Below are positions 1-64,000 of a stretch of 64,000 nucleotides of DNA, piece by piece. Position numbers and translations under genes: made by a program. The notes below the pieces were generated by a model. That model saw only the letters and a program-made list of their open reading frames with translations. It did no database searches and was not told the DNA's origin. Origin of the DNA: Glaucostegus cemiculus (taxonomy: Eukaryota); NCBI GenBank assembly GCA_976551045.1, contig CDPCPM010000049.1:6386001-6450000 (forward strand), written 5' to 3'. Positions within the stretch are counted from its first letter, which is position 1; each line of letters opens with the position of its first letter.

Positions 1-1281
1 TCCCAACCCCTAAAGATAGACTAACAATCAGCAGAATGTAGGTTCTCTCTGGGCACGGGTTGGAATTGGTGTCAGAACAAGCAAGGCAGAAAGTGCAGAA
101 CAAAGCACAGGGTGGGACTGTGGACCACTGACGGGTGGGAGTCACAGAAGAGGAACAGGTCAAGAATGTCCTGCTGAACCATAAACTATAAACAGCTTTG
201 CTGGTTTGCATTGGCACTCTGCGTTCCCTGAGGAGACTGAGCTTGCATTCTACCCAACCTTCAGCAATGTAGACAAAAGTAATTTGAAAGGGCCATGAGA
301 ATTGACTGCCAGTCCTAAACTGACATTTCCCCCGAGATCTCCAGGAAGTTTCCAGTGTCAGTTAGTGGAGAGTAAAATGTGTCATGTCTATTTTACTCTC
401 CCTTGACAGGATGTCAACTCTTCCAAAAAGGATTTAGTTTTCCAAATAACAGGATAGGAGCACATTTTGTTGCTTGTGTTTTAAAACTTCATATGTTGTT
501 TCAGTATATTTAATTTGTTTCTTGTGACAATATAGTTAATAACTATATATCCAGTCCATGAAGCCTACAGCCTTAAGAAATATACTGGTTGGGCTGAGAT
601 GGGTATGGAGGGGGTTGGAGCCTGTACCAGCAGCCTGGAACATTAAAAAATCTGAAAGACTATATTGGGTTTGTGGATGAACATTGTTGCAACAAGATCT
701 GCTGTCATTTACCTCAATTATTTCTTGTATTGTTTTGACCATATAATAGAAGATTAGTTAGAAAACAACAGCTTTTAGATTATAAAATTGTGCTTGAATG
801 ACTTCAGTTATCGCATTAATGTGGTGCTTTATGAATTGATCCTGAGTTTAGTTCTTTTTCTAGTTTAGAAACATGGACCCTGTTCCATTGTATATTTAGA
901 TCAAGACTGTTGTGTGCCTTAATATATTTACTTGCTTTTATTTAAAAAACAATGCTGTCCTTGTCTTTATTCACACCCAACTCTCATTTGCTCATTGTTC
1001 CTGACATTGCTCATGGTTCCATGTCTGGCAACTCCCCAGTTTTTGTGAAAAAAAATCATCTCTCTGTTTCCTAATCCAGCCATTGTGTTACCCTTTCCTA
1101 TTACCATCCTCTAGCCTTCCATCCTTTCAAGATCTCTGTGCATATTTAACTGTTGTCTCTTGTACATCATTGATTTTACTCCCCCTGTCCAGACACCCCT
1201 CAGCTCTCATCTTCCTTCCCAGTTTGCCTGCCTCTTCTCTTTTGAGATTATTGGCCAAACTTTTGATCATCCATCTTATTA

Positions 1282-1850
1282 GGGTAAAACTCCAATAATC
1301 TGGCAACATAATGTTCAGAAATCCTGATGGTTCAACATTAGGGACATTTAAGAGACTCTTAGATAGACACATGAATGATAGAGAAATGGGGGGCTATGTG
1401 GGAGGGAAGGGTTAGGTAGATATTACAGCAGGTATAAAATGTCGGCACAACATTGTGGGCCAAAGGGCCTGTACTGTGTTGTTATGTTCTATCTGGCTTG
1501 CTCGTTATTCTGGAGTGTAAACTGGGGATTTGGACTGCAAATGGGGTGTGTGCCCAGCGCCAGAGTCTGGACTTATGGGCCAGCTGTGCAGCCAGAGTCA
1601 GGACTGGGGTGTGTGAAACATCAAGGGCCAGGAACATGGATAGATGTGACTGGAAGAGGGGTCCTGAGTGCTTCTACATTTTCCAGTTCCTTAAACTCAC
1701 CAGATTCATTGGAAAATCTATTATAATACTGTGTTACATATATAAAAAAATGAAATAAAAGTTTGTTTGGGTATTAATAGCAATAGTATTCAGTCTGCCT
1801 GTCCAACACTACCAAAGACCCAAGGATGCTGGATTACTGGAGTTTGATTG
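1282..1850. mobile_element. Tc1/mariner (pogo/Tigger-like) non-autonomous DNA transposon, with a CR1 3' end nested inside
   Basis: Left end GGGTAAAACTCCAATAATCTGGCA versus reverse complement of right end CAATCAAACTCCAGTAATCCAGCA (17/24 identical). TA dinucleotides flank both ends (1280-1281, 1851-1852). Confidence 0.6.
1335..1492 (+). mobile_element. CR1 (HER1-like) LINE 3' terminus
   Basis: gggacatttaagagactcttagatagacacatg (end of ORF2), then gggccaaagggcctgtactgtg and an atgttctat tail typical of CR1 3' UTRs. Confidence 0.8.
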
Positions 1851-1908
1851 TATCTGTTTATGTGAATGTGCTTGATCATCATTTCTTAATGTTCCTCTGA
1901 ATTGCCTC

Positions 1909-2030
1909 AATCAGAATCAGTTTTTATTGTCACTTCTACACACACATTCAGCATGCATGGGAACGAAATACCGTACTCCACAGATCAAGGTGCTTGTTAC
2001 ATTAAAAAAAACAATGAGAGACACAGATGC
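1909..2030 (-). mobile_element. 3' tail of a non-LTR retroelement ending in (TCTGAT)n (Rex1/L2-like)
   Basis: aatcagaatcagtttttattgtcac...gaaataccgtactccacag, shared with copies at 2831, 52731 and 39975. Confidence 0.6.
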
Positions 2031-2830
2031 CCTTGCCAAATAAAGGACATCTGTCAGCTGTTTTGCTGTTTGTATAGTCATCCGGCCGGTAATGGAATCC
2101 TATCTTTCACCACTTATTCTGGAGACATAACCATCAACCTGATTTACCCATTCTTTATAATGGAAGATAAAGCAAATAGCAGGAAGGTAGGCTGATCCTT
2201 TACAGCATTGTGGAAGTATAGAAACAGCCTTTCATTCGACATATTAGTAAAAATGATGCAGCAGGAGTGGGAAGTGAGGGAAAAGTGAAATAAATTCTGG
2301 AATAACTGCTGAAGGATAAGAATGGTTGAGGGTCAAAAAAAACTACAATTTTTCAAGCAAGATAGTGTGTTAAAAGATTTCATGAAAGTGTTCCTGAAAT
2401 AGTGGATGCACTTAACATGTTACAAGTGGCATCTCTTCTGGTTGTTTCAGATTCTGAAGACAAATTGTTAGTCCTATTTGAACATTTTAGGCATAGATGA
2501 CATAAGTGCTGGAGACTGTAACAATTATCTATTTTAACCAATCAGGAGTTTTGGAGCACATGACACTTTGAGGTGTGAACACTTTTCAAGTGTATTGCAA
2601 TGTGACACTAAGTGTGATGAATACATCTCAGGTGTTGCCACAGTATTGCCCAATTGCCATTTTTCAAATATGGTGTTGAGTGTCATTGTCACATGCCAAA
2701 CACAAGATGCTGAATTATAGAGGTTCTGTTCAGCAGTGGAGTGGAACATTGTTTTGATCATAAGGCATTATGCCTTAGAATGATAGAATGCAAATTGTGC
2801 CATGTTTACAGATGCTGGAACAGGCAAATT

Positions 2831-3150
2831 TCAGAATCAGAATCAGTCTATTGTCACTTTCATGTATACATGAAGGCGAGATATCGTACTCCACAGGCCA
2901 ATGTGCAAAAGACATTAAAGACAATAAAGGACAACAGGACAAAAACATCAAAACATTGGAGCCGCATGGACTTCGGTCTGCTGGTACAACACGTCTCCCA
3001 GAACCTCAACATTACATCTCCCAGCCCCCAGCCTCACCCCGCACCGACGACCACCTCCAGCCCCCGCAGTCCTACAACCTCTGGGCCCACAGTCCAACAA
3101 CAACCTATGGCCCCGCAGTCCGATCCGATGACCACCTCCGGCCCCGCAGT
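2831..3150 (-). mobile_element. Second (TCTGAT)n-tailed retroelement fragment, with an attached GC-rich minisatellite
   Basis: tcagaatcagaatcagtctattgtcac...gagatatcgtactccacag, followed by CpG-rich tandem units. The distal boundary is uncertain. Confidence 0.55.
3037..3150. repeat. GC/CpG-rich minisatellite, ~21-28 bp unit like ccccgcagtccgacgaccacctccgg, about 4.5 copies
   Basis: Repeated ccc(c/a)cagt and gaccacctcc motifs are directly visible. They explain the Pro/Thr-rich ORF 2741-3169. Confidence 0.75.
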
Positions 3151-6100
3151 GTTTGCTTTTGCAAAATAGAAAGAAAATGTATATTGGAGATTGGGTACAA
3201 TAGCTCTTTCTGATGCCTGTTTCAAAGGATAGTGACCATTACTTCAGTTACCCTTCATTCCATTTAAACAAATTAGCTATATTTAGCTTAATGATTCACA
3301 ACTCCAACTGTCTGACAATCTGAAGTCTCGTCAGCACTCCAGCCAAAAAATTGCTGGCTTTATCTTTGGAGTTCTTGTCCAATCTGAGGTGTTTCAAGTT
3401 AGGACTTGTCCAGCTGAAGCTTGATCACACCAACTAAAAAATGATTCGTATGATGCATTTAACTTTATACTTGTCGTTTCCCATATTTGTAAGACTAGTT
3501 CATTTACTGGAGTGCCATGAAAAAATGTTGTCCTTTAACATTTGGGTATCGCCATATTTGTACATTCCCAAACAGAGAACTACACACACAGGAAACACAG
3601 GCTTGAGAAAGGTTGGCACTACTGCAACCCTGAATGTTCAATCCATGGACTGCCAAGTCTTGCTAGTAGTGTGGATCGTGGAATAACCATAATTCATGAA
3701 CAGTTGGGTTCAGCAATATGCAGAGATAATATCATGAGACTCTAATACAGAGACAGAAGCTCAGTTAGGGTGAAGGTTTAAAGTTTCTAATTTTCCAGCA
3801 GTGTCTCTAATCCTTCATGTCCATTAAGGCTACATCCAAACAGAAGAGCCTCCAACAATTTCCTCTGTGGGTACTAAGCCAGAGAATGATCTTTTCCGAG
3901 TCTGAATTGTCATCAGGTCACTGGTAATTTGGTGCTGTTGCTGAATGACATTGGAAAATTTACCCTGAGACTTTAGCTAATAATACATGCAGGGCAAAAG
4001 AGTTGGGAACCCACATTTTGTACTCCTCTGCAGCAGGATTGCACCTCTAGAAAGCAAAGCAAAATGGTTACTTCTCCATGTGAAATTACAGTGCTTGTCC
4101 ACAAGTAAACAGGTTTGATTTGAAGTAAATTTAATATACAGAAGCACTCTTCAAGTCGTTCATCTAATTTGGAGTAAGTGTGTAATGCAATGATTTTACA
4201 AATGGATTTTGTCAGATAGTTCCAACTCTTGACTGCATGCATTCATCCAATTCAGTTGGTATAATGTAGGGGCTTGATATGATTTGAATTGCTTGTTAGA
4301 TGAGTTTGGTATGACATTTCTAGTATTTCAATAACTAATTACTTCACATGCTAACATTTAAAACTGCAGACTGTCAAAGAAACCATTTATTTCATGAAGT
4401 TCAATTTTATTTTGCTTTCACTGCCAAATTGCATTCCATTTAATGAACAGAATATTTACAATTTAGACTGAAAAAGAAGGATTTTTCTGGCTCAGCACCA
4501 CCTAACTGTTAATTCAGTAATGCTATTCTTCAGAACACTGAGTACATTTAACAACAAAAAAGTTGTGGGGGTGCAAATAGCTCTTATGCCCTTTTTAATA
4601 CAAAGGATGTAACTAGCATGAGCAACATTTTGAAACTTTTTAAAATTGCCAATCAGCTAACACTGTAGTGGGTAGACTGTAATGAAACCAAATCCTTCGA
4701 TTATTTTCAGAAGTATAACAAACTCGCAATATTCCCCTTCTTTCAGCATTCACTCTCCTTTTTTCTTAAATGACTGCTAAATGTCATAAGATGGAATTTA
4801 ATGATTTGATTTTTTTTTTCATGACGACTTCTTTCATAAAATAGCTCATAGGGTCATGTTAGCAAACTATTAACTGTTTGGCAGAAAGTAGTTTTATTTT
4901 TCCCTAATTTAGCTAATTTATTTTGCCCCAAATTTATGCTTATCTTCATTATATTAATGGGATTGATCTTTTGAGCAAATGGATTCCAGTGGCTAGAACA
5001 TTATCGGGTGGCCTTTGCATCTGCTCACTAATATTTGGTTTCCAAGGTCATTTGTTAATTCAAAGTTAGTTCAGAAGAAGGAAATGCATCCAACACTGAG
5101 GAGTTAATTGATCAGAGCTGGGAGCAGCATTTGGTGATCTGATAAATAACGTGAAATCCTTGCCTGCAAATGCATGTTGTTGAGAAACCTATGATTTCAA
5201 TTAAACGTTGTCAAGTACTTAAATTATTGGTTGCAGTGGACAGTGCCTCCTATGAATAGCATAATAAAGTTTGCTTTATTTGAAACTCCATCATGTAGCC
5301 CTAACAAGAGTCCTGTCGCAAACCATTATTTAAGCCTGCAACATGTGGACACGGACAGAATCCACAAAGCAGTTTTCAGGTTGTTTTTCAGTTTGCTCTT
5401 GGTCTTGGTGATGCTGGATGGAAGCTGTCCATTCTTAATTGCCATGATAAGTTGTTGATGGGACTTTTCCACTGAAATCTTTGTGGTGATGGTCCCCACT
5501 ATTTAGGTAGAGAGTTCAGGAATATTGACTACAAATGTGCATTTCAACTCAAATGATGTGCAACTTGGAAGGGAATTTAGAAATTATATTGTTCCCAAAA
5601 CATTACAGCTGTCATCCTTCCCTTTCAAAGTGACACTGGTATAGATAGGTGATTAATATCTGAATGTTACCAAAATGTTTCCATGCAAATCATTCAGAAA
5701 ACTTTGACTAAATTTAGCTGATAATAGCATAAATTAGCTGAGACCCAAAACATACTCTACTCTAACCATTTAGCATTGCTATACATGCTCTTGATGGAGT
5801 TCCTGCTACTGAAAATTCCAGTTTAAAATGGGCTGTTCTTATTGTCAGCTGAAAGCCATTAATATTAGCATTACTGGCATCGTCTATGTTGTATGTTCTG
5901 GCATTTTCTTTATTGCTCTGTTTATTTTGATCTGAAACAGCTGGTGTTTTATTAGAAAATATGCACTACTTTATATCAGCCTGCAGATTATGGCCAAACC
6001 TCATGTGACAAACTGCATTAGTAGTTACAGTGATGAAGCTGGATTAGCTCATCGTCAACAAACAGGTTGGTCTTACAGCTGGGCCATCTTCTGTGAGGGA

Positions 6101-6498
6101 TCACTTGGTTCACATTGAACTTAAACTGGTTCACACTGACTTTAAGATGAAAATATGTCTGAATGTGTGCCCCTGACAATATGTTTTGTCTGATTACCTT
6201 GATTGAGAAAATGATATTTCGAGAACAATCAGAACCAACACATTGTTCCAAACTTTAAATTTTGGTGAAGGCCTCTGACAGGAATGTTTAGCACACATAC
6301 ATGGGAATAACCATGAGATTGCTTGCATACACCTATCAAAAGCAATGGTAGCTACTTCATTCCTTGGAGGATGATACAACTCAAGCAGAAAGCAGTGAGC
6401 AGAATTGGAAGAAGGCTCTGATGCTCCATAAATTTGAATGCTTTTCATTTGATCAAATTGGGTATCCTTGGGACTGAGAATTACAGAGTCATCGGGCA

Positions 6499-6754
6499 AA
6501 ATTATTTTTTAAAATTTTATTGACAGCGTGGTAACAGGCCCCTTCGGCCCAATGAGTCCGCGCCGCCCATTTTAAACCCCCAAATTAACCTACCCGTACG
6601 TCTTTCAGAATGTGGGAGGAAACCGGAGCACCCAGAGGAAACCCACACAGACACGGGAGAACGTACAAACTCCTTACAGTCAGCGACGGGAATCGAACCC
6701 CAAACACTGGCACTGTAACAGTGTCGTGCTAACTGCTACGCTATTGTGCCGCCC
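6499..6754 (-). mobile_element. tRNA-derived V-SINE (HE1-like), nearly full length
   Basis: Reverse complement has a tRNA-like head (A box tagcgtagcagttagc, B box ggttcgattccc), a V-domain core (gtgggtttcctctgggtgctccggtttcctcccaca) and a CR1-like tail (gggccgaaggggcctgtt). Near-identical to 37880-38121. Confidence 0.88.
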
Positions 6755-6932
6755 TTTCTGCCTTATGATGGCAGAAAGTTCCTCTTATCTGTGGTCTGAA
6801 AACATGCTACTTCTGCCAATGCACTTGCCTTCACACCGAGATGTGATCTAGTACAAGACGTACAGTAGATTGCCAACAACTCATTCTTAACTACTGTTCA
6901 AATATAAATTACTTATACACACAGATGCAACA

Positions 6933-7328
6933 CTTTTTTCCTTGGCGCATAGGAAGCTGAGGGGTGACGTTATTGAAGTAAAAAAATCATGAGGGTGAAT
7001 GGTTATAATCTTTTACCCATGGTAGGGGAGTCTAAAAGTAGAAGGCATAGTTTTAAAGTGACAAGGGAAAGATTTAAAAGGGACCCGAGGGGCAACTTTT
7101 TCCACACAGAGGGTGGTGGGTATGTGGAAGGAGGAAGTGCCAGAAGCAGGTACAATTACAATGTTTAAAAGGCATTTTAAAAGGCAGGCACATAGGTAGA
7201 AAAGGTTTAGAGGGATATGGGCCAAATGCAGGCAAATGGCACTAGCTCAGGTCGGCAACTTGGTTGGCAGGGGTGAGTTGGGCCAAAGGACCTGCTTCCG
7301 TCCTGTCTAACGACACGACTCTATGACT
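6933..7328 (+). mobile_element. CR1 LINE 3' fragment
   Basis: ggaagctgaggggtgac, ttttccacacagagggtggtggg, gggccaaaggacctgcttcc and an acgactctatgact tail. Confidence 0.85.
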
Positions 7329-7429
7329 TAGTGTGGTTGGCTTTGATCTGTCAGTCTAATGAAAGATGTGAATTCACCAAAGCTTTCAATTTCATATGCA
7401 TCATGACTGCCTGCTCTGGTAAAGTAATG

Positions 7430-7602
7430 GCAGGAGAGGCCCTGAGTGTTTAAAGGTTTCATGGGAGACTGAGGCTCCATGGGTTAAAAGGCAGTACAAG
7501 GGACAGAGATTTAAAGTGTTAAAAGGCAGCATGGAGGACAGGCCACATGGATTTAAGGACGGCATGGGACTTGGAGGTTCTGGGGCTTAAAGGGAGCTAT
7601 GG
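7430..7602. repeat. Degenerate minisatellite, ~35 bp unit like ttaaaaggcagcatgggagactgaggctccatggg, 4-5 copies
   Basis: Recurrent ttaaa(a)gg...catgg...gagg motifs at roughly regular spacing. Confidence 0.55.
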
Positions 7603-8391
7603 TGATAACTCAACTGCGAGTCATTCAGCCTGCAGCCTAGCCTAGATCCCTAGAACCTTCCGCAGAGAAACATCTGCAGTCTTGTCCTGGCTGCCGTCAG
7701 CATATCATGATCTCTTGGTGTTCAGACTATTGATGCACTGATTGGGACTTCATGATTGTGCCAGTGTTATTGCCTAGTTAGCAATAGGCACCATAGGTTG
7801 GCATGTATATCATGATTATAGGCACAGCCGGTTTCTGAGCTACTTTGAGCTGTTTCTTAATATCTGTTTACCTGATCAGATGAAATGCAACTATAGCACT
7901 CCACCTCTCAACAAGAGCAACGTACTGGATTTCATCACAAGTCGTGCTAGATATGCTGGTTGAAATCAAATGGTAGTGGATGATGGAAGTCTGAAAAGTT
8001 GCAGGTGTCCAGGGATATGAGTATCTCTAGAAGTAGCTGAGTTGCCAGACCAGCTCATTTGTGATTGCAAATCACCAATTGAGAATGCCATTCCTCTTCT
8101 AATGATTCTTATTTCAGAAGTCAGATGGATTTAAAGGTAGCACAGGAGAGAGATGAATGAAGCTAAGGTTAGTCATATCCCTATGGGATGTCCAGCTGCT
8201 CAAGCTCTGCCCTGGACTGAGGTGAGTAGTGGAGAGGGAGATCGATTGGATGGACTCACACCTGAGCTCCAGCTCATTCCCGCTCAGGCTCAGACATCAG
8301 GAACAGTTGTCCCACAATGGAGTCCTCGCTGGCTGTTCTGTATGGAAGTAAAAGCTAAGAGCATTTTAGTCAAATGTGTTTTTCAGTAAAG

Positions 8392-8512
8392 CTGATTGAG
8401 GAATAAATGTTGTTCAAGACTTTATGAATAACACTCTGACCTCTCAAAGTAGTGCCTTGAGATTTTGTTTTGCATTGACCTGAGGTGGGGGGCGGGGGCC
8501 TTTGTTTATAGA
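8392..8512 (-). mobile_element. Deu-domain SINE remnant (SacSINE1/AmnSINE1-like)
   Basis: gaggaataaatgttgttcaagac...agtagtgccttgagatttt...acctgag...ggggcctttgttta resembles the reverse complement of the recalled Deu central domain. Confidence 0.55.
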
Positions 8513-8602
8513 CCAGATTGTGTAGTTTTAAACCAAACTCTCCATTGTTCAATGCGTTTTCAACTTCTGTATGTGGATTGTAGCACAGAAGTCAAAGACG
8601 TT

Positions 8603-8952
8603 TCTTTTTCATTTTGCATGGCACGGGCAACGCAGGCGATGCCAGCATCAGTTGCCCTCGATGAGCCGCTTGCTTCAAGCTCTGTTGTCTTCATGGTGCG
8701 AGTAGGGTTCCAGGACTGGACCTATTGGCAATGAAGAACAGGTGACATATTTTCAAATGTTGATGTGCGAATTGAAGGGAACTTGCATATGGTCGCATTT
8801 CCTTGTCCTTGCTGCCCTTGAGTTAGATGGCTGGGGAGGTGATAGCAAAACAAAACCCTGACAAGTTCCTGCAGTGCATTTTGTGGATGCTAGCCACAGA
8901 CATGCTGGTAGTGGAAGAAGTGAATGTTTCAAGTGGCAGATCAATCAGGTAG
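8603..8952 (-). mobile_element. Old L2/CR1-group LINE 3' fragment (family distinct from the HER1-like CR1)
   Basis: Homologous to 19030-19440, 31205-31830, 35325-35615 and 39480-39845, with shared gttccagga...gaagaacagg and gcattttgtggatg motifs. Confidence 0.55.
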
Positions 8953-10558
8953 GGAGTGCAATCACAACTAGGTAGGAATGTATCGGGCAGCATTTCCACT
9001 GATATGAAACATTAACAGGAGGGGCTGGATAGAAAGCATGAGTCACTATATCTATGAATTCAGGTTACGTAGGTACATCCCACCTTATATGATTTCAGTG
9101 CAGTGAATTTCAGAAGGAACTAAACTCTGGGGTTTAGTTGGCAGCTTTAAGCATTCCATCTGCAGGTTTCAAAGTGGTCTGGCACCAGAATGATTCCTTT
9201 CTGTCTGCTTGTCTCCAGGCAACGGAGGACACCAATTTGATAACAATTCCCTGTTGCTATCCTTGCTCCATGATTTTGACAAACAAACATAAAAATGCTG
9301 AAGTCTCCAGTAAAATAATCATAAGAAGCTCAAGCTGGTATCTAAGGTTAGAAACATTCCAGATATTGACACAGATATATTAAATAATAATGATGTGGTT
9401 CACATGTTAGAAATCTTGTTAGCAGTATATAGGTGCTGGTGAGGTGTTCAACTGATTATGTAAGGTCCTTAACTTGTGACTATTACTGTTGCAGAAATCT
9501 TTTTTTTAAATTCTTTCTTAAATACCAGCATTTCATTTAAAATTTAAGATTAAGGTAGATGACTCTCTATTAAAAGTGACATGGGAAGATATTATTTTTA
9601 GTTCCCTTCTGGTTACTTTATTACTGCTTGCTGCTGTGAAAACAGGTTACCCCTCATTCCCCATTTTTGAGACCATTCCCTCAGTCCCTTTCCCATCATT
9701 ATCCTTTAAACGCTGACATTTTCTCATTATTTTTATCGTAGCCTTGTTTTCTTTCACTGAAATTTCTGGCCTAGGCAAAGCATTCCACTGGGTCTAATTT
9801 GTGACCTTTGCTCTGGCTGGGGGGAAGGGCAAGTTTGTTTCTCTTTATGCACATGCTTTCCTTTTTGACAACCATTTCTTTCATTTGAAACAATTCTGCT
9901 TCCTTTTGGAATTCTTGTGAGTTTTATTTGATGGTAAAAATACTAGCTTGTCTCTCACCATATGTTATCATTTTCTGTTTACTATGTTCCACACAGCCAC
10001 ACATTTTTTTGCACTAATTTATTTTGCGATATTCCTCAAAGGGCATAATCTGTTCTCCAGTACTATGTCCAATTGTGTGTTCTTTGTGAGAGATGAAACA
10101 GTTAACACTGGCGTGATTACTCAGTGGGGACTAGCACAGATAAACATGCTTTGATTTTGCTGTCATATCTCTAGTTTACTAGCACAGGTCATATGGATAG
10201 TTATCAGGAACAGGAAGCCAGACTGTTTTCTTTCCCCTCTTCCGAGTTCAAAGATGTCACAGTTATTGGTAGCCTCCTGACAAACTGCAGTACTGGTATG
10301 AGGAAATTAGCATTGGATTTTCCCCGCTGCAGACAATGCAGTCATCTGCCAATCAGTTGGGTACCTTGTGTTCTTTCTTAGCAGAACTGCTGTAAGCCTA
10401 TTCCAGAAATAAAACCAAATTGAATAATATTGAAGGGATTTAAATAATTGGTTTTTGAAAACAATTCCACTGAAACTGCATGAGTTATTGTGATGACAGT
10501 GGAGAACCATTAGTGAAAGAAAAAATTGCATCTTTGTGCACCTGACGAATCAGCAGCT

Positions 10559-10601
10559 TGCTGGTGGTCTTTCTCAATAGGGTTGAGAAAGACCACCAGC
10601 A
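10559..10601. repeat. Perfect 19-bp inverted repeat with a 5-nt loop
   Basis: TGCTGGTGGTCTTTCTCAA-taggg-TTGAGAAAGACCACCAGCA; the arms are exact reverse complements. Confidence 0.97.
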
Positions 10602-13254
10602 CAAGGATTCAAGGTCTTTGCATTCTTAAGTCAGTGAAACATTGTGCACTAACCTAAGACTGGGTTATTTTTTCAGGCAAAAGGCAGCCTTCCTGATGAT
10701 TCAGGTTTTATGCTAGTGAGACATCTGGTTAGATAATAGAGTGATAACCTTTTAAAATCCTCCTGCCCCTTCATGCCCACAAAATATACTACCTTAATAA
10801 GTAGGGAAGTTATGTTTATGGACAGGATAGCAAGAAAGGCATAGTCAACATGTGTTTGGCATTTGTAATCCTCTGGACTGGTTTCAATCAACAAAGAATG
10901 GCGTCTAAATTGACAACCCAGAATGAGGACACTGGTGGTTTCCAACCCCCTTCTATCTCCTTCCGGCTTTCCCGTTTGGGAGGTGAGCTGGTGCAAGGAT
11001 CTAGTGATCAGGAGTATGGGACCATTTTCTTCCATGGTCATCTCGCAGGTAGGATGGTAGCATGATGTGGGGCTGGGGTTACTTTGGCTGAATCACCTAA
11101 AATTTAGGTATTCATGAAAATCCATTCTGATCAGCATTGGCAGATTTATGAGCATCCTGGTCTAGCAGAGAAGTTCTGGTAAAGAGGTCCCCTTTATTAG
11201 AAACAGACAGGCAAATGTGTGCACATCACCATCATCTGGATGAGAGAACACTTCTTCAGGACCATTGAACAGGGAACAAAGAAAGCTTCCTCCCTGTAAT
11301 TGTATCAGAAGATGGGCGATTTAGTAGAAATGCAGGCCTGGAACTGTTTTTAATCAAATCAATTAATTCCCCATTTCTCGACTGATTTCAGTTAAATGGC
11401 TTACATGTTATTGTCTTCTGTGGTAGTTTGGAATGAGTTGAGATACAACAGTTCAGGTAGTGATGACCTTGACTGCCACTGGTAATGATATCCATAAGGT
11501 GGAGGTTTTTGTGTCCATTGGGTTTCTGCAGATTAAACATCTGTCTTAGTTCTCTGGTAAGGTGAAGTCTAAAAATATGGACTTCTGTGCATATGCTCAG
11601 GTAGATGAACCAAGGTGTAAGGAAGCATAACTGATGACAAGTCCTGCTTCAGAAAATACTTCAGAAAGGAAGGAGCTATGATTGGGATTCTCATTATTAG
11701 AATGGGTTGTTGGAACAGTTAATATTGTTGGCGAAAATCTGGAGGCAAATACCTATTTTCTGGCGAGGGGTGGCAGGGATGGAGGAGGGTATGACATAGA
11801 ATAAATGATTAATGGCATTAAATAATACACTGTCATGATGATCCAAATATGTGCCATTTTAAGAAGAGGCTTTACCAATTTTCTTTATTTAATCTGAGCA
11901 CATAATACAGTACTAATGGCCCAAGATAATTTCAACATGATTTCAATAATGAAACAACAGTTTTTTCTATTTAGGTTAAAATTACTGTAGAGCATGATCC
12001 CTCCAAGATTATGTATGATTAGTAATAGGAAAAGGTGATCTCTGTCTAATTTCCTTTGATATTTGACATTTCCACAACCCACTTGGAAAAATAACTGTTG
12101 GGCGATCTTGGCTATATTGTATTTTCCTCATTGTCCTGATAGAAAGCAATAGTTTAGAAACTGGTTTAGGCATGAATACAAATATAGTACAGGTTGTAAT
12201 GTTTGAGCTGCTTGGAGAATGGAAATTGACTTTTCTTTGAAGCATGATTTTTTGAATTATAATGAAAAAATTGAACTTTCTCAGCTTCTGAGTTTGGAAG
12301 TTCATTACCAGGTTTTATTTTAAAGTGAATGATAAATCTACATTCATGAAAAATGACACCCTCCTGTTCCTTTCATGAAGTCTGTGAAGAAAATGATTTA
12401 ACTGTCTTTCAAATGACTTTAGCACTGCAAAAAGCATTAAGAGAAAGCACTATGAACTGAAAACACTTACAAATTGTTAACATCGCTAACTGTCAGCTAA
12501 AATATCCTTTCAATTTAGAGAATTATATTTTCTTCAGCCAGTCTCTGTTTAGATAAGGTTTCATGGGGAAAAAAACACAAGCAAATATATCAATCCCACC
12601 ATGGGTATTCAGGGGCAAGGACTTAATCATTACTTTCAAGTAACTTGTGAATAGATGGAGACTGTTGACCTTGTGAAGAAGACTCAAACCCTTGGGCTCT
12701 TCCTTCATCCTCTCCAGCTCCTCCCATCAACCCAGTTTAGCAGGCAACAAATATTGCACTCCACAGTATAATGTGAGAGGGAGCATAGTTGAACAAATGA
12801 ATTGAATTTCACAGATTGTCATGAAATACATGGCTTAGTCCCAGTGCAATGAAAGTGTTTTTAGTTGAGAGGGTTGAGGGAAAAGCAGTAAAAGGTAAGA
12901 GGAAGGACATGAAAGGAAGAGAGAACAGTTAAGATTCCAATTAAAATGGTATTTGGATGTCTGTGTGTAAAGCCTGTCACAGCATGTTGAACAAATTTGA
13001 GGATTAAGTTCACAGGCCAGCATTTTGTACCTATTGTATTTGTGCTAGTCTTTGTTTGGAATGGTAAAACTTTATTTTAGACTGGTTTTGTCAGATCCTT
13101 CTGAATCAATTCAACTACTTTAGATAAGCTATGTCAGAAATTGCAATGAGGCAAAAGAACATTGAAGATGAGGGTTTCTTCATATGTAATCACCCCGTTG
13201 TTTTTGCACTCAGCATCTGCCAACCCAATAAGATTGCTAAATTTGTATGGGATA

Positions 13255-13529
13255 TCGGTGACCCCCACATTATAGCCATTCAGTTTACATAAATTCACCC
13301 TAACAGAATTCGTACATCACTACTCAAAAATATAAGTTACAGAATAAAATTCACTCTCACAGAATTTATGTGATGAAAAAAAATTAAAATGAGCACAAAA
13401 TTTATTTGTCTTCAACTTGTATTTCTTGCTATATGCACAGACCACAGACAATGCAGCTTTGCATTATGGAAGATCTTGAAGCGAGCCATTTTCTAGGAAC
13501 GTAACTCCCTGTAATGAGGGAGTCACCTG
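13255..13529. mobile_element. Tigger/pogo-like MITE (275 bp)
   Basis: TIRs TCGGTGACCCCCACATTATAG versus reverse complement CAGGTGACTCCCTCATTACAG (16/21 identical), TA on both flanks, and a subterminal ggaacgtaac motif typical of Tigger ends. Confidence 0.7.
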
Positions 13530-13544
13530 TACATGAACATAATG

Positions 13545-13840
13545 AACTAGGAGCAAAGGATTACAAGCCATGAGTTTCGATAGTTGCAAATCCCATCATG
13601 GCAGATGGAAAATTCATATTCAGGTAACTAAATCTGAAGTGACCAAAAATTGCTATTTGTAGTAACAGTAACCATGAAATTACTAGAGTCATTAAAATCT
13701 TGTCTGCTTTAAGGAAGGAAATCTACCTTCTGTATCCACTTCGAACCAGATGTGTCTCCTGCTGCACCAATATAGTTGGCTCTTAACAGCATACTCATTT
13801 AATGATGGACAATGAATGCCATACATCCATCATCAAGAGC
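13545..13840 (+). mobile_element. tRNA-derived SINE with Meta-like core and L2-like tail
   Basis: caaatcccatcatggcag in the B-box region, ttaaggaaggaaatctacc core, gatggacaatgaatgcc tail. Related to 21628-21795/24385-24488 and 38820-39125. Confidence 0.55.
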
Positions 13841-14289
13841 AGGAGCATAGGTATATAAAGCAATAAATGGCTAATAGTTTTAAGGATGTTATGGATATGC
13901 AAGCGTGAAAAAAGGGCAAGAGCTTTCAGAAGTTTCTAAATTATATAGTATTTTCAGAATATATAGACAATTTTCTCCAGATGATGAGTCAGTTATATCA
14001 GACTAGCAGTTTAAAATTGTGACTGAGAATAGGAGAACATGGTGGAAGGAATGTTTTACTTAGGAAATGGCTGCAGCAGAGGTCATGCTGTCTTTATTTA
14101 GGGGAGAGAGCACTGAATGAGTTGTTTAATGCTGTAGCAAAGAGACTGTGTAGAAGCATTGTCAAGGGACCTCTTCTAATGTCACAAACATCTACAGCTC
14201 AAAGGTTCCATAAAAGTCACAATGTTCCTCTCAAATCCACTTTGCCTTGATGCATTATTATATTGTGAACTAACAACTGAGGTGTACTG

Positions 14290-14597
14290 GTGTAATGCTA
14301 TTACAGTGCCAGTGATCCGAGTTCAATTCCAGCTGCTGTCTTAAGGAGTTTGTACATTTTCCCTGTGTCTGAGTGGGTTTCCTCGCGGTGCTCCGGTTTC
14401 CTCCCCCATTCCAAAAGACATACGGGTTAGGAAGTTGTGGGCATGCTATGTTGGTGCCAGAAGTTTGGTGACACTTGCAAAACACTTCCAGAACACTGGT
14501 GATGACACTTCCAAAACACTCTACGCAAAAGATGTATTTCACAGTGTGTTTCGATGTACATGTGACTAATAAAGTTATCCTATCCCATTCTATCCTA
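14290..14597 (+). mobile_element. V-SINE with a non-CR1 (Rex1-like) 3' tail
   Basis: Head gctattacagtgccagtgatccgagttcaattcc and V core gtgggtttcctcgcggtgctccggtttcctccc match the 6499 copy, but the tail is tttcacagtgtgtttcgatgtacatgtgactaataaag plus (TATCC)n. Confidence 0.8.
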
Positions 14598-14678
14598 ATA
14601 TTCCTTTGAAAAAGTTCTGGGGTTTCAAAGTCTTCCAAAGTGTTGCATGGATAATCCATATAAATTTACTAAGTAAAT

Positions 14679-16196
14679 GAGATGGAAAGTTGGGCAGAGC
14701 ATTGGCAGGTGGAATTTAATCCTGCCAAGTGCGAGCTGATGCATTTTGGGAAGTGAAATATGAGTATGATATAGACAATAAATGGTGGGGTGCTAAGGGA
14801 TATTGATGAACAGAGGGACTTGAGGTCCACAGTTTCCTATTTACAAGCAGCTCAAAAATTACATACCTGTAATATATTTGTATTCATGCCTAAACCAGTA
14901 AAAAGGCAAGTAAATAGGGTGGTGAAGAAGGCATATAGAATGATTGCCATTATGCGTCAGGCTATAGAATATAAAAGTTAGGATGTTATGTTGCAACTTT
15001 ACCAAACCCTGGTTAGACTGCATGCAGTATTGTGTGCAGTTCTGTTCACCACTCTATAGGAAAGATGAGTTTGTGCTGGAGAAAGTGCAGAGGAGATTCA
15101 GCAGAAGGCACAAAAGTAGGTGGTACAGTGGACAATGAAGAAGGTTATCAAAAATTACAGAGGGATCTTGATCACCTGAGTAAGTGGGCCAAGGAATGGC
15201 AAATGGGGTTTTATTTGGATGTGCAAGGTTGTTACATTTTGGAAAGTCAAATCCAGGTAGGACTTTCATAGTGAACAGCAGGGCCCTGGGAAGTGTTGTA
15301 GAACAGAGGGACCTTGGAGTACAAGTACATGGGTCACTGAAAGTGGTGTTACAAGTAGACAGGGTGGAGAAGAAGGCTTTTGGTATGCTGGCCTTCATGA
15401 GTCAGGGCTTAGAGTACAAAAGTTGGGAGGTCATGGTGCAGTTGTACAGGATGCTGGTGAGACCTCACTTGGAGTATTGTGTTCAGTTTTGGTCACCCTG
15501 CTATAGCAAAGATGTCATTAAACTGGAAAGAGTGCAGAGAAGATGTACAAGGGTGCTGCAGGACTTGAGAGATTGAGTTATAGGGAGAGGTTGGACAGGC
15601 TAGGATTTTATTCCTTAGAGCATAGGAGACTGAGAGGTGATCTTTTAGAGGTGTATAAAATCATGAGGAGCATAATTAGGGTTGGGTGTCAAGAACTAGA
15701 GGGCATAGGTTTAAGATGAGAGGGGAAAGATCTGAGAGGAACGAAGGGCAACTTTTCACAAAGGGTGGTATCTATGTGGAATCAGCTGCTAGAGGAAGTG
15801 GTTGAGGCAGGTACAATAACAACTTTTAAAAGACAGTTGGACAGGTACATAGATTGGACAGGTTTAGAAGGTTATGGGCCAAACACTGGCAATGGGACTA
15901 GCTTGGATGGGGCATCTTGGTTGGCATGGACCAGTTGGGCCGAGGGCCTGTTTCCATGCTGCATGACTCTATGACCAGGATGTTGCCTCTAATGAAGAAC
16001 TTTAGTTATAGAGAGAGAGGCTGGCTTGTTTTTCATGGAGCACAAGATATTGAGGGGTGAAGTGATCGAGGTATATAGAGGCATAGAAAAGGTAGACAGT
16101 CAGAATCACTTGCCCATAGTATGGCTATCAAAAACAAAAGGACATAAATTTAGGGTGAGAGGAGGAATTTTAAAGGTGATTTGTGGAGGAAGTTTC
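14679..16196 (+). mobile_element. Older CR1 ORF2 (RT C-terminal) fragment, interrupted by a younger CR1 at 15101-15974
   Basis: tggcaggtggaatttaatcctgccaagtgcgag (WQVEFNPAKCE). The host sequence gtgcagaggagattca (ends 15100) resumes as ccaggatgttgcct (starts 15975). Confidence 0.8.
15101..15974 (+). mobile_element. 5'-truncated younger CR1 LINE (RT C-terminus and 3' UTR)
   Basis: ORF 15184-15576 encodes RDLGVQVH...LYRMLVRPHLEYCVQFWSP...LERVQRR, a hallmark of CR1 ORF2. It ends gggccgagggcctgtttcc...atgactctatga. Confidence 0.92.
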
Positions 16197-16745
16197 CAGT
16201 GCTATCACATACTTCTGTTAGTGTAGCTACTATACAGTACACAGTAGACTAGCTGTGGCCTAACTAATGTTTCATAAAGCTGTGTCATAACCCCCCCGCC
16301 CCTGCTCTTATATTCTATGTTCTGGTTAATGATGGGAAGTGTCCCATATGCCTTGTTAACCACCTTATATACATGTATTGTCAGCTTCAGAGAACCTTGG
16401 ACTTGTACACTGTGGTCTCTCTGTTCCTCAGTACTCTTTGGGGTCCCATTGTTAGTCTTTCCAGTGCATCACCTCACACTTATCAGGATTAAACTTCATC
16501 TGCCATTGCTCTGCCCATCTTACCAACTGATCAACATCACCCTACAACTATCCTTCTCACTTTCACAACGCTAGTGATTTGCATCTCATCTGCAAACTTA
16601 CTAATCCTACCTCCTACATTCATACCAGATCATTAATGTACATAACAGTAAGGGTGCCAGCACTGTTGTCTGTGGTATACCACAGGTCACTGGCTTCTAA
16701 TCACAAAAACAATCCTCCACCATTACTCTCTGCCGTCTATTACCA
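16197..16745 (-). mobile_element. CR1 ORF2 fragment in antisense orientation
   Basis: Reverse complement of the same RT region (ctctgttcctcagtactc, catatgccttgttaaccacc, catctgcaaactt). Confidence 0.75.
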
Positions 16746-17360
16746 CACCACTGCACGATTTCAAGATTTATAACTTAATATTGTAAATAATTCTGGCTTG
16801 TGAGAAACATGTTTACAAAGACCAATTCCAGGAACATTTGTTTTTTAGCTCCTTTCACCCTATTAAGAAATATTGCCAAAATTGAAGACAGACAAATCCA
16901 ACGAAATTTTACCCAAAGCAATACTGTGAATAGTGAGAGCACTCATGTTTCAAAATCAGCACTGTGCCCTGCACTCTGTATGCTGGTTAGAAATCTGCTC
17001 TTTAAAGTGAAATTCATATGGAATTTATTTTTGATCAATTTAAGCTCAGCTGCATAAAGAAATAATATACATTATAATATGCAGCAACCAGAGAAGCCCA
17101 CTGATCAAACCTAAACCATTAGCCAATAAACTAGATTTCCCCTTGAAATTGATGACCTTAAGTGCTTAATCCAGTACCTGCCAAAATTTGCATCTGTATA
17201 GTCTGTCTTTTAATGTGTACTTGGTGCTTTACAGGAGTGCAATTAGATTTAAAGAATCAACACTAAGGTAAAAGAGAAAGGGCCAATATACCAAAGGCTT
17301 AGTCCAAACTCATAAGGACCATTTAAAAGATATAGAAATCAGTGACATTCTATTTGGGTA

Positions 17361-17488
17361 CATAGAATCATAGAGTAATACAGCCCAACTCGTCCATGCC
17401 GAACTTGGACAAGTGTCCAAGCTACTCCCATTTGTCCACGTTTGACCCATACCCCTCTACACCCCTTCTTTCTTTATAGTTGTCCAAA
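17361..17488 (-). mobile_element. CR1 3' terminus (antisense)
   Basis: catagaatcatagag tail, cccaactcgtccatgccga and cccatacccctcta. Confidence 0.7.
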
Positions 17489-18810
17489 GTACATGTGAGG
17501 ATACATTTAAATTTGCTAGAATACCATTAACTGTGGCTTGCATACCAATTTTAGATTTTAAAAACACGATCTATTATCCCCCTTTTATAACATTTATTTC
17601 ACAACTTTAAACAACTTGATTGCAATTCTTGTACAAAACAAATGGATATGCTATAATTCAGCTGTCTCGATACTTTGAATGCCAAGTATTTAATGTGGTT
17701 GTAAACAACATTAATTTCAGTAAAGTTAGGGCCTTCTGCCAAGGAAACAGTCGAAGAACTGATGGAAATCACTCAAGTGCATGTCCATGTGAAGAGCAAA
17801 TGACTTCCCTGTCCTTTGTCCCTTGTAGGTTATTGAAGATTATTTCTGACCAACTTTTTCTTGATATAGGAACACTGTACCTTATGCAAGGAGAAAGAGA
17901 TCAACATTTCTGGAATAGAATATATGGAATGAAAAGTAAATATTGAAAGCTCATTCCAGCCTGCAACCTTGAGATTTTTGGCTGCAAAGTTTCACAGTTT
18001 AAGATTATAGATCTGTGTGAACAAGGAAACATTTCTACACAGTGAAAAATATTGTCTAACAAGCAAGAGACACAAAATTGCCCAACAGAATGCTTTGAAA
18101 ATAAAGCAGGAATTTCTGTCTAGAGTTTCCACATCTGAAGCAGTTTACTGTCTCGCCAACTATTTTTCACTTTCAAATTTCTGGTTGGCAACCCTATTGG
18201 AACTTTGTGAGAAATATTTTAAGCAGACAAATTTCTTGTCTCAAGTTGTAGCACTTAGATGAAACCTGAGCCAAAGTTTACAGATATACTATTATATTTT
18301 ATGTTTTGCTGACTGCCAGAATGGAAATCTAAAAATACGTGTCAGAGAGTGACTATGTCATTAAACAAATAAAGAGCCCATGGGATCTGGAGTAAAGTGT
18401 TGCTACAGTTCTGCCTCTTGGCAGCAGAACTAGGGGCAACTTTATTTTCCTCTGAGAAATGAAATGAAGTGCAAGTAAGTGCATAACATTTGTATCTAAT
18501 ACACAGCAGAAAAAGTGTTAACTCATGACATTCTGCTGACTCTTGAGTGCACACTATTGGAATTTTTGGGGAAAAATGATTTTGCCACATGGGTACTTAG
18601 ATTATTCCCATATTCCTCCACTAATTCAGGGCTGCTGGATTGTGGATTCTGTTGGACAAAATGCACTCATTGTATTACTAGTGAGATTTACACCACATAT
18701 CATTGTGACAAGTAACATTCTATTGCATTACAGCACAATAATTGCATAGAAGAGGCATCTTTATGGTTGTATGAGTGTCCAAAAATATGTTAGAGAGTCA
18801 GAACTCGGGA

Positions 18811-18916
18811 TGTCATAGAGCCATACGCCACAGAAACAGGCCCTTTGGCCCAGTGTTAATCCCATTTTTATCGTCCCCACATTACCATCAAATCCCCCCA
18901 GATTCCACCGCTAACC
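18811..18916 (-). mobile_element. 3' part of an HE1-like SINE or CR1 tail
   Basis: gtcatagagccatacgccacagaaacaggccctttggccca followed by a catcaaatccccccagattc segment resembling the 28063 copy. Confidence 0.55.
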
Positions 18917-19029
18917 TTTGTTTTGTAGCAACTAAGTTTTTAAATCTTAGAAAAATGATACAAGAAAAGTTGAGGGCCAACCTGCCAACAGTTCAGCAGA
19001 AGGGACTATGCCCTTGAGAAGGTCCTCAC

Positions 19030-19440
19030 CCAGTGTTGCTGAGTAGAAAGGTCCAGGATTCAGATCCGCCAGTGACGAAGGAACATTGGTAAGACAATGT
19101 GTGAATTGCAGGGGAACCTGCACATGATTGCATTGTCATGTGCCAACCCTTTGGGAGAGGACATTTGAAATATATTGGTAAGTATTTGCACTACATCTTG
19201 GGGATGGTACACACCACAGTCACAGTGCACCAGTTTTGGAGGCAATGTATATTTAGGGTGGTAAATGGGTGCCTGTCAAGTAAATGACTTTTTCCTTGAA
19301 AATGTTGGGCTTTCTGTGTATTGCTGGAGCTGCATTCATTTAGACCATTAGAGAGTACTTCATTACAGTCCTAATGGAGCCTCGCAGACAGTGGAAAGGC
19401 TTTGGGGAGTCAAGGTGTGAGTTTTTCACTGCAGGACTAG
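19030..19440 (-). mobile_element. Old L2/CR1-group LINE ORF2 fragment
   Basis: gatggtacacaccacagtcacagtgc, tgttgctggagctgcattcatt and ggaaaggctttggggagtcaagg; same family as 31205 and 39480. Confidence 0.6.
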
Positions 19441-20264
19441 AACTGCATGTTCTGGAAAAATTGAATAATGTATGTTGCAGTTTGACACCTATTCTCTATC
19501 ATTTCAGGCATGTGCATTGAAACTATCGCAACTGCCACCATATCAGATTTTTGCCTCTAATTCAAAAACCTCTGAGACTTGATACCCTTGGTTACACAGT
19601 AGTTGTTTTTCCACCCTTAAAGGGTATGTGGCAACCTTCTTCCTGTCAGTCCCAAGACTTTATTTATCTCAGTTCTTCAGAGCTTTGACAATGACCCATT
19701 CTCACCTTTCAAAAGCTTATTCTCCTGCAGGCATCTTGCATTCTCTGCTGCTCAAAAAGTGATACCCTCTTAATACCATCCAAGAGATTGGAAAAAAAGC
19801 ATTAAATTTCCAGCAGTGCCAATCCTGTACAAAGATACTGTACACCACCACTTCCAGCTACCCTGAATAGAATATCAGTGTCCCACGTGGAAAAGACCAG
19901 TCAGGGGTGCTGGTTCTACTCAGCCACTTGCCCACCAATATTCTTCTTCAGACCATATGGGTATCTCCTTGCTCTTGGATAGGGGGAGGTATGCTTGGGG
20001 GAGGAGGAATAGAAAAGAAAAGGAGGAAGTTGATCGGAAGCACCATGAGTGATATCTAATCATTTTCATCTGTTGGAAAATGATGTGAATATCTTGTAGG
20101 GAGGAATGAGTGTGTGTTATAATTGTTCATTGTCAGGTTGCTCACTGACTAAACTCAGATCTGAAGAATGGCTGCTGGGGTAAAGTCCTCGAGAGCATGG
20201 AATCTTGGGTGTCGGTGTTTCTAAGGATGAATATAGGTTGAGAGGTGGGAGATTCATTTGTCAA

Positions 20265-20459
20265 TAGAGACACAAGAGATTGCAGATGCTGGAATCTGAA
20301 GCAACAAACAATGTGCTGGAGGTACTCAGCGGGTCATGCAGCATCTGTGGGGGGAAAATAGTCCTGATGCAGGGTTTCGACCTGAAATGTTGACAATTTC
20401 TTTCCTTCCACAGATGCTGTCTAAACTGCTGAGTTCCTCCAGCACATTGTTTATTGCTT
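20265..20459 (+). mobile_element. Penelope-like-element-derived palindromic non-autonomous element
   Basis: Starts acacaagagattgcagatgctggaatc. Inverted arms of ~59 bp (20299-20357 and 20401-20459, about 85% complementary) enclose a hammerhead-like core. Confidence 0.7.
20357..20397 (+). ncRNA. Degenerate minimal type I hammerhead ribozyme motif
   Basis: Stem I aatagtc/gacaatt; core CTGATGC-A (canonical CUGANGA); stem II GGGT-TTCG-ACCT; GAAA-T; triplet GTT. The topology matches minimal PLE hammerheads, but this copy is probably decayed. Confidence 0.55.
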
Positions 20460-21430
20460 ATTTGCTAATAGTTGTGAACTGGTTATGAAGATCAGGAAAT
20501 AGGTTACTATATTAATCTAAAGTAAATTTAATTTTATGTAATAAACTACTCCTACATTCTAGATTAAAAATCCACAGTTTAGCAAATGCAGGGCTGGAAA
20601 AGACCCAAGTTTTTATCCAAATTATCCTAAATGCTGAAGGTTACTTCCTCAAAACAAAAATCCAGTTCTCTTTATTTTTTTTCCCCTCATTATCTGGCCT
20701 CATTAAAGAAAAACAAATGGCTAATTTGGATTAGAAGTATAATGTAAGAAGGAACAAGTGTGCTGGTGGTGGTTGATTGAGCAGGGTGGTAAGTCCTGAT
20801 TCGGTGGTGGGTAGGGGGGCTGCTGGTGTCAGTGGTGGGAAGTTATAATGGTGAGAGTGGGTGAGAAGATAGCAGTTGGGCAGAGGGTGAGCAGATGGTG
20901 GTTTGGGGTGAGGTACAGTAATCTGGGAGTTATGGGGAGGAGGAGATGCAGGGAATTGTGGTGGAGATACTTGTGCTTTTATTGTCCACAAGCTGTGCTG
21001 CAAAGACACTTACCTCATGAATTCAGCCCCCCTAATCTGCTTCCAGCTGTCAGGTTTCAATAATGGGATGTCTGTATTGAGGCACATGTACTTGCACAAT
21101 TTCCTTGAGAGGTTCAAATGGAACAATTGCTCTCTGAACATACATGACCCCCTGCTCAGAGTACTTTTCCCTCTCTCTACCTTCCTCTTTGGGCAGTTTT
21201 CCCTCTACACCTACTCTGCTCATTCTGCTTGTGCTGTACTTCAAGTGGAGTGCCTGCTAATGCATCCATGGGCATTGCAGGGGCCTTGAACTGAGACAAA
21301 TTCCTTTGATGCCTGTTTAACCAGTTCCTTTCCACTATGCCAACTTTAAAACTGTCTTAAAGCACTGAACACTAACTGAATCTGTGTAACAGGCAGAAGT
21401 CAATCAGCAGCTGTTCATTTTACAAGAGAA

Positions 21431-21571
21431 TTGGAGAATAAAAAGAAGGAAGTCTTGGTGCAAGGTATAGGGCTTTGATGAGGTCACAGCTCGAAGTACT
21501 ATGTGCAGTATTGGTCACAGAATAGCTGTCTTGGAAATTATGACCTGCAGATTCACCAGATTGATTCCTGG
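21431..21571 (+). mobile_element. Decayed CR1 ORF2 fragment
   Basis: gtatagggctttgatgaggtcacagctcgaagtactatgtgcagtattggtc and agattcaccagattgattcctgg. Confidence 0.6.
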
Positions 21572-21627
21572 TCTTTGATGATGAAAGAATGATTAAACTT
21601 GTGCATTTTTAAAAAATCATTTAGAAT

Positions 21628-21795
21628 CCATTGTTAATTGTCTATGAACTGAGTGGCTTGACAGACCATTAAAGAATGAAACTTATTGGTGGGTCTACAT
21701 TCTGTGTAGGAATGGCAGATTTCCTTCCCTGAATGACAGTACTGATTTTGCAACGATCTTGTTTAGTGGTCATCGTGACTCATTTCTTTTTAATA
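21628..21795 (-). mobile_element. 3' half of a Meta-like SINE split by a CR1 insertion
   Basis: ggcagatttccttccctgaatgac is the reverse complement of the agggaaggaaatctgcc core; aactgagtggcttg lies tail-proximal. Confidence 0.6.
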
Positions 21796-21799
21796 TAAT

Positions 21800-22260
21800 T
21801 ACTAAATGAATACTTCTCATCTATATTCACCAAGGAGGAGGACAAGGAAGATGATGAATTCAGGGAGGAGTATGTGGATAATCAGGAGCAAGTCAGTTTT
21901 AAAATGTAGGAGGTGTTAAATGTTATGGCATGCATAAGGGTTCATATGAGATCTGTCCCACGTTGCTTTGGATAGGAAGGGAGGAGAAAGCAAGGGACCT
22001 TACAGAGATTTTTCTTCATTAGCTGCAGGAGAGGTGCCCAGGGGACTGGAGGATATAGCTAATGTTGTTCCTTTACTTAAGAAGGACAGCAGAGATAAGC
22101 AAGGTATCCATGGGCTGGTGAGTCTCGCATCAGTGGTATGGAAATTATTGGAGAACATCTTAAGGAAAGGCTGGGGCTGATCAGGAGTATTCAGCATGGC
22201 TTTGTGCAGGGAGGATATCTTGCCTCCCTGATTTGATTAAGTGTTTTGAGCAGGTAACTA
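21800..22260 (+). mobile_element. CR1 ORF2 internal fragment (start of RT)
   Basis: LNEYFSSIFTKEE, then IANVVPLLKK...VSLASVVWKLLENIL, QHGFVQG and atttgattaagtgttttgagcaggtaac. Confidence 0.85.
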
Positions 22261-22261
22261 G

Positions 22262-23980
22262 CTGCTCAAAACATTAGTAGTACAAGTATGGGAGCGGGAA
22301 GTCTCGCTGCCATGTAAGTATCACAAGAGCTGGAACGAGAACGAGAGCGGGAAGCAGTTTAAAAAGGTAGGCCCGTTGTTGTTCTTGTTTCTGTGGTGAG
22401 TTGATAGGCCTGTTGATTAGCTAATTGGATAATTAAGCTGCAGCTCCCAATAAAAAGAAGTTAGGGTCAAGTGGAACAGCCCTTGTTGGAGTGAACAGTG
22501 TTAGAGTGGGGAGCTGAGGCTTTCGCTCAAGAGGCTTCGGCGTAAAGAGACTGAGTAGGTGAGCAGAGGTTTCTGGTAGGTTCTCTTTCTTTATTTGTTA
22601 TTTTCTTTGTATGGAACAGTGGGACAGTGGTAATGACAGTCAGGACAGAAGAGTGCTACTCCTATAGAATGTGGGAAGTCAGGGAGACCTCCAGTCTGCA
22701 GCTGCGGCTGGCTGCAGCTCCTTGCAGACCATGTTAGGGAGCTGAAGCTGCCGCTGGATGAACTCTGGATCATTTGGGAAGCTGAAGAGATGATATGTAG
22801 GAGTTACCAGGGGGCGGTTACATCTAGGGAGCGGGATGTAGGTAGTTGGGTGACTGTTAGGAGAGAGAAAAGGAATAGGTAGTTGGTACAGGATACCCTG
22901 GTGACCATTTTCCTTGATAACAAGTATGTCGTTTTGGATGCTATTGGGGGGAATGAATCACTGGTGGAGAGCCACAGCAGCTGGGTCTCTGGCACGGAGT
23001 TTGGCTCTGTGGCTCAGAATGGAGGTGGGGGGTAAGCAAAAGAGGAGTGCAACAGCAACAGGGGAGTTATTGGTTAGGGGAACCGACAGGAGGTTCTGTG
23101 GATAAGGATGAGATTCTCAGACAGTATGCTGCCTCCCAGGTGTCAGGGTCAGGGACGTCTTGGGTTGAGTGCACAGCATTCTTAAGGGGGAGGAGCCAGA
23201 AGTCGTGGTGCACATTGGCACCAATGACATAGGTAAGAATAGGGATGAGGTTGTGAAGAGTGAGCATTGGGAGTTAGGAAGGAAGCTAAAAAGCAGGAGC
23301 TCAAGGGTAGTAATCTTTGGATTGCTGCATGTGCCATGCGCCAGGGATGGATAGAATGGAAGATATGACAGACTAATGAGTGCTGAATAATTGGTGCAGG
23401 GGTAGGGGTTCAGATTTGTTGATCATTGGGATTTTTTCTGGGATAGGTATGACCTGTACAAAACGGACAGGTTACACCTGAACTCGAGAGGGACCAATAT
23501 CCTTGTGGGGAGGTTTGCTGGAGCTGTTGGGGAGGGTCTAAAATCGGTTGGCAGGGGGATGGGAACCAGAGTGTTTGATTAGAAGACGGATCAGTTGGTG
23601 TAGAAGTAGATGCAATGTGTGAAGAGAATGTGAGGAAGGATAGGTGGGGGACGGTGCTTAAATGCACTCAGATGGGTCGAAGTGCGTTTACTTTAATGCA
23701 ACAAGTGTTATGGATAAGGGTGATGAACTTGGAGCATGGATCAGTACATGGAATTAGGATGTTGTGGCCATTACAGAGACTTGGCTGTTGCAAGGGCAGG
23801 AGTGTCTGCTTGAGGTTCTGGGGTTTAGATGTTTCAAGAGGGATAGGGAGGGAGATAGAAGGGGTGGGGGGGTGGCCTTGCTAATCGGGGATAGTATCAC
23901 AGCTGTAGGAAGAGAGGGCATCATAGAGGGATCATCCATTGAGTCAGTGTGGGTGGAAGTCAGAAACAGGAAGGGAGCAA
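22262..23980 (+). mobile_element. 5' end of a CR1 LINE: 5' UTR, ORF1 (esterase/SGNH domain) and the start of the ORF2 endonuclease; disrupted
   Basis: Fragments LLVRGTDRRFCG, HSILKGEEPEVVVHIGTNDIG (CR1 ORF1 esterase), AITETWL and RRGGGVALLI (APE endonuclease), with many stops and frameshifts. Confidence 0.88.
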
Positions 23981-24380
23981 GTTCCCTGGAGTGAAGAAGG
24001 CTGAGAGGTGACCTGATAGAGGCATTTTAAGTTATAAGAGGCACTGATAAGGTGGATAATCAGAATCTTCTTTCCCCATGGTAGGTGTATTAAAACAAAG
24101 AATGCATAGACTTAAGGTGAGAGGAAGGAGGTTTAAAGGAAATTTGAGGGATTTTTTTTACACACAGAAGTTGTTATCTGGAACTCACTGCAGAGGGGGT
24201 GATGGAATCAAATACAGTTGCTATATTTTTACAGACATTTGGACAGGCACTTAGGTAGGCAAGGCATAGCAGGATACGGACCTAGTGCAGGCAGGTGGCA
24301 ATGATATTGATGGTAAAAAGGTTGATGTGAATGTGGTGAGCCCAAAGGCTTGTTTCTGAGCAGTACAACTCTGACTCTAT
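23981..24380 (+). mobile_element. CR1 3' terminal fragment
   Basis: ggctgagaggtgacctgatagagg, cccaaaggcttgtttctgagcagtac and an aactctgactctat tail. Confidence 0.85.
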
Positions 24381-24384
24381 AAAT

Positions 24385-24488
24385 TCTAGATTATAAACTG
24401 AATTTAGGTTCTGCAATTGCCATTTTGGATTCTGAGTTTGGTTCCCTGGATTGTTACTCCGATGAGTTAATCACTGCACCACCGCCAC
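24385..24488 (-). mobile_element. 5' head of the Meta-like SINE whose 3' half lies at 21628-21795
   Basis: ctagattataaactgaattt...ttgccattttggatt...ctggattgttactc...cactgcaccaccgcc is the reverse complement of the tRNA-like head seen at 38820. Confidence 0.55.
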
Positions 24489-24516
24489 TTGAATAACTGT
24501 AGTTTTAGAAGAATAT

Positions 24517-24865
24517 GGTGATCTCATTAAAACACGTAAGATTCTGAAAGGAATATACAGAGTAGATAATAAAGGCTGCTTCCATTGGGTGGAGAGCTTA
24601 GAACTGGAGAGCATAGCCTCAGGATAAGGGGTTGGCCACAGCCCTGACATGAAGATTCATTACGTGCAGACAATTGTAAGTCTTTGTTATTCTCTGCCTG
24701 AGAAGTCGGCATTTGTTCAGTTTTTGGCTATTGATGGATTTGTAGGTGCCAAGGGTATCAGTGGATATGGGGATCATGTGGAAAACTGGGTTAGAGCTGG
24801 ACAGTCAGTCTTGATTTTACTGACTGGTGGAGCAGGTCCAGCTCCTGCTCTCTCTAATGTTCTTA
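24517..24865 (+). mobile_element. Older CR1 3' fragment
   Basis: ggtgatctcattaaaacacgtaagattctga, gcatagcctcaggataagggg and a ctcctgctct...atgttct tail. Confidence 0.7.
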
Positions 24866-27800
24866 ATTTGCAGATATTTCATGATCCTTTTTCAGTGCTG
24901 CTAGAAGGTGGCACTTTCTGCTGCTGAGCAGGTGTTCAACTGCTGGAGGTTGACATGTGTAATCTAGAACACTGAGATCCAAAGTGGCTCCATAGGTGTA
25001 AAATCAGTGATGCATGCTGATTGCATTCGTGATCTGCCTATTCTGCATACTTACAGCTGGTGTTAATGTCGTAACCAATGGTTCTCTTCCCAGTATGGCT
25101 AAAATGTTTCCACGTGTTTCGCTTTCCATTAGTGAGAAATTAACTGCAATACCCAAACAACAGGCTGTGTGCAACACTGTTTTGCAGTTAATCTGTATTA
25201 AAATAGGTGGCTGAGGATCTTCACAATTGAGATGTTTTGTTGGCTCGTGTTGCATTGTACAACAGACCTTTGGGGAAAATGATTTATGCTCCAAACGAGA
25301 TTTCCCCCAATTTCTTCATTTGACCTTAACAAAATAACCTTAAATACTTTAATCTCTTGTGTTGCATTGCCTCTCCCTAAAACATAGCTATGTCTGCAAG
25401 TTGCAAGCCACCCTGACCTATGTCTAAATTCTAGATCTCCCTCCTCCATTGGGAATACCCTTTTTATTGAGGTTACAGTGGCTCATGAAGGTGGGTCATC
25501 ACTGCCATCTCAAGTGCCATTAGGTCAGGAAGAATTATTGTTTGCCTTTCCAGTGACACTCTCATTCTCTATATCCATGTTAAAATTGAACTTGCAGTAT
25601 GGAACTGCCTCTGCAGCAGCAGAGATAGAGGTACCTGTCTGAGATTGTGGCTGAGACATGTTTTTGAACAGAGCTTTGTTTTACTCTGCAATTGCTTGTG
25701 TTTTACCTAACATTTTGATCCATTGGTACAATTGTCAGAATACTGTACACACTTGTGCAAATAGTATCTGTGTATGCCCGAGATTGTGGAAGAACCAATG
25801 CAGGCAATGATTACAGGCAGCCTTGTTAATTATAGGGACAGTTTAACTCAGAAGTTCAAAACATCTTACAAAGCAGATAAAAGAAACTGAAGGAAGTCAA
25901 AAATCAGGGAATGTACACATCGGTGAAAAAGATATAGAATGATGCAAAAAAATGAAGGATCAAGTGGACTAAAAACTCGTGGTAATCGAGGTAGCTTGAT
26001 CGAGGTAGCTTGTTTTTTTTTGTTCTGAAGAATTATGGCACTTCAATATTTTAACCTTTGGTCAAGTTGTGTGTTCTGTTCAAACAGTATGAATTGCAAA
26101 CACTTAGTGCCATCTTAGCAGCTGATAGCTATTGAAGGCTGCCATTTATTCTCCTCTGCTCAGAAAAAGTATAATGACTACCTTTGTCTGTAGGTTGATT
26201 GGATTGCACGTCAGATAAAGGCTCGTGAGAGCTTGCAATTAGCATGAAATTTGAAAAGAAAATGTAACCTCTGCTACTGATGCTGGATGGGTTGCTCTGG
26301 GCCTCTGGTGATGACTTGTTGGCTTCAGGTGGCTGGTTGACATTGCTCGTCAGCAAGACTTCCTAAACTACATGTCTTAGCTGGTCATGAGATAAAATTA
26401 CTGTCATTAGCACTGTCTTTTATGGCATTAATATACTATACATAATGAGTAAAATACATCAGTAAATACTTATATCAATGCTATAATGAAGTGCCTTCTG
26501 AAATGTTGGGAAATGTATCAAATATCAGTATTCTGTGAGTGTGTCCTTAGACTATGTTTCAGAACAAATTCTTGGCTCAATTAAGTTAACAGATGGCAAC
26601 AAATCTTTTTTCTTTCTATGAATGTTTTTCTTCTCAGTCACGTGGTCCAATTGAAAATGCATAATAAAAATACTGTGAGTCACATTTGTCCTTTATTGTA
26701 ACCATAGTTGTGAAAATTGCAGGCAGATTTTCATATTCAAAATTCCTCTGATATTAATCCAGGCAAAATTATTTGATGAGCAACTTAAGTAAAACTAATT
26801 AGAATTTGCCCTACTGGAAAATTTTGATAGAAAACTAATGTTAGGATGCTTTATTAGCATGGCTTAAGAGCCAGCCTTTTCCTCTTTACGCTGTCATGTT
26901 GGAAGTGTTTCCCAGGTGTTTTGCCAAGTTGATTTAAACCTAAATAAATTCTTTACAAAGGTCATATGCTGAGGACGAGATTAGGGATGCTTGGCATTCA
27001 GCCTGTTTGGTCTTGTTATCTTTACAAGACTCATTACGACTCATCTCTTCCTCCATCTGGAAAAAGCCCTCAAGGAACTAAAAGCTTGAAAGATTTCACT
27101 TTAAAAAGATGTGACAGGGAATCAAAATACATTAAAGCTCAAAAACCAAAAAATGCAGATATTGGATTTAAATAACATGACCCCTTCTTTACTATGAACA
27201 AATAAACACAAGCAGGATTCTTTTTCTGTAGCTGCGCTGGCTTTCTAGACGATGCAAAAGTAAGTAATTCTGTTAATTTTTAAAAAATGCCATAGTTAAC
27301 CAAGAAAGTATTGTGTTAGGCCAAGACAATTTTATTAATAATAGCAATTAAAAGTTAATTATTTTGTATTGAGGTTGTGCTCACTCAGTGACCAGGTTGC
27401 CACAATCTCACAGATTAAAGAGGTCCCTTATTTCAGTCCCAAACTATAAAGTGATGATTGAAATAAGTAAAATCAGTCAGCATTTCTACTCCTGATCCCT
27501 TTCACTTACCTGTGTGAGAAAGATCAGGCTTTTGTTTTCAGCTCAGACTAGAATCAAGGACAGTTTTGATTCTCTGTCATGATTCAAGTTGCCAGAAAAC
27601 TCAACATCATAATTATGAACGTTTCATAACAATTTCCTGACTTGCTATGCTAATGATTTGACAAAGGAATTAACAAGTAAATTTATGCAATGTTTTTGCT
27701 GAAAATAAGACTAAGCTTACAATTCTACGTAATGTACAACCAACAATTGGCTAATTCAAAGCAATCACAACCACACTATGTCAAAATATTTTTTTGATAA

Positions 27801-28062
27801 CTACAGAACCTTCTAACAATAGAGCCCAGGAGGAGACTATTTAGCCAATGGATCTCTGCTAGTTTCCACTTGTCGTTAATGCTTCATCTGCTACTTTTGT
27901 ATTTTGAGAATTACGTATTTGAATCCCGAGACATTTCTGTTATTCATACTCTTCCCCATCTCTACATTCAGTATGTAGTCCCATTTACCTCTTTAAAGTT
28001 ATCAACCTTATCCACATTCACTAATATTTACGGCTTGATTGTCTCATCTCATACTTCTCATG

Positions 28063-28391
28063 ACACAGAAGGAGGCCATTCAGCCATTTGAGTCTATGCT
28101 GGTTCTCCAACCACTCCCATCAGCTCACTTCCCCACATATTTCCCTGTAACCTATTCTCACTCTGATGTCCATCAATTCCACCCTGATTCTCCTAAAAGC
28201 TACCTACACTCCAGATAATTTACAGTCGTCAGTTAACCTAGCAGCTGGACTGTCTCTGGGATATGGGAGAACATCTGTATTCACAGGGAAAACATGCAAA
28301 CTCTACACAAACAGTACCCAAGGTCATGATCAAACCTGGGTCACTGGAGCTCTGAGACAGCAGAACTACCTGCTGCACTACTGCATTGCTC
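28063..28391 (-). mobile_element. Older V-SINE (HE1-like)
   Basis: acagaaggaggccattcagcc tail, cacagggaaaacatgcaaactctacacaaacag V core and gatcaaacctgggtcactggagctctgagacagc head, all antisense. Confidence 0.7.
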
Positions 28392-28545
28392 TGTTCTGAT
28401 AATCCACCAATATTTTATTGAAGTCTTCCACCTTATTTATCGCTCATTAAACCCAGAGTCAGCAGCACAAGTTTAACACTTTGTTCCAATACCCAAGTGT
28501 AAATCATCGATGTATACCCAGAATAAAAGCGACTGATTTTCAGTT

Positions 28546-28622
28546 GTCAGCCTTGATTCAGTGGTAGCACATGCACCTCTGAACCAAAAGGTCTTGGGTT
28601 CAAGCATATAATTTAGCCTGCC
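28546..28622 (+). mobile_element. tRNA-like head of a SacSINE1-like SINE
   Basis: gtcagccttgattcagtggtagcac...ctctgaaccaaaaggtcttgggttcaag; homologous to 52241 and 54998. Confidence 0.55.
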
Positions 28623-28714
28623 ACAATGTGGTACTAAGAGATTGCTACACAGCCTGAGGTGACAGTCAAACATGTCACCGAATGGCTGCTGTATATTATG
28701 AGGAGGAGGTGTTA

Positions 28715-28960
28715 ACACATGAATAGTGTGGTCCACATCAGTATCAATGGAAAAAGTGATGAAGTCCTGCAAGCAGATTTTAGGGAGTTATCAAACAAGC
28801 CCTCAGAGTCTGAATCTCCAGTGGCATGTGTTAGTGAGTACTGAACCAGGAGGATAGGTTTGAATTTACAATTTGTGAAGCAGGGATAAGATTCCTGGGA
28901 CAATGATATCAGTTCTGGGAGGCCTGAACAAGCCAGGATGGTTGCACCTTAAGAAAGCTG
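28715..28960 (+). mobile_element. Decayed CR1 ORF1 (esterase) fragment
   Basis: gtggtccacatcagtatcaatg (VVHI.IN) and gatgaagtcctgcaagcagattttagggagtta (DEVLQADFREL), homologous to 23200-23300. Confidence 0.55.
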
Positions 28961-30258
28961 GTGCTGATGTCGTGGGGAATAGGGAGAAGTGTGACTGAGA
29001 GATAGGGAGATTTTAAACTAATTTCCCAGTGGGTTAGGCTCCAGGTTTTAATATAAGAAAAAAAGAAATAAGATGCCCAGTATTGGGAGAAGCAGAAAGT
29101 GACCCCCTTCTCAGACCACCAAGGCACTTTCTCCCCCACTATACATAGCAAGTGACCCTCAATCTTCATTCCAGCCAAACATCCTGAACACTTTTACAAC
29201 CTGTTAATCTGACTCCTCTTGTGAACCACTGACCAGAACTCCCCAAAAGTTTCCAGATCTCTGGCAGCGGACACCCCCACCCACTTCCTGACCCCCACCC
29301 TCCTACCTTTTCTGTGGGCCTCTTTTCTGCAAGCCAATCCATAGTTCCCCAGTCCCTAGTTCCAGCAGTGAACTTGCTTGATTTTTTTTTGCTATGTTTT
29401 GCAATGCATAAAGCCTATTCAATAGACACATACTCTGAGCCCTATGCACTACTGAATTTTGCAGCAGTAGTTCATGGAAATCATCATCCACTGAAACCTG
29501 CCAATACACTGACAGTTTATCATGCCTAAACTGGTGCCATTTTCCACATGGATATCTTAAATCTCTCTCATTTATCTTGGTGTCAGGATGTAATCATCCA
29601 CCTTTCATCAGAGGCACTTGGGTCATGGAGCAAAAAAAGTCAATTTAGCATATTAGACCTGACTTAAATGCAGGTTTTAAACAAAGAGAGGAAGGCAGGC
29701 AGAAAATGAATGCAAGCACTAGAGGCAAAGCAATAAATGTGGAATTTCTATCCAATTTTAAAACTCAAAATAAAGCCTTCCAACCACTCTGATTGCAGAA
29801 GTGCCACAGCTGACAGCAATTTCATGTGAATGGACTAAAGGCAGGGTGTCAATTCAATTTACCAGCAGAGCATTCCATGAAAAACACATCTGTCACCTGA
29901 AAATAGTATGATTTAATTTAAATCACTTTTGAACAGCTGGATCAGAAATGACTGCTAATTAGTTACCATCTTTATCTTTGTTCATCAGTGACTAAGATTG
30001 GAACATTGCATACAACTGACACTTAATTTAGCACTGGTGGCCATTAGCATTTCAACTGTATAAAGGAGCAATTGGTTAATGTCAGTACAAATGGAAAAGG
30101 ACTTCCAGAAGCAGCAATAAAATGGCACAGGGTACGTACCACACCTCTGAACTATTAAAAACAAAAAAAAAGAAAATGCTAGAAATACTCAACAGATCAA
30201 GCAATATTAATATTATTTATTAGCAATAATATTAAAAGCATAACTATTGTAAATTGAT

Positions 30259-30797
30259 GAACTGGTTTATTATTGTCACATATACCAAGGTACAGTGAAA
30301 AATTTAATTTTGCATGCAATCCACACAGATCATTTCATTACAACAGTGCACTGAGGTAGTACAAGGGAAAACAATAACAATGCAGAATAAAGTTTTACAG
30401 TTACTGAGAAAGTGCAGTGCAGGCAGATAATAAGGTGCAAGGTCATAATGAGGTAGATTGTGAAGTCAAGAGTCCATCTTATCGTACTAAGGGACAGTTC
30501 AATAGTCTTACAACAGTGGGACAGAAGTTGTCCTTGAGCCTAGTGGTACGTGCTTTCAGGCTTTTGTATCTTCTGCCCAATGGTAGAGGGGAAGAGAGAA
30601 TGTCCAGGGTGGGTGGGGTCTTTGATTATGCTGGCTGGCTGCCTGCCTTACCAAAGCAGTGAGAAGTGTAGACAGAGTCCATTGAGGGAAGGCAGGTTTC
30701 CATGATGTGCTATGTCCACCGCTATTTGCAGTTTCTTGCAGTCTCCGGCAGAACAGTTGCTATACCAAGCCATGATGCATTTGGATAGGATGTCTTT
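30259..30797 (-). mobile_element. Rex1/Babar LINE 3' end (ORF2 C-terminus and 3' UTR)
   Basis: Minus-strand peptides ILSKCIMAWYSNCSAGDCKKLQ and IIKDPTHPGHSLFPSTIGQK(frameshift)YKSLKARTTRLKDNFCPTVVRLLN are typical of the Rex1 C-terminus; the tail is gtgacaataataaaccagttc. Confidence 0.85.
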
Positions 30798-31204
30798 AGG
30801 CTGGTCTTTGTTAATGAAGAATTTTTGTACACTTGCATCTCCTCCTGAGGTAACTTCCTTTTGTAACACTTTGGATACTATTAGTTTTCTTCACACCATT
30901 ACAATACAGACTTGAATTCCCTATTTTATCTACAACATACTGAGTTTCCATGATGCATTGCAAACATGCAGACTCACCTCAGAGCTTTGGAGGCACACAC
31001 CACAAATACAAAATACCTGTCTCTGGGTTGTCATGTGATCATCTGAGAGGGCGTTTGTTTCTGGGAGACTCCACACTGTGCAGATTGATATCATGGTAGC
31101 TAATGTAAGTTTCAAAATCAATAATTCATTGAGGTTTTGAATAGATGGCAGCAGTGAAGGAGGGGGAAATGTTCACCTTTCATTTGAAACTTTACAGTAC
31201 TAGC

Positions 31205-31830
31205 TATATAAATGCTGTGGCTACAGGAACAGGTTCAAGACTGGGTATCCAAGAGTTAGTCGGTCATTTCCTAACTCTCCAAGACTTTCCAGCATCAGCA
31301 AAGCAGAAGTAGAACTGCAATGCAATGCTTGCCTGGATGAGTGCAGCTCCAATATTGCATAAGCATCATAACATTACCCAGAAAAAAAGCAGGCCTCTTG
31401 AATGATACCACTTCTATTTGCAGCTCATCCTCCACTGCTGGCACACCACGGCTGTGGTGTGTACCGCTTACAAAATGAGCTGCAGCAATTTTCCTTCGCA
31501 TCTGTGAAAGCACCTCCCAAGCCTGTGGCCTTGTGTACAAAGAAGGACAGGGGCAACGTGGATGTGGGTTTGATACTTGCAATGTTGCAGATGTTTGATA
31601 TTACTCTGTTTCTATAAATGCATTTCACTTTCAATATGACAACAGCATGCATGCATCTTACATTATCACGTCTTGGTAAAATGTTGTTCTTCCATCCTTA
31701 CTCCACAGCACTGTAGGAATGCTTCCATCACAAGGACTGTAGTACTTGGAGAAAGTTGCTCACCACCGCTACTACCATTTCATGGGAAGTTAGGGATGGC
31801 CATGCCAAAGATGTCTGCCTAAAAAAAAAT
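31205..31830 (+). mobile_element. L2/CR1-group LINE 3' fragment
   Basis: cttgcctggatgagtgcagctccaa (LAWMSAAP), gtgtgtaccgcttacaaaatg, gctcaccacc...tagggatggc tail and polyA. Confidence 0.65.
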
Positions 31831-32779
31831 TAATATAAATCTAATTAGAGCTAGCTTTTCCTTATGTGCTAAACTCAAGAATGCATCATAATCTTTTGCA
31901 GAGGGCATGTTGCACACTTGTCAACAACTGCAGTAGATACAGGGCAGCACCATCTGATGCAAGGACACCCACGGCCAGCTTTTATGACACAATGGTAATT
32001 ACAGTCTAAAACCCGTGCCGCACCAACTTCAGCAAAACCAAACTGGACAATCAGTGTTAATCCATACTGGCATGTCTGCAGACTTATACCTGAACTTTGG
32101 ATTTCATTTTCCTTCCTTTATAATCTGTCACCGGTGAAGGTTGATAATGGGTTAAGGCACCTTCCTGAAATTTGCTAAAAGCTTTTGCAAGTTCTGTAAC
32201 CCGATGATGAAACTCCTTCTTTTGTCCTTGTCCCTTTTAAATTTCACAAGCACGTGCTTTTTGCACCAGTCATTATTTACAGCCATGTCTGAATCTGGAG
32301 CTGTGAATAATTATTATAATCACCTGACTTAGAAAATTTGGAGTGAAGCTAGCATGCTTTCAATTTAAGACTACTGCTATCCATTTGAACAAAAACTGTA
32401 CCATGTTCAAAACTCCAAGTTTGTGCTTGAGATCATAAACACTGTTCGAGAAGAGAAAGTGTGTAAGATGCATGCATGATATAGCCATTGAGAGTGAAAA
32501 GCCTATGTAGCATCCAAGGTGATAATAGTGGAGCAATTTGCACAACAGCTGAAAAAGAATGGAATAGTCAGAAACAAATACCATTTTAATGTTCATAAAT
32601 GCTACTATTACTTTTTCACCATTTAACATTGAAGTAGTTTCCCAGAAAGTTTCTATAATAACTGACCATCCAGTCAGCAAGAGTCAGGCTCAGGCTGAAG
32701 CGTTTGCAACCATCTATATATAACAAGTAGATGAGGACCAAATCAATGATCGATCCTGCTACATCATCACCATCTACTT

Positions 32780-33445
32780 CACAAGGGAAAATCTGCTATA
32801 GTGTGCGTTGACTGGAAGAGTCAAATTCAATTACAGTGAGATCAGTCCGCTCAGAATTATTAGCCAAGTGACAGAAGAGGTTGCCAATAGTGCTTTCTAT
32901 TGTGACTCATTTACCAATAGCCTGCTTCCTTTACGCAGGGCGAGTTCTGCTGGGGCTACTTGGCTCCAAACCTCATTGCAGCCTTGGTCCAAAACTGAAT
33001 TCCAGAAGTGAGGTCAGAATGACTGGCCTTGACCCCAGGGCAGCATTTGATTGAATATGGCATCAAGTAAAATTAAAGTTGATGGGAATTGGGAATAACT
33101 CTCCACTGGCTGGAGTCATACATTAATATAAAGGGAAATAGTAGTGATTGATGAAGGCTAATGCTTTTATCCCCAGAGTATTTGCTGGAAGAATTCCTTT
33201 GGGCAGTATTCCAGGCCTGACCACCTTTAGCTGCTTCATCTGTGACCTTCTCTCATAAAGTCATGCACCACCTTGACTTGGACATATATGGCTATTTCTT
33301 CTTCAAAATCTGTTCCCCATAGCAACACTCTTTACCCACCACTAAGATGGCAGTGGTTCAAGAAGAGAGCTTATCACCACCTTGAGAGCGATAAGTGAAG
33401 GACAATAAATACTAGTCTTGATCTTTGGCACTGTTATTCCACATA
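32780..33445 (+). mobile_element. L2/CR1-group LINE, RT fragment joined to the 3' tail (internally deleted or two pieces)
   Basis: gccttgaccccagggcagcatttga (LD..AAFD-like), ggcagtattccaggcctgaccacctttagctgcttcatctgtgacct (GS.LGP..F...I.DL-like), then gcagtggttcaagaag and ggacaataaatac. Confidence 0.6.
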
Positions 33446-35324
33446 CAGTTTAAAATCACAGAAATTCATGGGACTATAAAAGAAAACATTTGGTACAGGT
33501 CCATGCCAGCTTAAAAAAATGAATAAAAACAAATCACTAGCCTTTGCTCCACTTCTCTTAATTTCCTTAGTTGACAAAATCTATTATTCTCAAATTTGAA
33601 ATGAACATTTAACCTTGCATCAATTGCCCTTGGTGCAATCAGACAGAAAGTTCCTTCAGTTCTGGTAGAGATCTACAGAATCACCAACACCCCAAAATAT
33701 ATCACTGATTTAAAAAAAAACCTTTGTGGTACAAGTCTTCTGTTACTGTAAACCAGTTTTTGATTACAATGAGCATTGCCACAAAATCTAGCTTTTTATT
33801 TGATTATATACAGGACCTTTTTTATTCTTGTCAGTTTTGCTGTGATAGCTCAGCTGGAAGTTCAGTTCTTGAGTGCAGATTCTCTCAGTGCTAATTCTTT
33901 CTTCTCCTCTGTATGAAGTAAGTTAACATCAGTTGGTATTCACATCTGGACATTAAAGGCAAGTGTCTTCTGTTACTTAAACTAACCCATTTTGTTGATA
34001 AACCAGAAGTAGGAAAAAAATCAACTCATTGCCTGAAACCTTCCTCATTTCTCTGGCCATTTGCTGAGTGAATTAAGCAAGTCCAAGCTTATACTGGTAC
34101 CTTTCTGTGATTCAAGAAAGGAGGTACATAAAGGGGACTCAGCCCTGGATTAGTCCAGTGCAAGTGTTAATAAGAGCTCTGCATTTTGAAGAAAATATGC
34201 ACTTCCTCACTATCTTTGGTCACAGGCAAATAACACAGAGACATTCAGTCCTCAGTTGCCTTGGATCCTGTGCTGTGATACTGCCATCTACTGTTAACCA
34301 ACCTTTGCCAAGGGGTTTTGGCAAACTACTTCTGTTTCCTTTGTTGGACTGACTTGTTGCCATTTATCCGTCAATGATAATTTGTTGCTGGCAGAATTGT
34401 GGAAACTGTTCTCAGTTATAATTGTGATCCAATTCAGATTTTATCAGGTGCTTTTATGAAAAATTAAGCTTGTTGTATCATAGGCATTACTTTCATTGCA
34501 CCAGTAAAAAGTAAATATTCAATAGTTCAATCATATCAGACTTTAAAATGTAGCCCAACAATTTGAACAATTGTTTGCTTTTATTGTAAAGCCTAATGTT
34601 TATTTTAAGTTCTGGAAGTAATGGCAAGGGTCTTGGAGAGGGATATTTTTCAGCCTGATACATTACAAGCTCAGGTATTACAAGTTTCAACTATGCGCCA
34701 CATATGAAATCAATTTCTCTAGCTCTCTGGCTCAAACGTTAATGCAAGTGAATAATGTAGGCTTGATCTTTTGCTTTACTATCTCAAGATTGACTTTCTG
34801 CCACATGAAGCAAGCAACCTTTAGCACATCAGGTAGGCCAGAATTCCCAAAAATCTGTTCTTTACTCTGCAATTATTAGTTTAGAGGTTTAAAAATGTAT
34901 TTTTAATCTTCTACGTGAAGCTTTTGTTTGCAATCATGGGATCTAATGCAATGCATTTCTTTGAAAAGTATGCAGTGGTGTAGTGAGTTAGTGTGACAGC
35001 TAGTGAATACAGTATGCTTCTCAGATCTCCTGCTCTCTATAGAGTTAAGATAGATAGGCTAGAATTTCTCATTGGATCATTGTGTTACACAACCTGCCTG
35101 TAATATTGAAAGTTGCTTAGATTGTAAAAACACTTTTTGTAGTTGTTGTGAATGTAATCATTTTACTCCTTCATTCTCAGTGTTTCCAAGAAACCTCTAC
35201 CTTTTTGCAAAAGGGTCAGCCATATTGTGGGCTTTTATACTTTGAGCACACTTGGGAACTTCTGCATTCCACAGTAAAATGAAAGGCCAATGCTTTTATT
35301 TTAAAACTATACTGTGCATTCTCC

Positions 35325-35615
35325 TCTTCCATTCAGGGGACGAAAAACCAGTGTTTATTGCCCATTTCCAATGGTCCTCAAGTAGGTGGTAATGGCCCAC
35401 ATACGTGAGTCACTGCTGTCCTCCAATGTGCTCTTAGGGTAAGGGAGTTCCAGGTTTTGACCCAACAGAGATGAAGGAATGGGAACATACTTCCAAGTCA
35501 CAAAGGTGTGTAACTTGGGGGAAACTAGCACCATTTGGCTTTCTGTGTCGCCTGCTGATCTTGTCCTTCCATAGGTAAAGATTAGCTATTTGGGAGGTGC
35601 TTCTGAAGAAGCTTT
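35325..35615 (-). mobile_element. L2/CR1-group LINE 3' end (antisense)
   Basis: tttattgcccattt, gggagttccaggttttgacccaacagagatgaaggaatgg and atacttccaagtca. Confidence 0.65.
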
Positions 35616-37879
35616 GATGTATGGATTTCTCTATCTCTGGTTCTTTTCTGTGGAAATGTGATGGGTTGGAAGTTGCCTCAGACTTTCTTGAGGTAGAACT
35701 TAAGTGGGAAGGTATAGAAAGATTTCTCATTTCTACAACTATATTTTAGAGCTGAACTGGTTCCCATTTCATGACCGCCTAGTCCTGGAATTGACTGGCA
35801 GCAACAATGGCCTGACTGTCTTTTTTTCTGCTGTATCTGCAGGCATCTGAGGTAATGACAGAAAGAAAACAGCCCATTAATATCGTCAGACAGTAGCATC
35901 ACATGAACAAATTCCTGCCATACCAAGAAAACTGGGCATTAACTCTGTACCATCTAATAATCAGCAGGAAAGCAGATCTAATAGTAGTAATTAGAGCAGC
36001 AAATCACTGACAGAGGTAGTCTGTAGCCTGTCAAACCTTTCAGCTAAAGCCAAAGGGGACAGCTGTCTGCATTCTGGTGCTAAAAGCCTCCATAGTAGCA
36101 ACCAGTGCATCCCTGGCAGAAGCCACCTATATTATCTGCACCCCTGCAGATGGATGGAGCCTCCAGACTGTCAAAATAGGTTGTGTATAGTCCCTTGTGG
36201 TACAACAGATAATGGAACAGACTGCTCAGTAGGATTTGAAATCCTGCTAAAATCTCCCTTCATAAAACCAGAGTCCATCAGCTTCACATTCTGTGGCCTT
36301 TTAGCCAAGAGTTATGTGTGTACTGATATGGTGAACCATGTCTGCCTCTTGGTCTACTGACTGGATTACTGGCACTGTTTGAAGCAAAAGTGGCCTCGTT
36401 CACACTTCCCTTTGCTTCATGTAAGGTACGAAGGAGAAGATGTTGAAGGGCAGTATGTGTTACTGAGGAGCAGAGTTTATGTCCTTTTAAGGAGTGAATT
36501 GAGAGATTAAGATTTAGTTGGCAGAATGATGACTTATAGTCCAATTAGATAAAAAGGAAGAGAAACAAAATACTGTGACGTAATTGGTTTTTGCACCAGT
36601 TATCCAAGTCCATTTTTCTTTCATCTCCTCTTCTGCAGCATCTCTGAGGCCACATTCCAGTAGCACAAAATGGACAGAGGTTAGGAAACAAGATATTATA
36701 TACCATCGGTATACCATCGCTTAATCGGGATGATGCATTCAGGGGTGGGAGCAAGGCAGTAGTTGCAAATGATGAGCCATATTCACTTTTAATATTGGGG
36801 GATAAAAGGAGCGTTTACTAATAAATTATTAAACCAGCTTGGTGAGGAGATATGTGACAACTGGGTTGCTATGCTTGACTCCTTCCCTTGTCTGTTCAGT
36901 GCTTTGCCTTTCATTGTTTGGCGACATTGCCTTTGGATGGTATCTTCTCTCATGCAAACAGGAGCTCTTTCCTCAGCCAGGTTTGTCAGAAGTTTAGATG
37001 TTTTGTACCTGCAGCAGGGCTGAAATATTTTCCAATGATATTTATATCTCTGTTCACCCCAAGGGTAAAAATGCCATTGAATTAAACAAGAATGTTGATG
37101 GTCCGTGAGAACCTTAATGTCAGAAAAAGGCTGTTTATCTTTTTCTTTGACCTTTCATGTTCACACTTTTTCAAAGGAAGAAGAAAACTTAATGAAACCT
37201 CGTAAAATCCTTGTCCCATATGATATGGGGTGGGCAAATTAATCTCTTTTTAAAGTGTTAAATTACTCCTTCAGAGACCAATCCCATATACTTCCAGTTG
37301 AGTTATAAATGAAGTTAGATTTATGGAGCGATATCTACAATGTTCAATCCCATTACACAGAGAAAGAGAGAGAGAAAGAGTTAATTGTAAATTTCATGTA
37401 CACTACCAAAAAGAGCAGCTCATATATGTGATAGGATTACTTTCTGACTTCAATACAGATCCTTTCAAACAGAATGCAAATCAATGCAACGTATGCTACT
37501 CTACTTACAAACTGTCACAGTTGGGTTTTGGATGTTCTTCCCATTTGTTCTGTACACCTGAAGAGAAAATGTTTCTTTAACTATTTAAGAACTGAATTTT
37601 CAGTTTTTGTTTAGTTTGCTCTTTAGTAGTTGTAATGATTCATGGCAAGAGAAAGGCTCTTTGGTGAATGGATCCCTCACCGCTGCCTATTGCAGATATA
37701 TTACTATTTCTACTTTCTGCTGTTAATGTTTAGTGTATGATGATTTTCTACCCGAGGGTCACAAAAGTCATCTACTGCAGCAGCTGATGCAAAGTTTATC
37801 CACAGTTGTCTTTCCTTTTGCACTAACACTGTTCATTTGATTCAAGAATAGTGACACAGAAATGATGGCAGTGACAAGG

Positions 37880-38121
37880 TTTTTTACTTACAGCATGGTA
37901 ACAGGCCCTTTCGGCCCAATGAGTCCACGCTGCCCATTTTAACCCCCAAAATTAACCTACCCGTATGTCTTTTACAATGTGGGAGGAAACCAGAGCACCC
38001 GGAGAAAACCCACACAGACACAGGAGAACGTACAAACTCCTTACAGTCAGCGACGGGAATCGAACCCTGATCACTGGCGCTGTAACAGCGTCGTGCTAAC
38101 CACTATGCTATCATGCCACCC
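37880..38121 (-). mobile_element. V-SINE (HE1-like), same subfamily as 6499-6754
   Basis: About 90% identical by eye to the 6499 copy; both give the same antisense ORF peptide MGGNxSTxRKPTQT. Confidence 0.88.
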
Positions 38122-38819
38122 AACAAATGTAAGAATGCTAGACCTGCCCATTAGTGCCAGAGACAAAATAATGGATGTTTACCTCACTGCTTTTCCCTTT
38201 CCTCCAATACTGTGTCCCTTTATTTATCCCCATTATATCTTTACAATGTATTTGCATTTTGAATGCCTCACAAAATATCTTGGTTTCTCATTTCATTTAA
38301 CTGCAGGATCAATAGTTTGCTTCCAATTCAGAATAGCCTGAAGGTGTAATCATTCTGTCTCCACCTGAATACTTACAGTATCTTCTGCATTAATTTATCA
38401 AGCAGTTGTATTTATGGTTTGTGATCTGAGCTGGTTGGCTGAGAAGGAGCAACTGCAAGAACACAGAGTGCCTGTGGTAGGAGTGCAAGTGCTGTCTTTC
38501 TTGGAGAAGATGGTGGAATTTAGTTGCACTCTTCCAGGGGGAAGAATGTATCACTGCCATCACAGCCATAAAGCCTGTACCAACAAGTATATCCAGCAAT
38601 ATGATGCTAGCAAGTTGAGCTTTGGCAGCGGTCTGAGGTTCCATTGTAGCACTGAGATGGTAGTTGATCTCTTGTATGCATTATTAAGGAAAAACTTAAC
38701 AGCAGTCCTCAATGACCTCCAGCATATTGTCCATTAGGATTTAGCTCTTTTTCTTAAAGAGCTGGACCCTTGACATGAATGATTGTTCAGTTTACTGGGT
38801 GCATGGTAAAATTAATTTA

Positions 38820-39125
38820 GGGTATGGTGGCATAATGGTTGAGATATCAGACAAACATCTAGAGGCCTGGACCATTGCTCAGGTACAAGAGTTCAAATCC
38901 CACTACAGCTGTGGTATTTAAATTCAGGTAAGAAAATGAGGAATCCTTGTACCAGGGTCTATAGAACAACCAGACTATTGCTAAAACACAGCTGATTCAG
39001 TGAAGGAGCTTTACCACCACCAGTGACTCTTACCTGGCTCCTCGGTTCAGGAGCAATCGGAGATGAATGAGAAATCCTGATATTGCTGGTGATGTCCATA
39101 TCTTGTGAACAAATGAAATAAAATG
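38820..39125 (+). mobile_element. tRNA-derived Meta-like SINE with an L2-like tail
   Basis: A box ggtggcataatggt, B box gagttcaaatccc, tail gctggtgatgtccatatcttgtgaacaaatgaaataaaa. Confidence 0.6.
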
Positions 39126-39479
39126 ACTCGTGCTTAATGGATCTTAATGGGAAAATCAAGATAGCTACTATGTATTGTAAATGCACACATGTTCTTGCAT
39201 AATTTCAGTGCAAAATCACACTAACAGGTCTGAGACGTAGATAAGGGTCCTCCCATACAGCACTATTTTAATATTGGCTTTGAGTCCTCTGATTTGCAAT
39301 ACATAAGACAGACCAGATGGGACAGTTGGTCTTTGTCATTTTCATATGTTTATGAGAGATTTCATAGGTGTATATCAATAAGCAAATGTTTTCACTTGGG
39401 ATCTGAGCAAAGCTGGACGGAACCTGCAGGTGGTGATGTTTTCATGAGCCTGAAGACCTTGTCCACCTTGGTGGAAGAG

Positions 39480-39845
39480 GTCATGGGTTTAGGAGATGCT
39501 GTTGGAGTAGTATGTGATTAGCAGCAGTGTATTTTGCAGATGATATTCACTGGATCCACTGTACCAGTGCAGGAGGTAAAGAATGTTTAGTGTGATGGAT
39601 GTGGTGCCAATCAAGTGAACTGCTTTGTCCTGGGTGGTGTCAAGCTTCTTGAGTGTCATTGGACCTGCATGCATGCAAGCAGGTCAGTCCTGATTTGGGC
39701 CTTGTAGATGCTGGAAAGGCTTTGGGCTTACCTAAAGTAAGGCATTTGCTGCAAGTTACCCAGCCTCCAATGAACTTTTGTAGCCAGTGTATGTACATGG
39801 CTTGTCTGGTTGAATTTTTGATCAATAGTGACCCCAAAGACCCCA
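39480..39845 (-). mobile_element. L2/CR1-group LINE ORF2 fragment
   Basis: ORF 39489-39674 reads TLKKLDTTQDKAVHLIGTTSITLNILYLLH, matching the same family as 31205. Confidence 0.7.
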
Positions 39846-39974
39846 CAATGTCATTTGATTAAAAAAAATGGAACCTAATCTTCTTAAATGTGCAATTTAT
39901 AATTAAGGGGGCTATCAATTTAAAATTGACAAAACATAAGAAAGTGGTTAGGAGATGTTTTCTATGTATCAAGC

Positions 39975-40043
39975 ATTTTTATGTATGCTGGGTGTATGGG
40001 TGTGTGTACATGAAAGTGACAATAAACTGATTCTGATTCTGAT
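39975..40043 (+). mobile_element. (TCTGAT)n-tailed retroelement 3' end
   Basis: gtacatgaaagtgacaataaactgattctgattctga, the reverse complement of the 2831 copy start. Confidence 0.65.
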
Positions 40044-40811
40044 TTTTTTAAGAAAACCTTGAAAAATTTTGTAAGTAGTATAATGCATAGGACAATGGGG
40101 AGAGAACAATATAGTGAGTTTAGTTTAACTTCAGTATGGAGACAACAAAGGTATGATGTGCCAAATTGTGGCCTCTTGCTTCACAATAGGCTATGTTTCT
40201 GTGCTTGCACGTGATTACCTGGTTGGAAGAAAAAGCTGACTGGAATTTCATCCCTGCTGAGCGGTGCTAAGGCAGTCATGTAGCAGTGGCAGCAGAGTCT
40301 ATTCCGCCTCTGAAATTCAGTTCCATTTAAGTCAATGTACTCATGCCACCTGGCAGAAATAAATTTCTGGATCATTTTCTTTAAACAGCAAAACAGAAAA
40401 CCAGATCATATTTTGAGATGAAGATGGCACTCCTTTAAATTTGTGGTGTTAAGTGATTAAATAAATTACCAACATAAAGTTTAATATTAACATATTTATT
40501 CTCCTGAATTGAACTTTTAGGGCTATACCTGTCTCAGACTATGTATTCGGGAGCTGCCTGGTTAAGTAGATGACCTGCTCAGAAAGGCAGGACGAGCTGG
40601 GGCTGGAAGATACCATTCACCATGCACACACATTCTGAGCAGACTTTGATGCAGCTTTAACAAAAATGTAGAACAAAATAGTTTCAAAACTGCTTTTAAA
40701 GAAGCTCTCCTTTTTAAGGCTCAAGCAGTGTGAGATTTGTTGAAAAGATTTGAGCCCTGTTAATCTGTTAACTATAGCTTCTGTATGCCGACTGGGGGAG
40801 GGGAAGTGCAG

Positions 40812-41550
40812 TTCTTCAACAGTGCAAGGTGCCTCTCCTGCACAGTTTTGCATGATTTCTAGTTTATGCTCCTACACTGACAGAAGGAAGTTGTACTTCT
40901 CGACACTCATCAATTTTGCACCCTACTGACAAATCTTCTTTACACTGAATGACAAATGCATTCTTGCAGACTTCAATTCAGACCAGTTGTGTTCTATCAA
41001 ATACTATACCAAAGTAATAGAATTGTGTTGACTGAACAGATTAAGTTATGAATTCACTATACCTTCAAATTCTGTTAAAATATTTTTTTCACTTCCTGAC
41101 TATTTTCAATTCCACTCTTGGAACAAGCATACTTCAATGTTGTGAAAGGCTCAGTTTTTGATGTGGAAATATACATCCCTTTGGTAATAAAATGGTTTTA
41201 ATGCAAATCCAAGATATGCTAGTTTGTCTTTAATCAGTGCACTAACGGACAAGGCAAATTTGAGCTTAGAGATAATTGAGTGGAGAAAATACTGACACGG
41301 CCAAATTCTTAACGTGATGGTGTTTAGCTAACACACAGGATCTTGCTATAGTATTTGATAGAATACTTATGGTCTGAATGGTATCCAGTGACACTGCATC
41401 TGTCATCTAACCCTGAAGAGCAGATTTGTGTGAAGGATGTAAAATTGACAAGTGTCAAAATGTGCAAAGTATTCTGTCAGCAAAGGAGGCAAAGATTAGA
41501 AATCATGCAAAGCTGTGCAGGGGACATGCCGTGCACTGTTTGAAAGAGAT
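40812..41550. repeat. Long degenerate inverted repeat (arms about 40812-41115 and 41262-41550)
   Basis: Paired blocks include cctgcacagttttgcatgatttcta / tagaaatcatgcaaagctgtgcagg, attcagacca / tggtctgaat and ttctatcaaatactata / tatagtatttgatagaa. ORFs on opposite strands share MQ(N/S)CAG(E/D)xPCTV. Confidence 0.85.
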
Positions 41551-44500
41551 ACTCCTGCAATCTTTATTTTTAACGCTGAAGGAGCCAGCTCTCACAGAAG
41601 GGAGGAGACTGCAAGAACTGTTGATCTGGTTACAAAGTACCATCAAACAATAGAGTATTTTGATAGTCATTTCTCCTTCTTTCATTTGAATTTTAGTCTA
41701 TCCTTTTATGTCCATGAGTACTTGTGAGCATGAAATGTGAGGTGAATTCAGGGATCAATCACACCTTAAGCTGATTTGGCAGATTTGCTTTCTGACTGTC
41801 ACACATAATGCGGTCGGTTCTGCTCTGTTAGACACTATTTGCTCATAATTTTAAATTGCTTTGATGGGGAGCTATCTGTCTTCAGTAATTGATGAACGGA
41901 TAACGAACTCTTAGCTTTTCACTTCAGACTACTTGCCTAGTTAAGTTGAATCAAATGAAAGTAAAATTGTATTTGGAGATGGGGCGGGGGAGGTAAGGAG
42001 AAGAGAGAGTGGGAATGGAGATAAGTGTACAAATGCAGGTGGGTGTAAGAGGATGGGTGAAGGAGTGATGGGTGACTAAGATACCAAGAAGGGTTAGACT
42101 GTGAGAAAGTAAACACAAAAATTGATGGGTGGTGAAGAAATAAAAGTGATGCAATTTTTGTGAATCTAAGAAAGAAAAACCAGAGGGAAAGCAAACCAAA
42201 GAACAAGTTCAGTGTTTAAACAAACAAAACACAATCATTGGGATAAAGGCAAGAGGCACATTAAGATTGGCACTAACATCTTGCATTGTTAGTTTTTTTA
42301 ATATGAAGCACATTGTAAATTGACACTGATCCATAATAATTACAGTGCGACACAGCAAAATAATAATGGCAATGGCTGGACAATTGATGGTGGAATGGAA
42401 ATTCTAAAAATATCTAACCTTCATCGTCACTTCCAGGATATTCAAGCTTTTAGCAGCACAATGATGGAATGGTTATAAATCAGTTTTTACTGAATCACAG
42501 CACAATACTCGGCATGATGACCACCTTAAGCTTCATATGAATCAAAGCTCAGCCTTTGTGTAAAATATCTGTAGCTCTAGTGACCCATCTACCATTGAAG
42601 TATGTATCACAAATAATTTAGTGAATAGTATAAGACATAGGAGCAGAATATAGGTTTTAAATCCCACAGACAAAACTGCTCTTCAAGGCTAGATGACAGA
42701 TGCAAAGTCACTGGACCACTGTGTTCTCCAGATTCCAAGAAAGCGATGTAAAACAGCATTGTAATAGATTGTTCAGCTAAAAATTATGAAACAGATTTAT
42801 TAAGTGGTTATGCAAAAATACAAAAGACCAGCAGATGTTTAGAATTAGCAATACTTTGCTTAATTCTCAATTTCATTTTAAGAATTTTTCTGCACCTAGC
42901 AAAATATTGAAATTCTTTCTTTGTATGGACAAACTCGTGCAGCAACTTGCAATTAAACTTTATTTTAGTTTTCAGGGAGTGGGTAAGACTGCATTTTCTG
43001 CTCATCGCTAACTTCCTGAGAAGGTAATCATCTGGCTTCTTCCGAAGCTAATGTGTGTTAAATAAATTTTGGAGCTAGTCATTTAAATATGAGACTGGAG
43101 CTTCAGAATGATAATACTTGGATTCCCTTTCTTGAAGGATTTGAGACTCCAGTTAGAAAATTTGTATCCACATGTTAACAAATTTATGGAAATACAGTTT
43201 GCCCTTGTTGGATTATAATCTTGATAGTTCTGGATAATTATTTCAGTACCATAGCCATACTGCATGAATATATGCAGACATCTTGAATCCCCAGACTGGG
43301 CAGTTTCTCAGCACAGAATTGTTAATCAAGAATCAGAATAAAGTCTCAGAGTAAAAAAAAACCACCATGTCTAATGGTAAAGGATTGTTAATATCCTACA
43401 TTAGTTGATTATAATATACTTTAACCAAGGGATGCTCATTTGAACACATGCAAAAAATTGTTGAAATCAAGGTATACCACACAATAAAGCTTCATGCCTT
43501 GGTGTGTCGTTTCTTCCAGGTATTTAAATAAATTGATGATCCAAGATCTTTCTTTTCTAAACCCATGTTGCAAATTGAGTTATTATGGTAGAGATCTCAT
43601 TAAAGTTATTCCTGAAAATTGAATCTATTGTTTTACATGGAATGGAAGTTAAATTAAAAGGATTATAGGTCAATTTTTTGATTTTCTTTTTTGTATGTGG
43701 GAATATAAATAGTTAGGTACAATTGCACTGTTATCATGTTTCTGTCCAGTATCACAATGGTCTTCATTGCATCACCCCTCTCCTAATATCCTTCAACATG
43801 CTAGAATAGTTACCTTCCTCTATTGAACAATTGCCAGCCTGTCTAAGATTTCCATCTCATTTATAGCCCATTGACCCAGGTTAGATAAGTTAAAAAAGAA
43901 AATGTTGCTTATGTCATCCTTGGTGAATACTTGGAAAAAAAATAATCATTCTGAATATTTACTGTTTTGTGCTCATCCAATATTTTTATGGTCTTCATCT
44001 TTACTGTAAACACTTTCTGACTTTTGGGATACTGGGAGATTTTTCCACTGTTTTGTTTAGTCTTTGGTTGAGTCTCTCATTGACTATCAGTTTTTTATTT
44101 AATGCTCATGAATTCCATTGATCCAAAGGCTTAATGTACTTTGATCAGAGATTGGCAAAATCCCTGAAAAAATGCAATAAATTGGCTACTTGCTGTTTGA
44201 TCAGGGGTTTCCATCAATTCTTTATTAGAGTATTTCAGCAGAATTCCCCTAAATACTTGGAGCCAGATTAGATCTACATTTTCCTGTGCTCATCATGAGC
44301 CATATCTCCACTCTCCTCAGGGGATTTATGTAAAAAAATCATAACAATTTTTTCTGATCCACTATGCATCATGTTTGTTTAGACTGAGTTTATTGATGTC
44401 TATTGAGCCAAATATTGCCTCCAATTCATTGGACCTTCCCGTAAATTTTGGAAAGGGCAAGTTACTGTCAAACAGACATCCAAAAGGTTGAGAACCTCCA

Positions 44501-44569
44501 CAGGGCATCTAGGATTTGTGTGAACAAGATAAGTAATTTTGTCTGTCCTTAACCAGTCAACAGCGAGGT

Positions 44570-44780
44570 TGGTTTGGAATGTGTTGCCAGAGGAGGCACA
44601 GAATCAGATATAACTACTCTGTTTAAGAGTAATTTAGACAGACACTCAATAGACAAGGCATAGAAGCATATGGTCCTAATGCAGGCAAACAGGAATGGTG
44701 TTGATGAGCAAAAAGGTCAACATGAATGTGGTGGGCCAAAGGGCCAGTTTCTATGCTGTACAACTCAATGGTTCTATGAT
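44570..44780 (+). mobile_element. CR1 3' terminus
   Basis: tggaatgtgttgccagaggagg, gtttaagagtaatttagacagacac and gggccaaagggccagtttctatgctgta with a ttctatgat tail. Confidence 0.8.
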
Positions 44781-46649
44781 AGTTAGAATTAGTAATGAGC
44801 TGAAATAAGAAAGGAAGTTAGAATAATGAATTCAAAATCAACACAGGTACAGAGAGTAGAATGGAAAAGAAAGGATAGATTTAACAAGGAAATGAAAGGC
44901 ACATTAAAAATTCACATTTAATCGCATTTTAGCACTTAAAAAATTACGTCATTAAAACCTGAAGAAGTGAGAGTCTACATTTGCCAAAATTTATTTTTTG
45001 TGTCAGAGAGACTGTTTAGCAGTAAATAGGATTTACTATGCTCTTAAAGAGCTACTTAGACTGGAATGGTTTGAGTCATCAACTTGCACAAAGTTTTTCA
45101 GCCTTTAGAATTCAGAAAATTATGTGCAGGTTGTTATGGTTTACTGGGTGTCAAACAAATCCATTTCATTGGCTCAGGAAGTACATTTTACACATTGTTG
45201 TAAGTTATTCAGAATTCATGCACTTGAGTTTCTTGTTTCTTTTAAGCACAAATACTGCCAAGTCTTTCCGGCTGCTAACAGATTTTACATTGTGTTTTTC
45301 AGAGCCTGGTAATATTGTGCAGTGTGCCTGTGTGGAGTCATAACTCCAGGGAAAATCTGATATGTTGCAGAAGAGAATTTATTTTATTAATTTGAGCTTG
45401 ATGGAACATGTACATTTTCTGGGCTTGAGAACTGGTCATTGTCCTTCCCTCTTCTTATGAGGATCTTTTTCTGAAAAGCTGTAGAGCACTTGGCTTTTGC
45501 CCGAGACAATTTAATTCTTTTGCCCATAAATTTTTTCCATATTCTTTATGATATATCAATACCATCTCCTTATTTTGTCCTTTGTACCCGAACTGCCACC
45601 AGCTATTCAAGTATACAAATGTGTCCAGATGGTCTGTGCTGAAGCACCACACCTCATGCATCAAACAAAGTCTGAATTTATTGACTTCTAAAGAGTAATC
45701 TGTTGATTCATCAGAAAACTACTGCTGTTTGCAAAGGCCATGAAATGAATTCTCTTCTTCATTACTGAAAAGGAGAAAAATGAAAGGTCAAAACAGGAAT
45801 ATCACTTAGTATGATGTGAATATGTCACCTGACACTGATACTATGATAAATAATAATTCAATGATGCTGGCTACAAAACAACTTGAGCTAACACATTCTG
45901 TAAATACTTGTGAGAAAAGGTCTGTAAGAAATCTCTCTGCTGTCATAACTTAGGTTTTAAAACAAAGCCATGAGAAGATTTTGGATAAATATTTGTGCAG
46001 TAATTTTCCATATCACATTTTGTTCAACCACATTTACAGATTTTGTGTTTGGCTTGTATGGAAATTTTTAACATAAAAGTATATTGTTTTAAATTTTGCA
46101 CATTAATCCTTATTATTAAAAAAAATCACAGGTTGCTGTACTGGAACCATTTGTTACATAGATGTATTAATAGAAATCATGGATGTATTTTCTGTTATGA
46201 GTTTTGTTATATTTTCATATCAAGACTTAACATTGAAACTACCCAGTCAAGCAATATGATCTCTATGAACCATAGTCTACAGCAATTTTTATTTTGTGTA
46301 TGTCATTTTTGGGTCTGAGTTGGTAAAAAAAAAATTGACATGATTGGTCAATTTCATGATTGTAATGTAATAGAAGATGAGTGAGATGGACCTTGGTCTG
46401 TTTTGATGTATGGATTCAGGCTATTGCTGATCTTGTGGAATAAAAACATAAGCCCAAATGGTCTCACAGATTGCCTTTGAATGAGTCTATATGTCTATAC
46501 TAGAATCATAGAGTCATTTTCTTGCCTGATTTCCAGATCTTTCAATTTTCTTAGAGTTCATAAACTATGCATATACTAAGGGGCCAAAACCCTGTAAGGA
46601 ATTTCAAACACTCACCACTCTGTAAGGTTAAGGAAAATTTTCTGTAATT

Positions 46650-46930
46650 TCAGCATCTCTTCTGTCAACTCCTCTCAGAATTTTAATTATTTCAATATGA
46701 TGCTCCTTCATTCTTCAAAACTCCAGAAGCTATTGGCCGATTCTACTTGATCTCTGCTGGAAGGATAATCCTCTTATCCTTGGACTGAATGTCTGAATCT
46801 TTAGTTGTTCTGCTTCCAAAGCAAGTCCATCTTTTCTTGAGTATGGAGCTCTTGGGTATACTGCACAGTATCCCAATGTGGTCTTGTGTCCTTTGTAATT
46901 ACAAGGCTTCCTAAGCTAAATATTCTATTT
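46650..46930 (-). mobile_element. Decayed CR1 ORF2 C-terminal fragment
   Basis: ctctcagaattttaattatttcaat...tcattcttcaaaactccag and actgcacagtatcccaatgtggtct (antisense RPHLxYCAV). Confidence 0.6.
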
Positions 46931-47245
46931 CTTGGGGCACAACATTTTTATGCACTATGTTAGTGGTTCAAACTGCTTTTGAATGAAAGCCCCACATTCA
47001 CATTTGGTTAAATACTCACTCAGCCCCTCCCATCAATGCCTGATCATGTCATGGACAACTTCTTTTAAGGAGCTGGGGCCAGTGCAGGGTACGGGCTGCT
47101 GAATATATTTTTATTCATTTTTATCTATTTTTTGTGAACTTTGGAACCAACTTGCCTTTACGTTATTTCAGCCTCATAGACCATCTCCCACCAAGAGCGT
47201 TGCACAGCCCAGATTGTGAACAGTTGTGCTCTATAATAAATTTAT

Positions 47246-47500
47246 GGGAGGCACGGTAGCATAGCAGTTAGCACAATGCTATTACAGCGCCAGCGATCAG
47301 GGTTTAATTCCTGCTGCCGTCTGTAAGGAGTTTATACATTCTCCTCGTGACTGCGTGGGTCTTCTCCGGGTGCTCCAGTTTCCTCCTATGTTTCAAATAT
47401 ATACAGGTTAGTAGGTTAACATGGGTATAATTGGGCAGCGCAGACTCATTGGACCGGAAGAGACTGTTGCCGTGCTGTATAAGTAAAGTTTAAAGTTTAG
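47246..47500 (+). mobile_element. V-SINE (HE1-like), full length
   Basis: ggcacggtagcatagcagttagc A box, ggtttaattcc B-box variant, V core ctgcgtgggtcttctccgggtgctccagtttcctcc, tail ggaccggaagagactgttgccgtgctgta and (taaagtt)n. Confidence 0.85.
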
Positions 47501-47874
47501 ATTTCTATCTGAATATCAATTGTGGAAACAGCTTCCATGCACGTGACATTCTCACACAGAGGCTGTAGGGTGCACAACAGTAATACCACTTGATACTACA
47601 AAATTGCAATACCACACTGCACAGGAAACCTTGCAAGCATCAAAGCGAGAACTGCTGTTCTCTGGAGGTTGAAGATTTAATGGCCTAATCCCACCTGATC
47701 CAATATCAGAGAGTCTGGATGATTCCAATGTCATTAACTTGACAGGTCTCCTTCACTTGGCCATGGAGGGAGGCAGGCATTTCACCTTTACTGAAATGTA
47801 AGGTTGGAAGAGCGTGATTGGAATTCAGGTTATGTATCTGGAAGCACAGATGACTAGACTTGGCCACAAAATAG

Positions 47875-48096
<222 letters not shown>

Positions 48097-48569
48097 TAGC
48101 TGTTGAGGCTGAAACTTTGCCATTGCTCTGAAACGTGCATCAGTTTCTAGATTTTCACTGCTTTTCTCCTCAATGCACTAAATCTTATTTTGTATTCCAG
48201 TCCTTTCAGCCAACTGTATTTCAGAAGTTCACCTGTATGCCTGTCCTTCCTACAAAAGCCGAGACAATGAATGAGCATTGCATAAGATAAATTGTATTAG
48301 TTATTGGGTTCCTCTCCTCAAAGCAAGAGTTTTCAAGATATCATTTGAATGCAGTAAAATTGGAAATTTATTCTTAGCCAGCCCGTACTGGGTAATTTGG
48401 ATAATTCTGGAAACTGTTCATCAAGAAAGGTATAAATGTCTTGGCTTCCTGGAGAGGTTTTTCAGGACTTTACAGGGATGAGGGAGTAATCAGACAGGAC
48501 TGGAACAGATGGGACAATTTTCTGTAGAACAGAGGGGAACATTTAAAAATGTCAGGTCAACCCAAATGC

Positions 48570-49260
48570 TCCCAAGCTGGCTTTACCAATCCATATGATC
48601 GCAGCTGATCCTCTACTTCAGATACATGTTCCTGGTTTCATTAGTCCAAAAATCTATTGATCCTACCTTGAATACACTCAGATTACTGAGCCAACCCCAG
48701 CTCTCTGAAAAGGGATGTAGTCGCCAAAGAAGGTGGCAGATGGAGTAGGAAGTGGAAAAATATAAGGTTATTCATTTGGGTAGGGAGAATAGGAAAAATA
48801 TTCACAATCTTCCAAGTGAAGAAATTTGTCTCTGTTTCAGTCCCAACTGGGTGATCACTTACTGTGAAATTGTCTGCTGAGGATACAGCCTTTCAGTTGT
48901 TTCAATGTGATCATCTTTCACTCCTCAGAACTGCAGTGAGTACAGGCCCACCTTCTTCGATCTCTCATTCTGGGACAACTCCCTTATGCCAACAACCAGT
49001 CCAATAAATCCACACTGCACCTCCTCCAAGGGAAATATAACTTTTCTAGGATATAGAGACCAAAACTACAAACACTAATTACAAAAGCTCTGTACAACAT
49101 CAATCAGACTTTTACTTCAACCCCTGCTGCAATGAGGGCCGATATCCAATTTTCCTCCTTAATTGCATTCCATGGCTGTATGTTACCTTTCTGCATTTTG
49201 TGAGTCAGCACTCCCAAATTCCTCTGTACACCAACATTTTGCAGTTTGTCTCTAACATTT
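48570..49260 (-). mobile_element. Decayed antisense CR1 fragments (mosaic)
   Basis: gtgaagaaatttgtctc, atatagagaccaaaactacaaacac and cactcccaaattcctctgtacacc (minus-strand ORF GVQRNLGVLTH). Confidence 0.6.
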
Positions 49261-49696
49261 TTATTCTGCTCTTTCTTATGTACTAACAAAAATCATTCTA
49301 TCTTCTTTCACTTTTCTTGCTGACTTGTCTTAGTCTATATTCTATCTCAATTAATTTGCAGGTATTTGCTGGTTTATAAGCATCACCTTGGTAAATAACA
49401 GTCACTATACATATTTCAAGATGCATTTTAATGGGGCGGGAAGAGAAGAACTAATTCCCTGTGACAAGTGTATTAATATTTAATGACTGTGGACTTAAAA
49501 TCACTGGCCAAAGGTTTAGATGGGCAATGAGATTTTCTTTTTATTTCTCTAATAGAGATTTGTCAAGATCTGAAATGCTCCATCTGAAAAGCTGATGGAA
49601 GCTAATTCATAAATAATTTTTAAAACTGTAAGACACTTTAGGGTTAAAACCTTATAGTGCATGTGCACAATGAAATAAAACCATTCTTTGGAAAAT

Positions 49697-50077
49697 CCTG
49701 ATAGAAGTATATAAAATTATGAGAGGAATAAAAAAGGTAGAAAATCAGAGCTTCCCCCCGCCCCCGCCCCCGGGTGAATATGTCAAAAAGTAGAGGGCAT
49801 AGGCTTAAGGTGAGGGGGAAACATTTAAAGGAGATTTATGAAGCAATTTTTTTTACGCATAGAGTAGCACGTACATGGAACATGCTGCCAGGGGAAGAGT
49901 GGTGGAAGCACATATGACAGTAACATTTAAGAGACATTTGGCCAGGCACTTGAACAGACAAAAAATGGAAAGATATAGACCATGTTTAGGCAAATGGGAT
50001 TAGTTAAAATTGACATAGTTGGCACAAATGTTGTGGGCTGAAGGGCTTGATCCTGTGCTGTACTGTTCTATGTTCTA
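49697..50077 (+). mobile_element. CR1 3' fragment
   Basis: cctgatagaagtatataaaattatgagagg, tagagggcataggcttaaggtgag and gggctgaagggc...tgctgtactgttctatgttcta. Confidence 0.85.
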
Positions 50078-52240
50078 AAATCAGCACAGCATGATGAGCA
50101 GAATAAGTTTCTTTGAATCTATATCATCTATGCATAAGCTTGAAGCCTAAACTAATAGATGAAAATTTTCAAAATCTCAACTGTCAAGTATTACATTTCC
50201 AGCCATGAGTTAGTTTGATTTTGTACAAAACATAATCGCAGAAGTCCCACCAATTTTATAACTTAACTGTTTAGAAGGAATGGCTAGAAAATTCACAGGG
50301 ACAACAACTGAATAGTTGGGCTGGTATTGCTGCTCATCTCTGCAACTGACTGTCCGGCATTTCGTGGGGTCATGGTCAGGGAGTTTTCCAAGCAGGGCAT
50401 TAGGTAATCTGGAAACATGCTTCGCAAACCACCTTCCTTAGATCTCTCAGACACCACCGTAAGCTAGAATCTACTGATTGCTCTCCCTCTTGAAGAGGAA
50501 TTCATCAGTCTTTCTGTTTCCTAATTTAAGATAGCTTGAAGTATTTCCTCTCTGACTGTGAGGGATCCAGGACTTAAGACTGCCTTAATTTCTGCCACAA
50601 TCAGACATTCATGTCTGATGAGAGTACGAACACCTGCTTCATTAGGAATGTCAGGAGCTTCTGATTAAAATCAGTAAAGGTGGAGTCTACACCCAGCACA
50701 ATGGCTCTCTTACATGTGCAAACAGAGTCTGACATGTGTTTCAGGTGCTCTTTATAAAGTTAGATGTCAGTGAAATCATGGTGAGGTCCCTCAAGGGTTC
50801 ACATCTAGATATCAGGAGTTCCTTGGGCCAACCTATTTCAATGTAGAGAAAGTTGAGAAATAATATTAATGATGGTAGAAAATAAGGAGCAAATTCAATT
50901 GTCACAATTCTGCCAAATGCAATGATGGCATTGTATTCAGAATATACAGTCTGCCAAATTTCCAAGGCCTTTATTGTTAATCTATTAGCTTTATTTCTCA
51001 AGAAGTGATTGCTAGCAATTTATTCAGTCATGGAATTCAGACCAATCCAGTCTTCATCCAATCTTGATGAATCAGTAAATGCTACCTAATAGCAATTAAG
51101 AACCAAAACAACAAATGATTTTTGCCCTTTCCAACCTAAGACTGTTATATTCCTTCTGTCATTCTGACCAAATTCACTGAGCTCAGCAATTAAAAGATTG
51201 AAACTGGAGGTTTCTGGCCCAGTGTGGCTCAATTAAGTGTTTCCTTTACTAATTGAGACATTGAGTTCACTTACTCCCAATATGTTGCTATTATTAATTA
51301 AGCCATTTTCAGTTTGAAAAATGGACCTGTGATTGATGGAATGAAATGAATTGCTATAATGTACAGAACATTTAATACTCCTCTGTATTGTCAAGTAAAT
51401 TAAATGTCCTCTCAGCTACAACAAACCAAATAATAAAAAGTACAATAGGAATGATTTTTTGTTAAAATCTCCACATTTTGAAGTAAAACAGGCTTTTCCA
51501 CAAATGGCACACATCTTAATAGAAATAATAGCTAGGATTTCCTGTTCGATTATATCAGCTCATTGACATAATTCCAGTAATAAAGGCGGAAAATTCTCTG
51601 CAGTGTTTCTACTCCCTTCTGTCACTTCTAGGAGTTTTCAGTGGAATTAATGGAGGTGTGGGATGCACCTGGCATAAGATGGTTTGGCCTGCTCTAACAA
51701 CGTGAAAATAATGGGAATGGATCATGCAATATTTCCATTAGTTTCTCTATAGCAATGCTGAGCATTTAGAACACAAAATATCCTTCTGAGGCTATATGGT
51801 GCCCACTAAGTTGATGGACTAATGAAAATTAAATGTTTGCCTTACTCTATGTAATAAATTGTGGCGCATAGCCATACAATACTTCATGTTAAAATATGTT
51901 ACCTACTGTACCCACTTGCACTTTACCTATTTCACACTCTGTCAACTTTCCTGTTGAGTTGGAAATCCCAGAAGGAGTACTTCAAGAATATGTCAATTAT
52001 CCTGACCACAGAATGTTAGCCATGCCAAGACTGCAAGTGGAGAAACACCAGCATGTCTTAAATCATTCCCGCTTGTTGGTCCGACGTCATCCAAATTTTT
52101 GCCATTTTGGTCTTGTAACACGTTGTACAATGCTGCTGGATTTCAAACAAAAACATTTTGTGAAATCTAATTTCTTTTTCTTATTGGATCCTTTAATGGC
52201 TCCAACAAAATTTCAGAGCAGTATATAAGAATTAAAATCT

Positions 52241-52332
52241 GTCAGCTTGACTCAGTAGTAACGGTGTACCCTCCAAGCCAGAAGATTGTGTATTCAAGCC
52301 TCATTCCAGTTTTTGAGTACATAATCCCAGGT
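52241..52332 (+). mobile_element. tRNA-like head of a SacSINE1-like SINE
   Basis: gtcagcttgactcagtagtaac...cagaagattgtgtattcaagcctcattccag...ttgagtacataatcccagg. Confidence 0.55.
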
Positions 52333-52730
52333 TTTAGCACCATTCCTGGTGGAAAGGTGTAAATTGCATGTGTATGTACAACACTTTCATTATTACTGTG
52401 GACTTAAGGATGTATGATTGAAGTTGTATGATTAAAGTTTGAACTGTGTTACGTCTATATGTTCTGGTATTCCCTAGTACCTATTCATCCTCCAGTGGCC
52501 ACACTTGGTCTAATCATTATAGAATAATTTCATGTGTACAATGCCTTGAGTAATGTTTCTTTGCATCCATGGCCATGTGATGATGTGCATGTTATTGGTA
52601 CGATGAAACACTATTCATATTTCTCTGAATGAATAATTATTCAGTTATTTTGAGGGTTGATTTATGCTATTTCTGAGCAAAATTTAACATGTTAAAACTT
52701 GCTTGATCGTAGGTTTCTAGACATTTACTA

Positions 52731-52890
52731 AATCAGAATCAGAATCAGTTTTTATTGTCACAACCATATACATACATGGTACGCATAGGAGCGAGATACC
52801 GTCCTCCACAGGAACACGTCTCATAAAAAAAGAATAACATAACAACCAACAGAGAGACACATACACACTTGGCAGAATACACAGTACAAA
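52731..52890 (-). mobile_element. (TCTGAT)n-tailed retroelement 3' end
   Basis: aatcagaatcagaatcagtttttattgtcac...gagataccgtcctccacag. Confidence 0.65.
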
Positions 52891-54126
52891 ACATTACCCA
52901 TTAGTTCTTACATAAATAGATCTTAAAGTGAACAGGCTGGTGTCGGGCATTTAAAGTGCTGGTGCATTTCTGTGCTAGTGATTTAGATAATACACTCTGG
53001 ATCAATAGGGTACTATTCTCCGTGTGATGAATCCTTGCCCTGACCCAGCTTCAAAGCTGCCAGTGAGTAGTAATGAGAAGTAGGTGGTTTTATATGCATG
53101 TTTCTAGGGCAGAGTATCACTCTCAAAAGAACACAGCTCTGTGGAGTATGTGACTCATTGACTTCCTTTCATTTAATTTCACTATAATTAATTGATCCAA
53201 AGTGATGGCAGATATCTATTTTGTCCAACTTTTATTGGTGAAATATAGACTAGCTTAGTCAGAATCTAGGGATTAGGTTATTGGGCATTTACACAGCATG
53301 GATAATGCAAGGACAACTGTAGAAAAGAAATATAAAATTACTAAGAAATATTGGCAACATCTACCCCTAGACCATAGCATTCCCCAATCAAAATATAATG
53401 GCTTTGTTGCATGATTTCATTACATGGTCATGTTACTTAAGTTAGAGCAGTATCTGCAGTACAAACACCATTTATCGAGGAATGTTGTTTCCACTACCAG
53501 TTTCCCTTGCCAATTTAACATCAAAAGTTAAAAACTCAAAATGTGGAGAAGGATTACCATCCTATGTTTGCCCTGGCAGCCTGCAGATCCATAACATGTA
53601 GGGAGCATATGACAAAGCATTTTTTAATTGGCTTTTCCCAACATACCTGGTTTTGTGGGAAAAGCAATCATCAGGGGCTGCAGTGAATCTGCATTATCAG
53701 CAAAGCAGTAATTGGAACGAGAGCCACAGTCCCATACTTGCTCTGTGGATATTCTGATCCAGTTTGTGACCTGATTACAGATGGGAGCTTTAATTGCTCA
53801 GAAGCATTGGGCACTCTTTACCCGTCAAGGTGACCTGTCTCCTCCTCTCTTCAAATTGGGAAAGGGATCCAAAATAATGAATGGTCCATGGTATCAATAA
53901 ACTGGGCACTTTCCAAAAATAGCCAAAAGCACCTAGCTTTTCCACCCCCATTGCGGTATTTATTCATTCTTGAGGTCCCATTAATATCACTCAAAGTATG
54001 AATTGCTTTTCCCCACAACATCTCTTTCAATGGTTTCAAGACATTATAAAGAAATGAAGCTGTAAAATGAAGTTTAGAATATGCAGTTCCATGTTTACAT
54101 TTTGGCTTATACTTTCTACAAAACAG

Positions 54127-54243
54127 TAACCTGTAACTATGGAAATGGGGGCTGTCAGCATACCTGTGATGATACAGACAATGGACCAGTGTGTGGCTGT
54201 CACCAGAAATATGCTCTGCACTCTGATGGGAAAACATGCATTG
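54127..54243 (+). CDS. SCUBE1: SCUBE1 internal coding exon, EGF-like repeat (equivalent to exon 6)
   Basis: Acceptor tttctacaaaacag, donor gtaagt, 117 bp, phase 1-1. Joins the previous exon in frame (t+ta = Leu) and reads [39 protein letters not shown](E). It is absent from the ORF track because it is short. Confidence 0.93.
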
Positions 54244-54997
54244 GTAAGTAAAGACTTATTGCATGTGTTAAAGATACCATTGCTAGACAGCTTGCTGCTA
54301 TATGTGAACTGAGCAAAGGCCTGCCTTTCAGATTAAATGCTGTATAGTTTGTGTCGTCTATTGCATGAGCAGTTGTAAAGAGTATTTTCATTCTGCTCCT
54401 GTTCCATGGGAATCTGACTATCAATCCCTTTTCACTAATGTTGCAAATGGATGCCCATTAGTCGTCCTACTCACCACAGAAAGCTAGCTCTAATGTTGGA
54501 ACTGCTTCATCTTGTGTAATTAAAGCAAGTAGAAATCTTCTATGGTTATTCCATGTTACATCACATTTTTCTGAAGAAGTCTCAGTCATGCAATGTTAAT
54601 GTGTGAGCTCTGAATGTAACTCAACTAAACTCAAGACAAACTGGAGTTTATGTAAAACATTGTAATCCGGAAACATGAATTCCTCACAAGCTGACCAGTA
54701 TATGTGTGCTTTCTGGAGTAAAATCTAACTTGTTCAAGAGTTTCACTTGAAATATAGGTGAACATTTTGGGTTACAACTCTGTGCTTTAAGTTCATTTAC
54801 AGTGCTACTTTTCGAATATTGCAACTTATGTAAAAAAAAAAAGGCACATGGTTGAGGGTGAGGGGTGGTTTTTGAAGTTGGACTGTGGAGATGATGGGGC
54901 TGGAGGTTTGGCCTTTGGGAGAGTGGAGAGGCCAATATATTAGTACATTACCAAAATATCTGGAAAAAATATGGGGCCTTGTCTAAAATTTTTGCAT

Positions 54998-55240
54998 GCT
55001 TACCTCTAAATCAGAATGTCACGAGTTTAACTCCCACATCAGAATTTGATCCATAATTTACACTGGCACTTAAATCCAGTATTGAGAATATGCCACTTCT
55101 AGAGTTACATTGCTTTCGGTTGAGACACTTAGCAAGGCCCCACACGGCTCCTCAGGCAGCTGTTAAAGTCCCACAACATTATTTCAACAAAAGCAATAGA
55201 GTCCGTTGTGACTTGAATCAATGGCTCCAACCCTAAATTC
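54998..55240 (+). mobile_element. Deu-domain SINE (SacSINE1-like)
   Basis: Head cctctaaatcagaatgtcacgagtttaactcccac and Deu-like core ctttcggttgagacacttagcaaggcccc...ctcaggcagctgttaaagtcccacaacattatttcaa. Confidence 0.6.
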
Positions 55241-57979
55241 CATAAAGTCGAAGTGCAGTTGCAGCCCAGAAATGTTTAGTATCTAACTGTGAAGGCATGA
55301 ATCATGGAATGGTGCAGTAATACTATCATTTCCTGCAGATGAAATGATCACCATGTTGTCCTACTAAGTGCCCATTTCAAATAACAGTGAGTTGGGAAGT
55401 CGTGTGATCATGTTCACTCTAGAATCAGGCCAATTGGATTTTGCTTTATGAATGAGAATGTCAATGATTGCCTTTTTGCACTTTTGGTCAGAGGATATAA
55501 AACACTAAGGAAAAGCAACTTCATAACTGAATAGAGAGTAATTGATCAAAAGGACATCTCATTTCAGAGGTTTATTTGATCATGGTATCTTCCTGAATTA
55601 AAACCATGAAATATTTTTAATGGGGTCAGCAACTTTGGCACTTCAGATGTGTATGCCCTGCCCCAACATTGCCATTTCTGATAGTTAAGGCTTCCAATTT
55701 GCATTTGCTAGGTGTTAATTTTATAATGATGAATAGAGGCCACAGTCATGGTGGAATGGAAATTTGTGGTGTCACAGGAAAGCTCCACAAAATCCTTCCT
55801 TGCATCATATTTGTAAAGTGTAATTTATGAAATGCAGTGAAAAGGGAAATTATAATATGCCGTTACTAAATAACAATCCCCCTTCATAAGATATGGCATT
55901 CTCTTGGGTATGGCAGGTTTAGGATTGGGGGAGACATTAGTGTAGAAAACTAGGGTATGAGTTGAGAAGACACTTACCTCAGTGAAGTGGTTACAGCAAC
56001 AAATAATGGGAACCTTTGGCTTTGATTTTTGGCAAGGAGTACAGCAGTGCACCCTGTGACAGAGTAAGAGCGAATTCCCGATTCACTGTGCATACACAGA
56101 TGCCGGAAGTTACTGCCAAATTTACCCTGTAATAACAAGTGCTGTCAGCTTCAGCATTACTATCAGAGTAAAATCTGGAACTTTTATCACCAACAGTAAT
56201 TTTTAATTCTTTGTTGTCTGAAAAGTCCAATCACTGTTACATTTATATACCTGTCAAATAGTCTTGGTAAATTACTGACACAGAAACCACAATGCTTGAT
56301 TATATTCGCATCCCAGCATTTTATCTGCCTATTATTGTTACCAAAAATACAAGACATTCTATGTTGAACATATCTAATGTTAGATATAACACCAATCAGT
56401 CTATCTAGCTTTAAACATAGAAATCTAATATCCACCATCACAGCACTTAATAATCTCTTTAAAGATTCCAAAGTTCCTACCTTTCTTACCTTAGCTGAAA
56501 AATCATTCCAGATACCAGTCAGGCAGTATGAGGATTATACATTGAAGTTATTCTTTTCTAAGTTAAGTTCAGGCACACAACGCTTCATTCTTCTAACTCC
56601 TTCCAGTAGTATGTGTTTTGTATATTTTCTGTTATGCGTAGTTCTTTGGATGCCAAAATAAAATCAAAAATGCTACTTGGTCCCAAAAGCTTTCCCTCCC
56701 ATAAGGTTTAGAGGTGAACTGACTTTTCTTAATTACAGGACTAAATGTGGCCACAGGGCAGGAAGTTTGGGGCAGGGGGGCGGGTGCAGATGTTGGAGAG
56801 GACATACAATGTTATTTGGGATAAGGGAAATGTTAATGGGAATGGATTGCAGCTTAAATTTACAGATTTTGGAAGGTAAGATCCTTTCATGATTTTTTTT
56901 TGACATCTAGAAATCATATATTGTGCCATATTATGTTTAACATATTAACAATAGAAAACTTATTACCAATGCAAAGATTTTAATGTGTGCTTTAATAATA
57001 TGAAAGCTCTGATGTAAAGGTATACTCAGATTTAACTAAATTTTGCTATTAAACTCATTGCAAAACTCTTTTGTCTATTGCTTTTCTGGATCTTGAAATT
57101 AATATTACACCTTCTCATGCTTTTTGGAACATTAACCGTTGCATGCACAGCATAACAGGCAACAAACTCAAATTCTAAGAATAATGTATCAGAGACAGTT
57201 AAGCACATCAGATCCATTGTTATTTCTCAGTCATTTTGCCTTACGTATGCTTTGATCATGCTTTAATTGCATACTTTTAAGAGAAATCTTATTGGCATCA
57301 ATCTAAATACAGTGTGAAATTTGGCAAAGGTAAGTTTTATTTGATTGTATATTTGTTATAGAGGATATATGTCATCTGTCCGTCTTAGCTGGCTGTATCT
57401 AAGAAACTTAAAGAACGCTATCATGGGGGTGCTTTACTGTCCATCATTAACAGAAGAATGTTTGGCATGTTATTTATTTAGGTGCTTTTTTAACCTTGTC
57501 TGATATTGTTGTGTCTGCTTGTAATATATTACTGTTCAAGATGCAACTTTTTTTGAACAAAATTTATGTTGTTTCATGGAGAAAAATGGAATGCGATATT
57601 TTAACCAGATATTGGTAAAATACACATTCCGTGTGTTTATCTTTTCCAGTCCTTTTTGGTCTTCATAAAAGCTTGAAACTTTCTATAAATGTTCTGAGAT
57701 AACACAAGTCAGCAAATGTTGACCGACTTAGAGGTTACTGTTTCTTAGTCATATGATCCATGTTACTTTAACTGCCTGTGCCAACTTCTCTGTATTTAGT
57801 CCTCCTTTAGGAAAACCTTTATTTCCTCTGCTTTCTGGTGATGGTTCCTGATTGCCTGTCTTGTCTGAGCATTGTTGATTTTGATATAAGTGAATTTTTT
57901 AAACAAAAGACTTTTACATTTTAAAAAACACAATAGAAAGCCTCTATTGCAGCCTGATCCCACAGAGAAACTGGTTTCC

Positions 57980-58014
57980 ATATATATATACATGTCTATA
58001 TATATATATATATG
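57980..58014. repeat. Interrupted (TA)n microsatellite
   Basis: atatatatatacatgtctatatatatatatatatg, directly visible. Confidence 0.95.
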
Positions 58015-58461
58015 TTAAACAAAAAACTTAATCTTGTTAAACCATACAATGGTGCCACTGAAACACATTTCCTGACTCATCCAACTCATTATTATTTGCC
58101 ATCTGAAGTGATGTGGAATTGCGGCATCATGAAAGATTGCAAATGCCCTGCAACGTCACCCTTAACTTCAGCTGTCTGATTTTTGAAATGAAACCTAGCC
58201 TATTTATTATTTGCCTTTCTCCTGTTCTTATTGCATTTGCTGCATGTAAAAGTACTAGAACAACTTCATTGTTACAATTTCTTATGATTCTCTTCCTAAT
58301 TATTGAACCATTGTTCTTAAACCCTACTGAAGCTGCCTGCTCCTCCACCAAACGAGTGGGAGGGAATATGTTTAACTACTTCATCTCTTCCGTGTCTGAC
58401 TTTGAACTATTCTCATTATTCTTAATGTAATTAATAAGTCTAATCCAATTCTAATGTTGTG

Positions 58462-58646
58462 NNNNNNNNNNNNNNNNNNNNNNNNNNNNNNNNNNNNNNN
58501 NNNNNNNNNNNNNNNNNNNNNNNNNNNNNNNNNNNNNNNNNNNNNNNNNNNNNNNNNNNNNNNNNNNNNNNNNNNNNNNNNNNNNNNNNNNNNNNNNNNN
58601 NNNNNNNNNNNNNNNNNNNNNNNNNNNNNNNNNNNNNNNNNNNNNN
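58462..58646. other. Assembly gap or masked segment, 185 N
   Basis: Run of N, directly visible. Confidence 0.99.
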
Positions 58647-59367
58647 ACAAAAGACTAACTTTAATGGCTGTGTTGCTAACATTTTCATGTACTGACTCCT
58701 ACTGACTGTGCACGCCAATCCTTGGAACGTTGTTTCTCGTCCTGACTGTTTAGCCAGTTGTGATGTGTTCCATAGACAAGCAGGCAACCAGCGCTGCCCC
58801 TGATTGATGTTTCCTGTTTGCATGCAGACTGGTTTCCCCCTCCCCACCACCACCACCACTACCTTTTTTTCATTTTGTGTTACTGTGGAAGATTATTGTC
58901 TTCCCATATCCATCCATCACCGGCTTCTTAAGTTCTGTGTCTGTCCTTTCAAGTTGCTCTTGACTTCCAAAATTAGTTTTCAAAAATCATGAACTCTATC
59001 CTGTCTCCACTTGCTCATGATAGTTTCGTTTATTGGAATCGTTCATTTTATCTTTCATTTCCTACTTTGTCACCATTTCATGTCCTGTTAAAATTCTTAC
59101 CTTCTATATAACTTTCTGATAGGGCATCGTTTTAGATTCCTTTAGCAGTTGTTTCTAGAATCTATCTTTTCCATCTTATTTTTAGATTTTCTTCAGATTC
59201 CCAACAGGATTAACACTCTAACAAGGATTTAGTGCTTCATGGCTTACTTCTTGATTTTTTTTTCTTTTGTTTGGTTAGTCAATGCCAAGCAGCTGTCGTA
59301 GGCGGCAGAAAGATTTGGCTCCTGGTTAATCGACTGCTCCATGTTTGTCCCCTTACTTGTGTTTTAG

Positions 59368-59457
59368 AGAAGGATGAGGCTGCAATTGAGAGCTCTGAGT
59401 ACAATGCCACGTCAGTAGCTGATGTGGACAAGCGGGTGAAACGGCGGCTACACATGG
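59368..59457 (+). CDS. SCUBE1: SCUBE1 90-bp linker exon, probably a cassette exon, with N-glycosylation sequon and furin-type basic site
   Basis: Acceptor ccccttacttgtgttttag, weak donor gtaaac, 90 bp, phase 1-1, in frame with the previous exon (g+ag = Glu). Reads [30 protein letters not shown], nearly identical to the recalled long SCUBE1 isoform insert [30 protein letters not shown]. Confidence 0.92.
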
Positions 59458-59506
59458 GTAAACCTTTACTTCCACTTCCTTTGTTGTGCTAACGCTTGTG
59501 TCTGTT

Positions 59507-59507
59507 T

Positions 59508-59536
<29 letters not shown>
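59507..59536. repeat. (TA)n microsatellite about 50 nt downstream of the 90-bp exon
   Basis: tatacatatatatatatatatatatatata, directly visible. Confidence 0.95.
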
Positions 59537-59538
<2 letters not shown>

Positions 59539-61027
59539 CTTTGTGGTAAGGTCACAAATTAAAAGGTTTCTCATCTCCACCCTACTTAACCAATGTGACT
59601 TTCTTTTATATTTTCCTATTTCCTGTTATGTCTCCTCCCTCGATTAAAAAGATGCTAATCATTGGGCTTCGGAGTGATTCCACCTATAATTGTTATTTCT
59701 CCTCCCAAATACAAACCAGAAAGTTGCATCAAAGGGCAGTAGCTAGTTGGAAACTTTTGAAAACGTATCATCTGTTCCTTGTATGTCATTAAACTTTATT
59801 TCCAGTATTTCTTTAATGGGATGAAAAATTGGTATAATTTGTGGCCTACTTTCCTAAAATCACAAGTTCACATATCTGTTATAATTGAAACTCAGTTGTA
59901 TTGAATTGAACCTCAAGGCTCATGGAAGCTTGTGCTTGACTGACAAGGAAAAGGACAAAGCTGGTAGGAATCCAAGGAGATGTGATTGTAATATGGTCAT
60001 TGCAGTGACTTGTGATAATGAACTTCATTAACCAAAATTCAGAAAATAAACCAATAAATCTTATATGCAGCACCATATTATAATGCCAAAAGGGTCTGAC
60101 ACTTCTTCATTGCAAATTTTATTATGTCCTTGACCTGTCAGTCCAGCAGTTATTTTTTATTTTTGTATTTTAAATATATGCTTTCCAGAACTGCCAATAA
60201 CCATAACCGAATACTTTTATTTTCTTTTTGTGATCAAATATTCACAAGCCACAACAAATAAAGTCTTTGCATGAAGCTTTGTTCTTCCTAGACTCCTATG
60301 CTAGCATGGATGCATTTTAATGGTCACAGTCTGAAATTCAATGAATTGACACAGTATTTTACACTTTTCTACAAATTAAAAGCAATTGTGATATCTCTCC
60401 CAAGCATTGGTTTTATGCTTTAGTTTGTGCATTTAAGTGAAAGTCTAGATTGAATATTTGTTGGGTGCATTTGTTCCACCAACATACTGGCTTTAGTAGC
60501 TGGTGGCCAATTTAAACCCAGAGTGTTGCTGGGACTTGAAACTTCTGTGACTAATACAAAAGGTAATGACCTTGATCTTCAAATTGGGTGATTTGAACAA
60601 AATGCATTTTAAATATTTATAATTATAGACTCTATTAAATCTTTTTCTTGCCCCAGATCCAGAAACAGAATTAATTGAACTATCACCATCCTGGTAATGA
60701 CAAAAATCACTCTGCTGTGCAAGACTTATTTGATTAAAAAATGTCAAAAGTGAAGATTGAACCTCAATTGTTAATTGTGATCAAGATATCTTTTGTAAAC
60801 AAAACTGAAGCAATAAACAACTTGAACATTTATTCATCTAGGCAGTTTCCAGATTTCATTAATTGATTTGGAAATGAGTGTTGGGCAGCAGTGTAAAGCA
60901 TGTGTAATTACAATTATGAACATTGGAGTGGGCATAAATAAGACGATTGAAACAGATACACCTGTCTCTTGTAGTTGTCCAACTCTAATTTTTCCCTGTT
61001 ATCACTTGAAATATTCATTTATCTATT

Positions 61028-61842
61028 TGTATGATACAAAGGTTGACCATGTGGTATTCAGTGTGGAGGAAAGCCTTATACTGAAGGAAGATATAGGTGG
61101 TCTGATTTGTTGGCAAATGCAATTTAATGCAGAGAATTGTAAAGTGGATATTGAATTGTTTCGAGGAACAAAGGCTCTTCATGTGCAAGTCCATAGGTAT
61201 TTGAAGGTAGAAAAGGCAGTTCAATAAGATGGTTGTAAACATATGTAGGATACTTTAATAGCTGAGGCATTGAACATAGAGTTATGCTATAACTGTATAT
61301 CATGCTATGTAGACCACAGCTTGACTACTGCACACATTTCTGGTTACCATATTACAAGAAGGATGTAACTGCACTGGAGAGGGTACAAAGGAGACTTGGT
61401 GGATGTTGCCAGTACTGGTATATTTTAATTATGAGCAAAGATTGGATTCGCTCATGTTGTTTTCTTTGGAACAGAGGGGGCTGAAGAGAGACTTAATTTA
61501 AATGTATAAAATCATGAGTGACCTTGATAGAATAAACTGGAGGAACCTGCTACCCTTAACAAAGAAGTCAACAACCAGTAGAGGATAGATTGAAGTAAGT
61601 GGTAGAGGGGTCGAGGGTAGGCAAGGAAAGCCATTTTCATCTAGTCGGAGATATGGCTGTGGAACAGGCAGCCTGGAAGAAGAGTGAAGGCTGTAATCCC
61701 CATCACTATTTAAAAGTGATGTGTACTCAAAGAGCCAAGAATTGCAGGGCTGCATCTGCTGCTGGAAAGCTGGGCAGTCCTTTCTTGATTGACACAATTG
61801 GCCAAATGCATTCTCCTGTCTTGTAAATTTTCTGTATCTATT
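61028..61842 (+). mobile_element. Decayed CR1 LINE 3' region
   Basis: WQMQFNAENCKV and RPQLDYCTHFWLPYYKKDVTALERVQRR, followed by a 3' UTR-like end ggccaaatgcattctcctgtcttgtaa. Confidence 0.85.
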
Positions 61843-64000
61843 CCTGCACTTCAACAGAAGATTGTGCCCAACCGCAGCAGATCTATATCAGAGAGCAGCA
61901 GTGTCAAGTTTTGCCTGTGTCCTTTATTGTTCCCCGTGGAATAAAAGTATTTTTTTTATCCAGAATGTGGCGGAAACAAAGTGCGGAGGAATTCCAAATG
62001 GCAGCAGATATTCTTTCTCAAACCATTTGATTTTGCCTCCTTTGAGAGTACCCCTTGTTCTCAGTTAGTTCATATTGCTGAAACTGAGAATTTCTACATG
62101 TGCAAAGAAAACAACAAAGTGTTTTTATTTTAAGCTGTTTTTTCCCCCAAAAAGCACTAAATCTTAAATCCTAGTTGCTCTATTGTCTGTCCTCAAAGGG
62201 AGTTAATGGAGATCCCCCCCCACAAAAGTGAATTATTTATTTAGTTTTGGAAATTCATTATATAATTTCACATAAAAAGATTGAGGGTGATTTGTATCTG
62301 CTGCTATGGACATTTAAATTCCATCAGACACTTAAAATATTGTCAAAAAATGCCCCTGCAAACAACAGAAACCAGGAAGACTGCTTGCGCACATATCCTA
62401 TGTTTTCTAATGTAGAGTACGATATAAAATATTTATAGTGTTCTTTTAAAGTTTAAAGTGCAAAATCATTGACCAAATTGTACTTGTATTGCAAGCCCAT
62501 GAATAGGGCGGGCTCACTTACTCTGTATGGTGAATCACATTTTTTTTTAAAAGTGGAATGTCCTGTTAGTACTGGGAAATTTCAATGACACAGCTTGTAG
62601 TGAGTTCAGTGACCTTAATTGTACCCTCCCACTCATTCTAAAGCCTCTTTACACGAAGGAACATTTGAAGTGGAGAAAACCCAGATGCCGCTTGTTTGTA
62701 ATTCAGCAAGGGCAGTCTGTACAGTCTTGTCAGAGTGATATATGTACTCTAGACTCCATTGAACATATTAGTTCAATGGTATTAACTAATGCTGAAGGGT
62801 AGATTTTGTCATTCACAGCTTTCTGTTTTTCATCTTTCTATGACACTGAAGCAGTCTTTTGCCAAAGTTGTCACTAGTAGTTAGTTAAGGTTAACTTGAT
62901 GTTTTCATGGTCATTATTTGAGAATGGTAAGAAACAAGGAAAATACATCTATTAAGTCATGTAACCCTCACAAGAAATATAATTTGCTTACAGAATGATG
63001 ACAGGAGGAATGACTTCTATTTTATGGTCATTACAAACACTGTTCTCTTTTATTATGTGTCTAATGTATAATTGCAAAAAAGTAAAAAAAAAATCTGTTC
63101 TTAAATCTCGAAATTGAAATTTATGTTTAACATATATTTTGAAAAAAAGTTGAGTAGAAGAGTGTGCTTGAACACTTGCATCTGGAACTTCCCCGTGAAT
63201 TCAGCCTTCGTCGGCTAAACAAGCAATATTTGGGCCTAGAAATTCAATCCAGTGGAGCTGTTTCTTTCCATGAAGGATACATATTTCAGTAATGACCGCT
63301 TTCGTAAGCTTCCAGATGATTTCTAGGGAAAAACACAGTAGTAATATTTTCTGGATCATTTCATGCCAGTCTTGGAATTCAACAGACCACTTCCTATCAG
63401 GACAGCAGCTGCATTGATGACATGTTTTAGTATCGGACATGCCTCAAATGATGCCATTTCTCACACAACACCATTCTGGGTGAGACTGGGCTGTGTTGTC
63501 CTGAGCAGCACTACTTATTGTCCCCTGGCTTTGCAAGCATGCTTTCTTGGGTATTGAAATTGAAAGGGCCAGTGTGTCTGCAGTCTGCTGCACAACACTT
63601 CAAAGTGACTACTCCTACTCGATTTGAAATGTGCTCCTGTTGTCCACAGAGACTGAACTATACTGCTATTTGAACACTTCAACCATCTTAACTATGGGTG
63701 CTACCTTGGTGCTCCTGTGGATCTGCTGGATAATTCTTGGCTATAGGCCAGGCATCGTAGGCTCCACAGGCAAAATTGGGGATGCTGAGGGGGAAACATA
63801 AAAGTGATCACATTTGTGGATCTCGCCCCAAAGGGTCTGTGGGGATTTGAGCTTCTGTCTGAGAAGCGAAGGTGTGGTCTCCACACGCTTACATCAATGG
63901 CAGGACTGCTTTGCGAGATGAGATCGAGGCCATTGTCACACTCACCCTCTCCAAGATCAGCACCACAGGCTTAGATTTGAATACCATTGGCATCCTCAGG

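Follow-up and report, generated by a model that had tools for sequence, protein, structure and literature searches.

The hairpin found in an intron of Glaucostegus cemiculus, with a minimal hammerhead ribozyme motif in its loop, raises the question of how such a unit came to be there and whether its ribozyme still cleaves. We examined it in a 64,000-nucleotide stretch of contig CDPCPM010000049.1 (positions 6,386,001 to 6,450,000, forward strand, assembly GCA_976551045.1), referred to here as the window, together with its relatives elsewhere in the same genome. Most probably, a Neptune-type Penelope-like element (PLE) left it behind as an insertion stub, now decayed, that was likely built as a hairpin at insertion and whose hammerhead is predicted to be inactive.

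Layout of the hairpin unit and its host intron

The hairpin unit occupies positions 20268–20459 and is about 200 bp long, without an ORF. Its two arms, 20299–20357 and 20401–20459, are 59 nt each, 85% complementary and separated by 43 nt, and the region folded with a z-score of -12.3, none of 200 shuffles being equally good. The original prediction had described two near-complementary arms of ~59 nt in a unit of ~195 bp lacking an ORF; the arms and the lack of an ORF were borne out, whereas the extent had to be corrected to 20268–20459, and the 10/12 direct repeat that flanks the unit had been missed. Family and unit positions below are numbered with 20363 as position 0. The features are as follows.

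20256–20267, + strand: left target-site duplication (TSD), degenerate, matching the right copy at 10/12 positions (score 6).
20268–20298, - strand: 31-nt PLE 'tail', family +97 to +128, present in the inverted arm only; assigned by alignment, and a known feature of PLEs as described in PMC3846280, PMC8557442 and PMC11167929.
20299–20357, - strand: paired part of the inverted element end, stopping short of the hammerhead; from alignment to the family majority.
20358–20359, no strand: two-base filler at the head-to-head junction, read from the sequence.
20360–20459, + strand: sense element end, family -3 to +96; from alignment, with the 5' limit at the pile-up of family ends and the 3' limit at the first inferred RT priming site.
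20361–20394, + strand: minimal type I hammerhead motif, with decay at positions 20383, 20388 and 20391.
20460–20471, + strand: right TSD, a direct repeat of 20256–20267.
47875–48096, + strand: open frame with the next host exon, an EGF-like repeat of a SCUBE gene.

Compared to the family majority, the inverted arm (20268–20357, family +128 to +38) differed at 7/90 nt, tail included, and the sense arm (20360–20459) at 10 of 98 aligned nt. The TSD of this copy, with a score of 6 against a cut of 8, is plausible by position and weak alone. If transcribed with the host pre-mRNA, the arms within 20299–20459 are predicted to form about 60 bp of dsRNA, a possible ADAR substrate.

The preceding EGF exon lies on the + strand ~9 kb upstream of the window, giving an intron of ~57 kb, and a further EGF-like exon follows on the + strand at 54078–54248. 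Since + strand EGF exons stand both upstream and downstream, the stub lies in sense orientation within a long intron. The sense orientation claimed earlier was upheld; the gene is putatively SCUBE1 rather than SCUBE2 or SCUBE3. The 150 kb preceding the window (L143–L154), which lie within or close to the upstream portion of this gene, also contain some twelve decayed PLE ends, from both subfamilies (see below) and in both orientations. Immediately 3' to the hammerhead, at 20399–20418 (family +34 to +53), there is a second acceptor-like motif consisting of a pyrimidine tract, CAG and then ATG; by its sequence, this motif could allow sense intronic copies to serve as cryptic 3' splice sites.

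The hammerhead motif, its subfamily and the coding parent

The motif in the window consists of a 3-bp stem I (20361–20363/20392–20394), the core (20364–20370) with C (20370) at core position 9, an extra A (20371), a 4-bp stem II (20372–20375/20380–20383) around a UUCG loop, GAAA (20384–20387) and the triplet 20389–20391, after which the cut is predicted; there is no real stem III. The original reading of these parts was thereby confirmed in the sequence. When window positions 18000–23000 were searched against Rfam, no hammerhead family matched even at an E-value of 5, and two weak matches to a miRNA and a snoRNA were attributed to chance. In all three departures of the window copy from the canonical form (acct, gaaat and gttgac), C has turned into T where the family majority has a CpG site, as expected from the proposed CpG decay of a canonical ancestor. 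One change reduces the G10.1-C11.1 pair of stem II to a wobble, another disrupts the palindrome of stem III, and the third leaves U as the last base of the cut triplet. The claimed minimal type I topology is found in the family majority and in 130 exact genomic copies, from which the window copy departs at these three CpG sites.

Like published minimal type I hammerheads, the motif lacks stem III and has a short stem I, a palindromic 15.2-16.2, an extra base between positions 9 and 10.1 and, in the family, G10.1-C11.1. Unlike them, the subfamily carries C at position 9 and a stem I of 3 bp, and the window copy additionally lacks the palindrome, C11.1 and C17. The C at position 9 (C9) is not peculiar to this locus. 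It was present in the 130 genomic copies that keep the complete motif, while 765 further places keep the motif with A, G or T at this position (A in 96/100 among those listed). We also selected copies by an anchor downstream of the motif, thus without regard to the core (70 of 458 places); among the 46 of these that cover the core, position 9 was C in 41, T in 5 and A in none. Thirty long copies showed 27 C, 2 T and 1 unaligned, compared to 22 A, 1 C and 1 gap in the sister family (n = 24). The conserved A9 of type I hammerheads (CUGANGA) is therefore absent from the subfamily, and the CUGAUGC core is fixed throughout this very abundant group, in agreement with the suggestion that it was a family-specific variant. 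Three copies (L123, L138 and L268) had flanks of the A9-sister type yet C at position 9, which hints at recurrent mutation or exchange between subfamilies.

Because the C9 motif has the same length as that of the A9 sisters, C9 has replaced A9 and the extra base has been retained. A9 is described as the partner of G12, the general base, in a sheared pair (PMC2553840). We found no paper on an A9C change or a CUGAUGC core, although Lunse et al., or the figures and supplements of Cervera and De la Pena, could list one, and our literature search returned no paper on elasmobranch PLE hammerheads.

A DNA search of the genome with the unit gave 5461 first-look candidates, and among the 40 scored all 39 other places covered most of the unit at 79–85%. 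In an alignment of 30 matching loci the outer left end was fixed, the junction variable and the right end near +96. These 39 best matches are a set picked by likeness to the hairpin. A broader picture came from 90 of the 130 core-intact copies, of which 36 had long upstream element sequence and 54 were short; in 29 an inverted arm lay next to the sense end, and the inner ends of these arms fell between -4 and +88. Most copies in both the core-intact and the anchor-chosen sets had no mirror arm. The two sets shared no member (0/90 and 0/70; capture-recapture), so that only a lower bound could be set on the family, of more than ten thousand segments by a rule-of-three estimate.

Extension upstream from a core-intact copy led to long copies. 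Two copies aligned over 2.8 kb at 76%, both ending in this pLTR. Their frames and those of other long copies, all of which were broken, contained a Cys linker and a YIGET-type nuclease, with RT motifs and DKG further upstream, and homologues were found in rays at 54–63% identity. Three of five homologues matched GIY-YIG and one of five RVT_1, below Pfam cut-offs; the broken fragments themselves gave a Pfam match to RVT_1 only (E = 0.08), the nuclease fragments being unmatched, and a PDB search with the RT fragment gave no match. Judged from these alignments and motifs, the end of the unit is linked to a PLE-type RT and C-terminal GIY-YIG nuclease body, which supports the Penelope origin originally predicted. 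The Neptune clade is described as having a Zn-finger-like Cys linker between RT and EN (PMC8557442), and the Cys linker seen in several long copies points to a parent from this clade.

The pLTR was present after the nuclease and, in 20 copies, continued into the 5' body of the element, and long coding copies carried the same inverted end with its tail at their 5' side. Since the tail continues into the 5' body, motif and tail also make up the leading end of the complete element. In L016, L018 and L081, a stretch that they share beyond the tail was considered as a common target site and rejected, as it is the element's own 5' body. In that body (L294, about 1080–1200; also L311, L315, L317, L328 and L332) a donor-like CAG|GTATGT is followed ~110 nt later by a pyrimidine tract and CACAG, and these motifs suggest that the element has kept a spliceosomal intron, as is characteristic of PLEs. 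A near-identical cluster on contig C108 yielded no intact parent. It comprises at least 20 segments of more than 3 kb that are 98–99.9% alike (G000:C108:0.36-3.46 Mb, L321–L333), a recent segmental array in which a decayed piece of PLE 5' body adjoins remnants of LINE-like and other retroelements. In the A9 sister families (L061–L080), core-intact copies were long in 19/20 cases, often followed by (TG)n, compared to 54/90 stubs among C9 copies.

Copy ends and assembly of the stub

The 5' starts of the 70 anchor-chosen copies were concentrated just outside the hammerhead: 31 lay at -6 to -1, 2 at -7 to -75, 13 further upstream and 24 inside the motif or beyond. The placement of 31/57 ends within a 6-nt window has a probability of ~4e-27 under uniform ends, while only 2/57 ends fell near the cut site. 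In the A9 sister family, 13/30 starts lay at -6 to +1 and none at the cut site. Among the 20 copies that continue into the 5' body (counted after dropping rows with internal deletions or without a pLTR), 6 reached the motif edge and 5 of these 6 stopped at -5 to +1; 14 started inside the pLTR, and one at -51. At the other side, 3' ends clustered near +96 and +128. The 30 edge copies had T at -1 in all cases (30/30), G at -2 in 20/30 and A at -3 in 12/30 (G in 10/30); as the expected A at -3 occurred in only 12 of them, the edge is fuzzy by 1–3 nt. A cap-derived G before the edge was not convincing (5 G of 15), and an alternative cut just before the edge was rejected, as the sequence offers no stem III partner for it. 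Our literature search found no paper on point concerning 5' ends at the hammerhead edge.

Among hairpins not chosen for their shape, the tail was on exactly one arm in 47/47 (24 on one side vs 23 on the other), a count from which 5/29 and 3/26 inverted copies with short arms or long upstream sequence had been dropped. Fifty-seven hairpins had 56 distinct junction strings, a number partly inflated by decay; the commonest pair of junction coordinates was shared by 3 copies and that of the window was unique. The two arms of one copy shared non-CpG variants far more often than expected (34 vs a null mean of 13 and a maximum of 25 in 2000), as would be expected if both arms came from one source RNA. 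A TSD score of at least 8 was found in 20/30 hairpin loci vs 5/300 shuffled pairs, and a clear TSD was also found in 10/39 mirror-less stubs (null 6/200). In those 10 clear mirror-less cases the TSD lay within 10 nt of the core in 7 and at 42–62 nt in 3, and its proximity in 7/10 indicates that no exon had been captured.

These features match an insertion layout that has already been published. Insertion units of EN+ PLEs such as Adineta Pen2a are described as a pLTR with an adjacent inverted, 5'-truncated copy, an optional tail of 30–40 bp and a TSD (PMC3846280; PMC8557442). The present unit has an RT/GIY-YIG-linked end, with pLTR sequence both behind and ahead of the ORF in longer copies, a one-tailed inverted copy and a TSD. 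It shares with these units the head-to-head inverted end, a one-sided tail (here of 31 nt), an Inr-like motif in the pLTR, and TSDs, which are 10–16 bp in its relatives. It differs in being only ~200 bp long without an ORF, in its strictly one-sided tail (every hairpin of the unselected set) and in the pile-up of 5' ends at the hammerhead edge, a description of which was not found in our literature search. The noteworthy points, all at family level, are the fixed C9, the reading of the edge as a start site and the one-sided tail.

The following sequence of events would produce such stubs. Element RNA would start at the equivalent of ~20360, at an Inr-like TCAGT (-5 to -1) just 5' of stem I. 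The element endonuclease would nick both target strands ~12 bp apart, and at each nick the RT would start from either of two internal positions in the RNA, at about +96 and +128. One cDNA would run off the 5' end of the RNA after 100–130 nt and the other would stop earlier, and the two would be joined head to head to give a mirror stub in which a single arm bears the tail. Cleavage by the ribozyme would have no role in setting the ends, and this independence would account for the continued multiplication of a subfamily whose core has changed.

The start site and the two-nick priming are inferred. For the anole PLE, Frangieh et al. (2024) report cutting and extension of both strands of the target, a tail delimited by two internal sites at which RT begins, normal insertion by mutants of the hammerhead, and a requirement of the hammerhead for protein (PMC11167929); this biochemical precedent is a Poseidon element, whereas the present parent is assigned to Neptune by motif only. 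An internal TATA-less promoter is described for Penelope of D. virilis (PMC2377424), and Adineta pLTRs are reported to contain an Inr-like motif, with inverted pLTR, tail and TSD described for PLE insertions in the same source (PMC3846280). Like the Poseidon element PAc of Anolis carolinensis as described in PMC11167929, the family has two preferred 3' ends ~30 nt apart downstream of the hammerhead, a body that continues past the tail and ends away from the cut site. The two differ in that the PAc ORF is reported to start in stem II (PMC11167929), while the parent here carries a Cys linker of the Neptune type and a long frame that seems to begin downstream of the tail.

The same PLE stub could have acquired its 5' edge in another way, from a 3' splice site or from an RT stop at a protein-bound hammerhead rather than from a transcription start. 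A textbook acceptor (a pyrimidine tract and CAG) lies just before stem I, the letters at -1 to -3 resemble an exon junction, and an intron of the D. virilis element is reported to end at the 5' end of helix I (PMC4209133). We nevertheless regard this origin of the edge as unlikely, as no shared or captured exon was found, the TSDs that abut the edge (0–10 nt away in 7/10 clear cases) argue against a spliced leader, and this edge is also where copies continuing into the 5' body begin.

Predicted cleavage and the changed core

For the decayed window copy, folding gave the canonical stem II a probability of 0.07, compared to 0.58 in the family majority, and C9-G12 mispairing a probability of 0.67, compared to 0.01. 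The duplex of a dimeric stem III was calculated at -2.6 kcal/mol for the window copy vs -8.1 kcal/mol for the family majority, and only 3/70 anchor-chosen copies still matched a core descriptor. No second copy of the motif was found inside the 64-kb window, and minimal PLE hammerheads are reported to be silent as monomers and weak as dimers (PMC4209133). Owing to the decayed pairing, the poor dimer stem III, the missing second copy and the weakness of such minimal hammerheads, we predict that the window hammerhead is inactive, and this copy is unlikely to cleave the SCUBE pre-mRNA.

Intact relatives present a separate case, as the C9 core might be a working variant, through a C inserted before A9 or through protein-rescued folding, so that intact copies would cleave as dimers and could cut host pre-mRNAs. 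The persistence of the whole C9 motif in 130 copies and a family majority that is canonical in stem II, GAAA and palindrome are compatible with this, as are reports that the anole PLE hammerhead is protein-assisted (PMC11167929) and that low activity can persist in natural core variants (PMC3088659). We consider a working C9 core improbable all the same: the equal length of C9 and A9 motifs marks a substitution, which removes the base that holds G12 in the sheared pair (PMC2553840); minimal PLE hammerheads are reported to show no activity as monomers and little as dimers (PMC4209133); copy ends do not pile up at the cut site; and the window offers no partner for a dimer. For the decayed window copy itself, a working C9 is very unlikely.

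The retrozyme-like, non-autonomous hairpin of the original prediction, transcribed and re-inserted as one unit, is very unlikely, since the hairpin shape and fixed outer end of all 39 best matches follow a selection by hairpin likeness and, despite the shared variants of the arms and the TSDs enclosing whole hairpins in 20/30 loci, the unselected sets show variable inner ends (-4 to +88) and copy-specific junctions (56/57 distinct), most copies have no mirror arm, the same end occurs on long coding copies, the ends lie off the cut site, and animal retrozymes are described as head-to-tail tandems with canonical hammerheads (PMC7229834), an arrangement not found in the window, which holds a single unit. 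Spread as a retrozyme-like unit is thus largely refuted. What the stub shares with animal non-LTR retrozymes, as these are described in PMC7229834 and bioRxiv 10.64898/2026.07.22.740005, is that both are short, non-coding and PLE-related and carry a type I hammerhead; those retrozymes are head-to-tail tandems of 150–450 bp that are processed to circles, in contrast to the single inverted stub with a copy-specific junction seen here.

The window locus itself carries little weight, being one decayed and probably inert stub among probably more than ten thousand. The family bears on two open points of PLE biology, namely the purpose of the hammerhead and the origin of inverted, one-tailed ends. 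The strictly one-sided tail supplies a prediction that can be put to the PLE system in vitro, and the C9 and A9 subfamilies, which occur in one genome with the same end pattern, form a natural pair for a comparison of cleavage. We tentatively propose, as a possibility that falls somewhat short of even, that the stubs record the PLE cycle, with RNA made from the hammerhead edge, coupled two-site priming of both target nicks by one RNP and more than ten thousand insertions without A9, in which case either the hammerhead nuclease is dispensable in vivo or C9 is an unrecorded active core. In the former case, any retention of the PLE hammerhead would be owed to a role as a structure at the promoter edge or as one that binds protein.
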